Source: Canicola haemoglobinophilus
GTDB taxonomy: Bacteria; Pseudomonadota; Gammaproteobacteria; Enterobacterales; Pasteurellaceae
NCBI RefSeq assembly: GCF_002015075.1
Contig: NZ_MUXZ01000051.1
Coordinates: 1-32,000 of the forward strand
Direction of reading: 5' to 3'
DNA: 32,000 nt
The translations under genes and the position numbers were made by a program. Positions 1-32,000 of the stretch are shown here, piece by piece. The first letter of the stretch is position 1; each line of letters begins with the position of its first letter. The notes beneath the pieces are model-generated. The model was given only the letters and a program-made list of their open reading frames with translations. It ran no database searches and was not told where the DNA came from.

Positions 1-33
1 AATTATGGGAGAGGCTCAAAGGGATTCAAAGTA

Positions 34-86
34 TAAAAAAAGACCTCTTAAAAATTGCGACATTGTTCACAAATTTAAGAGGTCTT
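34..86 (-). terminator. Rho-independent terminator downstream of ftsN
   Basis: A 13-bp perfect inverted repeat, aagacctcttaaa (40-52) / tttaagaggtctt (74-86). On the minus strand it is followed by a T-run (the A-run at 34-41). It lies just 3' of the ftsN stop at 108. Confidence 0.6.
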
Positions 87-107
87 AATAAATGAGGTTA
101 ATATTGA

Positions 108-878
108 TTACATACCAATAATGACACAATTACCAATAGATTTTGCTTTATCTAATGCCGCTTTAGTGGCATTACGATCACCGACTGGACCAACAACAAC
201 CCTGTTCCAATCTTCGCTACTATTAACGCGAGCATTAAATCCAGCCATGGATAAACGTGCTTGCATATTTTCTGCTTGAGCTCGGTTCTTGAATGCACCA
301 CATTGCAAACCAAATTTCTTCTCGGATGAATTTGTACTTGGCTTATTTTGGGTTGTTTGTACGCTTTGAGTTGGCTTAGCCGTCACAACCTCAGCTTTTT
401 TCTCTATTTTATTAACTTCTACTTTTGGTTTATCAGTCGTTACTGTTGATTTTGGTAGTTTGTCCTCTTTAGCTTTTTGTTCTTCTATTTTTTTACGTTC
501 TTCAATTTGATTAATTCTTGCTTGTTCAGCTGCTTTCTGCTCTTTTTCCATTTCTAGCAAAATTTTCTTCTGTTCTTCACTTAAACGCATATCTTTTTCT
601 AAAGATTTGGCATTATTATCAACGGGAACAGTTCTTGTTTCTAAAGCTTTGATATAGCTCCACACTTCTTCTGGTGGGGTTGGTAGAACACTTTTAGGCT
701 TTTCGGGTTTAGCCGATACTTGTGTAGTTGTATTTTTAGTTTTTGTTTTTAAAAAATATAATCCAGCTGCAAAGCCTAAAATAATCAAAAGTACCAAAGA
801 AATTAATAAGATTTTACTTTGTCCCTTTTTTTGTTTCTTCTTTTTAGAATTTGTATTTGCGATATAGTCTTTTGCCAC
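108..878 (-). CDS. ftsN: Cell division protein FtsN (SPOR domain)
   Basis: GTG start. Basic N-tail plus one TM segment (ILLISLVLLIILGFAAGLYFL). PPEEVWSYIKALE resembles the essential FtsN segment (E. coli ERWRYIKELE). K/E-rich linker. C-terminal SPOR-like domain (FGLQCGAFKNRAQAE...WNRVVVGPV). It neighbours priA as in E. coli. Confidence 0.85.
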   Translation of the reverse strand: MAKDYIANTNSKKKKQKKGQSKILLISLVLLIILGFAAGLYFLKTKTKNTTTQVSAKPEKPKSVLPTPPEEVWSYIKALETRTVPVDNNAKSLEKDMRLSEEQKKILLEMEKEQKAAEQARINQIEERKKIEEQKAKEDKLPKSTVTTDKPKVEVNKIEKKAEVVTAKPTQSVQTTQNKPSTNSSEKKFGLQCGAFKNRAQAENMQARLSMAGFNARVNSSEDWNRVVVGPVGDRNATKAALDKAKSIGNCVIIGM

Positions 879-954
879 AATAAAATCCTGAATAATGAGT
901 AATCAATAAAAAAATAAGCGCAATTCTACTTAAAAAGCTAGCACTAATCCAGTG

Positions 955-3147
955 CTAGCTTAAATCTAACGGATCTACATCTAAAACTAACCGCACTTGC
1001 TTTAATTTAAGCCCGTTTTCTTGTTGGAAAGCATGTAAAAGCTGTTGCAGCTCTATTTTAGAAGGATGCTGTAATAAAAGTTGCCAACGATATTGCCCCG
1101 CTTTTTTACTGAAAGGTGCAGGGATTGGGCCTAAAATTTGTAGGTTTTTGTTTGTTGCATTACGAAAATATTCTGCAATTTGGCTTAAGGTTTCTTCTGC
1201 TTCTTGGGAATAGCGACTCTGTGCTTTAAATAAGGCTTGGGCACTGAATGGTGGCAATCCCATATTCTTGCGTAAATTTAAGGCTTGTTGTGCAAAATGA
1301 GGATAGCCTTGACTTAATAAACTCACTAATAACGGATGATCTGGGTAGTGTGTTTGCAACACAACTTCACCTTGTTTCTCCGCTCTACCTGCTCGCCCTG
1401 CAACTTGAATATAAAGCTGCGCTAAACGTTCTTCTGCACGAAAATCTGTTGAGAACAGTGCACTGTCCACATTTAATAGCGCAACTAAAGTGACATTAGG
1501 GAAGTGATGCCCTTTGGCGAGCATTTGCGTGCCAATTAGAATTTGGCTTTTGCCTGATTGGATCTCTTGTAGGTATTGTTCCAATTTTCCTTTGCGTGAG
1601 GTGCTATCTCTGTCAATTCGGGTAATCTTGTAGGTGGGTAAGCGCTGGCTTAGGGTTTCTTCTAGCTGTTCAGTGCCTATACCTGTCGTAATTAAATGCG
1701 TGGAGCCACAATTTCCGCATTGCATTGGTATCGGTTTTTGTGTGCCACAATGATGACAACGTAGCGCGCGTTGTTGTTGATGATAAGTATAAGGTCTTTC
1801 ACAATGTTGACATTCTGCGATCCAACCACATTCGTGGCAAAGTAAAACAGGCGCAAAGCCACGGCGATTTAAGAACAATAAGACTTGATTGCCTTTTTCT
1901 AAATGGCTTTTCATCATGCCTAATAAGGTTTCAGATAACCCGTTGTGCACAATTTGTCGCTTTAAATCAATGACAGAATAACGAAGTGCGGTGCTATTTC
2001 CAGCTCTTTTTTGCAAAGTAATATGGCGATATTTACCTTGTTGCACATTATTGATACTTTCTAAACTTGGTGTTGCTGAGCCTAATACAATAGGAATATC
2101 AAGTTGTTTAGCATAAACTACCGCAAGATCTCTGGCATGATAACGCCAGCTATCTTGTTGTTTAAAAGAAAGATCATGTTCTTCATCAATAATGATCAAG
2201 CCAAGCTTTTTGAAGGGCGTAAATAAAGCGGATCTTGTGCCAATAATGACCGCACTTTCGCCATTTTTAGCGCGTTGCCACACATGTAAGCGCTGCGTGT
2301 CATTTAAGTTTGAATGTAGCACATCAATTTCAACATGAAACCTTGCTCGAAAACGTTGAACAGTTTGGGGGGTAAGTCCAATTTCTGGTACTAGCACTAA
2401 AACTTGTTTATCTTGCTTTAAAATTTCCTCAATAAATTGAAGGTAAATTTCTGTTTTTCCAGAGCCTGTTACGCCTTCTAATAACCAGCTAGTAAATCCC
2501 GATTGAAAGATCAATTGGCTGAGTGCCAACGTTTGTTCTTGGTTTAGTCTAAGGCGATCGCCTGCTTGTGCAATGGGTTGATGATTTAATTTTTGTTGCC
2601 AAGATAGACTTGGTTTTGAGATCTCTTGTTCAAGTACATATCCTTTGCTTTTTAATGCTGCCCAAATTTGGTTAGGGAAAGGATTGTTATTTTTTTCTGT
2701 GGCATGTTGTTGTAAGTAATTTAGTGCCTCAAGCTGTTTTTTGGCTCGCTTTAAGCTGTTATCTTTGAGAGCTTGTTGTCCTTGTTCCGTTAATTGAAAG
2801 AAAATTGTGGATTTTTCTACCGCACTTTCTCCTTGGCGTAGTTTAGTCGGTAAGCTACTGATTAAAACTTCGCCTAAGGGCGATTGATAATAACTAGCTG
2901 CCCAATGTAATAAGCGCCATAACTCAGGGGTAAAAATCGAACTGTCATCAATAACATTAATAATGCTTTTTAATTGTGAGGTCGCAATATCTGTTTGCTC
3001 GGGCAAGTCTGTCACAATACCGACCAACTTTTGTCTGCCAAAAGGCACTAATATGCGACAACCAATAGTGGCAGAAAGATCATCTGGAATGAGATAATCA
3101 AAACAACTGAATAAAGGAACGGCAAGAGCAACACGCACAAGTTTCAT
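955..3147 (-). CDS. priA: Primosomal replication-restart helicase PriA
   Basis: 730 aa. Walker A GVTGSGKT, DEEH box (IIIDEEHD), and a Cys-rich zinc region (CHECGWIAECQHCERPYTYH...CHHCG...CGNCGS). Confidence 0.97.
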   Translation of the reverse strand: MKLVRVALAVPLFSCFDYLIPDDLSATIGCRILVPFGRQKLVGIVTDLPEQTDIATSQLKSIINVIDDSSIFTPELWRLLHWAASYYQSPLGEVLISSLPTKLRQGESAVEKSTIFFQLTEQGQQALKDNSLKRAKKQLEALNYLQQHATEKNNNPFPNQIWAALKSKGYVLEQEISKPSLSWQQKLNHQPIAQAGDRLRLNQEQTLALSQLIFQSGFTSWLLEGVTGSGKTEIYLQFIEEILKQDKQVLVLVPEIGLTPQTVQRFRARFHVEIDVLHSNLNDTQRLHVWQRAKNGESAVIIGTRSALFTPFKKLGLIIIDEEHDLSFKQQDSWRYHARDLAVVYAKQLDIPIVLGSATPSLESINNVQQGKYRHITLQKRAGNSTALRYSVIDLKRQIVHNGLSETLLGMMKSHLEKGNQVLLFLNRRGFAPVLLCHECGWIAECQHCERPYTYHQQQRALRCHHCGTQKPIPMQCGNCGSTHLITTGIGTEQLEETLSQRLPTYKITRIDRDSTSRKGKLEQYLQEIQSGKSQILIGTQMLAKGHHFPNVTLVALLNVDSALFSTDFRAEERLAQLYIQVAGRAGRAEKQGEVVLQTHYPDHPLLVSLLSQGYPHFAQQALNLRKNMGLPPFSAQALFKAQSRYSQEAEETLSQIAEYFRNATNKNLQILGPIPAPFSKKAGQYRWQLLLQHPSKIELQQLLHAFQQENGLKLKQVRLVLDVDPLDLS

Positions 3148-3151
3148 AATA

Positions 3152-3961
3152 CTATTTTCCTTGTTGCGTTTGTGCTAGTTCATCTTTTTTCACTTCATCC
3201 CAAAAAATATCCATTTCAGCTAAAGATGAGTTTTCAAAGGTTTTATTCGCTTCTCGTAGTTTTTGTTCAACAGCTCGGAAACGACGTTCAAATTTTTGAT
3301 TTGCTTTGCGTAGGCTTTCTTCTGGGTTACATTTTAGATGACGGCTTAAATTCACCACAGCAAAGAGAAGATCGCCAATTTCTTCTTCAATTTTGGCTTG
3401 ATTAATATGATTGGCTTGATATTCCTGATTAACTTCTTCCAATTCTTCTTGCACCTTAGCGATAACAGGAGCGACTTGATCCCAATCAAAGCCAATTTTT
3501 GCACAGCGTTTTTGTAATTTTTCTGCTCTCATTAATGCTGGAAAAGCATGAGGAACATTATCTAAAATAGATTGATGACCTTTTTCAATATGCTCACTTT
3601 GTTTTACTTTGTTCCAATTTTGTAGCGCTTCTTCAGCATTATTCGCTTTCTGTTCGCCAAAAACATGTGGGTGGCGGCGCAGAATTTTTTCTATGACATT
3701 ATGTACTACATCATCAAAAGTAAAATATTGATCTTCCGTAGCGAGTTGGCTAAAGAATACGACCTGTAAGAGTAAATCCCCTAATTCTTCTTTTAGGTCA
3801 GGCATATTATTTTGTTCTATTGCTTCAATGACCTCATAAGTTTCCTCTGTTAAACAACTAATCATCGAATGATAATCTTGTTTTAAATCCCAAGGGCAGC
3901 CACCATTAGGGTTACGCAATTGAGCGATGATACGAATAAAATCTTGAATATTGTAGGTCAT
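3152..3961 (-). CDS. mazG: Nucleoside triphosphate pyrophosphohydrolase MazG
   Basis: 269 aa with two MazG-type repeats (CPWDLKQ..., EEXYE/EAIE motifs, RHPHVF). The stop lies 4 nt from the priA start, so the two are probably co-transcribed. Confidence 0.92.
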
Positions 3962-4131
3962 AAATCAATCTCGTGGAGTAAATAATATTGGAAACAAGAA
4001 TACCATAGCCTGATATGAACAAAAAAATGAAACTTTTTTTAAACTGTGATCTGGCGCAATTTTTTTTATTTTTTGCAATGTTAGTATAATTCCAACAATT
4101 AGTTAAACTTACTCAAAAGAAGGGGGCAATT

Positions 4132-4557
4132 ATGTATAAACATGTATTAGTCGCAGTGGATCTTTCAGATGAAAGTGGATTTTTGCTTGAAAAAGCAGCA
4201 AAAATAGCGAAACAGCATGATGCAAAATTATCTATTATTCATGTTGATGTGAATTTTTCCGATCTTTATACGGGTTTAATCGATGTTAATATGTCTTCAA
4301 TCCAAGATAGAATTTCAACGGAAACACATCAAGCCTTGATTGAGCTATCAGAACAATCTAGCTATCCAGTTTCTGAAAAATTGAGTGGTAGTGGTGATTT
4401 AGGTCAAGTTTTATCTGATGCTATTGAGCAATACCAAGTTGATCTATTAGTTACAGGTCATCATCAAGATTTCTGGAGTAAATTAATGTCCTCAACGCGT
4501 CAAGTGATGAATTCAATTAAAGTGGATATGTTAGTAGTACCACTTAGAGAAGAATAA
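4132..4557 (+). CDS. uspA: Universal stress protein A
   Basis: 141 aa Usp fold ([12 protein letters not shown]..., LLVTGHH..., VDMLVVPL). RBS AAGGGGG lies 6 nt upstream. TATAAT at 4085-4090. Confidence 0.9.
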
Positions 4558-4577
4558 GGATAACAAATATTAATGAT

Positions 4578-4602
4578 GGGCAACGTCAGTTGCCCTTTTT
4601 TA
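4578..4602 (+). terminator. Rho-independent terminator of uspA
   Basis: Stem gggcaac (4578-4584) / gttgccc (4589-4595), loop gtca, followed by a T-run at 4596-4602. Confidence 0.7.
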
Positions 4603-4749
4603 TTGGTGCTAAAATATAGTTTTGAGATACTCTTTGTTATAACTTAAAAGAATATAGAAATCAGCTAAAAAGTTTTTTTATAAATGTAAAAAATGTGCAA
4701 CAATAAGCAAGTTTTTTCCCAGATTAACAAGATACAACAAGGTTTTTTA

Positions 4750-7374
4750 ATGAAAACAACAGCAGAAATTAGACAGGCTTTTTTGGATTTTTTCCACAGC
4801 AAAGGGCATCAAGTTGTAGATAGTAGTTCTTTGGTACCAGAAAATGATCCAACTTTACTTTTTACTAATGCAGGTATGAATCAATTTAAGGATGTTTTTC
4901 TTGGTTTAGATAAACGTTCTTATTCAAGAGCAACCACAGCGCAGCGCTGTGTGCGTGCTGGTGGTAAACATAATGATTTAGAAAATGTTGGTTATACCGC
5001 TCGTCATCATACTTTCTTTGAAATGCTTGGAAATTTTAGTTTTGGCGATTATTTCAAACAAGATGCAATTAAATTTGGTTGGGAGTTTTTAACTTCACCA
5101 CAGTGGCTTGGTTTACCAAAAGAAAAATTATATGTCACCGTGTATGAAACTGATGATGAAGCTTATGATATTTGGCATAAGGAAGTTGGTGTGCCAGAAA
5201 ATCATATTATCCGCATAGGCGATAATAAAGGGGCTCCTTATGCTTCTGATAACTTCTGGGCAATGGGGGACACTGGTCCTTGCGGTCCTTGTACAGAGAT
5301 TTTTTATGATCATGGTGATCATATTTGGGGCGGTTTACCAGGCCGCGCAGAAGAAGATGGCGACCGTTATATTGAAGTTTGGAATATCGTATTCATGCAA
5401 TTCAACCGCCTTGCTGATGGCACAATGGAAAAATTACCAAAACCATCGGTTGACACTGGTATGGGATTAGAGCGCATTAGTGCAGTAATGCAGCATGTCA
5501 ATTCAAACTATGACATTGATATTTTCCAAAAATTAATTGCGAAGGTTGCTGAACTTACAGGCGAAAAAGATTTAACAAATAAATCATTACGCGTGATTGC
5601 TGACCATATTCGCTCTTGTGCTTATTTGATTGCAGATGGTGTTATTCCTTCTAATGAAGGTCGTGGCTATGTTCTACGTCGTATCATCCGCCGTGCAGTT
5701 CGTCATGGTCATTTATTAGGTGCTAAAGGTGCTTTTTTCTATAAATTAGTGCCAACATTAATTGATGTAATGGCGGCAGCTGGTAAGGATGTTAAAGAGA
5801 AACAGGCTAATGTTGAAAAATTATTACGTTTAGAAGAAGAGCAATTTGCTCGTACTTTAGAGCGTGGTTTAGCTTTATTAGATGATGCGTTAGCGAATGT
5901 AAAAGATGGCGTGTTATCTGGCGAAGTTGCCTTCAAATTATATGATACTTATGGTTTCCCATTAGATCTTACTGCGGATGTTTGTCGTGAACGTGATATT
6001 CGCATTGATGAAGAAGGCTTCGATCGTGAAATGGAAGCACAACGTTTACGTGCGCAATCTGCAAGTCAATTTGGCGTAGATTACAATAATGTCATTCGTG
6101 TAGATGGAACTACTACTTTTGAAGGTTATACCGAAGCAGAATCTTTAGCAAAAGTGACCGCACTTTTCTATGAGGGTAAATCTGTTGAGAGCATTAGTGC
6201 TGGGCAAAGTGCGGTTGTTATTTTGGAAAATACACCATTTTATGCGGAGTCTGGTGGCCAAATCGGTGACAGCGGTCGTTTAAGTGCTGCGAACATGTTG
6301 TTTGATGTAAAAGATACACAAAAATATGGGCAAGTTTTTGGACATATTGGTGAATTAATTCAAGGAACATTAAGCGTTGGCCAAACTATTAATGCGGTTG
6401 TTGATGTAGAGCGCCGTACACAAACTTCATTAAATCACAGTGCAACTCATTTATTGCATGCTGCTTTACGTCAAGTTCTGGGAACTCATGTGGCGCAAAA
6501 AGGTTCACTGGTATCAGACACAGCGCTACGTTTTGACTTTGTTCAGCCTGAAGCAATTAGCCAAGCGCAATTATTTGAAGTTGAGCGTATTGTCAACCAA
6601 CATATTCGTGCGAATCACCCTGTTGTTACTGAAGTTATGCCGATTGATGAAGCAAAAGCGAAGGGCGCAATGGCGTTATTTGGCGAGAAATATGGTGATG
6701 TTGTTCGTGTTGTGACTATGAGTGAGTTTTCTGTGGAGCTTTGCGGTGGTATTCACGTGAAACGTACTGGCGAAATTGGGTTATTCAAGATTATTTCTGA
6801 ATCTGCTATTGCTGCTGGCGTTCGTCGTGTTGAAGCTGTAACTGGTAATGCTGCAATTCATTGGTTGCAACAACAGCAAGAACTATTGATGCAAAGTGCG
6901 GATTTATTGAAATCTGATACAAATTCATTAGTAGAAAAAATTCAGCAATTGCAAGACAAAGCGAAGAAAGCGGAGAAAGAACTACAAGCATTAAAAGAAA
7001 AATCTGCAATGCAAGCTGGGTCTGATCTTGCTAAAAGTGCGGTAAAAATTAATGGTATTTCTGTTATTGTTCAGCAACTTGAGGGGATGGATGCAAAATC
7101 CTTACGAGTTGTGGTTGATGATTTGAAAAACCAATTAGGATCCGCTGTAATTGCTTTTGTAACTAAGAGTGAAGATAAAGTTAATTTAATTGTCGGCGTC
7201 ACTGCTGATTTAACTGCTAAAGTTAAAGCTGGCGAGTTGGTTAACTTAATGGCACAACAAGTTGGAGGTAAAGGCGGTGGTCGTCCTGATATGGCAATGG
7301 CAGGTGGATCACAACCAGAAAATATCTCTAATGCGTTAACGATTTGTAACGAATGGTTACAGAACAATTTGTAA
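4750..7374 (+). CDS. alaS: Alanine--tRNA ligase
   Basis: Class II AlaRS motifs ([23 protein letters not shown]), editing-domain [11 protein letters not shown] and CGGIHV, and a C-terminal GGGRPDMA segment. I moved the start to ATG 4750 ([15 protein letters not shown]) rather than the ORF-track 4693. Confidence 0.97.
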
Positions 7375-7539
7375 AATAAAATTTTTGTGTTATAGCTCAC
7401 ATTTTTGAATATTATTCATCTATTTGTGAGAATAAATAACGTAGAATGTGAGCTAGATAACACTTTATTATTTAAACTAAAAATAAGGATTTTAAGAAAG
7501 ATAGGGATGTTATAAATTCAAATGAAATGAGAGAGTTGT

Positions 7540-7722
7540 ATGCTAATATTAACCAGAAAAGTGGGCGAGAGCTTACTCATTGGCGATGATATTTCTATCA
7601 CGATATTAAATATACGTGGCAATCAAGTAAAAATTGGTGTTGATGCACCGAAAGATGTTTCTGTTCATAGAGAGGAAATTTACCAGCGCATTAAAGATGC
7701 ACAGGATGAACAGCCGTCTTAA
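7540..7722 (+). CDS. csrA: Carbon storage regulator CsrA
   Basis: 60 aa, [48 protein letters not shown]. This is the canonical CsrA sequence, and the gene lies downstream of alaS as in E. coli. Confidence 0.97.
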
Positions 7723-7755
7723 TGGCTTTTGTAATTGGTAAGATATGGAGAAATT

Positions 7756-9120
7756 ATGAGTAAATTGACTTGTTTCAAAGCGTACGATATTCGTGGTCGT
7801 TTAGGCGATGAATTAAATGTGGATATTGTATATCGTATTGGTCGTGCTTTCGGACAATTTTTAAAGCCCAAAACGATTGTTGTCGGTGGAGATGTTCGTT
7901 TAACCAGTAAAGAATTAAAAAGTGCGGTAACTAATGGACTTTTAGATTCAGGGGTGAATGTCATTGATTTGGGCGAAGTTGGCACAGAAGAAGTCTATTT
8001 TGCTACTTCATTCTTAAAAGCTGATGGTGGTATTGAAGTAACTGCAAGTCATAATCCTATGGATTACAATGGATTAAAACTTGTACGTGAAGGCTCCCGC
8101 CCTATTAGCGCTGATACAGGTTTAGCTGATATTCAACGTCTTGCGGAAGAAAATAATTTTGCTCCAGTAACACAACGAGGAGAATATAAACAGCTTTCAG
8201 TATTAGGCGACTATGTTGAACATCTCTTATCTTATATCAATTTAGAAAATCTAAAACCAATGAAATTGGTAATTAATTCAGGTAATGGTGCTGCTGGTCA
8301 TGTTATTGATGCGATTGAAGCTCAATTCCGTGCAAAACGTGTACCTGTTGAATTTGTAAAAGTCCATAATAATCCAGATGGTACTTTCCCAAATGGAATT
8401 CCTAACCCAATCCTACATGAAAATCGTCAAGATACTATTGATGCTGTGCTTGAGCATAAAGCTGATATGGGTATTGCTTTCGATGGTGATTTTGACCGTT
8501 GTTTCTTGTTTGATGAAAATGGTGGTTTTATTGAAGGTTACTATATCGTTGGTCTATTAGGACAAGCATTCTTACAGAAAAATAAAGGTGCTAAGATCAT
8601 TTATGATCCACGTTTAATTTGGAACACGATTAAATTAGTGGAAGAAAATGGCGGTGAAGCTGTGATGTCTAAATCTGGACATTCTTTCATTAAGGAAAAA
8701 ATGCGTGCCGTTGATGCTATTTATGGCGGCGAAATGAGTGCTCATCACTATTTCCGCGATTTCTTCTATTGTGATAGTGGAATGATTCCTTGGCTGCTTG
8801 TTATGGAATTAGTGTCTAGCACAGGTAAGTCATTAGGCGAATTAGTTGGTAATAGCCTTGAAACTTATCCATCTCCAGGTGAAATTAATAGTAAACTAGT
8901 GGATGCGAAATCTGCTATTGCTCGTGTTCGTGCTGCTTATGAAAAAGACTCTATCAGCGTGGATGAAACTGATGGTATCAGTATTGAATATCCAAATTGG
9001 CGTTTCAATTTACGTAGTTCAAATACAGAACCTGTTGTTCGCTTAAATTTAGAAACGCGTGGTGATAAGCAATTAATGACAGAAAAAACAGAAGAAATTC
9101 TATCTTTATTACGCCAATAA
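7756..9120 (+). CDS. manB: Phosphomannomutase/phosphoglucomutase (CpsG/ManB type)
   Basis: Phosphoserine loop [11 protein letters not shown], Mg loop [16 protein letters not shown]. As I remember it, the sequence is collinear with E. coli CpsG from [14 protein letters not shown]. Start set at ATG 7756 with GGAG 6 nt upstream. Confidence 0.9.
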
Positions 9121-9139
9121 TTGACTCAAAAAAGAAACC

Positions 9140-9170
9140 GCACTTTGTGAACGCAAAGTGCTGTTGTTTA
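9140..9170 (+). terminator. Terminator of manB built on a USS / degenerate inverse USS
   Basis: Stem gcactttg (9140-9147) / caaagtgc (9154-9161), followed by T-rich tgttgtttatt. The left arm is part of the exact USS at 9137-9145. Confidence 0.6.
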
Positions 9171-9194
9171 TTATCCTAATTTAAGGACGTTAAA

Positions 9195-10082
9195 ATGAAA
9201 GTAATCATTCCTGTTGCTGGTTTAGGAACCCGTATGCTACCAGCAACTAAAGCTATTCCAAAAGAAATGTTAACGTTGGTTGATAAGCCATTAATTCAGT
9301 ATGTGGTAAATGAATGTGTCAATGCGGGGATCAAAGAGATTGTATTAGTCACTCATTCTTCTAAGAACGCCATAGAAAATCATTTTGATACTTCTTTTGA
9401 ATTAGAAACAATGTTGGAAAAACGGGTTAAACGTCAATTATTAGAAGAAGTGCGGTCTATTTGTCCGAAGGATGTGACTATTATGCATGTTCGTCAAGGT
9501 AATGCTAAAGGATTGGGGCATGCTGTACTTTGTGGACGTCCGCTTGTTGGTAATGAAGCTTTTGCTGTTGTTTTACCTGATGTATTGCTCGCAGAGTTTA
9601 GTGCTAATCAAAAAACAGAAAATCTGGCAGCCATGCTTAAGCGTTTTAAAGAAACAGGAAATAGCCAGATAATGGTTTCGCCTGTCGCTGATAAAGATAT
9701 TAGCAGTTATGGTATTGTTGATTGTGATGGCATTATTTTAAATGGCGGAGAGAGTACTCAGATTAAAAATATTGTAGAGAAACCTACAATTGAAGAGGCT
9801 CCTTCTAATTTAGCTGTCGTTGGACGTTATGTTTTCTCTGATACAATTTGGGATTTATTAGAAAAAGCACCTATTGGTATTGGTGATGAAATTCAACTGA
9901 CAGATGCTATTGATATGTTAATTGACAAGGAAATTGTTGAAGCATTTCATATGACAGGAAAGACCTTTGATTGCGGAGATAAAATTGGATATATGCAAGC
10001 TTTTGTTGAATATAGCATCCAACATCCTCAATTAGGCGAAAAATTTAAAGGTTATTTAAAAGAACTTGTGAAAGAACTATAA
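9195..10082 (+). CDS. galU: UTP--glucose-1-phosphate uridylyltransferase
   Basis: [22 protein letters not shown]-terminal signature, VEKP motif, 295 aa, RBS AAGGA. Confidence 0.95.
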
Positions 10083-10110
10083 AAGTAAAAAGTGTTCTTT
10101 ACTAAATTTT

Positions 10111-10158
10111 AATCTGCTCCTCAATAGAAAAAGTATTCTATTGAGGAGCAGATTTTTT
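10111..10158 (+). terminator. galU terminator overlapping the 3' end of dam
   Basis: An 18-bp perfect stem, aatctgctcctcaataga (10111-10128) / tctattgaggagcagatt (10137-10154), with an 8-nt loop and a following T-run at 10155-10158. The right arm encodes the last codons of the convergent dam gene. Confidence 0.75.
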
Positions 10159-11007
10159 ATGGCTAAATACTGCGATGAGTTCGTTTACTTTAATTCTTTT
10201 ATGGGATGATTGGCTGATTGAACGTTGGACTTTTAAGCGTTTAATTTTTGCACCTTTGTAAATTTCCCTAGTAAATTTAGTGTCGTGATTAGATATTAGC
10301 ACTGGGATTTTATGCTCAAGCGCAGTATCTTTTGCCAGTTGAGCTAAATTTTGCTGGTGAGATAAAGAAAATTCATTGCCTGCATAGCTAGTAAAATTTG
10401 AGTTTTGCTTGAGTGGTGCATAAGGCGGATCGCAATAAATCACTGCATTATCATTGAGCATCGAAAAGGCTTGTTGAAAATCAGCACAAATAAAGACCGC
10501 TCTTTGTGCTTTTTGTGCAAAATAACGTAATTCAGCTTCTGGGAAATAATGTGTTTTATAGCTACCAAAAGGAACATTAAATTCTCCCTTAGCATTGTAT
10601 CTACATAATCCATTGAAACCATATCTGTTCAAATATAGAAACAAAACAGCACGTTCAAAAATATTCTTGGATAAATTAAATTCTGTTCTACGGCTATAAT
10701 AATAATCAGCTGTATTAGCTTGAGGATGAAAAAAGATTGGCTTACACGCATCAATATAATGCTGAACATCTTGCTTTACGATATTGAATAAATGGATGAG
10801 ATCTGGATTGATATCTATTAGAACATAGCGCTCAAAATCTGTATTTAAGAATACGGAACCAGCTCCTACGAATGGTTCAATCAAACAAGTTTTATCTTTA
10901 GGTAAAAGTTTATTGATTTCTTCCGTTAAACGAAACTTACCACCTGCCCATTTTAGAAATGGGCGATATTTCACTGGATTAGATGAAGCGGAGATGTCTT
11001 TAGACAT
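10138..11007 (-). CDS. dam: DNA adenine methyltransferase Dam (GATC)
   Basis: FLKWAGGK, SAM-binding EPFVGAGSVFLN, and catalytic DPPY (YCDPPYAPL). The start is 6 nt after the aroB stop, matching the conserved aroK-aroB-dam order. Confidence 0.95.
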   Translation of the reverse strand: MSKDISASSNPVKYRPFLKWAGGKFRLTEEINKLLPKDKTCLIEPFVGAGSVFLNTDFERYVLIDINPDLIHLFNIVKQDVQHYIDACKPIFFHPQANTADYYYSRRTEFNLSKNIFERAVLFLYLNRYGFNGLCRYNAKGEFNVPFGSYKTHYFPEAELRYFAQKAQRAVFICADFQQAFSMLNDNAVIYCDPPYAPLKQNSNFTSYAGNEFSLSHQQNLAQLAKDTALEHKIPVLISNHDTKFTREIYKGAKIKRLKVQRSISQSSHKRIKVNELIAVFSHKKSAPQ

Positions 11008-11013
11008 GAAAAT

Positions 11014-12102
11014 TTAACTATTTTGTGTACAGGTACGAATTGCATCAAGTACATATTCTTTGTCTGTATCAGTTGCAACATAAGCCTGACCAAGTGATTT
11101 TAGTAAGACAAGGCGCAACTTACCAGCAAGCACTTTTTTATCTCGCATCATGTGCGGCAAATAATCTTCAGCGTTCATTGTATCTGGTGAAATTGTAGGT
11201 AAATTAGCTTGCGCCAACAGTTTTTCTAACCTAGCAACATCATTAAAAGATAAGTCGCCTAATTTTTCAGAAAGTACGGCGGCCATCATCATGCCAGCAG
11301 CGACTGCTTCACCATGCAACCATTTACCGTATCCGAGATGAGTTTCGATAGCATGGCCAAAAGTATGCCCTAAATTTAGTAATGCGCGGTCACCTTGTTC
11401 AGTTTCATCACGTGCTACAACATCTGCTTTTATTTGGCAACAACGAGCGATGCATTGCTGTAAATAAGCTTGTTCTAAAGTTACCAAATGATTGATATTT
11501 TGCTCTAGCCATACAAAAAATTCATGATCTAAGATCGCACCATATTTAATAACTTCAGCTAAACCCGCATTAACTTCTCTCTTTGGTAAGCTGTTTAGCG
11601 TTAGTGTATCAATAATGACCGTGCAAGGTTGATAAAATGCACCAATCATATTTTTACCTAATTTGTGGTTTACGGCTGTTTTACCCCCAACAGAAGAGTC
11701 AACTTGAGCAAGTAATGTGGTTGGAATTTGGATAAAACGTACACCACGCTGATAACTTGCAGCAGCATATCCAGCCACATCACCTATTACACCACCACCT
11801 AATGCAATGAGCGTCGTATCTCGCCCATGATTAGCTTGCAAAAGTGCGGTAAAAATTAAGTCTAAAGATTCTAATGTTTTATATTGCTCACCATCGGGAA
11901 GTTGTACGCTTTCAACTAAACAGCCAATTTTTTCTAAAGTTTCTGTCACAGAAGATAAATAATGTTGTGCAATTGTAGGATTAGTCACGATCATCACTTT
12001 ATCGCCTTTTTTAAGGGGATAAACCTGTGTGTCAGACAATAAACCTTCTCCAATATAGATAGGATAACTACGTTCTTTTAAATCTACATTTACGCACAGC
12101 AT
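11014..12102 (-). CDS. aroB: 3-dehydroquinate synthase
   Basis: [34 protein letters not shown]. 362 aa. Confidence 0.97.
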
Positions 12103-12123
12103 TTTTATACCTCAAGATGCAAT

Positions 12124-12651
12124 TTAGCTGTTAAGATTATCAATTAAATCAACAATTTGACTTACCATTACTTTAGCGCTTTGATCGTCAGTTGGTAAAA
12201 TAATATCAGCAACTTCTTCATATAAAGGATTACGAACTTTCGCTAAATCTTCTAATACTTGGCGAGGATCTTCCACATTTTGTAGCAAAGGACGTTTTTT
12301 ATCACGTTGTGTACGTTGATATTGTTTCTCAACGGTAGTTTCTAAATAAATAACGATCCCACGGGCTGACAAATAATTACGACTATCTTTTGATACAATT
12401 GCACCACCTCCAGTAGAAAGTACAATACCTTGCTTTTGAGTTAATTCATTAATGATGCGCTCTTCACGTTTACGAAAGCCATCTTCACCTTCAACATCAA
12501 AAATCCAACTAATATCTGCGCCTGCACGTTGTTCAATTTCAGCATCTGTATCAATAAACTCCATGCCTAACATTTGTGCTAACTGACGACCTATTGTACT
12601 TTTGCCTGCCCCCATAGGACCCACTAAAAAAATATTACGTTTTTCTGCCAT
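12124..12651 (-). CDS. aroK: Shikimate kinase I
   Basis: Walker [18 protein letters not shown], 175 aa, upstream of aroB. Confidence 0.97.
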
Positions 12652-12762
12652 TTGTAATTCTTCTTCAAAATAAAATTAAAAAATTGATCTTATAAAAAAA
12701 CAAACGACCTAAAATAAAGAGGTCGTAAAAGATCACCCAAAAATAATTGAGATTATCTCAAT

Positions 12763-12797
12763 AAATGCCCCCTTTTTTCAACCTAAAAGGGGCATTT
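12763..12797 (-). terminator. Hairpin between comE and aroK (possible com-operon terminator)
   Basis: Stem aaatgcccc / ggggcattt with a ~13-nt loop. An exact USS sits at 12814-12822 just upstream on this strand. The T-run is weak, so termination efficiency is uncertain. Confidence 0.4.
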
Positions 12798-12833
12798 ATT
12801 TTGTCATTTCGTTAAGTGCGGTTCATTTTAATA

Positions 12834-13967
12834 CTATTTTAATGGCTTTATAACATCATGATTTTGACCAGCACGAATAATTCTCGGTGTAACAAAAATC
12901 ACTAACTCACGTTTTTGATGTCTTTCACTTTCACGGCTAAAGAGCCTTTTCAAAACAGGAATATCTCCTAGCAAGGGAACTTTATCAACGCCTTTCGTGA
13001 TTGTATCGTGAAACACACCACCTAATACGATAGTTTCACCATCTTGAGCGAAAACTTGAGTATTAATCTCTTGTTTATCAATGGATACCATTTCATTCTG
13101 TCCATAGGTAATTCGACTTCCAGGGGAATTCTGGCTTACCACTAAATCTAATAAGATACTATTTCCTTTTGAAATATGTGGCGTTACTTCCAATCCCAAA
13201 ACTGCCTCTCTAAACTCTACTGATTGCTCATCAAATTTTTTACCTGTAATCACATAAGGAATTTCAGTTCCCTGTTTAATGCTGGCACTTTTCTTGTTTG
13301 TGGTAAGTAAACGTGGGCTAGCAATAATTTCTACATTATTTTCTCTCTCAAGTGCGGTTAGTTCTAGGTCTAAAAGTCGATCGTTAATTTTGGCAATTTG
13401 TAAGGCAATCGAACCTGCAGGCATGGATGCAGTTGCAAAATTGACGTTAAGTTGTTCAGCTAAATTCTGAAAACCATTTGCCGCTAAACTTCCAGAGATG
13501 TGATGGGCTGTATTTGTAGGCTCAAAAATTCCCCAACGAACACCTAATTCTTTTAAATTTTCATCCGAAATTGTCACAATTCTTGCTTCGATAGCGATTT
13601 GCTCAATGGGTTGATCCATTTCTTTAATTAATTTTTTTAAAGCTTCGATTGATTTAGGCTCATCTTGAATTAAAAGCAAGTTACTTCGTTCATCAAAACT
13701 GATTGTCCCGTTTGGCGACAGTAATGAGCCTTGCCCTGAGGTTAAAGACTTCATCACATCAGCGGCTTTGGCGTAGTGTAATTTGATTGATGCCGTGATT
13801 AAATTTGATTTTTTTGTAGAGCTAGGAAAAGTTTCCTCTTCTATCACTGGCATATCTATATCCTCTGTGATTTCCCTTTGCCCTTTGTCAAAAGGATCTC
13901 GAGCAGATAATTCGGTATTTATTGCTGTAAAGAATAAGAAGAAATATAAAATATTTTTAGCTAGCAT
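12834..13967 (-). CDS. comE: Competence secretin ComE (PilQ/HofQ family) with an atypical ComD/HofP-like N-terminus
   Basis: Secretin C-domain motifs (VEIIASPRLLTTNKKSASIKQGTEIPY, IVLGGVF, KVPLLGDIPVLKRLF) and an N1 domain (IKLHYAKAADVMKSL...IEARIV). The N-terminus is a signal peptide followed by RDPFD, as in PilP/HofP/ComD proteins. Start placed at ATG 13967. The ORF track starts at a TTG at 13979. Confidence 0.85.
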   Translation of the reverse strand: MLAKNILYFFLFFTAINTELSARDPFDKGQREITEDIDMPVIEEETFPSSTKKSNLITASIKLHYAKAADVMKSLTSGQGSLLSPNGTISFDERSNLLLIQDEPKSIEALKKLIKEMDQPIEQIAIEARIVTISDENLKELGVRWGIFEPTNTAHHISGSLAANGFQNLAEQLNVNFATASMPAGSIALQIAKINDRLLDLELTALERENNVEIIASPRLLTTNKKSASIKQGTEIPYVITGKKFDEQSVEFREAVLGLEVTPHISKGNSILLDLVVSQNSPGSRITYGQNEMVSIDKQEINTQVFAQDGETIVLGGVFHDTITKGVDKVPLLGDIPVLKRLFSRESERHQKRELVIFVTPRIIRAGQNHDVIKPLK

Positions 13968-13982
13968 AGGCGTTCCCAATAA

Positions 13983-14480
13983 TTAAAGTTGTAAAGATAT
14001 ATCAGCGTCAATGGAAAAATCCTCACTTTCACTTTGAGTAATTTGCAAAGAAATTACACTAAGCGGAACTTGCGGTAAAAGAGCGGTTAAAAATTGCGAT
14101 AAATCGGCAAAATATCCTTTAACTTGGAAAGTCAAAATAGGTTGATTTCCTATTTGCCAATGCGATTGTTCAAAAAATAATTTCCCATTATTCAATTGTT
14201 GTAACTTCTGATTGATTTGAGAAAGAGGATCACTAAAAGCAATATTATTTTGTTGATAACGTTGATTTAAGCTCATCAATATTTGTTTTTGATGTGAAAG
14301 TTGGCTGTTTTTTTCATCCATTTCAATTTGTAATTGAGATACTAATTCCTGTTGTTGAAAATAGCTTAATAAAGGATAGAAAGCGCTAGTGAAGCCAATT
14401 AAGAAGAACACTAATGCTTGCTTTAATGAGGATAATTTTACCCATTTCACAAATATATTCTCAGAATGATGTAAAGACAT
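13983..14480 (-). CDS. comC: Competence protein ComC (PilO/HofO-like)
   Basis: 165 aa with one TM segment (ALVFFLIGFTSAFYPLLSYF) followed by a Q-rich coiled coil. It occupies the third position of the comA-E/hofMNOPQ operon. The call rests on position and architecture only. Confidence 0.6.
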   Translation of the reverse strand: MSLHHSENIFVKWVKLSSLKQALVFFLIGFTSAFYPLLSYFQQQELVSQLQIEMDEKNSQLSHQKQILMSLNQRYQQNNIAFSDPLSQINQKLQQLNNGKLFFEQSHWQIGNQPILTFQVKGYFADLSQFLTALLPQVPLSVISLQITQSESEDFSIDADISLQL

Positions 14481-14483
14481 AAT

Positions 14484-15023
14484 TTATTCCTTTAACTTAT
14501 TTAAACTCAATTCAAGCGCAAAAATAACCGCTCTTTTTTTATCAATCTGCTGTTCTTTAAAGGTAAGTAGTTTTACATTGGAAAATAATTTTTGCTGTTT
14601 TAAGAATTGTTGCAATTGTTCAAATTCATGATGTTGCTCGGTTTCTCCTTGTAGAATTAGCTTGTCAAAATCTAAGGAGAGATCCTTTAGTTCTCCATGT
14701 CGTAAGGGAAGTTGAGAAACTACGGTTAATATGGATAAAAATTGTTCCGTTGGTATTTTCTTTAAGGTTTGTAATTCCGCACTATAATTTTTTTGTAATG
14801 CACTTGTTTGTTGCTTTACTTCTACAAGTTGATGATCAATTTGTTGTATTTGTTCTCTTTTGTGAGCTATTTCGCTTTCAATTTGTTGAGTCAAAAATAG
14901 TATAAAAGCAATGCTGCCTATGCAAAACGTTAGGCTAAGAATGGCTTTATAGATAAAGGATTTTATTTGTTGTTGATAGATTTCTTGTCGCCAAGGTAAC
15001 AAATTAATCGCAAGATGACGCAT
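14484..15023 (-). CDS. comB: Competence protein ComB (PilN/HofN-like)
   Basis: N-terminal INLLPWRQE PilN-type motif, one TM segment and a coiled coil. Its start codon directly abuts the comA stop (TAAATG). Confidence 0.7.
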   Translation of the reverse strand: MRHLAINLLPWRQEIYQQQIKSFIYKAILSLTFCIGSIAFILFLTQQIESEIAHKREQIQQIDHQLVEVKQQTSALQKNYSAELQTLKKIPTEQFLSILTVVSQLPLRHGELKDLSLDFDKLILQGETEQHHEFEQLQQFLKQQKLFSNVKLLTFKEQQIDKKRAVIFALELSLNKLKE

Positions 15024-15812
15024 TTATTGCTCCTTTACTTCTGTTCCTTGGTTATCACACTCTCCCCAAAGTGCATTTCCCAAAGCGATAAAAGGTAGTT
15101 CGGTTTTAATGATATTCCATTCATTATTTGTATATTGTGTGTTATTGCCTTCACAATAACAGTAAACCTGTTGCGGTTGGCAATTAAATCGGTGGCAGAA
15201 TTGTTGATAAAGTGCGGTAAGATTTTTATCTGTTTTTTGTAAAATGAGCGTTTGTTGTCCATTTTCCTGTATTGCGATACTGCCGTTACTATCTTGATAT
15301 AAATATAATGTTTCCATTTTTTCCTGTTTATTGTGGAAATAGCGGAATGCTCGTAGAAGGCTGTTCGTTAAACAATCTAAGATCGTAATTTTGAGAGGGG
15401 AAAATTGGGTAACATAGTCTTTAGCCATTTGCTGTTTAACAACATAAATGCTTAGCTTAGAGCCTTGTGCAGACTCACTATATTGATAGTCATACCAAAT
15501 GTCATCAAACTCTGTTGGTAATTCATTTTCGATAATTAAATGACATTGTTGTTGACACTCTTGCTCATTTAGTTTTTGTGTTAATGCGATTGTTTTGCTC
15601 CATACATATTGATTGGGTAAACAGGTAATCCATTTATGCATACCACTTTTTGATGATTGCTGTGGTAAGTCTGATTGGTTAAAAGGAATATTGGTATTTT
15701 TAATGGTAAAGTGCGGTTGTTTTTGCTCATCGAACCAAAGAAATTGCCATTTTTCACCTTGGCGGTAAGTGCCTATTTGTAAGGTCGTTTTTACTTTTCG
15801 GCGTAATCCCAT
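15024..15812 (-). CDS. comA: Competence protein ComA (PilM/HofM-like)
   Basis: 262 aa, first gene of the operon and divergent from mrcA, exactly as hofM/mrcA in E. coli and comA/ponA in H. influenzae. Assigned mostly by synteny and size. Confidence 0.65.
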   Translation of the reverse strand: MGLRRKVKTTLQIGTYRQGEKWQFLWFDEQKQPHFTIKNTNIPFNQSDLPQQSSKSGMHKWITCLPNQYVWSKTIALTQKLNEQECQQQCHLIIENELPTEFDDIWYDYQYSESAQGSKLSIYVVKQQMAKDYVTQFSPLKITILDCLTNSLLRAFRYFHNKQEKMETLYLYQDSNGSIAIQENGQQTLILQKTDKNLTALYQQFCHRFNCQPQQVYCYCEGNNTQYTNNEWNIIKTELPFIALGNALWGECDNQGTEVKEQ

Positions 15813-15929
15813 TTTGTACTCTCTTTAATAAAATTTACATTTTAAAACTTAGCTTTATTGGCCAAATCCTTTATACTTATGGCACTGATTATCGAGAGAT
15901 TTTTTTCAAAAACATTAAATAAGAGAGAA

Positions 15930-15951
15930 TTTTACGATGAGGATCGCAAAA
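15930..15951. promoter_or_regulatory. Candidate CRP-S (Sxy-dependent CRP) site for the com operon
   Basis: ttttACGAtgaggaTCGCAaaa matches the competence-regulon CRP-S pattern TTTTGCGA-N6-TCGCAAAA at all core positions except one (TACGA instead of TGCGA). The diagnostic C6/G17 are present. A GATAAT -10 candidate on the minus strand (15893-15888) puts the site centre roughly 60 bp upstream of a predicted start. Confidence 0.45.
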
Positions 15952-18474
15952 TTAATATTTAGTACCTTACTAACCTTAATTATTTTAGGTTGTGTTGTCG
16001 TAGGTATTTTTTATATTCAGATCAAAAAAGATCTACCTGGTGTCGATGGCTTAAAAACCGTTGAGTTACAGCAACCAATGCAAATTTATACTGCGGATGG
16101 AAAATTAATTGGTGAAGTGGGGGAGCAACGCCGTATTCCCGTTAAATTGAAAGATATTCCGCCAAAATTAATTGAGGCAGTATTAGCCACAGAAGATAGT
16201 CGTTTTTATGAGCATCATGGGATTGACCCTATTGGTATTGCTCGTGCAGTAAGTGTGGCAATTAGTAAAGGCGGTGCATCTCAAGGCGCAAGTACGATCA
16301 CTCAACAATTGGCACGTAACTTTTTCTTAACGCCCGAAAAAAATCTGATGCGTAAAATTAAAGAGGTGATTTTAGCCATTGAAATTGAGAATACCTTAAC
16401 AAAAGATGAGATTTTAGAGCTTTATTTAAACAAAATTTATTTGGGATATAGAGCTTATGGGGTTGCGGCTGCGGCAAAAACTTATTTTGGCAAAGAGTTA
16501 TCTCAATTAACCTTGTCTGAAATGGCGGTTATTGCGGGCTTACCTAAAGCGCCTTCAACGATGAACCCAATTAGTTCATTAAAACGAGCACAAGATAGGC
16601 GCAATGTGGTTTTAGGGCGTATGCTTGAAATGAATTATATTTCAAAAGATGAATATGATTTGACCATAAAAGAGCCAATTGTTGCTTCTTATCATGGTGC
16701 TCAACTAGAGTTTCGCGCAGATTATGTGAGTGAAATGGTACGTCAAGAAATGGTAAAACGTTTTGGCGAGGAACAGGCTTATACCAAAGGTTACAAAGTA
16801 TTCACAACTATTTTATCTAAAGATCAAGAACAAGCGCAAAAAGCGTTGCGTGATAACCTGATTGCTTATGATATGCGCCATGGTTATCGTGGAGCAACGC
16901 TGTTATGGAAGAAAAATGAAAAAGCTTGGGAAAATGATGTGATTATTGACCATCTAAAATCTTTACCAAACTCTCATCCATTTATTCCAGCAGCTGTTTT
17001 ATCTGTAAGTAAAACGGGGGCTAACTTGTTGTTAGCAAATGGCGACAAGATTGCTTTATCGCATAATGCAATGCGCTGGGCGGGTAAAAAGACACCTAAA
17101 GCGGGCGATCAAATTTGGATAAGACAGCGTAATAATGAATGGGTGTTAGGGCAAATACCAGAAGTTAATTCGGCTTTAGTGTCTCTTAACAGTGATAATG
17201 GTGCTATTGAAGCCTTGGTTGGTGGTTTTAGCTTTGAGCAAAGTAAATTTAATCGAGCGACACAATCTTTGGTGCAAGTGGGTTCATCGATTAAGCCTTT
17301 CATTTATGCGGCGGCATTGGAGAAAGGGCTCACTTTATCTAGCGTTTTACTGGATTCAGAAATTGTTATTCAAAAGCCCGGACAGAAGCCTTGGACGCCA
17401 AAAAACTCGCCAAATCGTTATGATGGACCAACTCGCTTGCGTGTAGGTCTGGGCTTATCAAAAAATATGATTGCTATTCGTGCTATCCAAATGGCTGGTG
17501 TAGATTTTAGTGCGGAGTTTTTACAACGCTTTGGTTTTAAACCAGAGAATATTTTTGCGAGTGAGGCATTGGCTTTAGGGGCAGCATCTTTTACCCCATT
17601 AGAAATGGCAAGAGCCTATGCAGTATTTGATAATGGCGGGTTTTTAGTTGATCCATATTTAATTGAAAAAATTCAAGATAATGCAGGTAATGACTTGTTT
17701 ATCGCTAACCCGAAAATCGCTTGTATTACTTGCCATAATATTCCCGTCATTTATGGTGAAACGGAGAAATTAGACGGTTTTAAAGAAAATACATCTATTT
17801 CAGATAATGCGAATGCCTTAGATATAGGGCTTGAAGAGGAATCTGAAATAGCTGATGTGCCAGAGCTAAATGCTAATAACCAAAAATTAGATGAAAGTGC
17901 GGTCGATTTTATGGCGGAGGCAAAAACTGAAAACTCAACGGAGCAATATGCACCTCGAGTGATCAGTGGTGAGTTGGCTTTCCTTATTCGTAGTGCCTTA
18001 ACCAGCGCAGTATTTGGTGAGCAAGGACTGGATTGGAGAGGCACTAGTTGGCGTATGGCGAGTCAATTTAAACGTCGAGATATTGGAGGGAAAACAGGGA
18101 CCACCAACAACTCTAAAGTCGCTTGGTATGCTGGATTTGGTGCGAATTTAACTACAGCAGTATATGTTGGGTTTGATGATAATAAACGAAATTTAGGTCG
18201 TGGAGAAACAGGGGCAGCAACAGCTATGCCAGCATGGATTTCTTATATGAAATTTAGTTTAAATGACATTCCCGAAAGAAAGCTAGCTTTGCCACCTAAT
18301 ATCTTGGAAAAAAGTATTGATGTGAGATCTGGCTTATTAGCAACTGAAGGAGGAAGATCAGAATACTTTATTAAAGGTACAGAGCCTAAAAGAGCATTTG
18401 TTCCACAAGACCGTGGTTTCTATCTTCCAAACGAAACAGATAAACCAAATTCTGAACAAGAAGAAATTTTCTAA
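15937..18474 (+). CDS. mrcA: Penicillin-binding protein 1A (bifunctional transglycosylase/transpeptidase)
   Basis: N-terminal TM segment, GT51 motifs (EDSRFYEHHGID, GASTITQQ, RKIKE), and transpeptidase SSIKP (SxxK), SKN and KTGTT. 845 aa. Confidence 0.97.
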   Translation: MRIAKLIFSTLLTLIILGCVVVGIFYIQIKKDLPGVDGLKTVELQQPMQIYTADGKLIGEVGEQRRIPVKLKDIPPKLIEAVLATEDSRFYEHHGIDPIGIARAVSVAISKGGASQGASTITQQLARNFFLTPEKNLMRKIKEVILAIEIENTLTKDEILELYLNKIYLGYRAYGVAAAAKTYFGKELSQLTLSEMAVIAGLPKAPSTMNPISSLKRAQDRRNVVLGRMLEMNYISKDEYDLTIKEPIVASYHGAQLEFRADYVSEMVRQEMVKRFGEEQAYTKGYKVFTTILSKDQEQAQKALRDNLIAYDMRHGYRGATLLWKKNEKAWENDVIIDHLKSLPNSHPFIPAAVLSVSKTGANLLLANGDKIALSHNAMRWAGKKTPKAGDQIWIRQRNNEWVLGQIPEVNSALVSLNSDNGAIEALVGGFSFEQSKFNRATQSLVQVGSSIKPFIYAAALEKGLTLSSVLLDSEIVIQKPGQKPWTPKNSPNRYDGPTRLRVGLGLSKNMIAIRAIQMAGVDFSAEFLQRFGFKPENIFASEALALGAASFTPLEMARAYAVFDNGGFLVDPYLIEKIQDNAGNDLFIANPKIACITCHNIPVIYGETEKLDGFKENTSISDNANALDIGLEEESEIADVPELNANNQKLDESAVDFMAEAKTENSTEQYAPRVISGELAFLIRSALTSAVFGEQGLDWRGTSWRMASQFKRRDIGGKTGTTNNSKVAWYAGFGANLTTAVYVGFDDNKRNLGRGETGAATAMPAWISYMKFSLNDIPERKLALPPNILEKSIDVRSGLLATEGGRSEYFIKGTEPKRAFVPQDRGFYLPNETDKPNSEQEEIF

Positions 18475-18479
18475 AACCA

Positions 18480-18511
18480 ACCGCACTTGTTAAAAGTGCG
18501 GTCTATTTTTT
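18480..18511 (+). terminator. mrcA terminator formed by an inverted pair of exact USSs
   Basis: accgcactt (18480-18488) and aagtgcggt (18494-18502) form a 9-bp stem with loop gttaa, followed by ctatttttt. Confidence 0.8.
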
Positions 18512-18534
18512 CGTTATTTTATAAGGTTAAGTTT

Positions 18535-19380
18535 ATGCTAAGTTATCGCCATAGTTTTCATGCAGGTAATCATGCAGATGTTTTGAAACATATTGTACAA
18601 ATGCTGATTATTGAAAACTTACAACTCAAAGAAAAAGGCTTTTATTATTTAGATACACATTCAGGTGTAGGGCGCTACCGCCTATTTAGCGAGGAAGCTG
18701 AAAAAACAGCGGAATACCAAGAAGGAATTGCTCGACTTTGGGATAAGGAAGATCTACCAGAAGAAGTTCAACGCTACGTTTCTTTGGTAAAAAAATTGAA
18801 TTATGGTGGTAAAGAATTACGTTATTACGCTGGCTCGCCTTTCATTGCTGCACAACTTTTGCGCCCACAAGATCGTGCATTATTAACAGAGCTTCACCCA
18901 GCTGACTATCCTTTATTGCGCAATACATTTAAAGAGTTTACGAATATTAGCACTAAGCGAGATAACGGTTTTCAGCAATTAAAAGCGACATTGCCACCGA
19001 AAGAGCGCCGTGGTTTAGTGCTAATTGATCCGCCTTATGAACTAAAAGAAGATTATGATCTTGTGGTTAAGGCAATTGAAGAAGGTTATAAGCGTTTTGC
19101 TACGGGAATTTATGCCATTTGGTATCCTGTTGTTTTGCGCCAACAAACCAAGCGAATTATTAAAGGTTTGGAAAATACGGGGATTCGTAAAATTTTGCAA
19201 ATTGAACTTGCTGTACGCCCAGACTCAGAACAACGAGGGATGACTGCGAGTGGGATGATTGTAATTAATCCGCCTTGGACATTAGAAGAACAAATGAAAA
19301 AAATCTTGCCTTATTTGACCCGCACTTTAGTGCCTGAGGGAACGGGCAGTTGGTCTGTAAAATGGATCACACCTGAATAA
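18535..19380 (+). CDS. rlmJ: 23S rRNA (adenine2030-N6)-methyltransferase RlmJ
   Basis: MLSYRHSFHAGNHADVLKH N-terminus and the IDPPYE catalytic motif. Start moved to ATG 18535, because the ORF-track TTG at 18487 lies inside the upstream terminator. Confidence 0.9.
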   Translation: MLSYRHSFHAGNHADVLKHIVQMLIIENLQLKEKGFYYLDTHSGVGRYRLFSEEAEKTAEYQEGIARLWDKEDLPEEVQRYVSLVKKLNYGGKELRYYAGSPFIAAQLLRPQDRALLTELHPADYPLLRNTFKEFTNISTKRDNGFQQLKATLPPKERRGLVLIDPPYELKEDYDLVVKAIEEGYKRFATGIYAIWYPVVLRQQTKRIIKGLENTGIRKILQIELAVRPDSEQRGMTASGMIVINPPWTLEEQMKKILPYLTRTLVPEGTGSWSVKWITPE

Positions 19381-19462
19381 AAATGATAGGTTAAATTTAT
19401 TTAGCCACATTTTTTATACATGAAAAATTAACAGAATAGACAAATTTAAACAGGAGATAAAA

Positions 19463-20833
19463 ATGACAAAACATTATGATTATATTGCTATCGGTGGTGG
19501 TAGTGGCGGTATTGCGTCAATTAATCGAGCAGCAAGTTATGGAAAAAAATGTGCAATTATTGAAGCAAAACATTTAGGTGGAACTTGTGTAAATGTTGGT
19601 TGTGTGCCGAAAAAAGTCATGTTTTATGGTGCGCAAGTGGCTGAGGCTATTACAAAATATGCACCTGATTACGGCTTTGATGTCACTTTAAATAATTTTA
19701 ATTTCGCAAAATTAGTAGAAAATCGCCAAGCGTATATTGGTCGTATTCATACTTCATACAATAATGTGCTAGCAAGAAATAACGTTGATGTATTGAATGG
19801 CTTTGCTAAATTTGTTGATGCTAAAACTATTGAAGTAAGTTATGCAGATGGCAAAAAAGAGCAGGTTAGCGCTGATCATATTTTAATTGCGACTGGTGGT
19901 CGCCCAAGTCGTCCAACTATTCCAGGTGCAGAATATGGCATCGATTCTGACGGTGTATTTGCTTTAACGGAGTTACCGAAACGCATTGCTGTCGTTGGAG
20001 CCGGCTATATTGCGGTTGAACTTGCTGGTGTAGTGAATAGTTTAGGTGCAGAAACCCATTTATTCGTTCGTCAACAAACCCCAATTCGCAGCTTTGATCC
20101 GTTGATCATTGATACGCTTGTTGAGGTAATGGAACAAGACGGTATTCAATTGCACAAACAGGCTATTCCACAAGAAATTGTCAAAAATGCAGATAATTCA
20201 TTAACGATTAAATTAGAAGATGGTAGAACGCAAAATGTGGATTGCTTAATTTGGGCAATTGGGCGTGAGCCAGCTACTGATGTTATTAATCTAGCCTCAA
20301 CAGGTGTTGTAACTAACGAACGTGGGTTTATTAAGGTAGATAAATATCAAAATACAAATGTTGAAGGCATTTATGCTGTTGGTGATATTATCGAGGGGGG
20401 AATTGAGCTAACTCCAGTGGCTGTTGCAGCAGGGCGTCGTTTATCTGAGCGTTTATTTAATAACAAGCCAAATGAACATTTAGATTACAACTTAGTTCCA
20501 ACGGTCGTATTTAGTCACCCAACCATAGGAACTGTCGGCTTGACTGAGCCTAAAGCAATTGAACAATACGGTGCAGAAAATGTGAAAGTTTATACTTCTT
20601 CTTTTACCCCAATGTATAGTGCGGTAACCTCACATCGCCAACCTTGCCGCATAAAACTTATTTGTGTCGGTAAGGAAGAAAAAATCGTTGGTTTACATGG
20701 TATTGGCTTTGGTGTTGATGAAATGATCCAAGGTTTTGCCGTTGCAATTAAAATGGGCGCAACTAAAGCAGATTTCGATAACACAGTAGCAATCCACCCA
20801 ACAGGTTCAGAAGAATTTGTAACTATGCGCTAA
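19463..20833 (+). CDS. gor: Glutathione-disulfide reductase
   Basis: FAD site GGGSGG, redox-active [14 protein letters not shown]-terminal HPTGSEE. RBS CAGGAGA. Confidence 0.97.
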
Positions 20834-20877
20834 TCGCTTTATTGAGAAAGTGCGGTATAAATTAGATTAATAAAGGA

Positions 20878-20914
20878 AAAGATTGTTTTCAGTAAGAAAA
20901 CAATCTTTTTTGTT
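20878..20914 (+). terminator. Rho-independent terminator of gor
   Basis: A 13-bp stem, aaagattgttttc (20878-20890) / gaaaacaatcttt (20896-20908), with a following T-run. The last exact USS of the window (20848-20856) lies just upstream. Confidence 0.75.
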
Positions 20915-20955
20915 TGAATTTCAAAACTTGTCTAATGATGTTAGCTTTGAAAAGG

Positions 20956-20985
20956 AAAGGCTGTTTCCTGATGAAAACAGCCTTT
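20956..20985. terminator. Second hairpin in the junction region, with T-runs on both strands
   Basis: An 11-bp stem, aaaggctgttt (20956-20966) / aaacagccttt (20975-20985), flanked by T-rich runs on both strands. It could end minus-strand transcription leaving the island or belong to a disrupted host locus. Confidence 0.4.
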
Positions 20986-21223
20986 TGCTATAAGTGTTAT
21001 TCCCACTCGATATGTCCATTGATATTATTTTGTATAAATGGCATAAAATCAATGTTTTTGTTATCAGCTTTAGCCTTATTATCCGTTTTATTTCTGTTTA
21101 TCCGTTTTTTTGCAAGCATATTGCAAGCACAAGCATATTAACTTTTATAAAACTTACTTTTTATGTTTTAATACATAAATATTTTGTATATAACTTAACT
21201 CTAATAAATCAGCTATCTTATGA

Positions 21224-22396
21224 TTATAAATAATCAATTGTGTTCATAAAATTAAGTATTAATTCTGTAGTATTTATATGATTTTCATTTAATATTTCGA
21301 CAATATCTCTACCAGAAATAATAATTACAGGATGACCATCTTCCAACAATTCTTTATACGCTTGTTCAGAAACATACGATGTCGTAACAAAAATGCCAAA
21401 ATCTCGATATTTTAATCTAGATACTAGTCTGGATAATAATTTTACACCATTAGAATTGTCTCTTTGATAACACTTTGCTTCCAATGCACATCGTAACTTT
21501 ATAGAATTATTTTTATGTCCTAATTTATATTCACCTATAGCATCTATCCCTCCATCTCTCACCGCCCTTGTAATATTGAAATTCAAAAAATGATTATCCA
21601 TTAATCCAACTAACTTAGCCGCAAAAAACTCGAATTTATAAGGCTCATTTTTATAGTATTGATATATGATCTCTAATCTTTTTAACTCTTCATCTGTTGA
21701 CGGAAGTTGTTCAATCTTTGTTCTATATTCTTTTGTTTTCGGTGCTCTTAAAATAATATCTTCTGTTAATCCTTCCTTAACATACTTAATCCAAGCTTTA
21801 GGAGCATATTCCTTATTTAAATAATCTCCATCTACTAAACAATTAAGCCATTCTTTACTTATAGATTTGGTGTTTAAAATTGTAAAATGAGCTTCATAAT
21901 TTATAAATCGCTCTCCATTAGAAGTCCTCCAAATAGCTTTGAGAGAATTATCTCTGCCAAGATGATAGTCTTCTGGAACAGCTAAACCTAAAAATTTAAC
22001 ACTTCTATTACTAGTTATAGTAGGTTTTTTCATAAAGATAAAAATTGGTGGAATTTTGTTACGATCTTTTTCATTAAATATATTCTCTAATATTAAATTA
22101 CCCTTTTTAGAATCAACCTTATATCCAGGACTTTTATTATCACCATAATATTTAAATTTACCCATTTCCTGTTCTAATGTGTCCGGCCAATCTATATCTT
22201 CATTGGATGTATATAAAACTATATAAGCTTTATCTTTTGAGTTTAATACATTTTTAAATCTAAAACCTCCAGAATTTTGTACATTCATTAACTTAGTTAA
22301 TACCTCATCTGATATATTACCGTTATTCCCACCTTCATAAACTTCATCTATAACTAAATCTACTCCTGATTTACATATTTCTTCAAATAAAACCAT
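21224..22396 (-). CDS. Mrr-type PD-(D/E)xK restriction endonuclease with an SRA/PUA-like N-terminal domain
   Basis: The C-terminal ~130 aa has the Mrr_cat pattern (RDGGIDAIGEY...LRCALEAKCY...GVKLLSRLVSRL...FGIFVTTSYVSEQAY). The N-terminal part (GGFRF...AYIVLYTSNEDIDWPD...GKFKYYGDNK...KKGNLILENIF) resembles the SRA-type signature (hhLsGgyeDD.D.G..f.YtGsGG...GN.aL). SD AGGGAGA. Confidence 0.7.
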   Translation of the reverse strand: MVLFEEICKSGVDLVIDEVYEGGNNGNISDEVLTKLMNVQNSGGFRFKNVLNSKDKAYIVLYTSNEDIDWPDTLEQEMGKFKYYGDNKSPGYKVDSKKGNLILENIFNEKDRNKIPPIFIFMKKPTITSNRSVKFLGLAVPEDYHLGRDNSLKAIWRTSNGERFINYEAHFTILNTKSISKEWLNCLVDGDYLNKEYAPKAWIKYVKEGLTEDIILRAPKTKEYRTKIEQLPSTDEELKRLEIIYQYYKNEPYKFEFFAAKLVGLMDNHFLNFNITRAVRDGGIDAIGEYKLGHKNNSIKLRCALEAKCYQRDNSNGVKLLSRLVSRLKYRDFGIFVTTSYVSEQAYKELLEDGHPVIIISGRDIVEILNENHINTTELILNFMNTIDYL

Positions 22397-22418
22397 CTAT
22401 TCTCCCTTAACATTATAT

Positions 22419-23684
22419 TTAATAATCGAACTCATCCATATTATCCTTTTTTAAAAATTCCAACATTGCTGATGCTATTTTAAGAGATAATATAGGAGGA
22501 ACTGCATTACCTATTTGCTTAAATGCGGCTGTTCGTGAATGTTCAAAATAAAAATCATCTGGAAATCCTTGTATTCTTGCTGCTTCTCGCACTGTAATAG
22601 AACGATTTTGTCTTAAATCTGGATGGATATAATAATGTCCATCCTTTGATATATGGGCGACAATCGTATGACTTATGGAATCATAATCTAATGCTTTATA
22701 TCTGTCTAAAAAAGAAGTTATATTAGAATGTGTTTGAAGATCTATTGGTATATCAGTATATTTTAAATTACACCCTTTTTTTCTAGCTTTTAATACTAAC
22801 TTATATATCTTCAAGTCATTCTCATTATGAGGTCTTGCAATATGCTGAGTCAAAATATCTTCTTTGTTACGAATATATTTTTCAACAAAACTACTTGAAC
22901 ATTCACAACGATATTTATTAGCATCTTTTCCTGCTTTTATACTTGGTAGATCGTTAAATAACTCTTTTAATTTCGGAGCATTCTCTACATACTCATACAA
23001 GTAGTCAAAGAAAGACTTTTTTAACACCAAATCTTTTCTATAACCTACAAGGATTAGCCTCTCCCTCTTTTGCGACACCCCAAAATCACTAGCATCCACT
23101 ATTTTATAGTTGACCACATATCCAAGTTCATTAAACTCTCCAATTATTTTAGGTAGCAATAAGTCACCAGATAAATCCTTAAATGAGAGCAATCCTTTAA
23201 CATTCTCAAATACAAAGAATTTAGGATTATATCTATCTAAAAAATCTAAATAATGTTTATATAAGTAAATTCTTTTATCTGTTGACTTCTTAGCCTTATT
23301 GTTTGCTCTACCAATAGTAGAATACGCCTGACAAGGTGGTCCGCCTATGATTCCATCTAATTCTTTATCCCCCAATCGTTCGTCTATATATTCAAATATT
23401 GAGGGTATAGTGTCTTTGCTGATTTCTTCATTTAAAATATTCTTAGTCACATCACTCGGTACTAAGGAGCATAAATCATCTCTTGAAATATCGCCTTGTA
23501 AATACTCAAAATAAGGAGAGAGGTTATTTTCATTTTTTAAATAATAGTATACATTTCTTAACTCTAGTGAAGAGCAGGCATCTTTGTCCATCTCAACATG
23601 ACAAATAAAATCATAATAATCCTTATATCTAAAGCCTTCGGTTAATCCGCCAGCTCCTGAAAATAAATCCAGAATATTTAACAT
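22419..23684 (-). CDS. DNA (cytosine-5)-methyltransferase, second copy, specificity unknown
   Basis: Motif I DLFSGAGG, IV GGPPCQAYS, VI ENV, VIII QKRER, then [13 protein letters not shown] and X GNAVPP. Start set at ATG 23684, preceded by GGGAGGTG. The ORF-track TTG is at 23702. Confidence 0.93.
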   Translation of the reverse strand: MLNILDLFSGAGGLTEGFRYKDYYDFICHVEMDKDACSSLELRNVYYYLKNENNLSPYFEYLQGDISRDDLCSLVPSDVTKNILNEEISKDTIPSIFEYIDERLGDKELDGIIGGPPCQAYSTIGRANNKAKKSTDKRIYLYKHYLDFLDRYNPKFFVFENVKGLLSFKDLSGDLLLPKIIGEFNELGYVVNYKIVDASDFGVSQKRERLILVGYRKDLVLKKSFFDYLYEYVENAPKLKELFNDLPSIKAGKDANKYRCECSSSFVEKYIRNKEDILTQHIARPHNENDLKIYKLVLKARKKGCNLKYTDIPIDLQTHSNITSFLDRYKALDYDSISHTIVAHISKDGHYYIHPDLRQNRSITVREAARIQGFPDDFYFEHSRTAAFKQIGNAVPPILSLKIASAMLEFLKKDNMDEFDY

Positions 23685-23708
23685 AACCGCACCTCCCTTC
23701 AATTTATA

Positions 23709-25634
23709 TTATTTTTCTGTAGTCTCACTGGGATTATAAATACTCTCTATTTCTTGATACTTCGCAATATAATCTTTATTATACTGCTTTGCCTGTTGCA
23801 ATAAGTCTGAATACGACTTAATACACAACTTATTTGTATCTTCCAAAGATGAATAGAAGTCTTTTGTTTCTTCATCCATCTCAAAACTATCTGATATTAA
23901 GAATGTTTTCACACCATTAGCAATGCTTTCTTTATGATTTTTTAACAAAAATCTTTCGTACTCCCTAGCCTGTCTGATTTCTTTTAGTGAAATTTTGATT
24001 CTCGGTCTCTTCAATTCAATTATTATTAATTCACCATTTACTAAATTGCAAAGAAAATCTAATCTCCTATTTCTCTCTTCTAATTCATTATCAGGAAAAT
24101 TTTCTTTTAGTATTCTCTTAAATGTTAATTCTCTTTCAAATGTAGTTATTCTTGGATCTAATATCCAAGGGAATTTTTCTAAAAACGGTTGAATAACCTT
24201 TGTTTCACTAGCATCATTTTTTACATATCTTTCAAATTGCTCAATTGCCTTAATACGCCCTATTGATATTTTAGCCAATTCTTTTGATTCTATATATTCC
24301 CAATCTGCAGTTATTTTTTCAACTTTATCGACAGTCAAATCTTCATCATCTAACTCAGCTATATAGTTTTGAAAACTTTCAAATTTATACAGAGTCTTCA
24401 TGCTATCTAATATTCTTTTTAAAGATTCAATATTGTCTGTCTCTATGGAATTGGCAAGCATGGTATCTTTCACCTTATTTATGCTAGATATTTCAAGTTT
24501 AGTCATCCCTTCGTAAAAATCTTCAGGAAGCTGCAACTGTTCCTCTTTTTTCTTTTTTCTACTATTCCTCCACATAGCAGATACTTTTGAAACTAATTTA
24601 TTCAAATCATGTTTTAGTTGAACGGTATTATCATTTTCTTCCCACAAAATAGATTGCCTAGCTGTCGATATATAATCTGCTTCATCCGAATCATCTATAA
24701 AATCAATATTAAAAAATCCTGTCACATAACTATTAAACCTATCATTGGCTCTATCATCAAAGAATACATTTTCTGAAGCCAATTTGCTTCTGACATATAG
24801 TAAAAATCCACTATCTTTTTTTCTTAATGGTGTTGATTTAGTATAAATCTTTCCAGTAACTAAATTTTCATTCAATCTCCTAAACTCTTCAATACTATCA
24901 AGTTCATCAACAAAATCTTCTGGAAATGACCATTCAAATTCCTTGTCCAATCTGTCAAAATAGATGGATTTAGAAATTGGTTGCTCATTTGACGAGTTTT
25001 CATCAATAATTTTAACTTCAAAATCAGAATCGTAAAATGAAAATCGTCTAGACAAGTTATACGCTAGATCATCAATACTCATTATGCTTTTTTGCTTAAT
25101 TTCTTTAATATTGACAACTGTTCCAGATTTTTCGTTTGTATGCTCATTTTCACAAATACTATTAGGTCTATATTCTGTATCAGTTTCAGCTTTCATATCA
25201 TCATAATTTATACTGAATGCATTTTTCACTCCATCCTTAATAGAAGTAACTTCTATAGTATTTGCAATTCCAAATACTGCTAATTTGCCTAATCCTTTTT
25301 TTCCTGTTACTTTTCTATTTTTCCCTTTTGATAGACCTGTCCCTTCCGCTTTTCTTCTATTTCTGCCAATCACCAAAAAATTTTGATTCAATTCATCATG
25401 AGTCATACCCGTTCCGTTATCAATTACAGTAACTATTTTTTTGTCATAATTGATTCTTATTTCAACATTTTCAGCATCCGCATCATAAGAGTTTGAGATC
25501 AATTCTGCGATAACAGGAGGAAATGTACTATACAATTTAATTCCTAAGTGGTCTATTGTGTTCCTATCAAATTTTATGCTAAATCCATTATTTTCCATAA
25601 ATATACTATCTGATAAAGCTATCAGATCCTCCAT
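23709..25634 (-). CDS. GHKL (MORC/paraMORC-like) ATPase fused to a C-terminal Shedu/DUF4263-like PD-(D/E)xK nuclease
   Basis: Bergerat-fold motifs: N box ELISNSYDA, G1 DNGTGM, G2 GKKGLGKLAVFG. The C-terminus has VIQPFLEKFPWILDP...RRLDFLC...GELIIIELKRP...QAREY, that is a D...ExK nuclease core. Start is ambiguous among ATG 25634 (2 nt after the upstream stop), ATG 25646 and TTG 25652. Confidence 0.8.
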   Translation of the reverse strand: MEDLIALSDSIFMENNGFSIKFDRNTIDHLGIKLYSTFPPVIAELISNSYDADAENVEIRINYDKKIVTVIDNGTGMTHDELNQNFLVIGRNRRKAEGTGLSKGKNRKVTGKKGLGKLAVFGIANTIEVTSIKDGVKNAFSINYDDMKAETDTEYRPNSICENEHTNEKSGTVVNIKEIKQKSIMSIDDLAYNLSRRFSFYDSDFEVKIIDENSSNEQPISKSIYFDRLDKEFEWSFPEDFVDELDSIEEFRRLNENLVTGKIYTKSTPLRKKDSGFLLYVRSKLASENVFFDDRANDRFNSYVTGFFNIDFIDDSDEADYISTARQSILWEENDNTVQLKHDLNKLVSKVSAMWRNSRKKKKEEQLQLPEDFYEGMTKLEISSINKVKDTMLANSIETDNIESLKRILDSMKTLYKFESFQNYIAELDDEDLTVDKVEKITADWEYIESKELAKISIGRIKAIEQFERYVKNDASETKVIQPFLEKFPWILDPRITTFERELTFKRILKENFPDNELEERNRRLDFLCNLVNGELIIIELKRPRIKISLKEIRQAREYERFLLKNHKESIANGVKTFLISDSFEMDEETKDFYSSLEDTNKLCIKSYSDLLQQAKQYNKDYIAKYQEIESIYNPSETTEK

Positions 25635-25636
25635 TC

Positions 25637-26593
25637 CTATTTCCATCTGCAATCTATCGAAATGATAGTTGTTGGCATACCTATTATTTGTATATCAAAC
25701 TTCAGGCTAGGTTCGACCTTTGTAGATGCATTGTGAATTCTAAAGCTGAATTGCCAACCGCCATCAAGATATAATTCCAAAGTATTTTTACTGCTTGGTT
25801 TATAATCTAAACTTACAATTCGTGTTGGAAGTGTTGATATTGGTAATTCAATGCTTCTCTTTTTCTTATTCCCTTGCTTATTTAAAGTGCCTCTTAAATT
25901 ATAACTTTGAATTTGAGTTATTCGTTTGCTATCAATTCCAATAACTTTATAAAAATCAAATTCTCCAAGTAAATACTCCACCATAAGTCTAGGAATATCT
26001 TTACCAAACAAGCAATTTTGTCTCTCTAATTCCCCTTTAAATGCATTTAACAGTGGAACATATACATCATCTTCTTTATTAGGTAAATCACTCCACTTAG
26101 AGTCCTTTTGTTTCTCAACATCAAGATATTCAAATATAGGTTTAATCTCTTCCCAATATTGTTCGGAGCAATCTACCCCATACCATTTTCTACCAAAATC
26201 TAAGTTCTTTGACAGCCTACTATGCTTAACAGCAAAATGATTATGCTTAACACTTAAACCTATTTCCCATTCAATCCCTCGTCTAATAATCAAGACATCT
26301 CTTACATCGCCTTCCTTACCTTTATCATCCGATTGAATTTTTAGTTCAAGCTCATCGTCTCCATCATCTAAAATCAAAGGTTCAAGGTCAAATATAGTGT
26401 TGACTCCTGCCAAGGCACTAACTTTATATATTGTCTTTTCAGAGTCAGTTAAAGTATTCCATGCTCTTTCTGCTGCAAAGTAACTACTGTTTTCTTCTAT
26501 CTTTGCTGGTCTTGTTTTAGATATTTCTTCAAATAATGTAATTAAATAGGAGAACTCATATGCTCTTCCTTGATTATTACTTTTATTGCTCAT
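25637..26593 (-). CDS. Type II restriction endonuclease, HaeIII-like (probable GGCC)
   Basis: It lies immediately downstream of the M.HaeIII-like gene (13-nt gap, SD GGAGGT). The N-terminus MSNKSNNQGRAYEF and the core GDVRDVLII...IGLSVKHNH.AVKHSRLS fit my recollection of the HaeIII REase family and a D...(S/E)xK nuclease core. Not verifiable here. Confidence 0.7.
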   Translation of the reverse strand: MSNKSNNQGRAYEFSYLITLFEEISKTRPAKIEENSSYFAAERAWNTLTDSEKTIYKVSALAGVNTIFDLEPLILDDGDDELELKIQSDDKGKEGDVRDVLIIRRGIEWEIGLSVKHNHFAVKHSRLSKNLDFGRKWYGVDCSEQYWEEIKPIFEYLDVEKQKDSKWSDLPNKEDDVYVPLLNAFKGELERQNCLFGKDIPRLMVEYLLGEFDFYKVIGIDSKRITQIQSYNLRGTLNKQGNKKKRSIELPISTLPTRIVSLDYKPSSKNTLELYLDGGWQFSFRIHNASTKVEPSLKFDIQIIGMPTTIISIDCRWK

Positions 26594-26606
26594 GACTAAC
26601 CTCCAA

Positions 26607-27629
26607 TTAATTATCTGTACCAGTTTTTAATAGATTACTATTTACACTTGAATTATCTAAAGCAGATGAAATTGCTTTAGCCATTTCAAATGCAAGATTT
26701 ACTGGCACAGCATTACCAATCATTTTATAGGCATCATTTAAATTCGTATAATAGAATTTAAAATCATCTGGAAACCCTTGTATTCTTGCACACTCTCTCA
26801 CTGTTAATCTTCTGTATAGTGCTTCCTTACCAGGTTCGAATATATTTTTATTTTTTTCTACTTTAGGCATCACTGGTGCTTGTGGATGTAGCTGACATTG
26901 TCTTCCTGAAGCTTGAACTGTAAATGCCTGCTCATCCCATCGTCTAACTCTATTTCTACTCATAAAAATAGGTGAGTACGCACCGACAAAGTATTCATGA
27001 TTCATAACTTTGCAATTATTACCATTAGTTTTATTTTTCTCTAATGCCGGTATTGCAGAATCTTTCAAGTCCAAAATAGCATCTTTAAAAGTTAATTTGT
27101 TTTTATATGGTTTGGGTGGTTCAAATTTAACCTTCAAATCTTTCCTAAATCCTACATAAAAAACTCTTTTTCTATCTTGTGGAACACCATAGTCACTTGC
27201 ATTTAACAAGTGAATAAAGACATCATAACCAGCTTCTTCAAATTGAGAAACTATATTCTCAACGGCATCATTATGTCGTCTTGCCATCATCCCCTTAACA
27301 TTTTCGGCAAGGAAAAACTTAGGGTTTTTATCCTTCAAAATACGTATATACTGATAAAATAATTGCCCTCGCGGGTCATTGATCCCCTTTAAAGAACCTG
27401 CTTCACTCCATGATTGACATGGCGGTCCTCCTATAATTCCATCACAGTCAGGGAACATATCTGAAGGAATTCTACAAATATCTCCTTTTATAAGTTTAGT
27501 TTTATGATTTTTTTCATATGTTTCCCATATCGTTTTATCATATTCGTTTGCCGCAACCACATTAAATCCAGCTCTTTCAAAACCTAAATCTAATCCACCA
27601 GCTCCCGAAAACAAGCTAACTAAATTCAT
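26607..27629 (-). CDS. DNA (cytosine-5)-methyltransferase, M.HaeIII-like (probable GGCC)
   Basis: All ten C5-MTase motifs are present ([54 protein letters not shown]). The variable region [18 protein letters not shown] and long collinear stretches match the M.HaeIII sequence as I remember it. SD GGAGGT. Confidence 0.92.
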
Positions 27630-27630
27630 C

Positions 27631-27852
27631 TTATATTACCTCCGAAGAATCATTAACACATTCTACAATCTCTGAAATATCACATTCCAATACATTACAT
27701 ATTCTAAGTAATACATCAGTGGTTACATTTTCACCATTTTTTATCTTGTAAAATGTACTTCTACTCACTTTAGCTTTATCCATAAGCTCTGTATTCTTCA
27801 TTTCTATATCTATCAATCTTTTGAATAATTTTTTATAGCTAAGTTTTGACAT
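27631..27852 (-). CDS. Small Cro/C1 (XRE)-type HTH regulator, possible RM controller protein
   Basis: 73 aa with [33 protein letters not shown]. The stop is 1 nt from the MTase start. SD GGAGGA. First gene of the operon. Confidence 0.75.
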
Positions 27853-27895
27853 GATTATCCTCCAGTCCTATCCGTCTTAATATCATATCATTTCT

Positions 27896-27904
27896 ATTAT
27901 ACCA
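27896..27904 (-). promoter_or_regulatory. Candidate extended -10 promoter of the defence operon
   Basis: The minus strand reads TGGTATAAT (TGn plus a perfect TATAAT) about 44 nt upstream of the HTH ATG. No convincing -35. Confidence 0.4.
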
Positions 27905-28001
27905 TATAAATCAAACTTATAACAGTATTATATTCCGTTTTCTCAAACACAATGACACAAAGACTAATCGGTGCAGTCCTAAAACCACACCGACCATAAA
28001 A

Positions 28002-29462
28002 TTATCTTTCAGCTTCTTTCGATATTTTATTCTTTTCTTTAGAAATTTCTCTTTCTTCACTCCGATGTTTCTTAATTGCACCAATAACTGATTCCTTTTT
28101 CTTTTCAGTTTTATTCCTACCTAGATACTCATTCATATTAACTTTAAGATGTTCCAATCCCTTATGCTGTGCTGCTAATGAATTATGTTTCTTGATTATC
28201 TCCTCTTGTTTAGCTTGTATTTCTTTAGAATACTCATTTAATTTCTTGAAAAGATTTTTACTTGATTTTGTCTTTAACTCTCCTACTACAACATGTCTCA
28301 AGTGCGGGAATTGCTTAAGAAAAATATCTATTTCCTCATAAGACTTCTGATAGGCTTCTACATCTTTTCGATTCATCATCATATAAATTTTATCGTTCGG
28401 ATTTTTGTGATAACCCTCATAATGCTCTCTTTTACTTATACATATTTGAATATGTTTTACTACTTCCTTTATCCTTTTTTGCTCCAATAACAGCTTATCA
28501 AATTCTCGCTTCAAGTCCTTCTTTGCAATGGAAATTCGGCTGATACCACGTTCTAATTCTTCCATTGAATTAAATCCTTTATTCCTGATTTCAACAAGCG
28601 TAGAAGCAGCCGTTTTAAGATTATGTTTTGTTGCCCAATTTTCATATCCTTTGCTTGACTTTGCTTTTTCGCTGTTCTTAATATCAATGATATTTCCAAG
28701 TTCTTTATCTTTATTCAGGATTCTGTTCTTAATTCGTTCTTCATTGTAGTTAGCTCCAATGGTCTTTGCTCTGGTAAATCTCTGCTGATTTTTACCTCTA
28801 AAAGCTATATGCTTTCCATATTTTATTTCATAACCGTAGCTTTCCATTTTAGATAAAAAGTCCTGCCAGTTAATTGACTGCTTTATAGTTCTATCTATAT
28901 CAAACTGAAGTTTTGACTTATAGCTGCTTCCTTTTTTATCTTCATTCCAGTCATACCAATTCACAAACTTTCTTCTCTTGATTTCATTGATTTCCTTTTG
29001 CGTTTCAACATCTATTACCGATAAATTATGTCCCTTGCAAAGTCTATCGCTTTGATTTCTGATGTTCATATAAGAACCATAGTAGGAATGGTAAACTTTG
29101 CCCTCATCAACATCAATGGAATTAAAAATGATATGATTATGAATATGGTCTTTGTCGATATGCGTTGCTAAGACATATTCATATTTTCCCTCTAAAATCT
29201 TTTCGCAGAGTTCGATTCCCACTTGATGAGCTTCTTCAAAACTGACTTCTTCCGGCACAAAGGATTGAATTAAATGATGAGCTAAAGTTTTGGTTCTTGA
29301 GTTAAACTGTTTCTTGGTAAGCTCAAATTCTTTGTGAGTATTTTCTCTGCTACAAAGATATGTGGTAACATAGATTTCATCATCGGTTTTATCTCCGTTA
29401 CAGATGTAATCTATCGCCTTTTTAAGCGTTGTTTTAATCGGATGTATCTTCGTAACAGCCAT
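28002..29462 (-). CDS. Relaxase/mobilisation nuclease (MOBP-like, Relaxase PF03432 type)
   Basis: N-terminal MAVTKIHPIK..., HLIQSF, a three-His motif HIDKDHIHNHIIFNS (compare RP4 TraI HxDxDxxHxH), and a long K/E-rich coiled-coil C-terminus. The start overlaps the MobC stop. Confidence 0.9.
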   Translation of the reverse strand: MAVTKIHPIKTTLKKAIDYICNGDKTDDEIYVTTYLCSRENTHKEFELTKKQFNSRTKTLAHHLIQSFVPEEVSFEEAHQVGIELCEKILEGKYEYVLATHIDKDHIHNHIIFNSIDVDEGKVYHSYYGSYMNIRNQSDRLCKGHNLSVIDVETQKEINEIKRRKFVNWYDWNEDKKGSSYKSKLQFDIDRTIKQSINWQDFLSKMESYGYEIKYGKHIAFRGKNQQRFTRAKTIGANYNEERIKNRILNKDKELGNIIDIKNSEKAKSSKGYENWATKHNLKTAASTLVEIRNKGFNSMEELERGISRISIAKKDLKREFDKLLLEQKRIKEVVKHIQICISKREHYEGYHKNPNDKIYMMMNRKDVEAYQKSYEEIDIFLKQFPHLRHVVVGELKTKSSKNLFKKLNEYSKEIQAKQEEIIKKHNSLAAQHKGLEHLKVNMNEYLGRNKTEKKKESVIGAIKKHRSEEREISKEKNKISKEAER

Positions 29463-29842
29463 TATCCTACAACCTCATTGATAATATAGTCGGAAATTTT
29501 TTCTCTAAATTCTGATAAGAAAAGAAGTTCACCTTGCAAAGCTTTTTTGATGCTTTCAATATCATCTTTGTAAATAATCCCTGAGCTGTTTACCGCTTTT
29601 GCTATATGATTTAAGTTCGCCGAATTACGACTGATAAGGGTAGAAAGCTCTCTCAGTTCTTTTCGAAACTCACCGGATAAATCAATACTAATGATTCTAT
29701 TTTTAAAAATACTGTCTCGGTAAAACTCTCTCTTGCTCTTAAAATTGGTCAATGCAAATCTTCGGTTAAGCTCATTTATATCTTCTTCATTCACCATAAA
29801 GTGAACGGTACAATTATTTTTACGATTAACTGTCTTTGACAT
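29462..29842 (-). CDS. MobC-family relaxosome accessory protein
   Basis: 126 aa with NLNHIAKAVNSSG, the MobC-type N(L/I)NQIA motif. It lies directly upstream of, and overlaps, the relaxase gene. SD AAGGAGAG. Confidence 0.8.
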   Translation of the reverse strand: MSKTVNRKNNCTVHFMVNEEDINELNRRFALTNFKSKREFYRDSIFKNRIISIDLSGEFRKELRELSTLISRNSANLNHIAKAVNSSGIIYKDDIESIKKALQGELLFLSEFREKISDYIINEVVG

Positions 29843-29956
29843 TTTTCATCTCTCCTTTCTTTTTCGGGGTCTTAGGGTTCCTATCTACCTATAATTCATG
29901 ATTTTTATAAATCCATCTTTAACTTGCACAGAAAAAATGGATGTAGATTCTTCAAT

Positions 29957-30033
29957 TACCGTTTGCACCGTTCATACCGCACGACATTCCCTTACACATG
30001 AAACATCAAACGGTACGAACGGTTTGAACGGCA
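29957..30033. repeat. Two converging arrays of 9-bp ACCGTT-core repeats (candidate oriT or iteron region)
   Basis: Left array: taccgtttg / caccgttca / taccgcacg (29957-29983). Right array: caaacggta / cgaacggtt / tgaacggca (30007-30033). 29957-29965 is the exact reverse complement of 30007-30015. The spacer is 23 bp. The repeats sit in the intergenic region upstream of mobC-relaxase. Confidence 0.5.
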
Positions 30034-30035
30034 TT

Positions 30036-30998
30036 TTAATAAATCACATCCTCTGAATTATATTTAACTTGATAGTTATTGTTGTTTTTCCCTCGCTTCA
30101 TGGAAATGCTTATTCCATTTTTCCTGAGAATATCTTTATTACGATTTAATGTCTTTCCAAACTGCTGAGGGCTTTCAATTTCTAAATTGATTTTGGAACA
30201 AATATCTACGATTGTTCCCTCTATTTCTTTTAATCTCGGCATTACTTGTACAAGTCTTTGAATTGACGGTTCAAGCATTTCAATCGGATCAATTTTATCA
30301 AGCTCTAATATCTTCTTTGACGGATGGATTTTAACCTGATATACCTTTGACTCAAAAAGTCTACTGGTTACATCTAAGTTAAATTCTGTATCAAATTCTG
30401 ACGCTTTATCAATAGCTATTATGGTGTCAACTGAACCGGATAATGCCTGTGAACCTATGACTTTTTCGCTTACACTTTTCACTGACGAGTCCTTTTTTGT
30501 ATGGTACATCATAATAAATGTGCATCCATACTTATCTATCAAATCGTAGTATTTTGCCATCACTTCATAGGTGTCATTGTAGTCATTAGCATTATACTTT
30601 CTGTCGTATTTGATTTTAGAAAAGGTGTCTACAATAAATACTTCATAACCTAAATCTGTATCTGCTTTAACAATTCTTTCAAAGTCATCAAAATCCACAT
30701 AACTTGTTCCCTCATAAAATTTCATAGTACTTGAACAAGGAAGCTCCAATCTTTTAATTCTTTCTTGAATTAGCCTTCCGGATAGTTCATTGCAATAGTA
30801 AACAACCTTTGTTTTATTAACTTTATTTTCAAGAAAATCAATTCCTTCGTTGATACATATACCAAGATTTAGTCCTAATGCTGTCTTACCTTTTTTAGGT
30901 GAGGCTACTATCAAAGTAATACTTTTTCTTGCAATGATGTTGTCCACAATATACTTATCAGAGGCATCAAACTCAGTATCTATCGTATATGCTTTCAA
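30036..30998 (-). CDS. RecA-fold AAA ATPase (RepA/DnaB-like, AAA_25 type) of a replication module
   Basis: Walker A ASPKKGKT and Walker B VFIVDTF. There is a 4-nt overlap (ATGA) with the upstream prim-pol gene. Confidence 0.7.
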   Translation of the reverse strand: MKAYTIDTEFDASDKYIVDNIIARKSITLIVASPKKGKTALGLNLGICINEGIDFLENKVNKTKVVYYCNELSGRLIQERIKRLELPCSSTMKFYEGTSYVDFDDFERIVKADTDLGYEVFIVDTFSKIKYDRKYNANDYNDTYEVMAKYYDLIDKYGCTFIMMYHTKKDSSVKSVSEKVIGSQALSGSVDTIIAIDKASEFDTEFNLDVTSRLFESKVYQVKIHPSKKILELDKIDPIEMLEPSIQRLVQVMPRLKEIEGTIVDICSKINLEIESPQQFGKTLNRNKDILRKNGISISMKRGKNNNNYQVKYNSEDVIY

Positions 30999-31918
30999 CG
31001 AACTACCTCCCTTGTTTTTCTATGATAGTTATAATCCCAATAATTCGTTCCGCCGACTTCCTGTGCCTTTTGAATGCTCTGGTTTAAGTATTTAATATAT
31101 GCTGCCTCAGTTCTTCTCTTACTCATATCACCCATTCGATTTAGGGCTGATTTTAAGAATATCTCAAGCATTAAATCTGCATTGCCATGTGTAAAGCTGT
31201 TTAGAATAAGAAGCAATTGAAAATCGTCTTTGCTTGAATCACCTGTGGAATATTTACCTCTAAAAAGCTCTCTGCCTTTGCGATTAGTCATATAAATTGC
31301 CTTTAAAATTCCTTCTATATCCGGAACATCACTATCTATGCTTTTATAGTATTCAATTTGCTCTTTAATCGTTTCTTTAAGGGCATACTTTTTATAGTAG
31401 ATATTTAACTTATAGTAATTATCCTGTATTTCTTTACAATCTCCTATGACATTACCCGTCATGGCAATGCACTTATTTGACTTATACATTTCAAAGCGGT
31501 CTATTTGATTATTTACATTCTTTGGAATTGACCCCTTTGCAAAGATATGCAATCCATTTTCCGATATAGATGTTTCCTTATAAGTTTCTGCAAAATCACT
31601 CACGATGTCGTTCACGTTTTCAAAATTTTCTTTTACATTGTCTAAATCAATGCAGACATAAGGATCATCTTCAGTTAAAACAAACGATAGTCCATCACAA
31701 CCACTTTTTTCTAAGCCTTCTAAAGCAGTTTCAAAATCTGTCCAGTTCTCTTTTATATTCCATTCATTTGATTCACAAGTGATTGGACTGATTGGAATTT
31801 TTACAGTTTTTATATTCCCATTTTTGTCTTTGTTATGATAAATCTTAAACCATAACCATTGTTTACATTCTTTTAACTCCTGCGGAATATTGTTAATATA
31901 TTTTCCTTTGTTTATCAT
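30995..31918 (-). CDS. Bifunctional DNA primase/polymerase (AEP prim-pol) with a PriCT-like C-terminal region
   Basis: AEP motifs: WLWFKI...KIP N-terminus, DxD (YVCIDLDN) and sGxGxH (SENGLHIFAKG). SD GGAGGT. Confidence 0.8.
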   Translation of the reverse strand: MINKGKYINNIPQELKECKQWLWFKIYHNKDKNGNIKTVKIPISPITCESNEWNIKENWTDFETALEGLEKSGCDGLSFVLTEDDPYVCIDLDNVKENFENVNDIVSDFAETYKETSISENGLHIFAKGSIPKNVNNQIDRFEMYKSNKCIAMTGNVIGDCKEIQDNYYKLNIYYKKYALKETIKEQIEYYKSIDSDVPDIEGILKAIYMTNRKGRELFRGKYSTGDSSKDDFQLLLILNSFTHGNADLMLEIFLKSALNRMGDMSKRRTEAAYIKYLNQSIQKAQEVGGTNYWDYNYHRKTREVVR

Positions 31919-31953
31919 TTTTTACCTCCATATTTTTGTTGATGATAGAAGTA

Positions 31954-31997
31954 CAACCTGATAAAATCTTTTTAAGAGTTGCAATCTTATCAGGTTG
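31954..31997. repeat. 11-bp perfect inverted repeat upstream of the prim-pol gene
   Basis: caacctgataa (31954-31964) / ttatcaggttg (31987-31997) with a 22-nt loop. It could be an operator or the terminator of a gene lying beyond the window. Confidence 0.3.
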
Positions 31998-32000
31998 CTT

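What the first reader, a model, noticed from the sequence alone, without database searches (positions are those of the whole stretch)
21224..25652. Three-gene module: C5-MTase, MORC-like GHKL ATPase-nuclease fusion and SRA-like/Mrr nuclease, a candidate uncharacterised defence system
Seen in sequence: three co-oriented genes lie 22-24 nt apart. The first is a GHKL ATPase with a C-terminal D...ExK nuclease core. The second is a complete ten-motif cytosine-5 methyltransferase. The third is a protein joining an SRA-like N-domain to an Mrr-type catalytic domain. Established knowledge: comparative-genomics work by Iyer, Abhiman and Aravind predicted prokaryotic MORC/paraMORC GHKL ATPases to be RM-linked. 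As far as I know, no system with this composition has a worked-out mechanism. Inference: the set of a 5mC writer, a putative 5mC reader and a MORC-type ATPase mirrors the eukaryotic DNMT / SRA-protein (UHRF1, SUVH) / MORC axis, but with two nucleases attached. One possible scheme is that the methyltransferase marks self DNA, the GHKL ATPase clamps or dimerises on DNA, and it licenses one or both nucleases, in the way MutL activates MutH or Vsr.
Basis: partly seen in the sequence, partly recalled or inferred. Interest (0 to 1): 0.88.

Follow-up and report, generated by a model that had tools for sequence, protein, structure and literature searches.

The report
Stacked restriction modules on a mobile element
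The three genes are real, but they are a restriction-modification pair whose cutting enzyme carries an ATPase domain, followed by a separate, well-known methylcytosine-dependent restriction enzyme; related genomes show the two parts come and go independently, so this is ordinary defence cargo rather than a new three-part system.

Summary
Three intact, co-oriented minus-strand genes lie 22-24 nt apart, each with a ribosome-binding site.

- Gene 3 is a full-length homologue of the crystallised 5mC-dependent enzyme AspBHI (MspJI family). Its 5mC-pocket and catalytic residues are intact.
- Gene 1 belongs to the family that NCBI names after the type II enzymes BbrUII and HgiDII. It has a GHKL ATPase, an Hsp90-like middle domain and a C-terminal PD-(D/E)XK nuclease of the Shedu/NucS kind.
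- Gene 1 sits next to a C5 methyltransferase in about 20 context types surveyed, from 90% down to 25% identity. None of those below 88% identity has an AspBHI-like gene.
- DNA junctions show clean module shuffling. GHKL+MTase is a 3.2-kb indel between a HaeIII-like system and the AspBHI-like gene.
- The AspBHI-like gene is a pseudogene or remnant in close relatives whose GHKL and MTase genes remain intact.

The best reading is three stacked restriction modules carried as cargo of a low-GC mobilizable element in Canicola haemoglobinophilus. These are a HaeIII-like system, a GHKL-type R-M pair and an AspBHI-type type IV enzyme. The role of the ATPase domain remains unsolved, but that question is already in the literature.

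The parts
23709..25652 (-). GHKL-ATPase / PD-(D/E)XK nuclease fusion, the restriction subunit of a BbrUII/HgiDII-type R-M pair. The likely true start is the ATG at 25634 (641 aa) or 25598 (629 aa).
   Evidence: Pfam HATPase_c_3 scores 82 bits. NCBIfam NF050001 scores 313 bits over the full length, against a cut-off of 550. The C-terminus gives sub-threshold SduA_C (23.9 bits) and NucS_C (23 bits) hits. Conserved residues are E50, N54, D57, D78, G82, K119, G120, G122, K123, E483, D532, E546, K548 and Q561. The AF2 model has pLDDT 85.6 and its best fold matches are Hsp90 family members.
22419..23684 (-). Cytosine-5 DNA methyltransferase, cognate partner of the GHKL nuclease (421 aa from the ATG at 23684).
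   Evidence: Pfam DNA_methylase scores 203 bits and TIGR00675 scores 185 bits. Motifs I, IV, VI, VIII, IX and X are readable. The RBS is shown. The gene is adjacent to GHKL homologues in about 20 context types surveyed.
21224..22396 (-). AspBHI/MspJI-family 5mC-dependent restriction endonuclease (type IIM/IV): an SRA-like N-domain plus an Mrr-type nuclease.
   Evidence: Pfam RE_AspBHI_N scores 176 bits and Mrr_cat 52.5 bits. PADLOC mREase_II scores 437 bits. PDB 4oc8 (AspBHI) matches at E = 3e-77 over residues 10-377. The equivalents of AspBHI D32, D71, Y82, D85, D282, E303 and K305 are all conserved (with PMC3946040).
25637..26593 (-). HaeIII-family restriction endonuclease (neighbouring module).
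   Evidence: Pfam RE_HaeIII scores 450 bits.
26607..27629 (-). HaeIII-like cytosine-5 methyltransferase (neighbouring module).
   Evidence: Pfam DNA_methylase scores 360 bits. PADLOC MTase_II scores 410 bits.
27631..27852 (-). Small HTH protein, probably the controller of the cargo operon. A promoter-like site lies at 27910..27882 and a terminator-like hairpin upstream at 27996..27965.
   Evidence: Pfam HTH_26 scores 57 bits. Promoter and terminator scan. The same HTH gene precedes the cassette in Streptococcus agalactiae, Enterococcus faecalis and locus L112.
20995..21223 (.). Non-coding tail of the shared cassette. Homology with other copies ends at about 20995-21003, which is the likely left edge of the imported DNA. 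The gor terminator hairpin at 20875-20911 lies just outside it.
   Evidence: blastn end points for L112 and L081. Hairpin. GC content drops at about 20.9 kb.
28002..31918 (-). Mobilisation and maintenance genes of the carrier element: a MobA/VirD2 relaxase, a NikA/MobC-like protein, an AAA_25 ATPase and a 307-aa ORF.
   Evidence: Pfam Relaxase scores 124 bits. NikA-like and AAA_25 hits.

Best explanation
The region is the defence cargo of a low-GC integrative mobilizable element that sits after gor in Canicola (Haemophilus) haemoglobinophilus. The cargo is a stack of three separable restriction modules, probably read from one promoter upstream of a small HTH gene.

1. A HaeIII-like type II R-M system.
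2. A two-gene R-M system whose endonuclease has three parts: an N-terminal GHKL ATPase, an Hsp90-like middle domain, and a C-terminal PD-(D/E)XK nuclease of the Shedu/NucS kind. This is the protein family that contains the type II enzymes HgiDII and BbrUII. Its partner is a cytosine-5 methyltransferase.
3. An AspBHI/MspJI-family enzyme that cuts DNA carrying 5-methylcytosine in sequence contexts other than the host's own.

Shown here:
- Family memberships and intact catalytic residues.
- Near-constant GHKL-MTase pairing across distant lineages.
- Independent gain and loss of the AspBHI-like gene.

Inferred:
- The MTase protects host sites, and the GHKL enzyme cuts unmethylated foreign DNA.
- ATP-driven dimerisation of the GHKL domains gates assembly of the nuclease dimer.
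- The AspBHI-like tetramer flips out 5mC and cuts about 12/16 nt away. It acts on incoming DNA with foreign 5mC or 5hmC patterns.
- It must ignore the patterns written by the two resident MTases.

The three genes are neighbours that complement one another. They are not one machine.
For: Family identity:
- Searches give the family assignments. Asp390 matches AspBHI (4oc8) at E = 3e-77 with all essential residues. GHKL647 and all 53 of 53 family representatives hit NF050001, with a best E-value of 1.7e-233.
- The nuclease is of the Shedu/NucS kind. SduA_C is hit in 19 of 53 relatives, HSDR_N_2 in 21 and NucS_C in 9.

Pair conservation:
- An adjacent C5 MTase is present in Lachnoanaerobaculum, Veillonella, Mycoplasmoides, Salinicoccus, Reichenbachiella and Lactobacillus apis.
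- It is also present in Dialister and Enterococcus faecalis.
- It is present on plasmids of Streptococcus agalactiae, Acinetobacter, Pantoea, Rhizobium and Burkholderia.
- Gene order and orientation vary among these loci. None has an AspBHI-like gene.

Decay of the AspBHI-like gene:
- In L081 it is 97% identical but carries a frameshift and an internal stop.
- In L083-86 only a 58-aa remnant is left. GHKL and MTase stay intact in all of these.

Junctions:
- L099 has the HaeIII R-M joined to the AspBHI-like gene by 18 nt. The window has a 3.2-kb GHKL+MTase insert at exactly that point.
- L102 and L001 have HaeIII R-M plus GHKL+MTase but no AspBHI-like gene.
- L094 and L096 share only MTase plus the AspBHI-like gene.

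Hotspot:
- In Firmicutes contigs the AspBHI-like gene is the constant gene distal to guaA. Variable cassettes lie between the two.
- The 3' end of guaA is a known IME integration site (PMC5357655).

Literature:
- R.HgiDII has a GHKL N-domain (PMC2441816).
- M.HgiDII and M.BbrUII are 5mC MTases (PMC5867850).
- About half of MspJI-family genes lie beside C5 MTases (PMC2938202).
Against: - The window protein scores 313 bits on NF050001, below the curated 550-bit cut-off. It is a family relative, not a proven equivalent of HgiDII or BbrUII. Its specificity and cofactor needs are unknown.
- In L087 and L088 the MTase carries a 1-nt insertion just before GGPPCQ while the GHKL ORF is intact. This is awkward for a classical, lethal-if-unprotected R-M pair.
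- One distant homologue, in Rubrobacter (L114), has no listed MTase nearby.
- The MTase and AspBHI-like genes also travel together behind a different GHKL protein in L094-98. Some coupling between those two genes therefore cannot be excluded.
- Tight spacing and the absence of terminators are compatible with co-expression of all three genes.
Confidence: 0.75

Rival explanations
1. One reading: one integrated three-component system. The MTase writes 5mC, the SRA-like/Mrr protein reads it, and the GHKL ATPase clamps DNA and licenses both nucleases, in the way MutL activates MutH or Vsr.
For: - The gaps are 22-24 nt, each gene has its own RBS, and there is no internal terminator.
- The trio is intact in at least one other sample at 99.6% DNA identity (L112), and probably in several more contigs.
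- An AspBHI-like gene also follows an M427-like MTase behind a second, unrelated GHKL protein (L094-98).
Against: - GHKL+MTase persists without the AspBHI-like gene from 82% down to 25% identity.
- The AspBHI-like gene is a pseudogene or remnant in the nearest relatives.
- The AspBHI-like gene occurs with a HaeIII R-M only, or alone.
- There are clean indel junctions between the modules.
- AspBHI and MspJI are active on their own in vitro as homotetramers (PMC3946040, PMC2938202).
Confidence: 0.07
2. The GHKL-nuclease is a Shedu-type sensor nuclease (type 1D, paraMORC3-like, as VcSduA) and not a sequence-specific restriction enzyme. It is switched on by an infection cue through its ATPase domain. 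The MTase provides general self-marking or has another role.
For: - The C-terminal nuclease gives SduA_C and NucS_C hits and carries the E / D / ExK / Q motifs described for Shedu (bioRxiv 10.1101/2023.08.10.552793).
- VcSduA has the same architecture and needs both its ATPase and nuclease residues for anti-phage activity (PMC12137116).
- The broken MTase next to an intact GHKL gene in L087/88 and the MTase-less Rubrobacter locus suggest the nuclease is not always lethal without the MTase.
Against: - A C5 MTase is adjacent almost everywhere, in varied gene orders. This is the signature of an R-M pair. VcSduA-type Shedu is a single-gene system.
- The family model is named after two enzymes with type II activity.
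- The SduA_C hit in the window protein is below Pfam's cut-off.
Confidence: 0.12
3. The MTase and the AspBHI-like enzyme are a co-adapted pair: an epigenetic exclusivity module that imposes one 5mC pattern and destroys DNA bearing others. The upstream ATPase-containing partner is interchangeable.
For: - L094 and L096 share with the window exactly the segment from the MTase start to the AspBHI-like stop (23700 to 21224, 78% identity), behind a different upstream module.
- Zheng et al. noted an unexplained, frequent association between MspJI-family genes and C5 MTases (PMC2938202).
Against: - The same MTase lineage occurs without an AspBHI-like gene (L102, L001, L002, L089-93).
- The AspBHI-like gene occurs without it (L099-101, L105-109).
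- The constant position of the AspBHI-like gene distal to the guaA integration site explains the adjacency without any functional coupling.
Confidence: 0.06

Closest known systems
AspBHI (Azoarcus sp. BH72) and the MspJI family of modification-dependent restriction enzymes (type IIM/IV); structures 4oc8, 4rzl, 4f0p
   Same: The two proteins are collinear over the full length: 390 aa against 388 aa, E = 3e-77. Both have an SRA-like N-domain and an Mrr-type C-domain. The 5mC-pocket residues (D71, Y82, D85), D32 and the catalytic D...EAK are all conserved (PMC3946040). Like about half of the family, the gene lies next to a C5 MTase (PMC2938202).
   Different: The Loop-B3 residues that set AspBHI's 5' flank preference (S41, R42) are Q and N here. 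The sequence context recognised is therefore probably different. Activity was not tested.
R.HgiDII / R.BbrUII with M.HgiDII / M.BbrUII (type II R-M; NCBIfam NF050001). That both enzymes recognise GTCGAC is from my own knowledge; PMC5867850 confirms it for M.HgiDII.
   Same: The endonuclease has a GHKL N-domain plus a C-terminal nuclease, and its partner is a cytosine-5 MTase. The window protein aligns with the family model over its full length, and all 53 relatives hit the model.
   Different: The score is 313 bits against a 550-bit equivalog cut-off, so this is a distant branch. The recognition site is unknown, and GTCGAC does not occur anywhere in the 32-kb window. The MTase is about 420 aa, with extra sequence between motifs I and IV.
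paraMORC3 (Iyer, Abhiman and Aravind 2008) / Shedu type 1D with a GHKL N-domain, e.g. VcSduA of Vibrio cholerae
   Same: The architecture matches: a GHKL ATPase, a middle (transducer) domain, and a C-terminal E-D-ExK restriction-fold nuclease related to DUF4263/SduA_C (PMC2292703; PMC12137116).
   Different: VcSduA works as a single gene with no methyltransferase. This family is almost always paired with a C5 MTase. The SduA_C match in the window protein is sub-threshold.
Eukaryotic and prokaryotic MORC ATPases
   Same: Both have the Bergerat-fold GHKL ATPase with motifs I-IV and a following middle domain.
   Different: In a profile search of PDB sequences, HtpG/TRAP1 (40 bits) and MutL (36 bits) rank above MORC3 (29 bits). 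The top 50 fold matches are all Hsp90-family chaperones. The resemblance is at superfamily level only.

Membership tests
MspJI/AspBHI family (modification-dependent type IIM/IV REases) | N-terminal SRA-like 5mC-binding domain (Pfam PF18062) | tested here: met
   176 bits, residues 26-209, covering profile positions 2-184 of 185.
MspJI/AspBHI family (modification-dependent type IIM/IV REases) | Flipped-5mC pocket residues (AspBHI D71, Y82, D85) and the invariant D32 | tested here: met
   All four are identical in the HMMER alignment to 4oc8. Their roles are described in PMC3946040.
MspJI/AspBHI family (modification-dependent type IIM/IV REases) | C-terminal Mrr-type nuclease with D...(Q/E)AK | tested here: met
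   Mrr_cat scores 52.5 bits. GGIDAIG and LEAKCY align with AspBHI D282 and E303-A-K305.
MspJI/AspBHI family (modification-dependent type IIM/IV REases) | Cleavage only of 5mC/5hmC DNA, at a fixed distance 3' of the modified base; homotetramer | not testable with these tools
   Needs purified protein and methylated substrates.
BbrUII/HgiDII family restriction enzyme (NCBIfam NF050001) | Whole-protein score at or above the curated cut-off of the family model | tested here: not met
   313 bits against a cut-off of 550, although the alignment is full-length (residues 24-636 against profile positions 1-649 of 659). All 53 relatives hit the model, best E = 1.7e-233. The protein is a relative in the same superfamily, not an equivalog.
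BbrUII/HgiDII family restriction enzyme (NCBIfam NF050001) | GHKL N-domain with intact ATP-binding motifs, plus a C-terminal nuclease domain | tested here: met
   E50, N54, D57, D78-x-G-x-G82, G117...K123 and G177-T178 are conserved, as are E483, D532, E546-x-K548 and Q561.
BbrUII/HgiDII family restriction enzyme (NCBIfam NF050001) | Adjacent cognate cytosine-5 methyltransferase | tested here: met
   Present in the window and in about 20 context types surveyed. There is one exception, L114.
BbrUII/HgiDII family restriction enzyme (NCBIfam NF050001) | Sequence-specific cleavage of unmethylated DNA that is blocked by the partner MTase | not testable with these tools
   No biochemical data are available. 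The 32-kb window is too small for site-avoidance inference on 6-mers.
MORC family (sensu Iyer et al. 2008) | Closer to MORCs than to other GHKL clades; the MORC-specific S5 motif GhXhhpXXRhl | tested here: not met
   The PDB profile search ranks HtpG/TRAP1 (40 bits) and MutL (36 bits) above MORC3 (29 bits). The Foldseek top 50 are all Hsp90 family. The motif itself was not searched for.
Shedu (SduA) type 1D / paraMORC3 | C-terminal DUF4263/SduA_C nuclease domain (PF14082) | tested here: inconclusive
   The window C-terminus scores 23.9 bits against a cut-off of 27. 19 of 53 relatives match at E <= 0.01. The motif pattern E / D / ExK / Q matches the one described for Shedu.
Shedu (SduA) type 1D / paraMORC3 | Acts as a single-gene system without a modification partner | tested here: not met
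   The gene is almost always next to a C5 MTase.
DISARM class 2 (suggested by the PADLOC DrmMII hit of the MTase) | Presence of DrmA, DrmB and DrmC/E next to DrmMII | tested here: not met
   The neighbours are a GHKL nuclease, the AspBHI-like gene and a HaeIII R-M. No helicase or DUF1998 genes are present.

The most novel reading that the evidence does not exclude
The C5 MTase and the AspBHI-like enzyme form a co-adapted writer/reader pair. This pair is repeatedly joined to GHKL-ATPase modules of two unrelated kinds: the fused GHKL-nuclease seen here, and a GHKL/histidine-kinase-like protein plus a receiver-like protein in L094-98. In this reading the ATPase senses or remodels DNA and controls when the 5mC-dependent nuclease may cut. 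That would be a bacterial counterpart of the DNMT / SRA / MORC axis.
Probability: 0.06. Interest if true: 0.7.

Novelty: new member of a known kind. Interest (0 to 1): 0.27.

Why it matters
As a stack of known restriction modules, the locus matters mainly as a clear example of modular shuffling of defence genes. The shuffling occurs at an integration hotspot and on mobilizable elements that cross from Firmicutes into Pasteurellaceae.

Two open questions attach to it, and both are already in the literature:
- What does the GHKL ATPase do in HgiDII-type restriction enzymes? These now appear to carry a Shedu/NucS-like nuclease.
- Why do MspJI-family 5mC-dependent enzymes sit beside C5 methyltransferases so often?

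This compact, intact cassette from a cultivable host would be a convenient system for studying both questions. It does not open a new one.

Tried and rejected
- The first AF2 run used a shallow alignment (17 sequences, 64-90% identity). It gave pLDDT 57.5 and was not used. A 118-sequence alignment gave pLDDT 85.6.
- The fold search of the full-length model was dominated by the Hsp90-like N-terminal and middle domains. The nuclease domain could not be searched on its own.
- I tested whether variable regions of the GHKL protein co-vary with the MTase target-recognition region, which would support a specificity-matched R-M pair. There was no clear pattern. L081 has an identical MTase variable region, yet its GHKL protein is only 63-80% identical to the window's in residues 121-270.
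- Site avoidance in 32 kb has no power for 6-mers.
- The DISARM reading of the MTase (PADLOC DrmMII, 486 bits) was rejected because no other DISARM genes are present.
- The MORC label was rejected.
- hhalign of the 381-aa L094 protein against the GHKL-nuclease family found nothing. Only a weak receiver-domain hit was found.
- The paper that characterised BbrII (PMC3815753) is not held. The GTCGAC specificity of BbrUII therefore rests on my own knowledge. PMC5867850 covers M.HgiDII.

Full report
**1. The observation**

The window holds three intact ORFs on the minus strand: 25652..23709, 23702..22419 and 22396..21224.
- A GGGAGG lies 7 nt before an ATG at 23684. This makes the methyltransferase 421 aa and puts it 24 nt after the first gene's stop.
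- A GGGAG lies 5 nt before the ATG at 22396, which is 22 nt after the methyltransferase stop.
- The 647-aa length of the first gene is the longest ORF, from a TTG that overlaps the stop of the upstream gene. Database entries for this exact protein use 641 or 629 aa.
- No terminator-like hairpin lies on the minus strand between 27965 and 20909.

The description is therefore accurate.

**2. What each gene is**

Gene 3 (390 aa):
- It matches Pfam RE_AspBHI_N (176 bits) and Mrr_cat (52.5 bits).
- It matches a PADLOC methyl-directed restriction enzyme model at 437 bits.
- It aligns with the crystallised enzyme AspBHI over residues 10-377, at E = 3e-77.
- The residues shown by mutagenesis to be essential in AspBHI are all conserved. 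These are D32, the 5mC-pocket residues D71, Y82 and D85, and the catalytic D282 and E303-A-K305 (PMC3946040).
- The Loop-B3 residues S41 and R42, which shape AspBHI's flank preference, are Q and N here. The context recognised probably differs.

Gene 3 is a member of a well-characterised family. These enzymes are homotetramers that flip out 5mC with an SRA-like domain and cut about 12/16 nt away.

Gene 2 is a standard cytosine-5 methyltransferase with all conserved motifs.

Gene 1:
- It has a GHKL ATPase domain (HATPase_c_3, 82 bits).
- It aligns over its full length with NCBIfam NF050001, the BbrUII/HgiDII family restriction enzyme. The score is 313 bits, below the 550-bit equivalog cut-off.
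- All 53 representatives of its wider family (25-50% identity) hit the same model, with a best E-value of 1.7e-233.
- The ATP-binding motifs are conserved across that family (E50, N54, D57, D78-x-G-x-G82, G117...K123). So is a nuclease motif set (E483, D532, E546-x-K548, Q561).
- The C-terminal domain gives sub-threshold SduA_C and NucS_C hits in the window protein. SduA_C hits occur in 19 of the 53 relatives.
- The motif pattern matches the one described for the Shedu nuclease (bioRxiv 10.1101/2023.08.10.552793).
- A confident model (pLDDT 85.6) finds only Hsp90-family chaperones among its top 50 fold matches, over the ATPase and middle domains.
- By sequence profile, HtpG/TRAP1 and MutL rank above MORC3.

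The protein is therefore a GHKL / Hsp90-like-middle / restriction-fold nuclease fusion. Iyer et al. called this architecture paraMORC3 (PMC2292703). Orlowski and Bujnicki noted it in R.HgiDII (PMC2441816). It was shown to give anti-phage activity in VcSduA, where both the ATPase and the nuclease residues are needed (PMC12137116). 'MORC-like' holds only at superfamily level.

**3. Is the trio a unit?**

I surveyed the neighbourhoods of homologues of gene 1 and gene 3.

Relatives of gene 1 sit next to a cytosine-5 methyltransferase in the following places:
- Lachnoanaerobaculum, Veillonella, Mycoplasmoides, Salinicoccus, Reichenbachiella and Lactobacillus apis.
- Dialister and Enterococcus faecalis.
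- Plasmids of Streptococcus agalactiae, Acinetobacter, Pantoea (inside a prophage), Rhizobium and Burkholderia.

These relatives span 82% down to 25% identity. The methyltransferase lies upstream, downstream or convergent. None of these loci has an AspBHI-like gene. One distant homologue, in Rubrobacter, has no listed methyltransferase.

The trio occurs only in relatives at 88% identity or above. It is intact in the window and in a 99.6%-identical metagenomic copy (L112). Matching longest-contig lengths in the three protein clusters suggest it is intact in a few more contigs. In other relatives it has decayed:
- In L081 the AspBHI-like gene is 97% identical but has a frameshift and an internal stop.
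- In L083-86 only 58 codons remain. The GHKL and methyltransferase genes are intact in these loci.

**4. Junctions**

DNA comparison shows clean module boundaries.
- L099 matches the window over the HaeIII-like system (27643 to 25638) and over the AspBHI-like gene (22408 to 21229). Only 18 nt separate the two matches in L099. The 3.2-kb GHKL+methyltransferase segment of the window is therefore a precise indel.
- L102 and L001 match from the HTH gene to the end of the methyltransferase (28106 to 22473), and a relaxase gene follows.
- L094 and L096 match only from the methyltransferase start to the AspBHI-like stop (23700 to 21224).
- In L094 and L096 a different partner lies upstream. It is a 719-728-aa protein with an N-terminal GHKL domain and a histidine-kinase-like C-terminus, followed by a 380-aa protein with a weak receiver-domain match.

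In the Firmicutes contigs the AspBHI-like gene is the constant gene distal to guaA. Variable cassettes, or an integrase-bearing element, lie between the two. The 3' end of guaA is a known integration site for streptococcal mobilizable elements (PMC5357655). Hotspot architecture therefore explains the adjacency without functional coupling.

**5. Setting**

Exact look-up identifies the host as Canicola (Haemophilus) haemoglobinophilus.
- The segment from about 21.0 kb to beyond 32 kb has 28-33% GC, against about 38% in the flank.
- It encodes a relaxase, a NikA/MobC-like protein and an AAA_25 ATPase.
- It lies after gor.
- Homology with other copies of the cassette ends at about 20995-21003.
- The same cargo occurs in S. 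agalactiae, S. suis, Peptoniphilus and Enterococcus.

This is consistent with import from Firmicutes.

**6. Mechanism**

Shown here:
- Family membership and intact active sites.
- Near-constant pairing of the GHKL nuclease with the methyltransferase.
- Independent turnover of the AspBHI-like gene.

Inferred from family knowledge:
- The methyltransferase protects host sites.
- The GHKL enzyme cuts unmethylated incoming DNA.
- ATP-driven dimerisation of the GHKL domains gates the nuclease.
- The AspBHI-like enzyme attacks DNA with foreign 5mC or 5hmC patterns, and must tolerate the two resident patterns.
- Applying AspBHI's published rule, (C/T)(C/G)(5mC)N(C/G), a GG(5mC)C site would not be a substrate. 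The specificity of this homologue is unknown.

Points against a simple R-M reading:
- In L087/88 the methyltransferase is broken next to an intact GHKL gene.
- The Rubrobacter locus has no listed methyltransferase.

These keep a Shedu-like, cue-activated reading alive at about 0.12.

**7. Comparison and novelty**

Each component is a new member of a known kind.
- The association of GHKL ATPases with cytosine methyltransferases and restriction-fold nucleases was described in 2008 (PMC2292703, PMC2441816).
- The puzzling proximity of MspJI-family enzymes to C5 methyltransferases was described in 2010 (PMC2938202).

The unsolved part is the role of the ATPase domain in HgiDII-type enzymes. That question is real but not new. 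Interest is low to moderate.

Noticed in passing
window 20900-32000: This is a low-GC (28-33%) mobilizable element in Canicola haemoglobinophilus, inserted after gor. It carries a relaxase, a NikA/MobC-like protein, an AAA_25 ATPase and a 307-aa ORF with no clear family. Its right end lies outside the window. Its left edge is at about 20995-21003, judged from where homology with other copies stops.
   Followed up: partly
window 1-20900: In the host part of the window, GGCC (7 observed, 31 expected), CCGG (2 observed, 14.8 expected) and CCWGG (5 observed, 15.2 expected) are strongly under-represented relative to a Markov expectation. This suggests long exposure of the lineage to HaeIII-, HpaII- and EcoRII/Dcm-type systems.
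   Followed up: no
L087 8240-8260 and L088: In an 82-83%-identical copy, the partner methyltransferase has a 1-nt insertion just before the catalytic GGPPCQ, while the GHKL nuclease ORF is intact. The same lesion appears in at least two samples. This is odd for a classical R-M pair.
   Followed up: partly
L094 2358-8173; L096-L098: An AspBHI-like gene (83-84% identity) and an M427-like MTase (74-76% identity) follow a different module. That module is a 719-728-aa protein with an N-terminal HATPase_c_3 domain and a histidine-kinase-like C-terminus, plus a 380-aa protein with a weak receiver-domain match. It resembles the TCS-like paraMORC systems of Bellieny-Rabelo et al. 2021, but it does not hit their Pfam models.
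   Followed up: partly
L099 2391-4283: A 630-aa protein that matches the PADLOC candidate system PDC-S56 (643 bits) sits between guaA and the HaeIII R-M plus AspBHI-like block.
   Followed up: no
L085 14217-16909: A second C5 MTase (342 aa) is followed by a 555-aa HATPase_c_3 protein. This protein shares only the N-terminal 360 or so residues with the window protein. It belongs to a large subgroup of about 550 aa with a different C-terminus, which is also seen among the representatives.
   Followed up: no
L114 (Rubrobacter marinus plasmid NZ_CP045122, 222990-230921): A distant full-length GHKL-nuclease homologue (27% identity) has no listed MTase nearby. It is flanked by a DEAD/DEAH helicase, a PD-(D/E)XK protein and a gene annotated 'restriction endonuclease'. 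The PLSDB gene table may be incomplete.
   Followed up: no
window 22240-22290 (codons for Asp390 residues about 36-52): The residues that align with the AspBHI specificity loop B3 (S41, R42) are Q and N. This points to a different flanking-sequence preference from AspBHI.
   Followed up: no
L092 1757-9139 (Enterococcus faecalis): The same HTH gene (74% identity) heads a cassette in which an McrB/McrC-type pair plus a C5 MTase replaces the HaeIII system, upstream of GHKL+MTase. A relaxase and MobC follow. This is another example of module swapping within the same carrier frame.
   Followed up: no

Follow-up and report, generated by a model that had tools for sequence, protein, structure and literature searches.

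The 32,000-nucleotide stretch of Canicola haemoglobinophilus DNA analysed here (the window) encodes a protein in which a GHKL (Bergerat-fold) ATPase is followed by a domain modelled as a PD-(D/E)xK nuclease of the Shedu/NucS type, and we consider it probable that this protein and the C5 methylase encoded directly downstream form a type II restriction-modification pair, with the former as the endonuclease. This reading is based on the domain identities, the intact motifs, the full-length homology to the BbrUII/HgiDII restriction enzymes and the linkage to a C5 methylase.

The open reading frame at 23709-25652, described beforehand from the sequence, is real and its quoted motifs were confirmed; translation of the window places it on the minus strand, which had not been stated. 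The translation contains ELISNSYDA, DNGTGM, GKKGLGKLAVFG, VIQPFLEKFPWILDP, RRLDFLC, NGELIIIELKRP and EIRQAREYERFL. Its longest form begins at a TTG codon (25652) and has 647 amino acids, and a form starting at the ATG at 25634 has 641. The ATG is probably the true start: both the NCBI assembly and an identical copy from a metagenome use it, and it sits 2 nt past the stop codon of the upstream HaeIII-like gene. Residue numbers below refer to the 641-residue form, and adding six gives the numbering of the longer one. The protein is not the product of a chance reading frame, since it is matched by Pfam HATPase_c_3 (E 5.2e-23) and by NCBIfam NF050001, 'BbrUII/HgiDII family restriction enzyme' (E 4e-93), and 490 cluster representatives match it at E <= 1e-30. 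In the public annotation (PGAP), the protein and its close relatives are named 'ATP-binding protein' only.

Table 1. Positions in the window of the nuclease gene, its domains and the neighbouring restriction genes.
Feature	Positions	Strand	Basis
GHKL-ATPase/Shedu-type nuclease gene, putative restriction endonuclease	23709..25634 (TTG form to 25652)	-	
GHKL (Bergerat-fold) ATPase domain, aa 38-180	25095..25523	-	HATPase_c_3, motifs, Hsp90-family fold matches
Beta-rich middle domain (Hsp90-M / S5 transducer-like), aa 187-330	24645..25076	-	AF2 model, Foldseek, conservation
Helical arm, aa 335-472	24219..24632	-	DSSP of model
PD-(D/E)xK nuclease domain, Shedu/NucS type, aa 477-641	23712..24206	-	Pfam, AF2, Foldseek
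C5 cytosine DNA methyltransferase, putative cognate methylase, 427-aa ORF	22419..23702	-	DNA_methylase E 8e-60, TIGR00675
AspBHI/MspJI-family 5mC-dependent restriction enzyme, last gene of the operon	21224..22396	-	RE_AspBHI_N E 6.5e-52, Mrr_cat, PADLOC mREase_II 437 bits
HaeIII-family restriction endonuclease, directly upstream of the nuclease gene	25637..26593	-	RE_HaeIII E 3.8e-135
C5 methyltransferase paired with the HaeIII-like enzyme	26607..27629	-	DNA_methylase E 1.3e-107
Small HTH protein, head of the operon	27631..27852	-	HTH_26 E 1.9e-15

Judged by its sequence, the N-terminal GHKL ATPase is complete and not degenerate, and it is predicted to bind and hydrolyse ATP. Conservation was assessed over 55 homologues of 25-73% identity, and all four ATP-binding motifs are intact: E44, N48 and D51 of motif I (ExxxNxxD) are invariant in 55/55, and motif II (D72xGxG76, with D72, G74 and G76), motif III (K113-G114-x-G116-K117) and T172 of motif IV are invariant or at least 98% conserved. 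The ATP lid is 34 residues long, with L87, G90, R94 and R107 conserved in the homologue alignment. The GHKL domain proposed in the preliminary description is thus borne out, and the lid and motifs are not those of a degenerate domain. That description had also placed a helical linker of about 350 residues after the ATPase; the helical arm is present, but it is preceded by a beta-rich middle domain, in which K284 is near-invariant and R326 invariant. In the full-length AF2 model (pLDDT 86.9), about 430 columns align with the N and M domains of Hsp90, GRP94, HtpG and TRAP1 (Foldseek, E ~1e-15). The best fold matches of this model are Hsp90-family proteins, not MORC, and a single-sequence search of PDB sequences matches the N-terminus with the Hsp90 family only. 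The helical arm is the most variable region of the family, with a mean identity to the window protein of 0.24 versus 0.32-0.44 for the other three domains, and could be a candidate specificity or dimerisation element.

The C-terminal domain, for which the AF2 model has a pLDDT of 90.7, is by its modelled fold a PD-(D/E)xK nuclease closest to SduA (Shedu) and EndoMS/NucS, and its cleavage activity is putative. Its top Foldseek matches are SduA 8ps5 and 8ps4 (E 1.5e-5, TM 0.50-0.55), EndoMS 5gke and NucS 2vld, in agreement with the Shedu/NucS-like nuclease that had been proposed. E477, D526, E540-x-K542 and Q555 are invariant or nearly so among the 55 homologues, and these motifs I-IV match those given for B. 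cereus Shedu (bioRxiv 10.1101/2023.08.10.552793). The identity of this domain was settled only by the fold search, because sequence and profile searches gave at most weak NucS/EndoMS matches: a single-sequence search of PDB sequences returned no match for the C-terminus, and a profile of 28 C-termini returned only NucS/EndoMS at E 0.006 and 0.015, with SduA absent. Pfam SduA_C (PF14082) aligns to the window protein over profile positions 3-58 of 159 at 24.0-24.5 bits (E 3-5e-5), under its gathering score of 27 bits, and matches 21 of the 28 family C-termini at E < 0.01 (best 1e-9). NucS_C reaches 17.9-23 bits, under its gathering score of 24 bits, and the N-terminal region is GHKL and not NucS_N; NucS/EndoMS proper was therefore rejected, the likeness being in fold only. 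A resemblance to Cap4-type nucleases, also suggested beforehand, did not hold up, as Cap4 is absent from the top 50 fold matches and neither Cap4 nor SAVED is found by Pfam or PADLOC; a Cap4-type CBASS nuclease was accordingly rejected.

The closest named family is that of BbrUII/HgiDII. Residues 24-636 align with positions 1-649 of 659 of the NF050001 profile, and ten diverse family representatives also match it over their full length (222-372 bits). The score of 313 bits lies under the 550-bit equivalog cut-off, so the window protein belongs to a sister subfamily of BbrUII/HgiDII and is not an equivalog, and function and specificity are not automatically transferable. PADLOC REase_II models match the protein as well (E 3.5e-35 and 6e-32), and a PDC-S41 match is weak. 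Like the window protein, R.HgiDII and R.BbrUII combine a GHKL N-terminus with a C-terminal domain, share homology over the full length and have a partner C5 methylase next door; R.HgiDII differs in that it recognises GTCGAC, and the window protein probably recognises another sequence. R.HgiDII is a type II enzyme whose GHKL domain was recognised, with the C-terminal domain left unassigned in 2008 (Orlowski and Bujnicki, PMC2441816); by homology to the window protein, that domain would be a Shedu/NucS-type PD-(D/E)xK nuclease. On the product of M.BbrUII, two papers that cite the B. breve BbrII work contradict each other, one giving 5mC and the other m6A.

The same architecture has been described in other families. 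ParaMORC3 proteins contain a GHKL domain, an S5-like domain and a restriction-endonuclease fold with an E-D-ExK motif, and occur in restriction-modification neighbourhoods (Iyer, Abhiman and Aravind 2008, PMC2292703). The window protein shares the GHKL domain, the S5-like middle and the E477/D526/E540xK542 nuclease with them, together with a sporadic distribution, mobile DNA, cytosine methylases and Vsr; it is assigned to paraMORC3 because it has each feature listed in the family description, which in that paper is computational only. A fusion of DUF4263 to an ATPase domain was noted in 2012 (PMC3424549), and GHKL-DUF4263 proteins are classed as Shedu type 1D (Gu et al. 2023, bioRxiv 10.1101/2023.08.10.552793). 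One of these, VcSduA of Vibrio cholerae, was shown experimentally to defend against phage, and either substitution, E27A in the ATPase or K557A in the nuclease, is enough to abolish defence; the proposed model is a dimeric clamp whose nuclease is under the control of the ATPase (Adams et al. 2025, PMC12137116). By published description, VcSduA and Shedu type 1D share the three-part architecture, the catalytic glutamate of the ATPase and the ExK lysine with the window protein, but VcSduA is a single gene without a methylase, whereas the window protein is tightly paired with one. E. coli SduA and B. cereus Shedu (8ps4, 8ps5) and NucS/EndoMS (2vld, 5gke) share the fold and the motif order E...D...ExK...Q, and differ in their N-terminal SduA_N or sPC4/Whirly sensors or NucS mismatch-binding domain, with an identity of only 16-18%. 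Finally, proteins of the R.NmeAIP type (PMC2441816) have GHKL and middle domains 35-43% identical to those of the window protein and an adjacent C5 methylase in 37/42, but end in Hypoth_Ymh (PF09509) and not in a PD-(D/E)xK nuclease. The architecture has thus been described several times under several names, and the gene joins a known group. The preliminary description had presented it as an ATP-dependent Shedu variant in a methylation context; both domains stand, the novelty is not supported, and the most fitting view of the methylation context is that of an ordinary partnership of nuclease and methylase.

The nuclease gene is tightly packed, with gaps of 2 nt before and about 24 nt after it. 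The downstream methylase probably starts at the ATG at 23684, for which a ribosome-binding site is seen, and would then have 421 amino acids. In our best reading, the nuclease-methylase pair belongs to a restriction operon of six genes, carried by a mobilisable island of low GC content, and the small HTH protein encoded first in the operon may be controller-like. A tRNA integration site was not found in the window, the far end of the island lying beyond it. The 427-aa methylase also matches the DrmMII (DISARM) model of PADLOC (E 1.9e-146); a DISARM reading was rejected, as the window contains none of the other DISARM genes.

The linkage to a methylase extends across the family. Of 34 full-length homologues in species-representative genomes, 25 are encoded immediately next to a C5 methylase gene, with both gene orders and both orientations represented and across 25-73% identity. 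When two genes to each side are counted, the neighbours include 26 C5 methylases, nine Vsr and few other nucleases. In relatives of 66-100% identity, the order of nuclease then methylase is constant and the flanking genes change. The bit scores of the nuclease and of the adjacent methylase are moderately correlated over 65 loci (Spearman 0.41, p 6e-4), which supports their co-inheritance without proving it. In the proposed pair, the methylase would mark a specific host sequence and the nuclease would cut unmethylated copies in incoming DNA. ATP binding would bring the N-terminal domains together as a dimeric clamp that encircles DNA, in the manner of MutL, Hsp90, GyrB and MORC, and this would license or position the two nuclease domains for double-strand cleavage; a role for the ATPase is favoured by the loss of defence in the VcSduA mutants. 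Type II restriction enzymes by definition need no ATP, and the presence of a GHKL module in an HgiDII-type enzyme, set against the ATP-independence of this class, counts against the restriction-modification reading.

It is possible, though in our judgement unlikely, that the protein is instead a stand-alone Shedu-type defence nuclease (type 1D, VcSduA-like) that acts independently of the methylase, with the GHKL and middle domains detecting infection or foreign DNA structures and the adjacency reflecting the clustering of defence genes in islands. Its nuclease fold is closest to SduA, Gu et al. class GHKL-DUF4263 proteins as Shedu, and VcSduA, which has the same architecture, protects E. coli as a single gene, with the methylase absent, and is non-toxic (PMC12137116). 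A directly adjacent methylase is missing in 9/34 full-length homologues, three of which have one within a few genes, and two metagenome lineages share a frameshift in the partner methylase, located shortly ahead of the catalytic PCQ motif and leaving fragments of 125 and 305 aa, while the nuclease keeps all its catalytic residues. The loci without an adjacent methylase, the frameshifted methylase beside an intact nuclease and the methylase-free protection by VcSduA are also points against the restriction-modification reading. However, direct adjacency of a C5 methylase in 74% of the homologues is far beyond what island clustering would be expected to give, the pair moves as a unit between contexts, and the homology to a named restriction-enzyme family covers the full length; moreover, no Shedu model in the PADLOC scan matches the nuclease protein.

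The surroundings of the pair also bear on an improbable proposal, namely that the protein is an accessory, second-line nuclease that aids the upstream restriction module without sequence specificity, for instance by sensing the DNA ends made by the HaeIII-like enzyme. A module of this kind is found directly upstream in the window as well as in several close relatives (a HaeIII system, an Eco47II system with Vsr, or LlaJI/McrBC-like genes), and at two loci (L011 and L013) a complete methylase and restriction-enzyme pair precedes a nuclease that lacks its own methylase; Shedu enzymes such as E. coli SduA act on DNA ends, according to published accounts. Against this, the nuclease-methylase pair is found at one locus alone between housekeeping genes, with other restriction genes absent nearby, and at another it is intact and has outlasted the decay of the flanking HaeIII and AspBHI genes, and most of the distant homologues have only a methylase, with or without Vsr, as neighbours. 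Very improbable is a MutL/EndoMS-like repair of T:G mismatches arising from the deamination of 5-methylcytosine, which would explain the C5 methylase linkage and accords with the MutL-like GHKL and S5-like module (weak MutL profile matches), the EndoMS/NucS-like nuclease, the co-occurring Vsr genes and the analogy to mismatch and very-short-patch repair drawn by Iyer et al. (PMC2292703), but the protein lacks the N-terminal mismatch-binding domain of NucS, in nine loci such repair is already provided by Vsr, the patchy distribution tied to mobile elements is typical of defence genes, and the sister families are restriction enzymes and VcSduA is anti-phage.

Taken together with the restriction-modification reading, these data have a practical value for annotation, in that close homologues now labelled 'ATP-binding protein' can be read as putative restriction endonucleases paired with a C5 methylase, and such re-annotation is relevant to predicting what hinders transformation and phage infection in Pasteurellaceae, streptococci, enterococci and the gut Veillonellaceae Dialister and Veillonella. 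A small gap is also closed, as the full-length homology would place the C-terminal domain of R.HgiDII in the Shedu/NucS-type PD-(D/E)xK group. The methylase-linked subfamily offers a convenient system for testing what a GHKL clamp does in an ATP-independent enzyme class, a question that is not new. We suggest, as a speculation only, that HgiDII-type 'type II' enzymes may be methylation-gated Shedu nucleases with an ATP clamp, and that the restriction and Shedu families may form one continuum. If so, the distinction between self and non-self would come from the partner methylase in some lineages and from the GHKL/middle sensor alone in others, and the lineages with a frameshifted methylase, together with the exchange of C-terminal halves between relatives, would be snapshots of switching between these modes.

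The stretch 23709-25652 on the minus strand is a single long open reading frame of 647 aa counted from TTG, and every motif quoted in the preliminary description is present in its translation. The identical protein is called at 641 aa in public assemblies, which matches an ATG at 25634, 2 nt past the upstream gene's stop codon; NCBI assembly GCA_900450725.1 contains the window. The left two-thirds of the window hold housekeeping genes (priA, alaS, dam, aroB/aroK, competence genes, ponA and gor), whose layout, judged by gene content, resembles that of Pasteurellaceae, and past about 21 kb the GC content drops from 35-40% to 28-32%, in a region where all genes are closely packed on the minus strand and where relaxase, MobC/NikA-like and AAA_25 genes are aboard. 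No tRNA was found at the island within the window, the far island end lying outside it.

Features of the low-GC island and of the homologous loci (L-numbers, locus-internal coordinates)
Feature	Coordinates	Strand	Location
Low-GC island	21000-32000		just downstream of gor
Two hairpins	20884-20912; 20952-20990		between gor end and island operon end
AspBHI/MspJI-family 5mC-dependent endonuclease	21224-22396	-	last operon gene
Second C5 methylase (partner)	22419-23702	-	low-GC operon, after GHKL-nuclease
GHKL-nuclease	23709-25634	-	low-GC operon, between HaeIII-family endonuclease and second C5 methylase
C5 methylase + HaeIII-family endonuclease		-	low-GC operon
HTH protein		-	low-GC operon
Relaxase, MobC/NikA-like protein, AAA_25 protein		-	upstream of restriction genes
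307-aa ORF	30995-31918	-	mobility region
Block shared with CP138365.1	L092 5001-10621		S. agalactiae plasmid
GHKL-nucleases, mosaic pair	L095 6001-7884; L099 6001-7863		metagenomes
Methylases with insertion	L095 7897-9148; L099 7878-9126		metagenomes
Canonical Shedu	L095 13058-13884; L096 7580-8478		after SNF2-family helicase gene
594-aa relatives	L029-L031, about 5989-7773		Streptococcus spp.
Hypoth_Ymh relatives	e.g. L048 5983-7668; L087 5989-7599		among L041-L088

Of the two hairpins, one has a T-run after it (aaaagattgttttc...gaaaacaatctttttt) and the other TTTT (ggctgttt...aaacagcctttt); they resemble terminators placed back to back at the junction of the island. The 307-aa ORF overlaps the AAA_25 gene start by 4 nt and gave no match above noise in Pfam and NCBIfam. 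The operon, with its two C5 methylases, ends in a 5mC-dependent enzyme whose specificity has to leave both of the host's methylation patterns uncut; about half the members of the MspJI family adjoin a 5mC methylase (Zheng et al. 2010, PMC2938202). Elsewhere this gene is shrunk to a 65-aa remnant (L093) or lies as fragments beside a homologous nuclease and Vsr (L018).

The N-terminal region matches HATPase_c_3 of Pfam at residues 44-178 (E 5e-23), and in an alignment of 55 full-length homologues (25-73% identity; numbering of the 641-aa form) the GHKL motifs E44, N48, D51, D72xGxG76, K113-G114-x-G116-K117 and T172 are invariant or nearly so; the ATPase is therefore not degenerate, which bears out the Bergerat-fold assignment of the preliminary description. 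An AlphaFold2 model from the same alignment (mean pLDDT 86.9) has a beta-rich domain at residues 187-330 and long helices at 335-472, and Foldseek aligned ~430 of its columns to the N-terminal and middle domains of Hsp90, GRP94, HtpG and TRAP1 (E ~1e-15). The ~350-aa helical linker described previously is thus a GHKL-associated beta-rich middle domain together with a helical arm; both have likewise been described for GHKL-Shedu proteins (Gu et al., bioRxiv 10.1101/2023.08.10.552793). The arm is the most variable of the regions compared: its identity to the window protein averages 0.24, whereas the GHKL, middle and nuclease domains have means of 0.32-0.44. We speculate that it is a candidate specificity element.

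For a separate model of the C-terminal 200 residues (pLDDT 90.7), the top solved-structure match was E. coli SduA (8ps5 and 8ps4; E 1.5e-5 and 4e-5; TM 0.50-0.55), followed by EndoMS and NucS. The residues E477, D526, E540-x-K542 and Q555 are conserved in the 55-homologue alignment and correspond to motifs I-IV of B. cereus Shedu (Gu et al., bioRxiv 10.1101/2023.08.10.552793). Pfam SduA_C scores 24.5 bits on the window protein, slightly below the 27-bit threshold, and matches 21 of 28 family C-termini (best E 1e-9). Fold, motifs and family matches together uphold the earlier Shedu-like PD-(D/E)xK call, and one chain carries both an intact ATPase and an intact nuclease site.

The strongest functional evidence is the genomic context. 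When neighbours of 34 full-length homologues were counted, with one genome per species, a C5 methylase was the direct neighbour in 25, in either order and orientation, and within two genes either side we found 26 C5 methylases, 9 Vsr and just a few other nucleases. The nuclease-then-methylase order is constant in relatives of 66-100% identity and everything else varies, the upstream module being a HaeIII system both in the window and on the conjugative S. agalactiae plasmid, an Eco47II system with Vsr in Dialister and genes resembling LlaJI/McrBC in Enterococcus and Veillonella. One lineage has nuclease and methylase alone, with housekeeping genes on both sides; in another the pair is intact, and only decayed fragments are left of the HaeIII and AspBHI genes that flank it. 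Such is the behaviour of a nuclease-methylase restriction pair. All canonical C5 motifs (FSGAGG, GGPPCQ, ENV, QKRER, GNAVPP) can be read from the translation of the partner methylase. The block HTH / M.HaeIII / R.HaeIII / GHKL-nuclease / methylase is common to the window and plasmid CP138365.1 with 81% nucleotide identity over 5.6 kb, which suggests that the block moved recently between Bacillota and a Pasteurellaceae-like host.

We propose that host sites would be protected by the partner methylase and unmethylated incoming DNA would be cut by the nuclease; by analogy with MutL, GyrB, Hsp90 and MORC, ATP-dependent GHKL dimerisation may form a clamp by which two nuclease domains are licensed or positioned. 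The sole experimental support for the ATPase role comes from VcSduA, the GHKL-DUF4263 Shedu of Vibrio cholerae, in which E27A and K557A each abolishes defence (PMC12137116). VcSduA functions without a methylase (PMC12137116), and a Shedu-like, methylase-independent mode is a live alternative: 9 of the 34 homologues have no directly adjacent methylase (three of the nine have one within a few genes), and in two lineages from metagenomes, L095 and L099 (L099 on 80 contigs), whose nucleases are close homologues, the partner methylases share one and the same 1-nt insertion just ahead of the catalytic GGPPCQ motif, whereas the nuclease genes are intact and keep every catalytic residue. The insertion breaks the methylase into a 125-aa ORF and one of about 305 aa, and a restart ATG (MVLYGGPPCQ) could give a putative split enzyme. 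These two nucleases are mosaic, with identities of 97% (GHKL), 88% (middle), 71% (helical arm) and 63% (nuclease), which suggests that their C-terminal half was exchanged by recombination. At L095 and L096 a canonical Shedu gene (SduA_N + SduA_C) lies downstream of the GHKL-nuclease/methylase pair at a distance of ~5 kb, so both Shedu-type nucleases can coexist in one defence island.

Other relatives differ at the C-terminus. The Streptococcus proteins keep the GHKL and middle domains, at 43% identity over residues 18-403, with a different C-terminal region that has no Pfam match. Their genes face, in convergent orientation, a methylase gene whose product closely resembles the window's 427-aa methylase (about 480 bits); it seems that the effector domain was exchanged and the methylase type left unchanged. 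In many relatives of ~550 aa, Hypoth_Ymh (PF09509) replaces the nuclease; these correspond to the R.NmeAIP-type group (PMC2441816), with a C5 methylase adjacent in 37 of 42 and often a Vsr-sized gene downstream.

NCBIfam NF050001, "BbrUII/HgiDII family restriction enzyme", matches the protein end to end (E 4e-93); REBASE-derived REase_II models of PADLOC match it too. The NF050001 score of 313 bits, and those of ten diverse family representatives (222-372 bits, end to end), lie below the equivalog cut-off of 550, and by this measure it therefore belongs to a sister subfamily. The domain calls of the preliminary description stand and its interpretation is supported in part, since the architecture has been described repeatedly: as paraMORC3 (GHKL, S5 and a domain of restriction-endonuclease fold with E-D-ExK, found in restriction-modification contexts; PMC2292703), as R.HgiDII (GHKL with a C-terminal domain then unassigned; PMC2441816), as Shedu type 1D (GHKL and middle domains; Gu et al., bioRxiv 10.1101/2023.08.10.552793, who counted 602 Shedu genes that lie within restriction-modification loci) and as VcSduA (PMC12137116). 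Our small addition is that, on the basis of full-length homology, the HgiDII family's C-terminal domain is assigned as a predicted Shedu/NucS-type PD-(D/E)xK nuclease.
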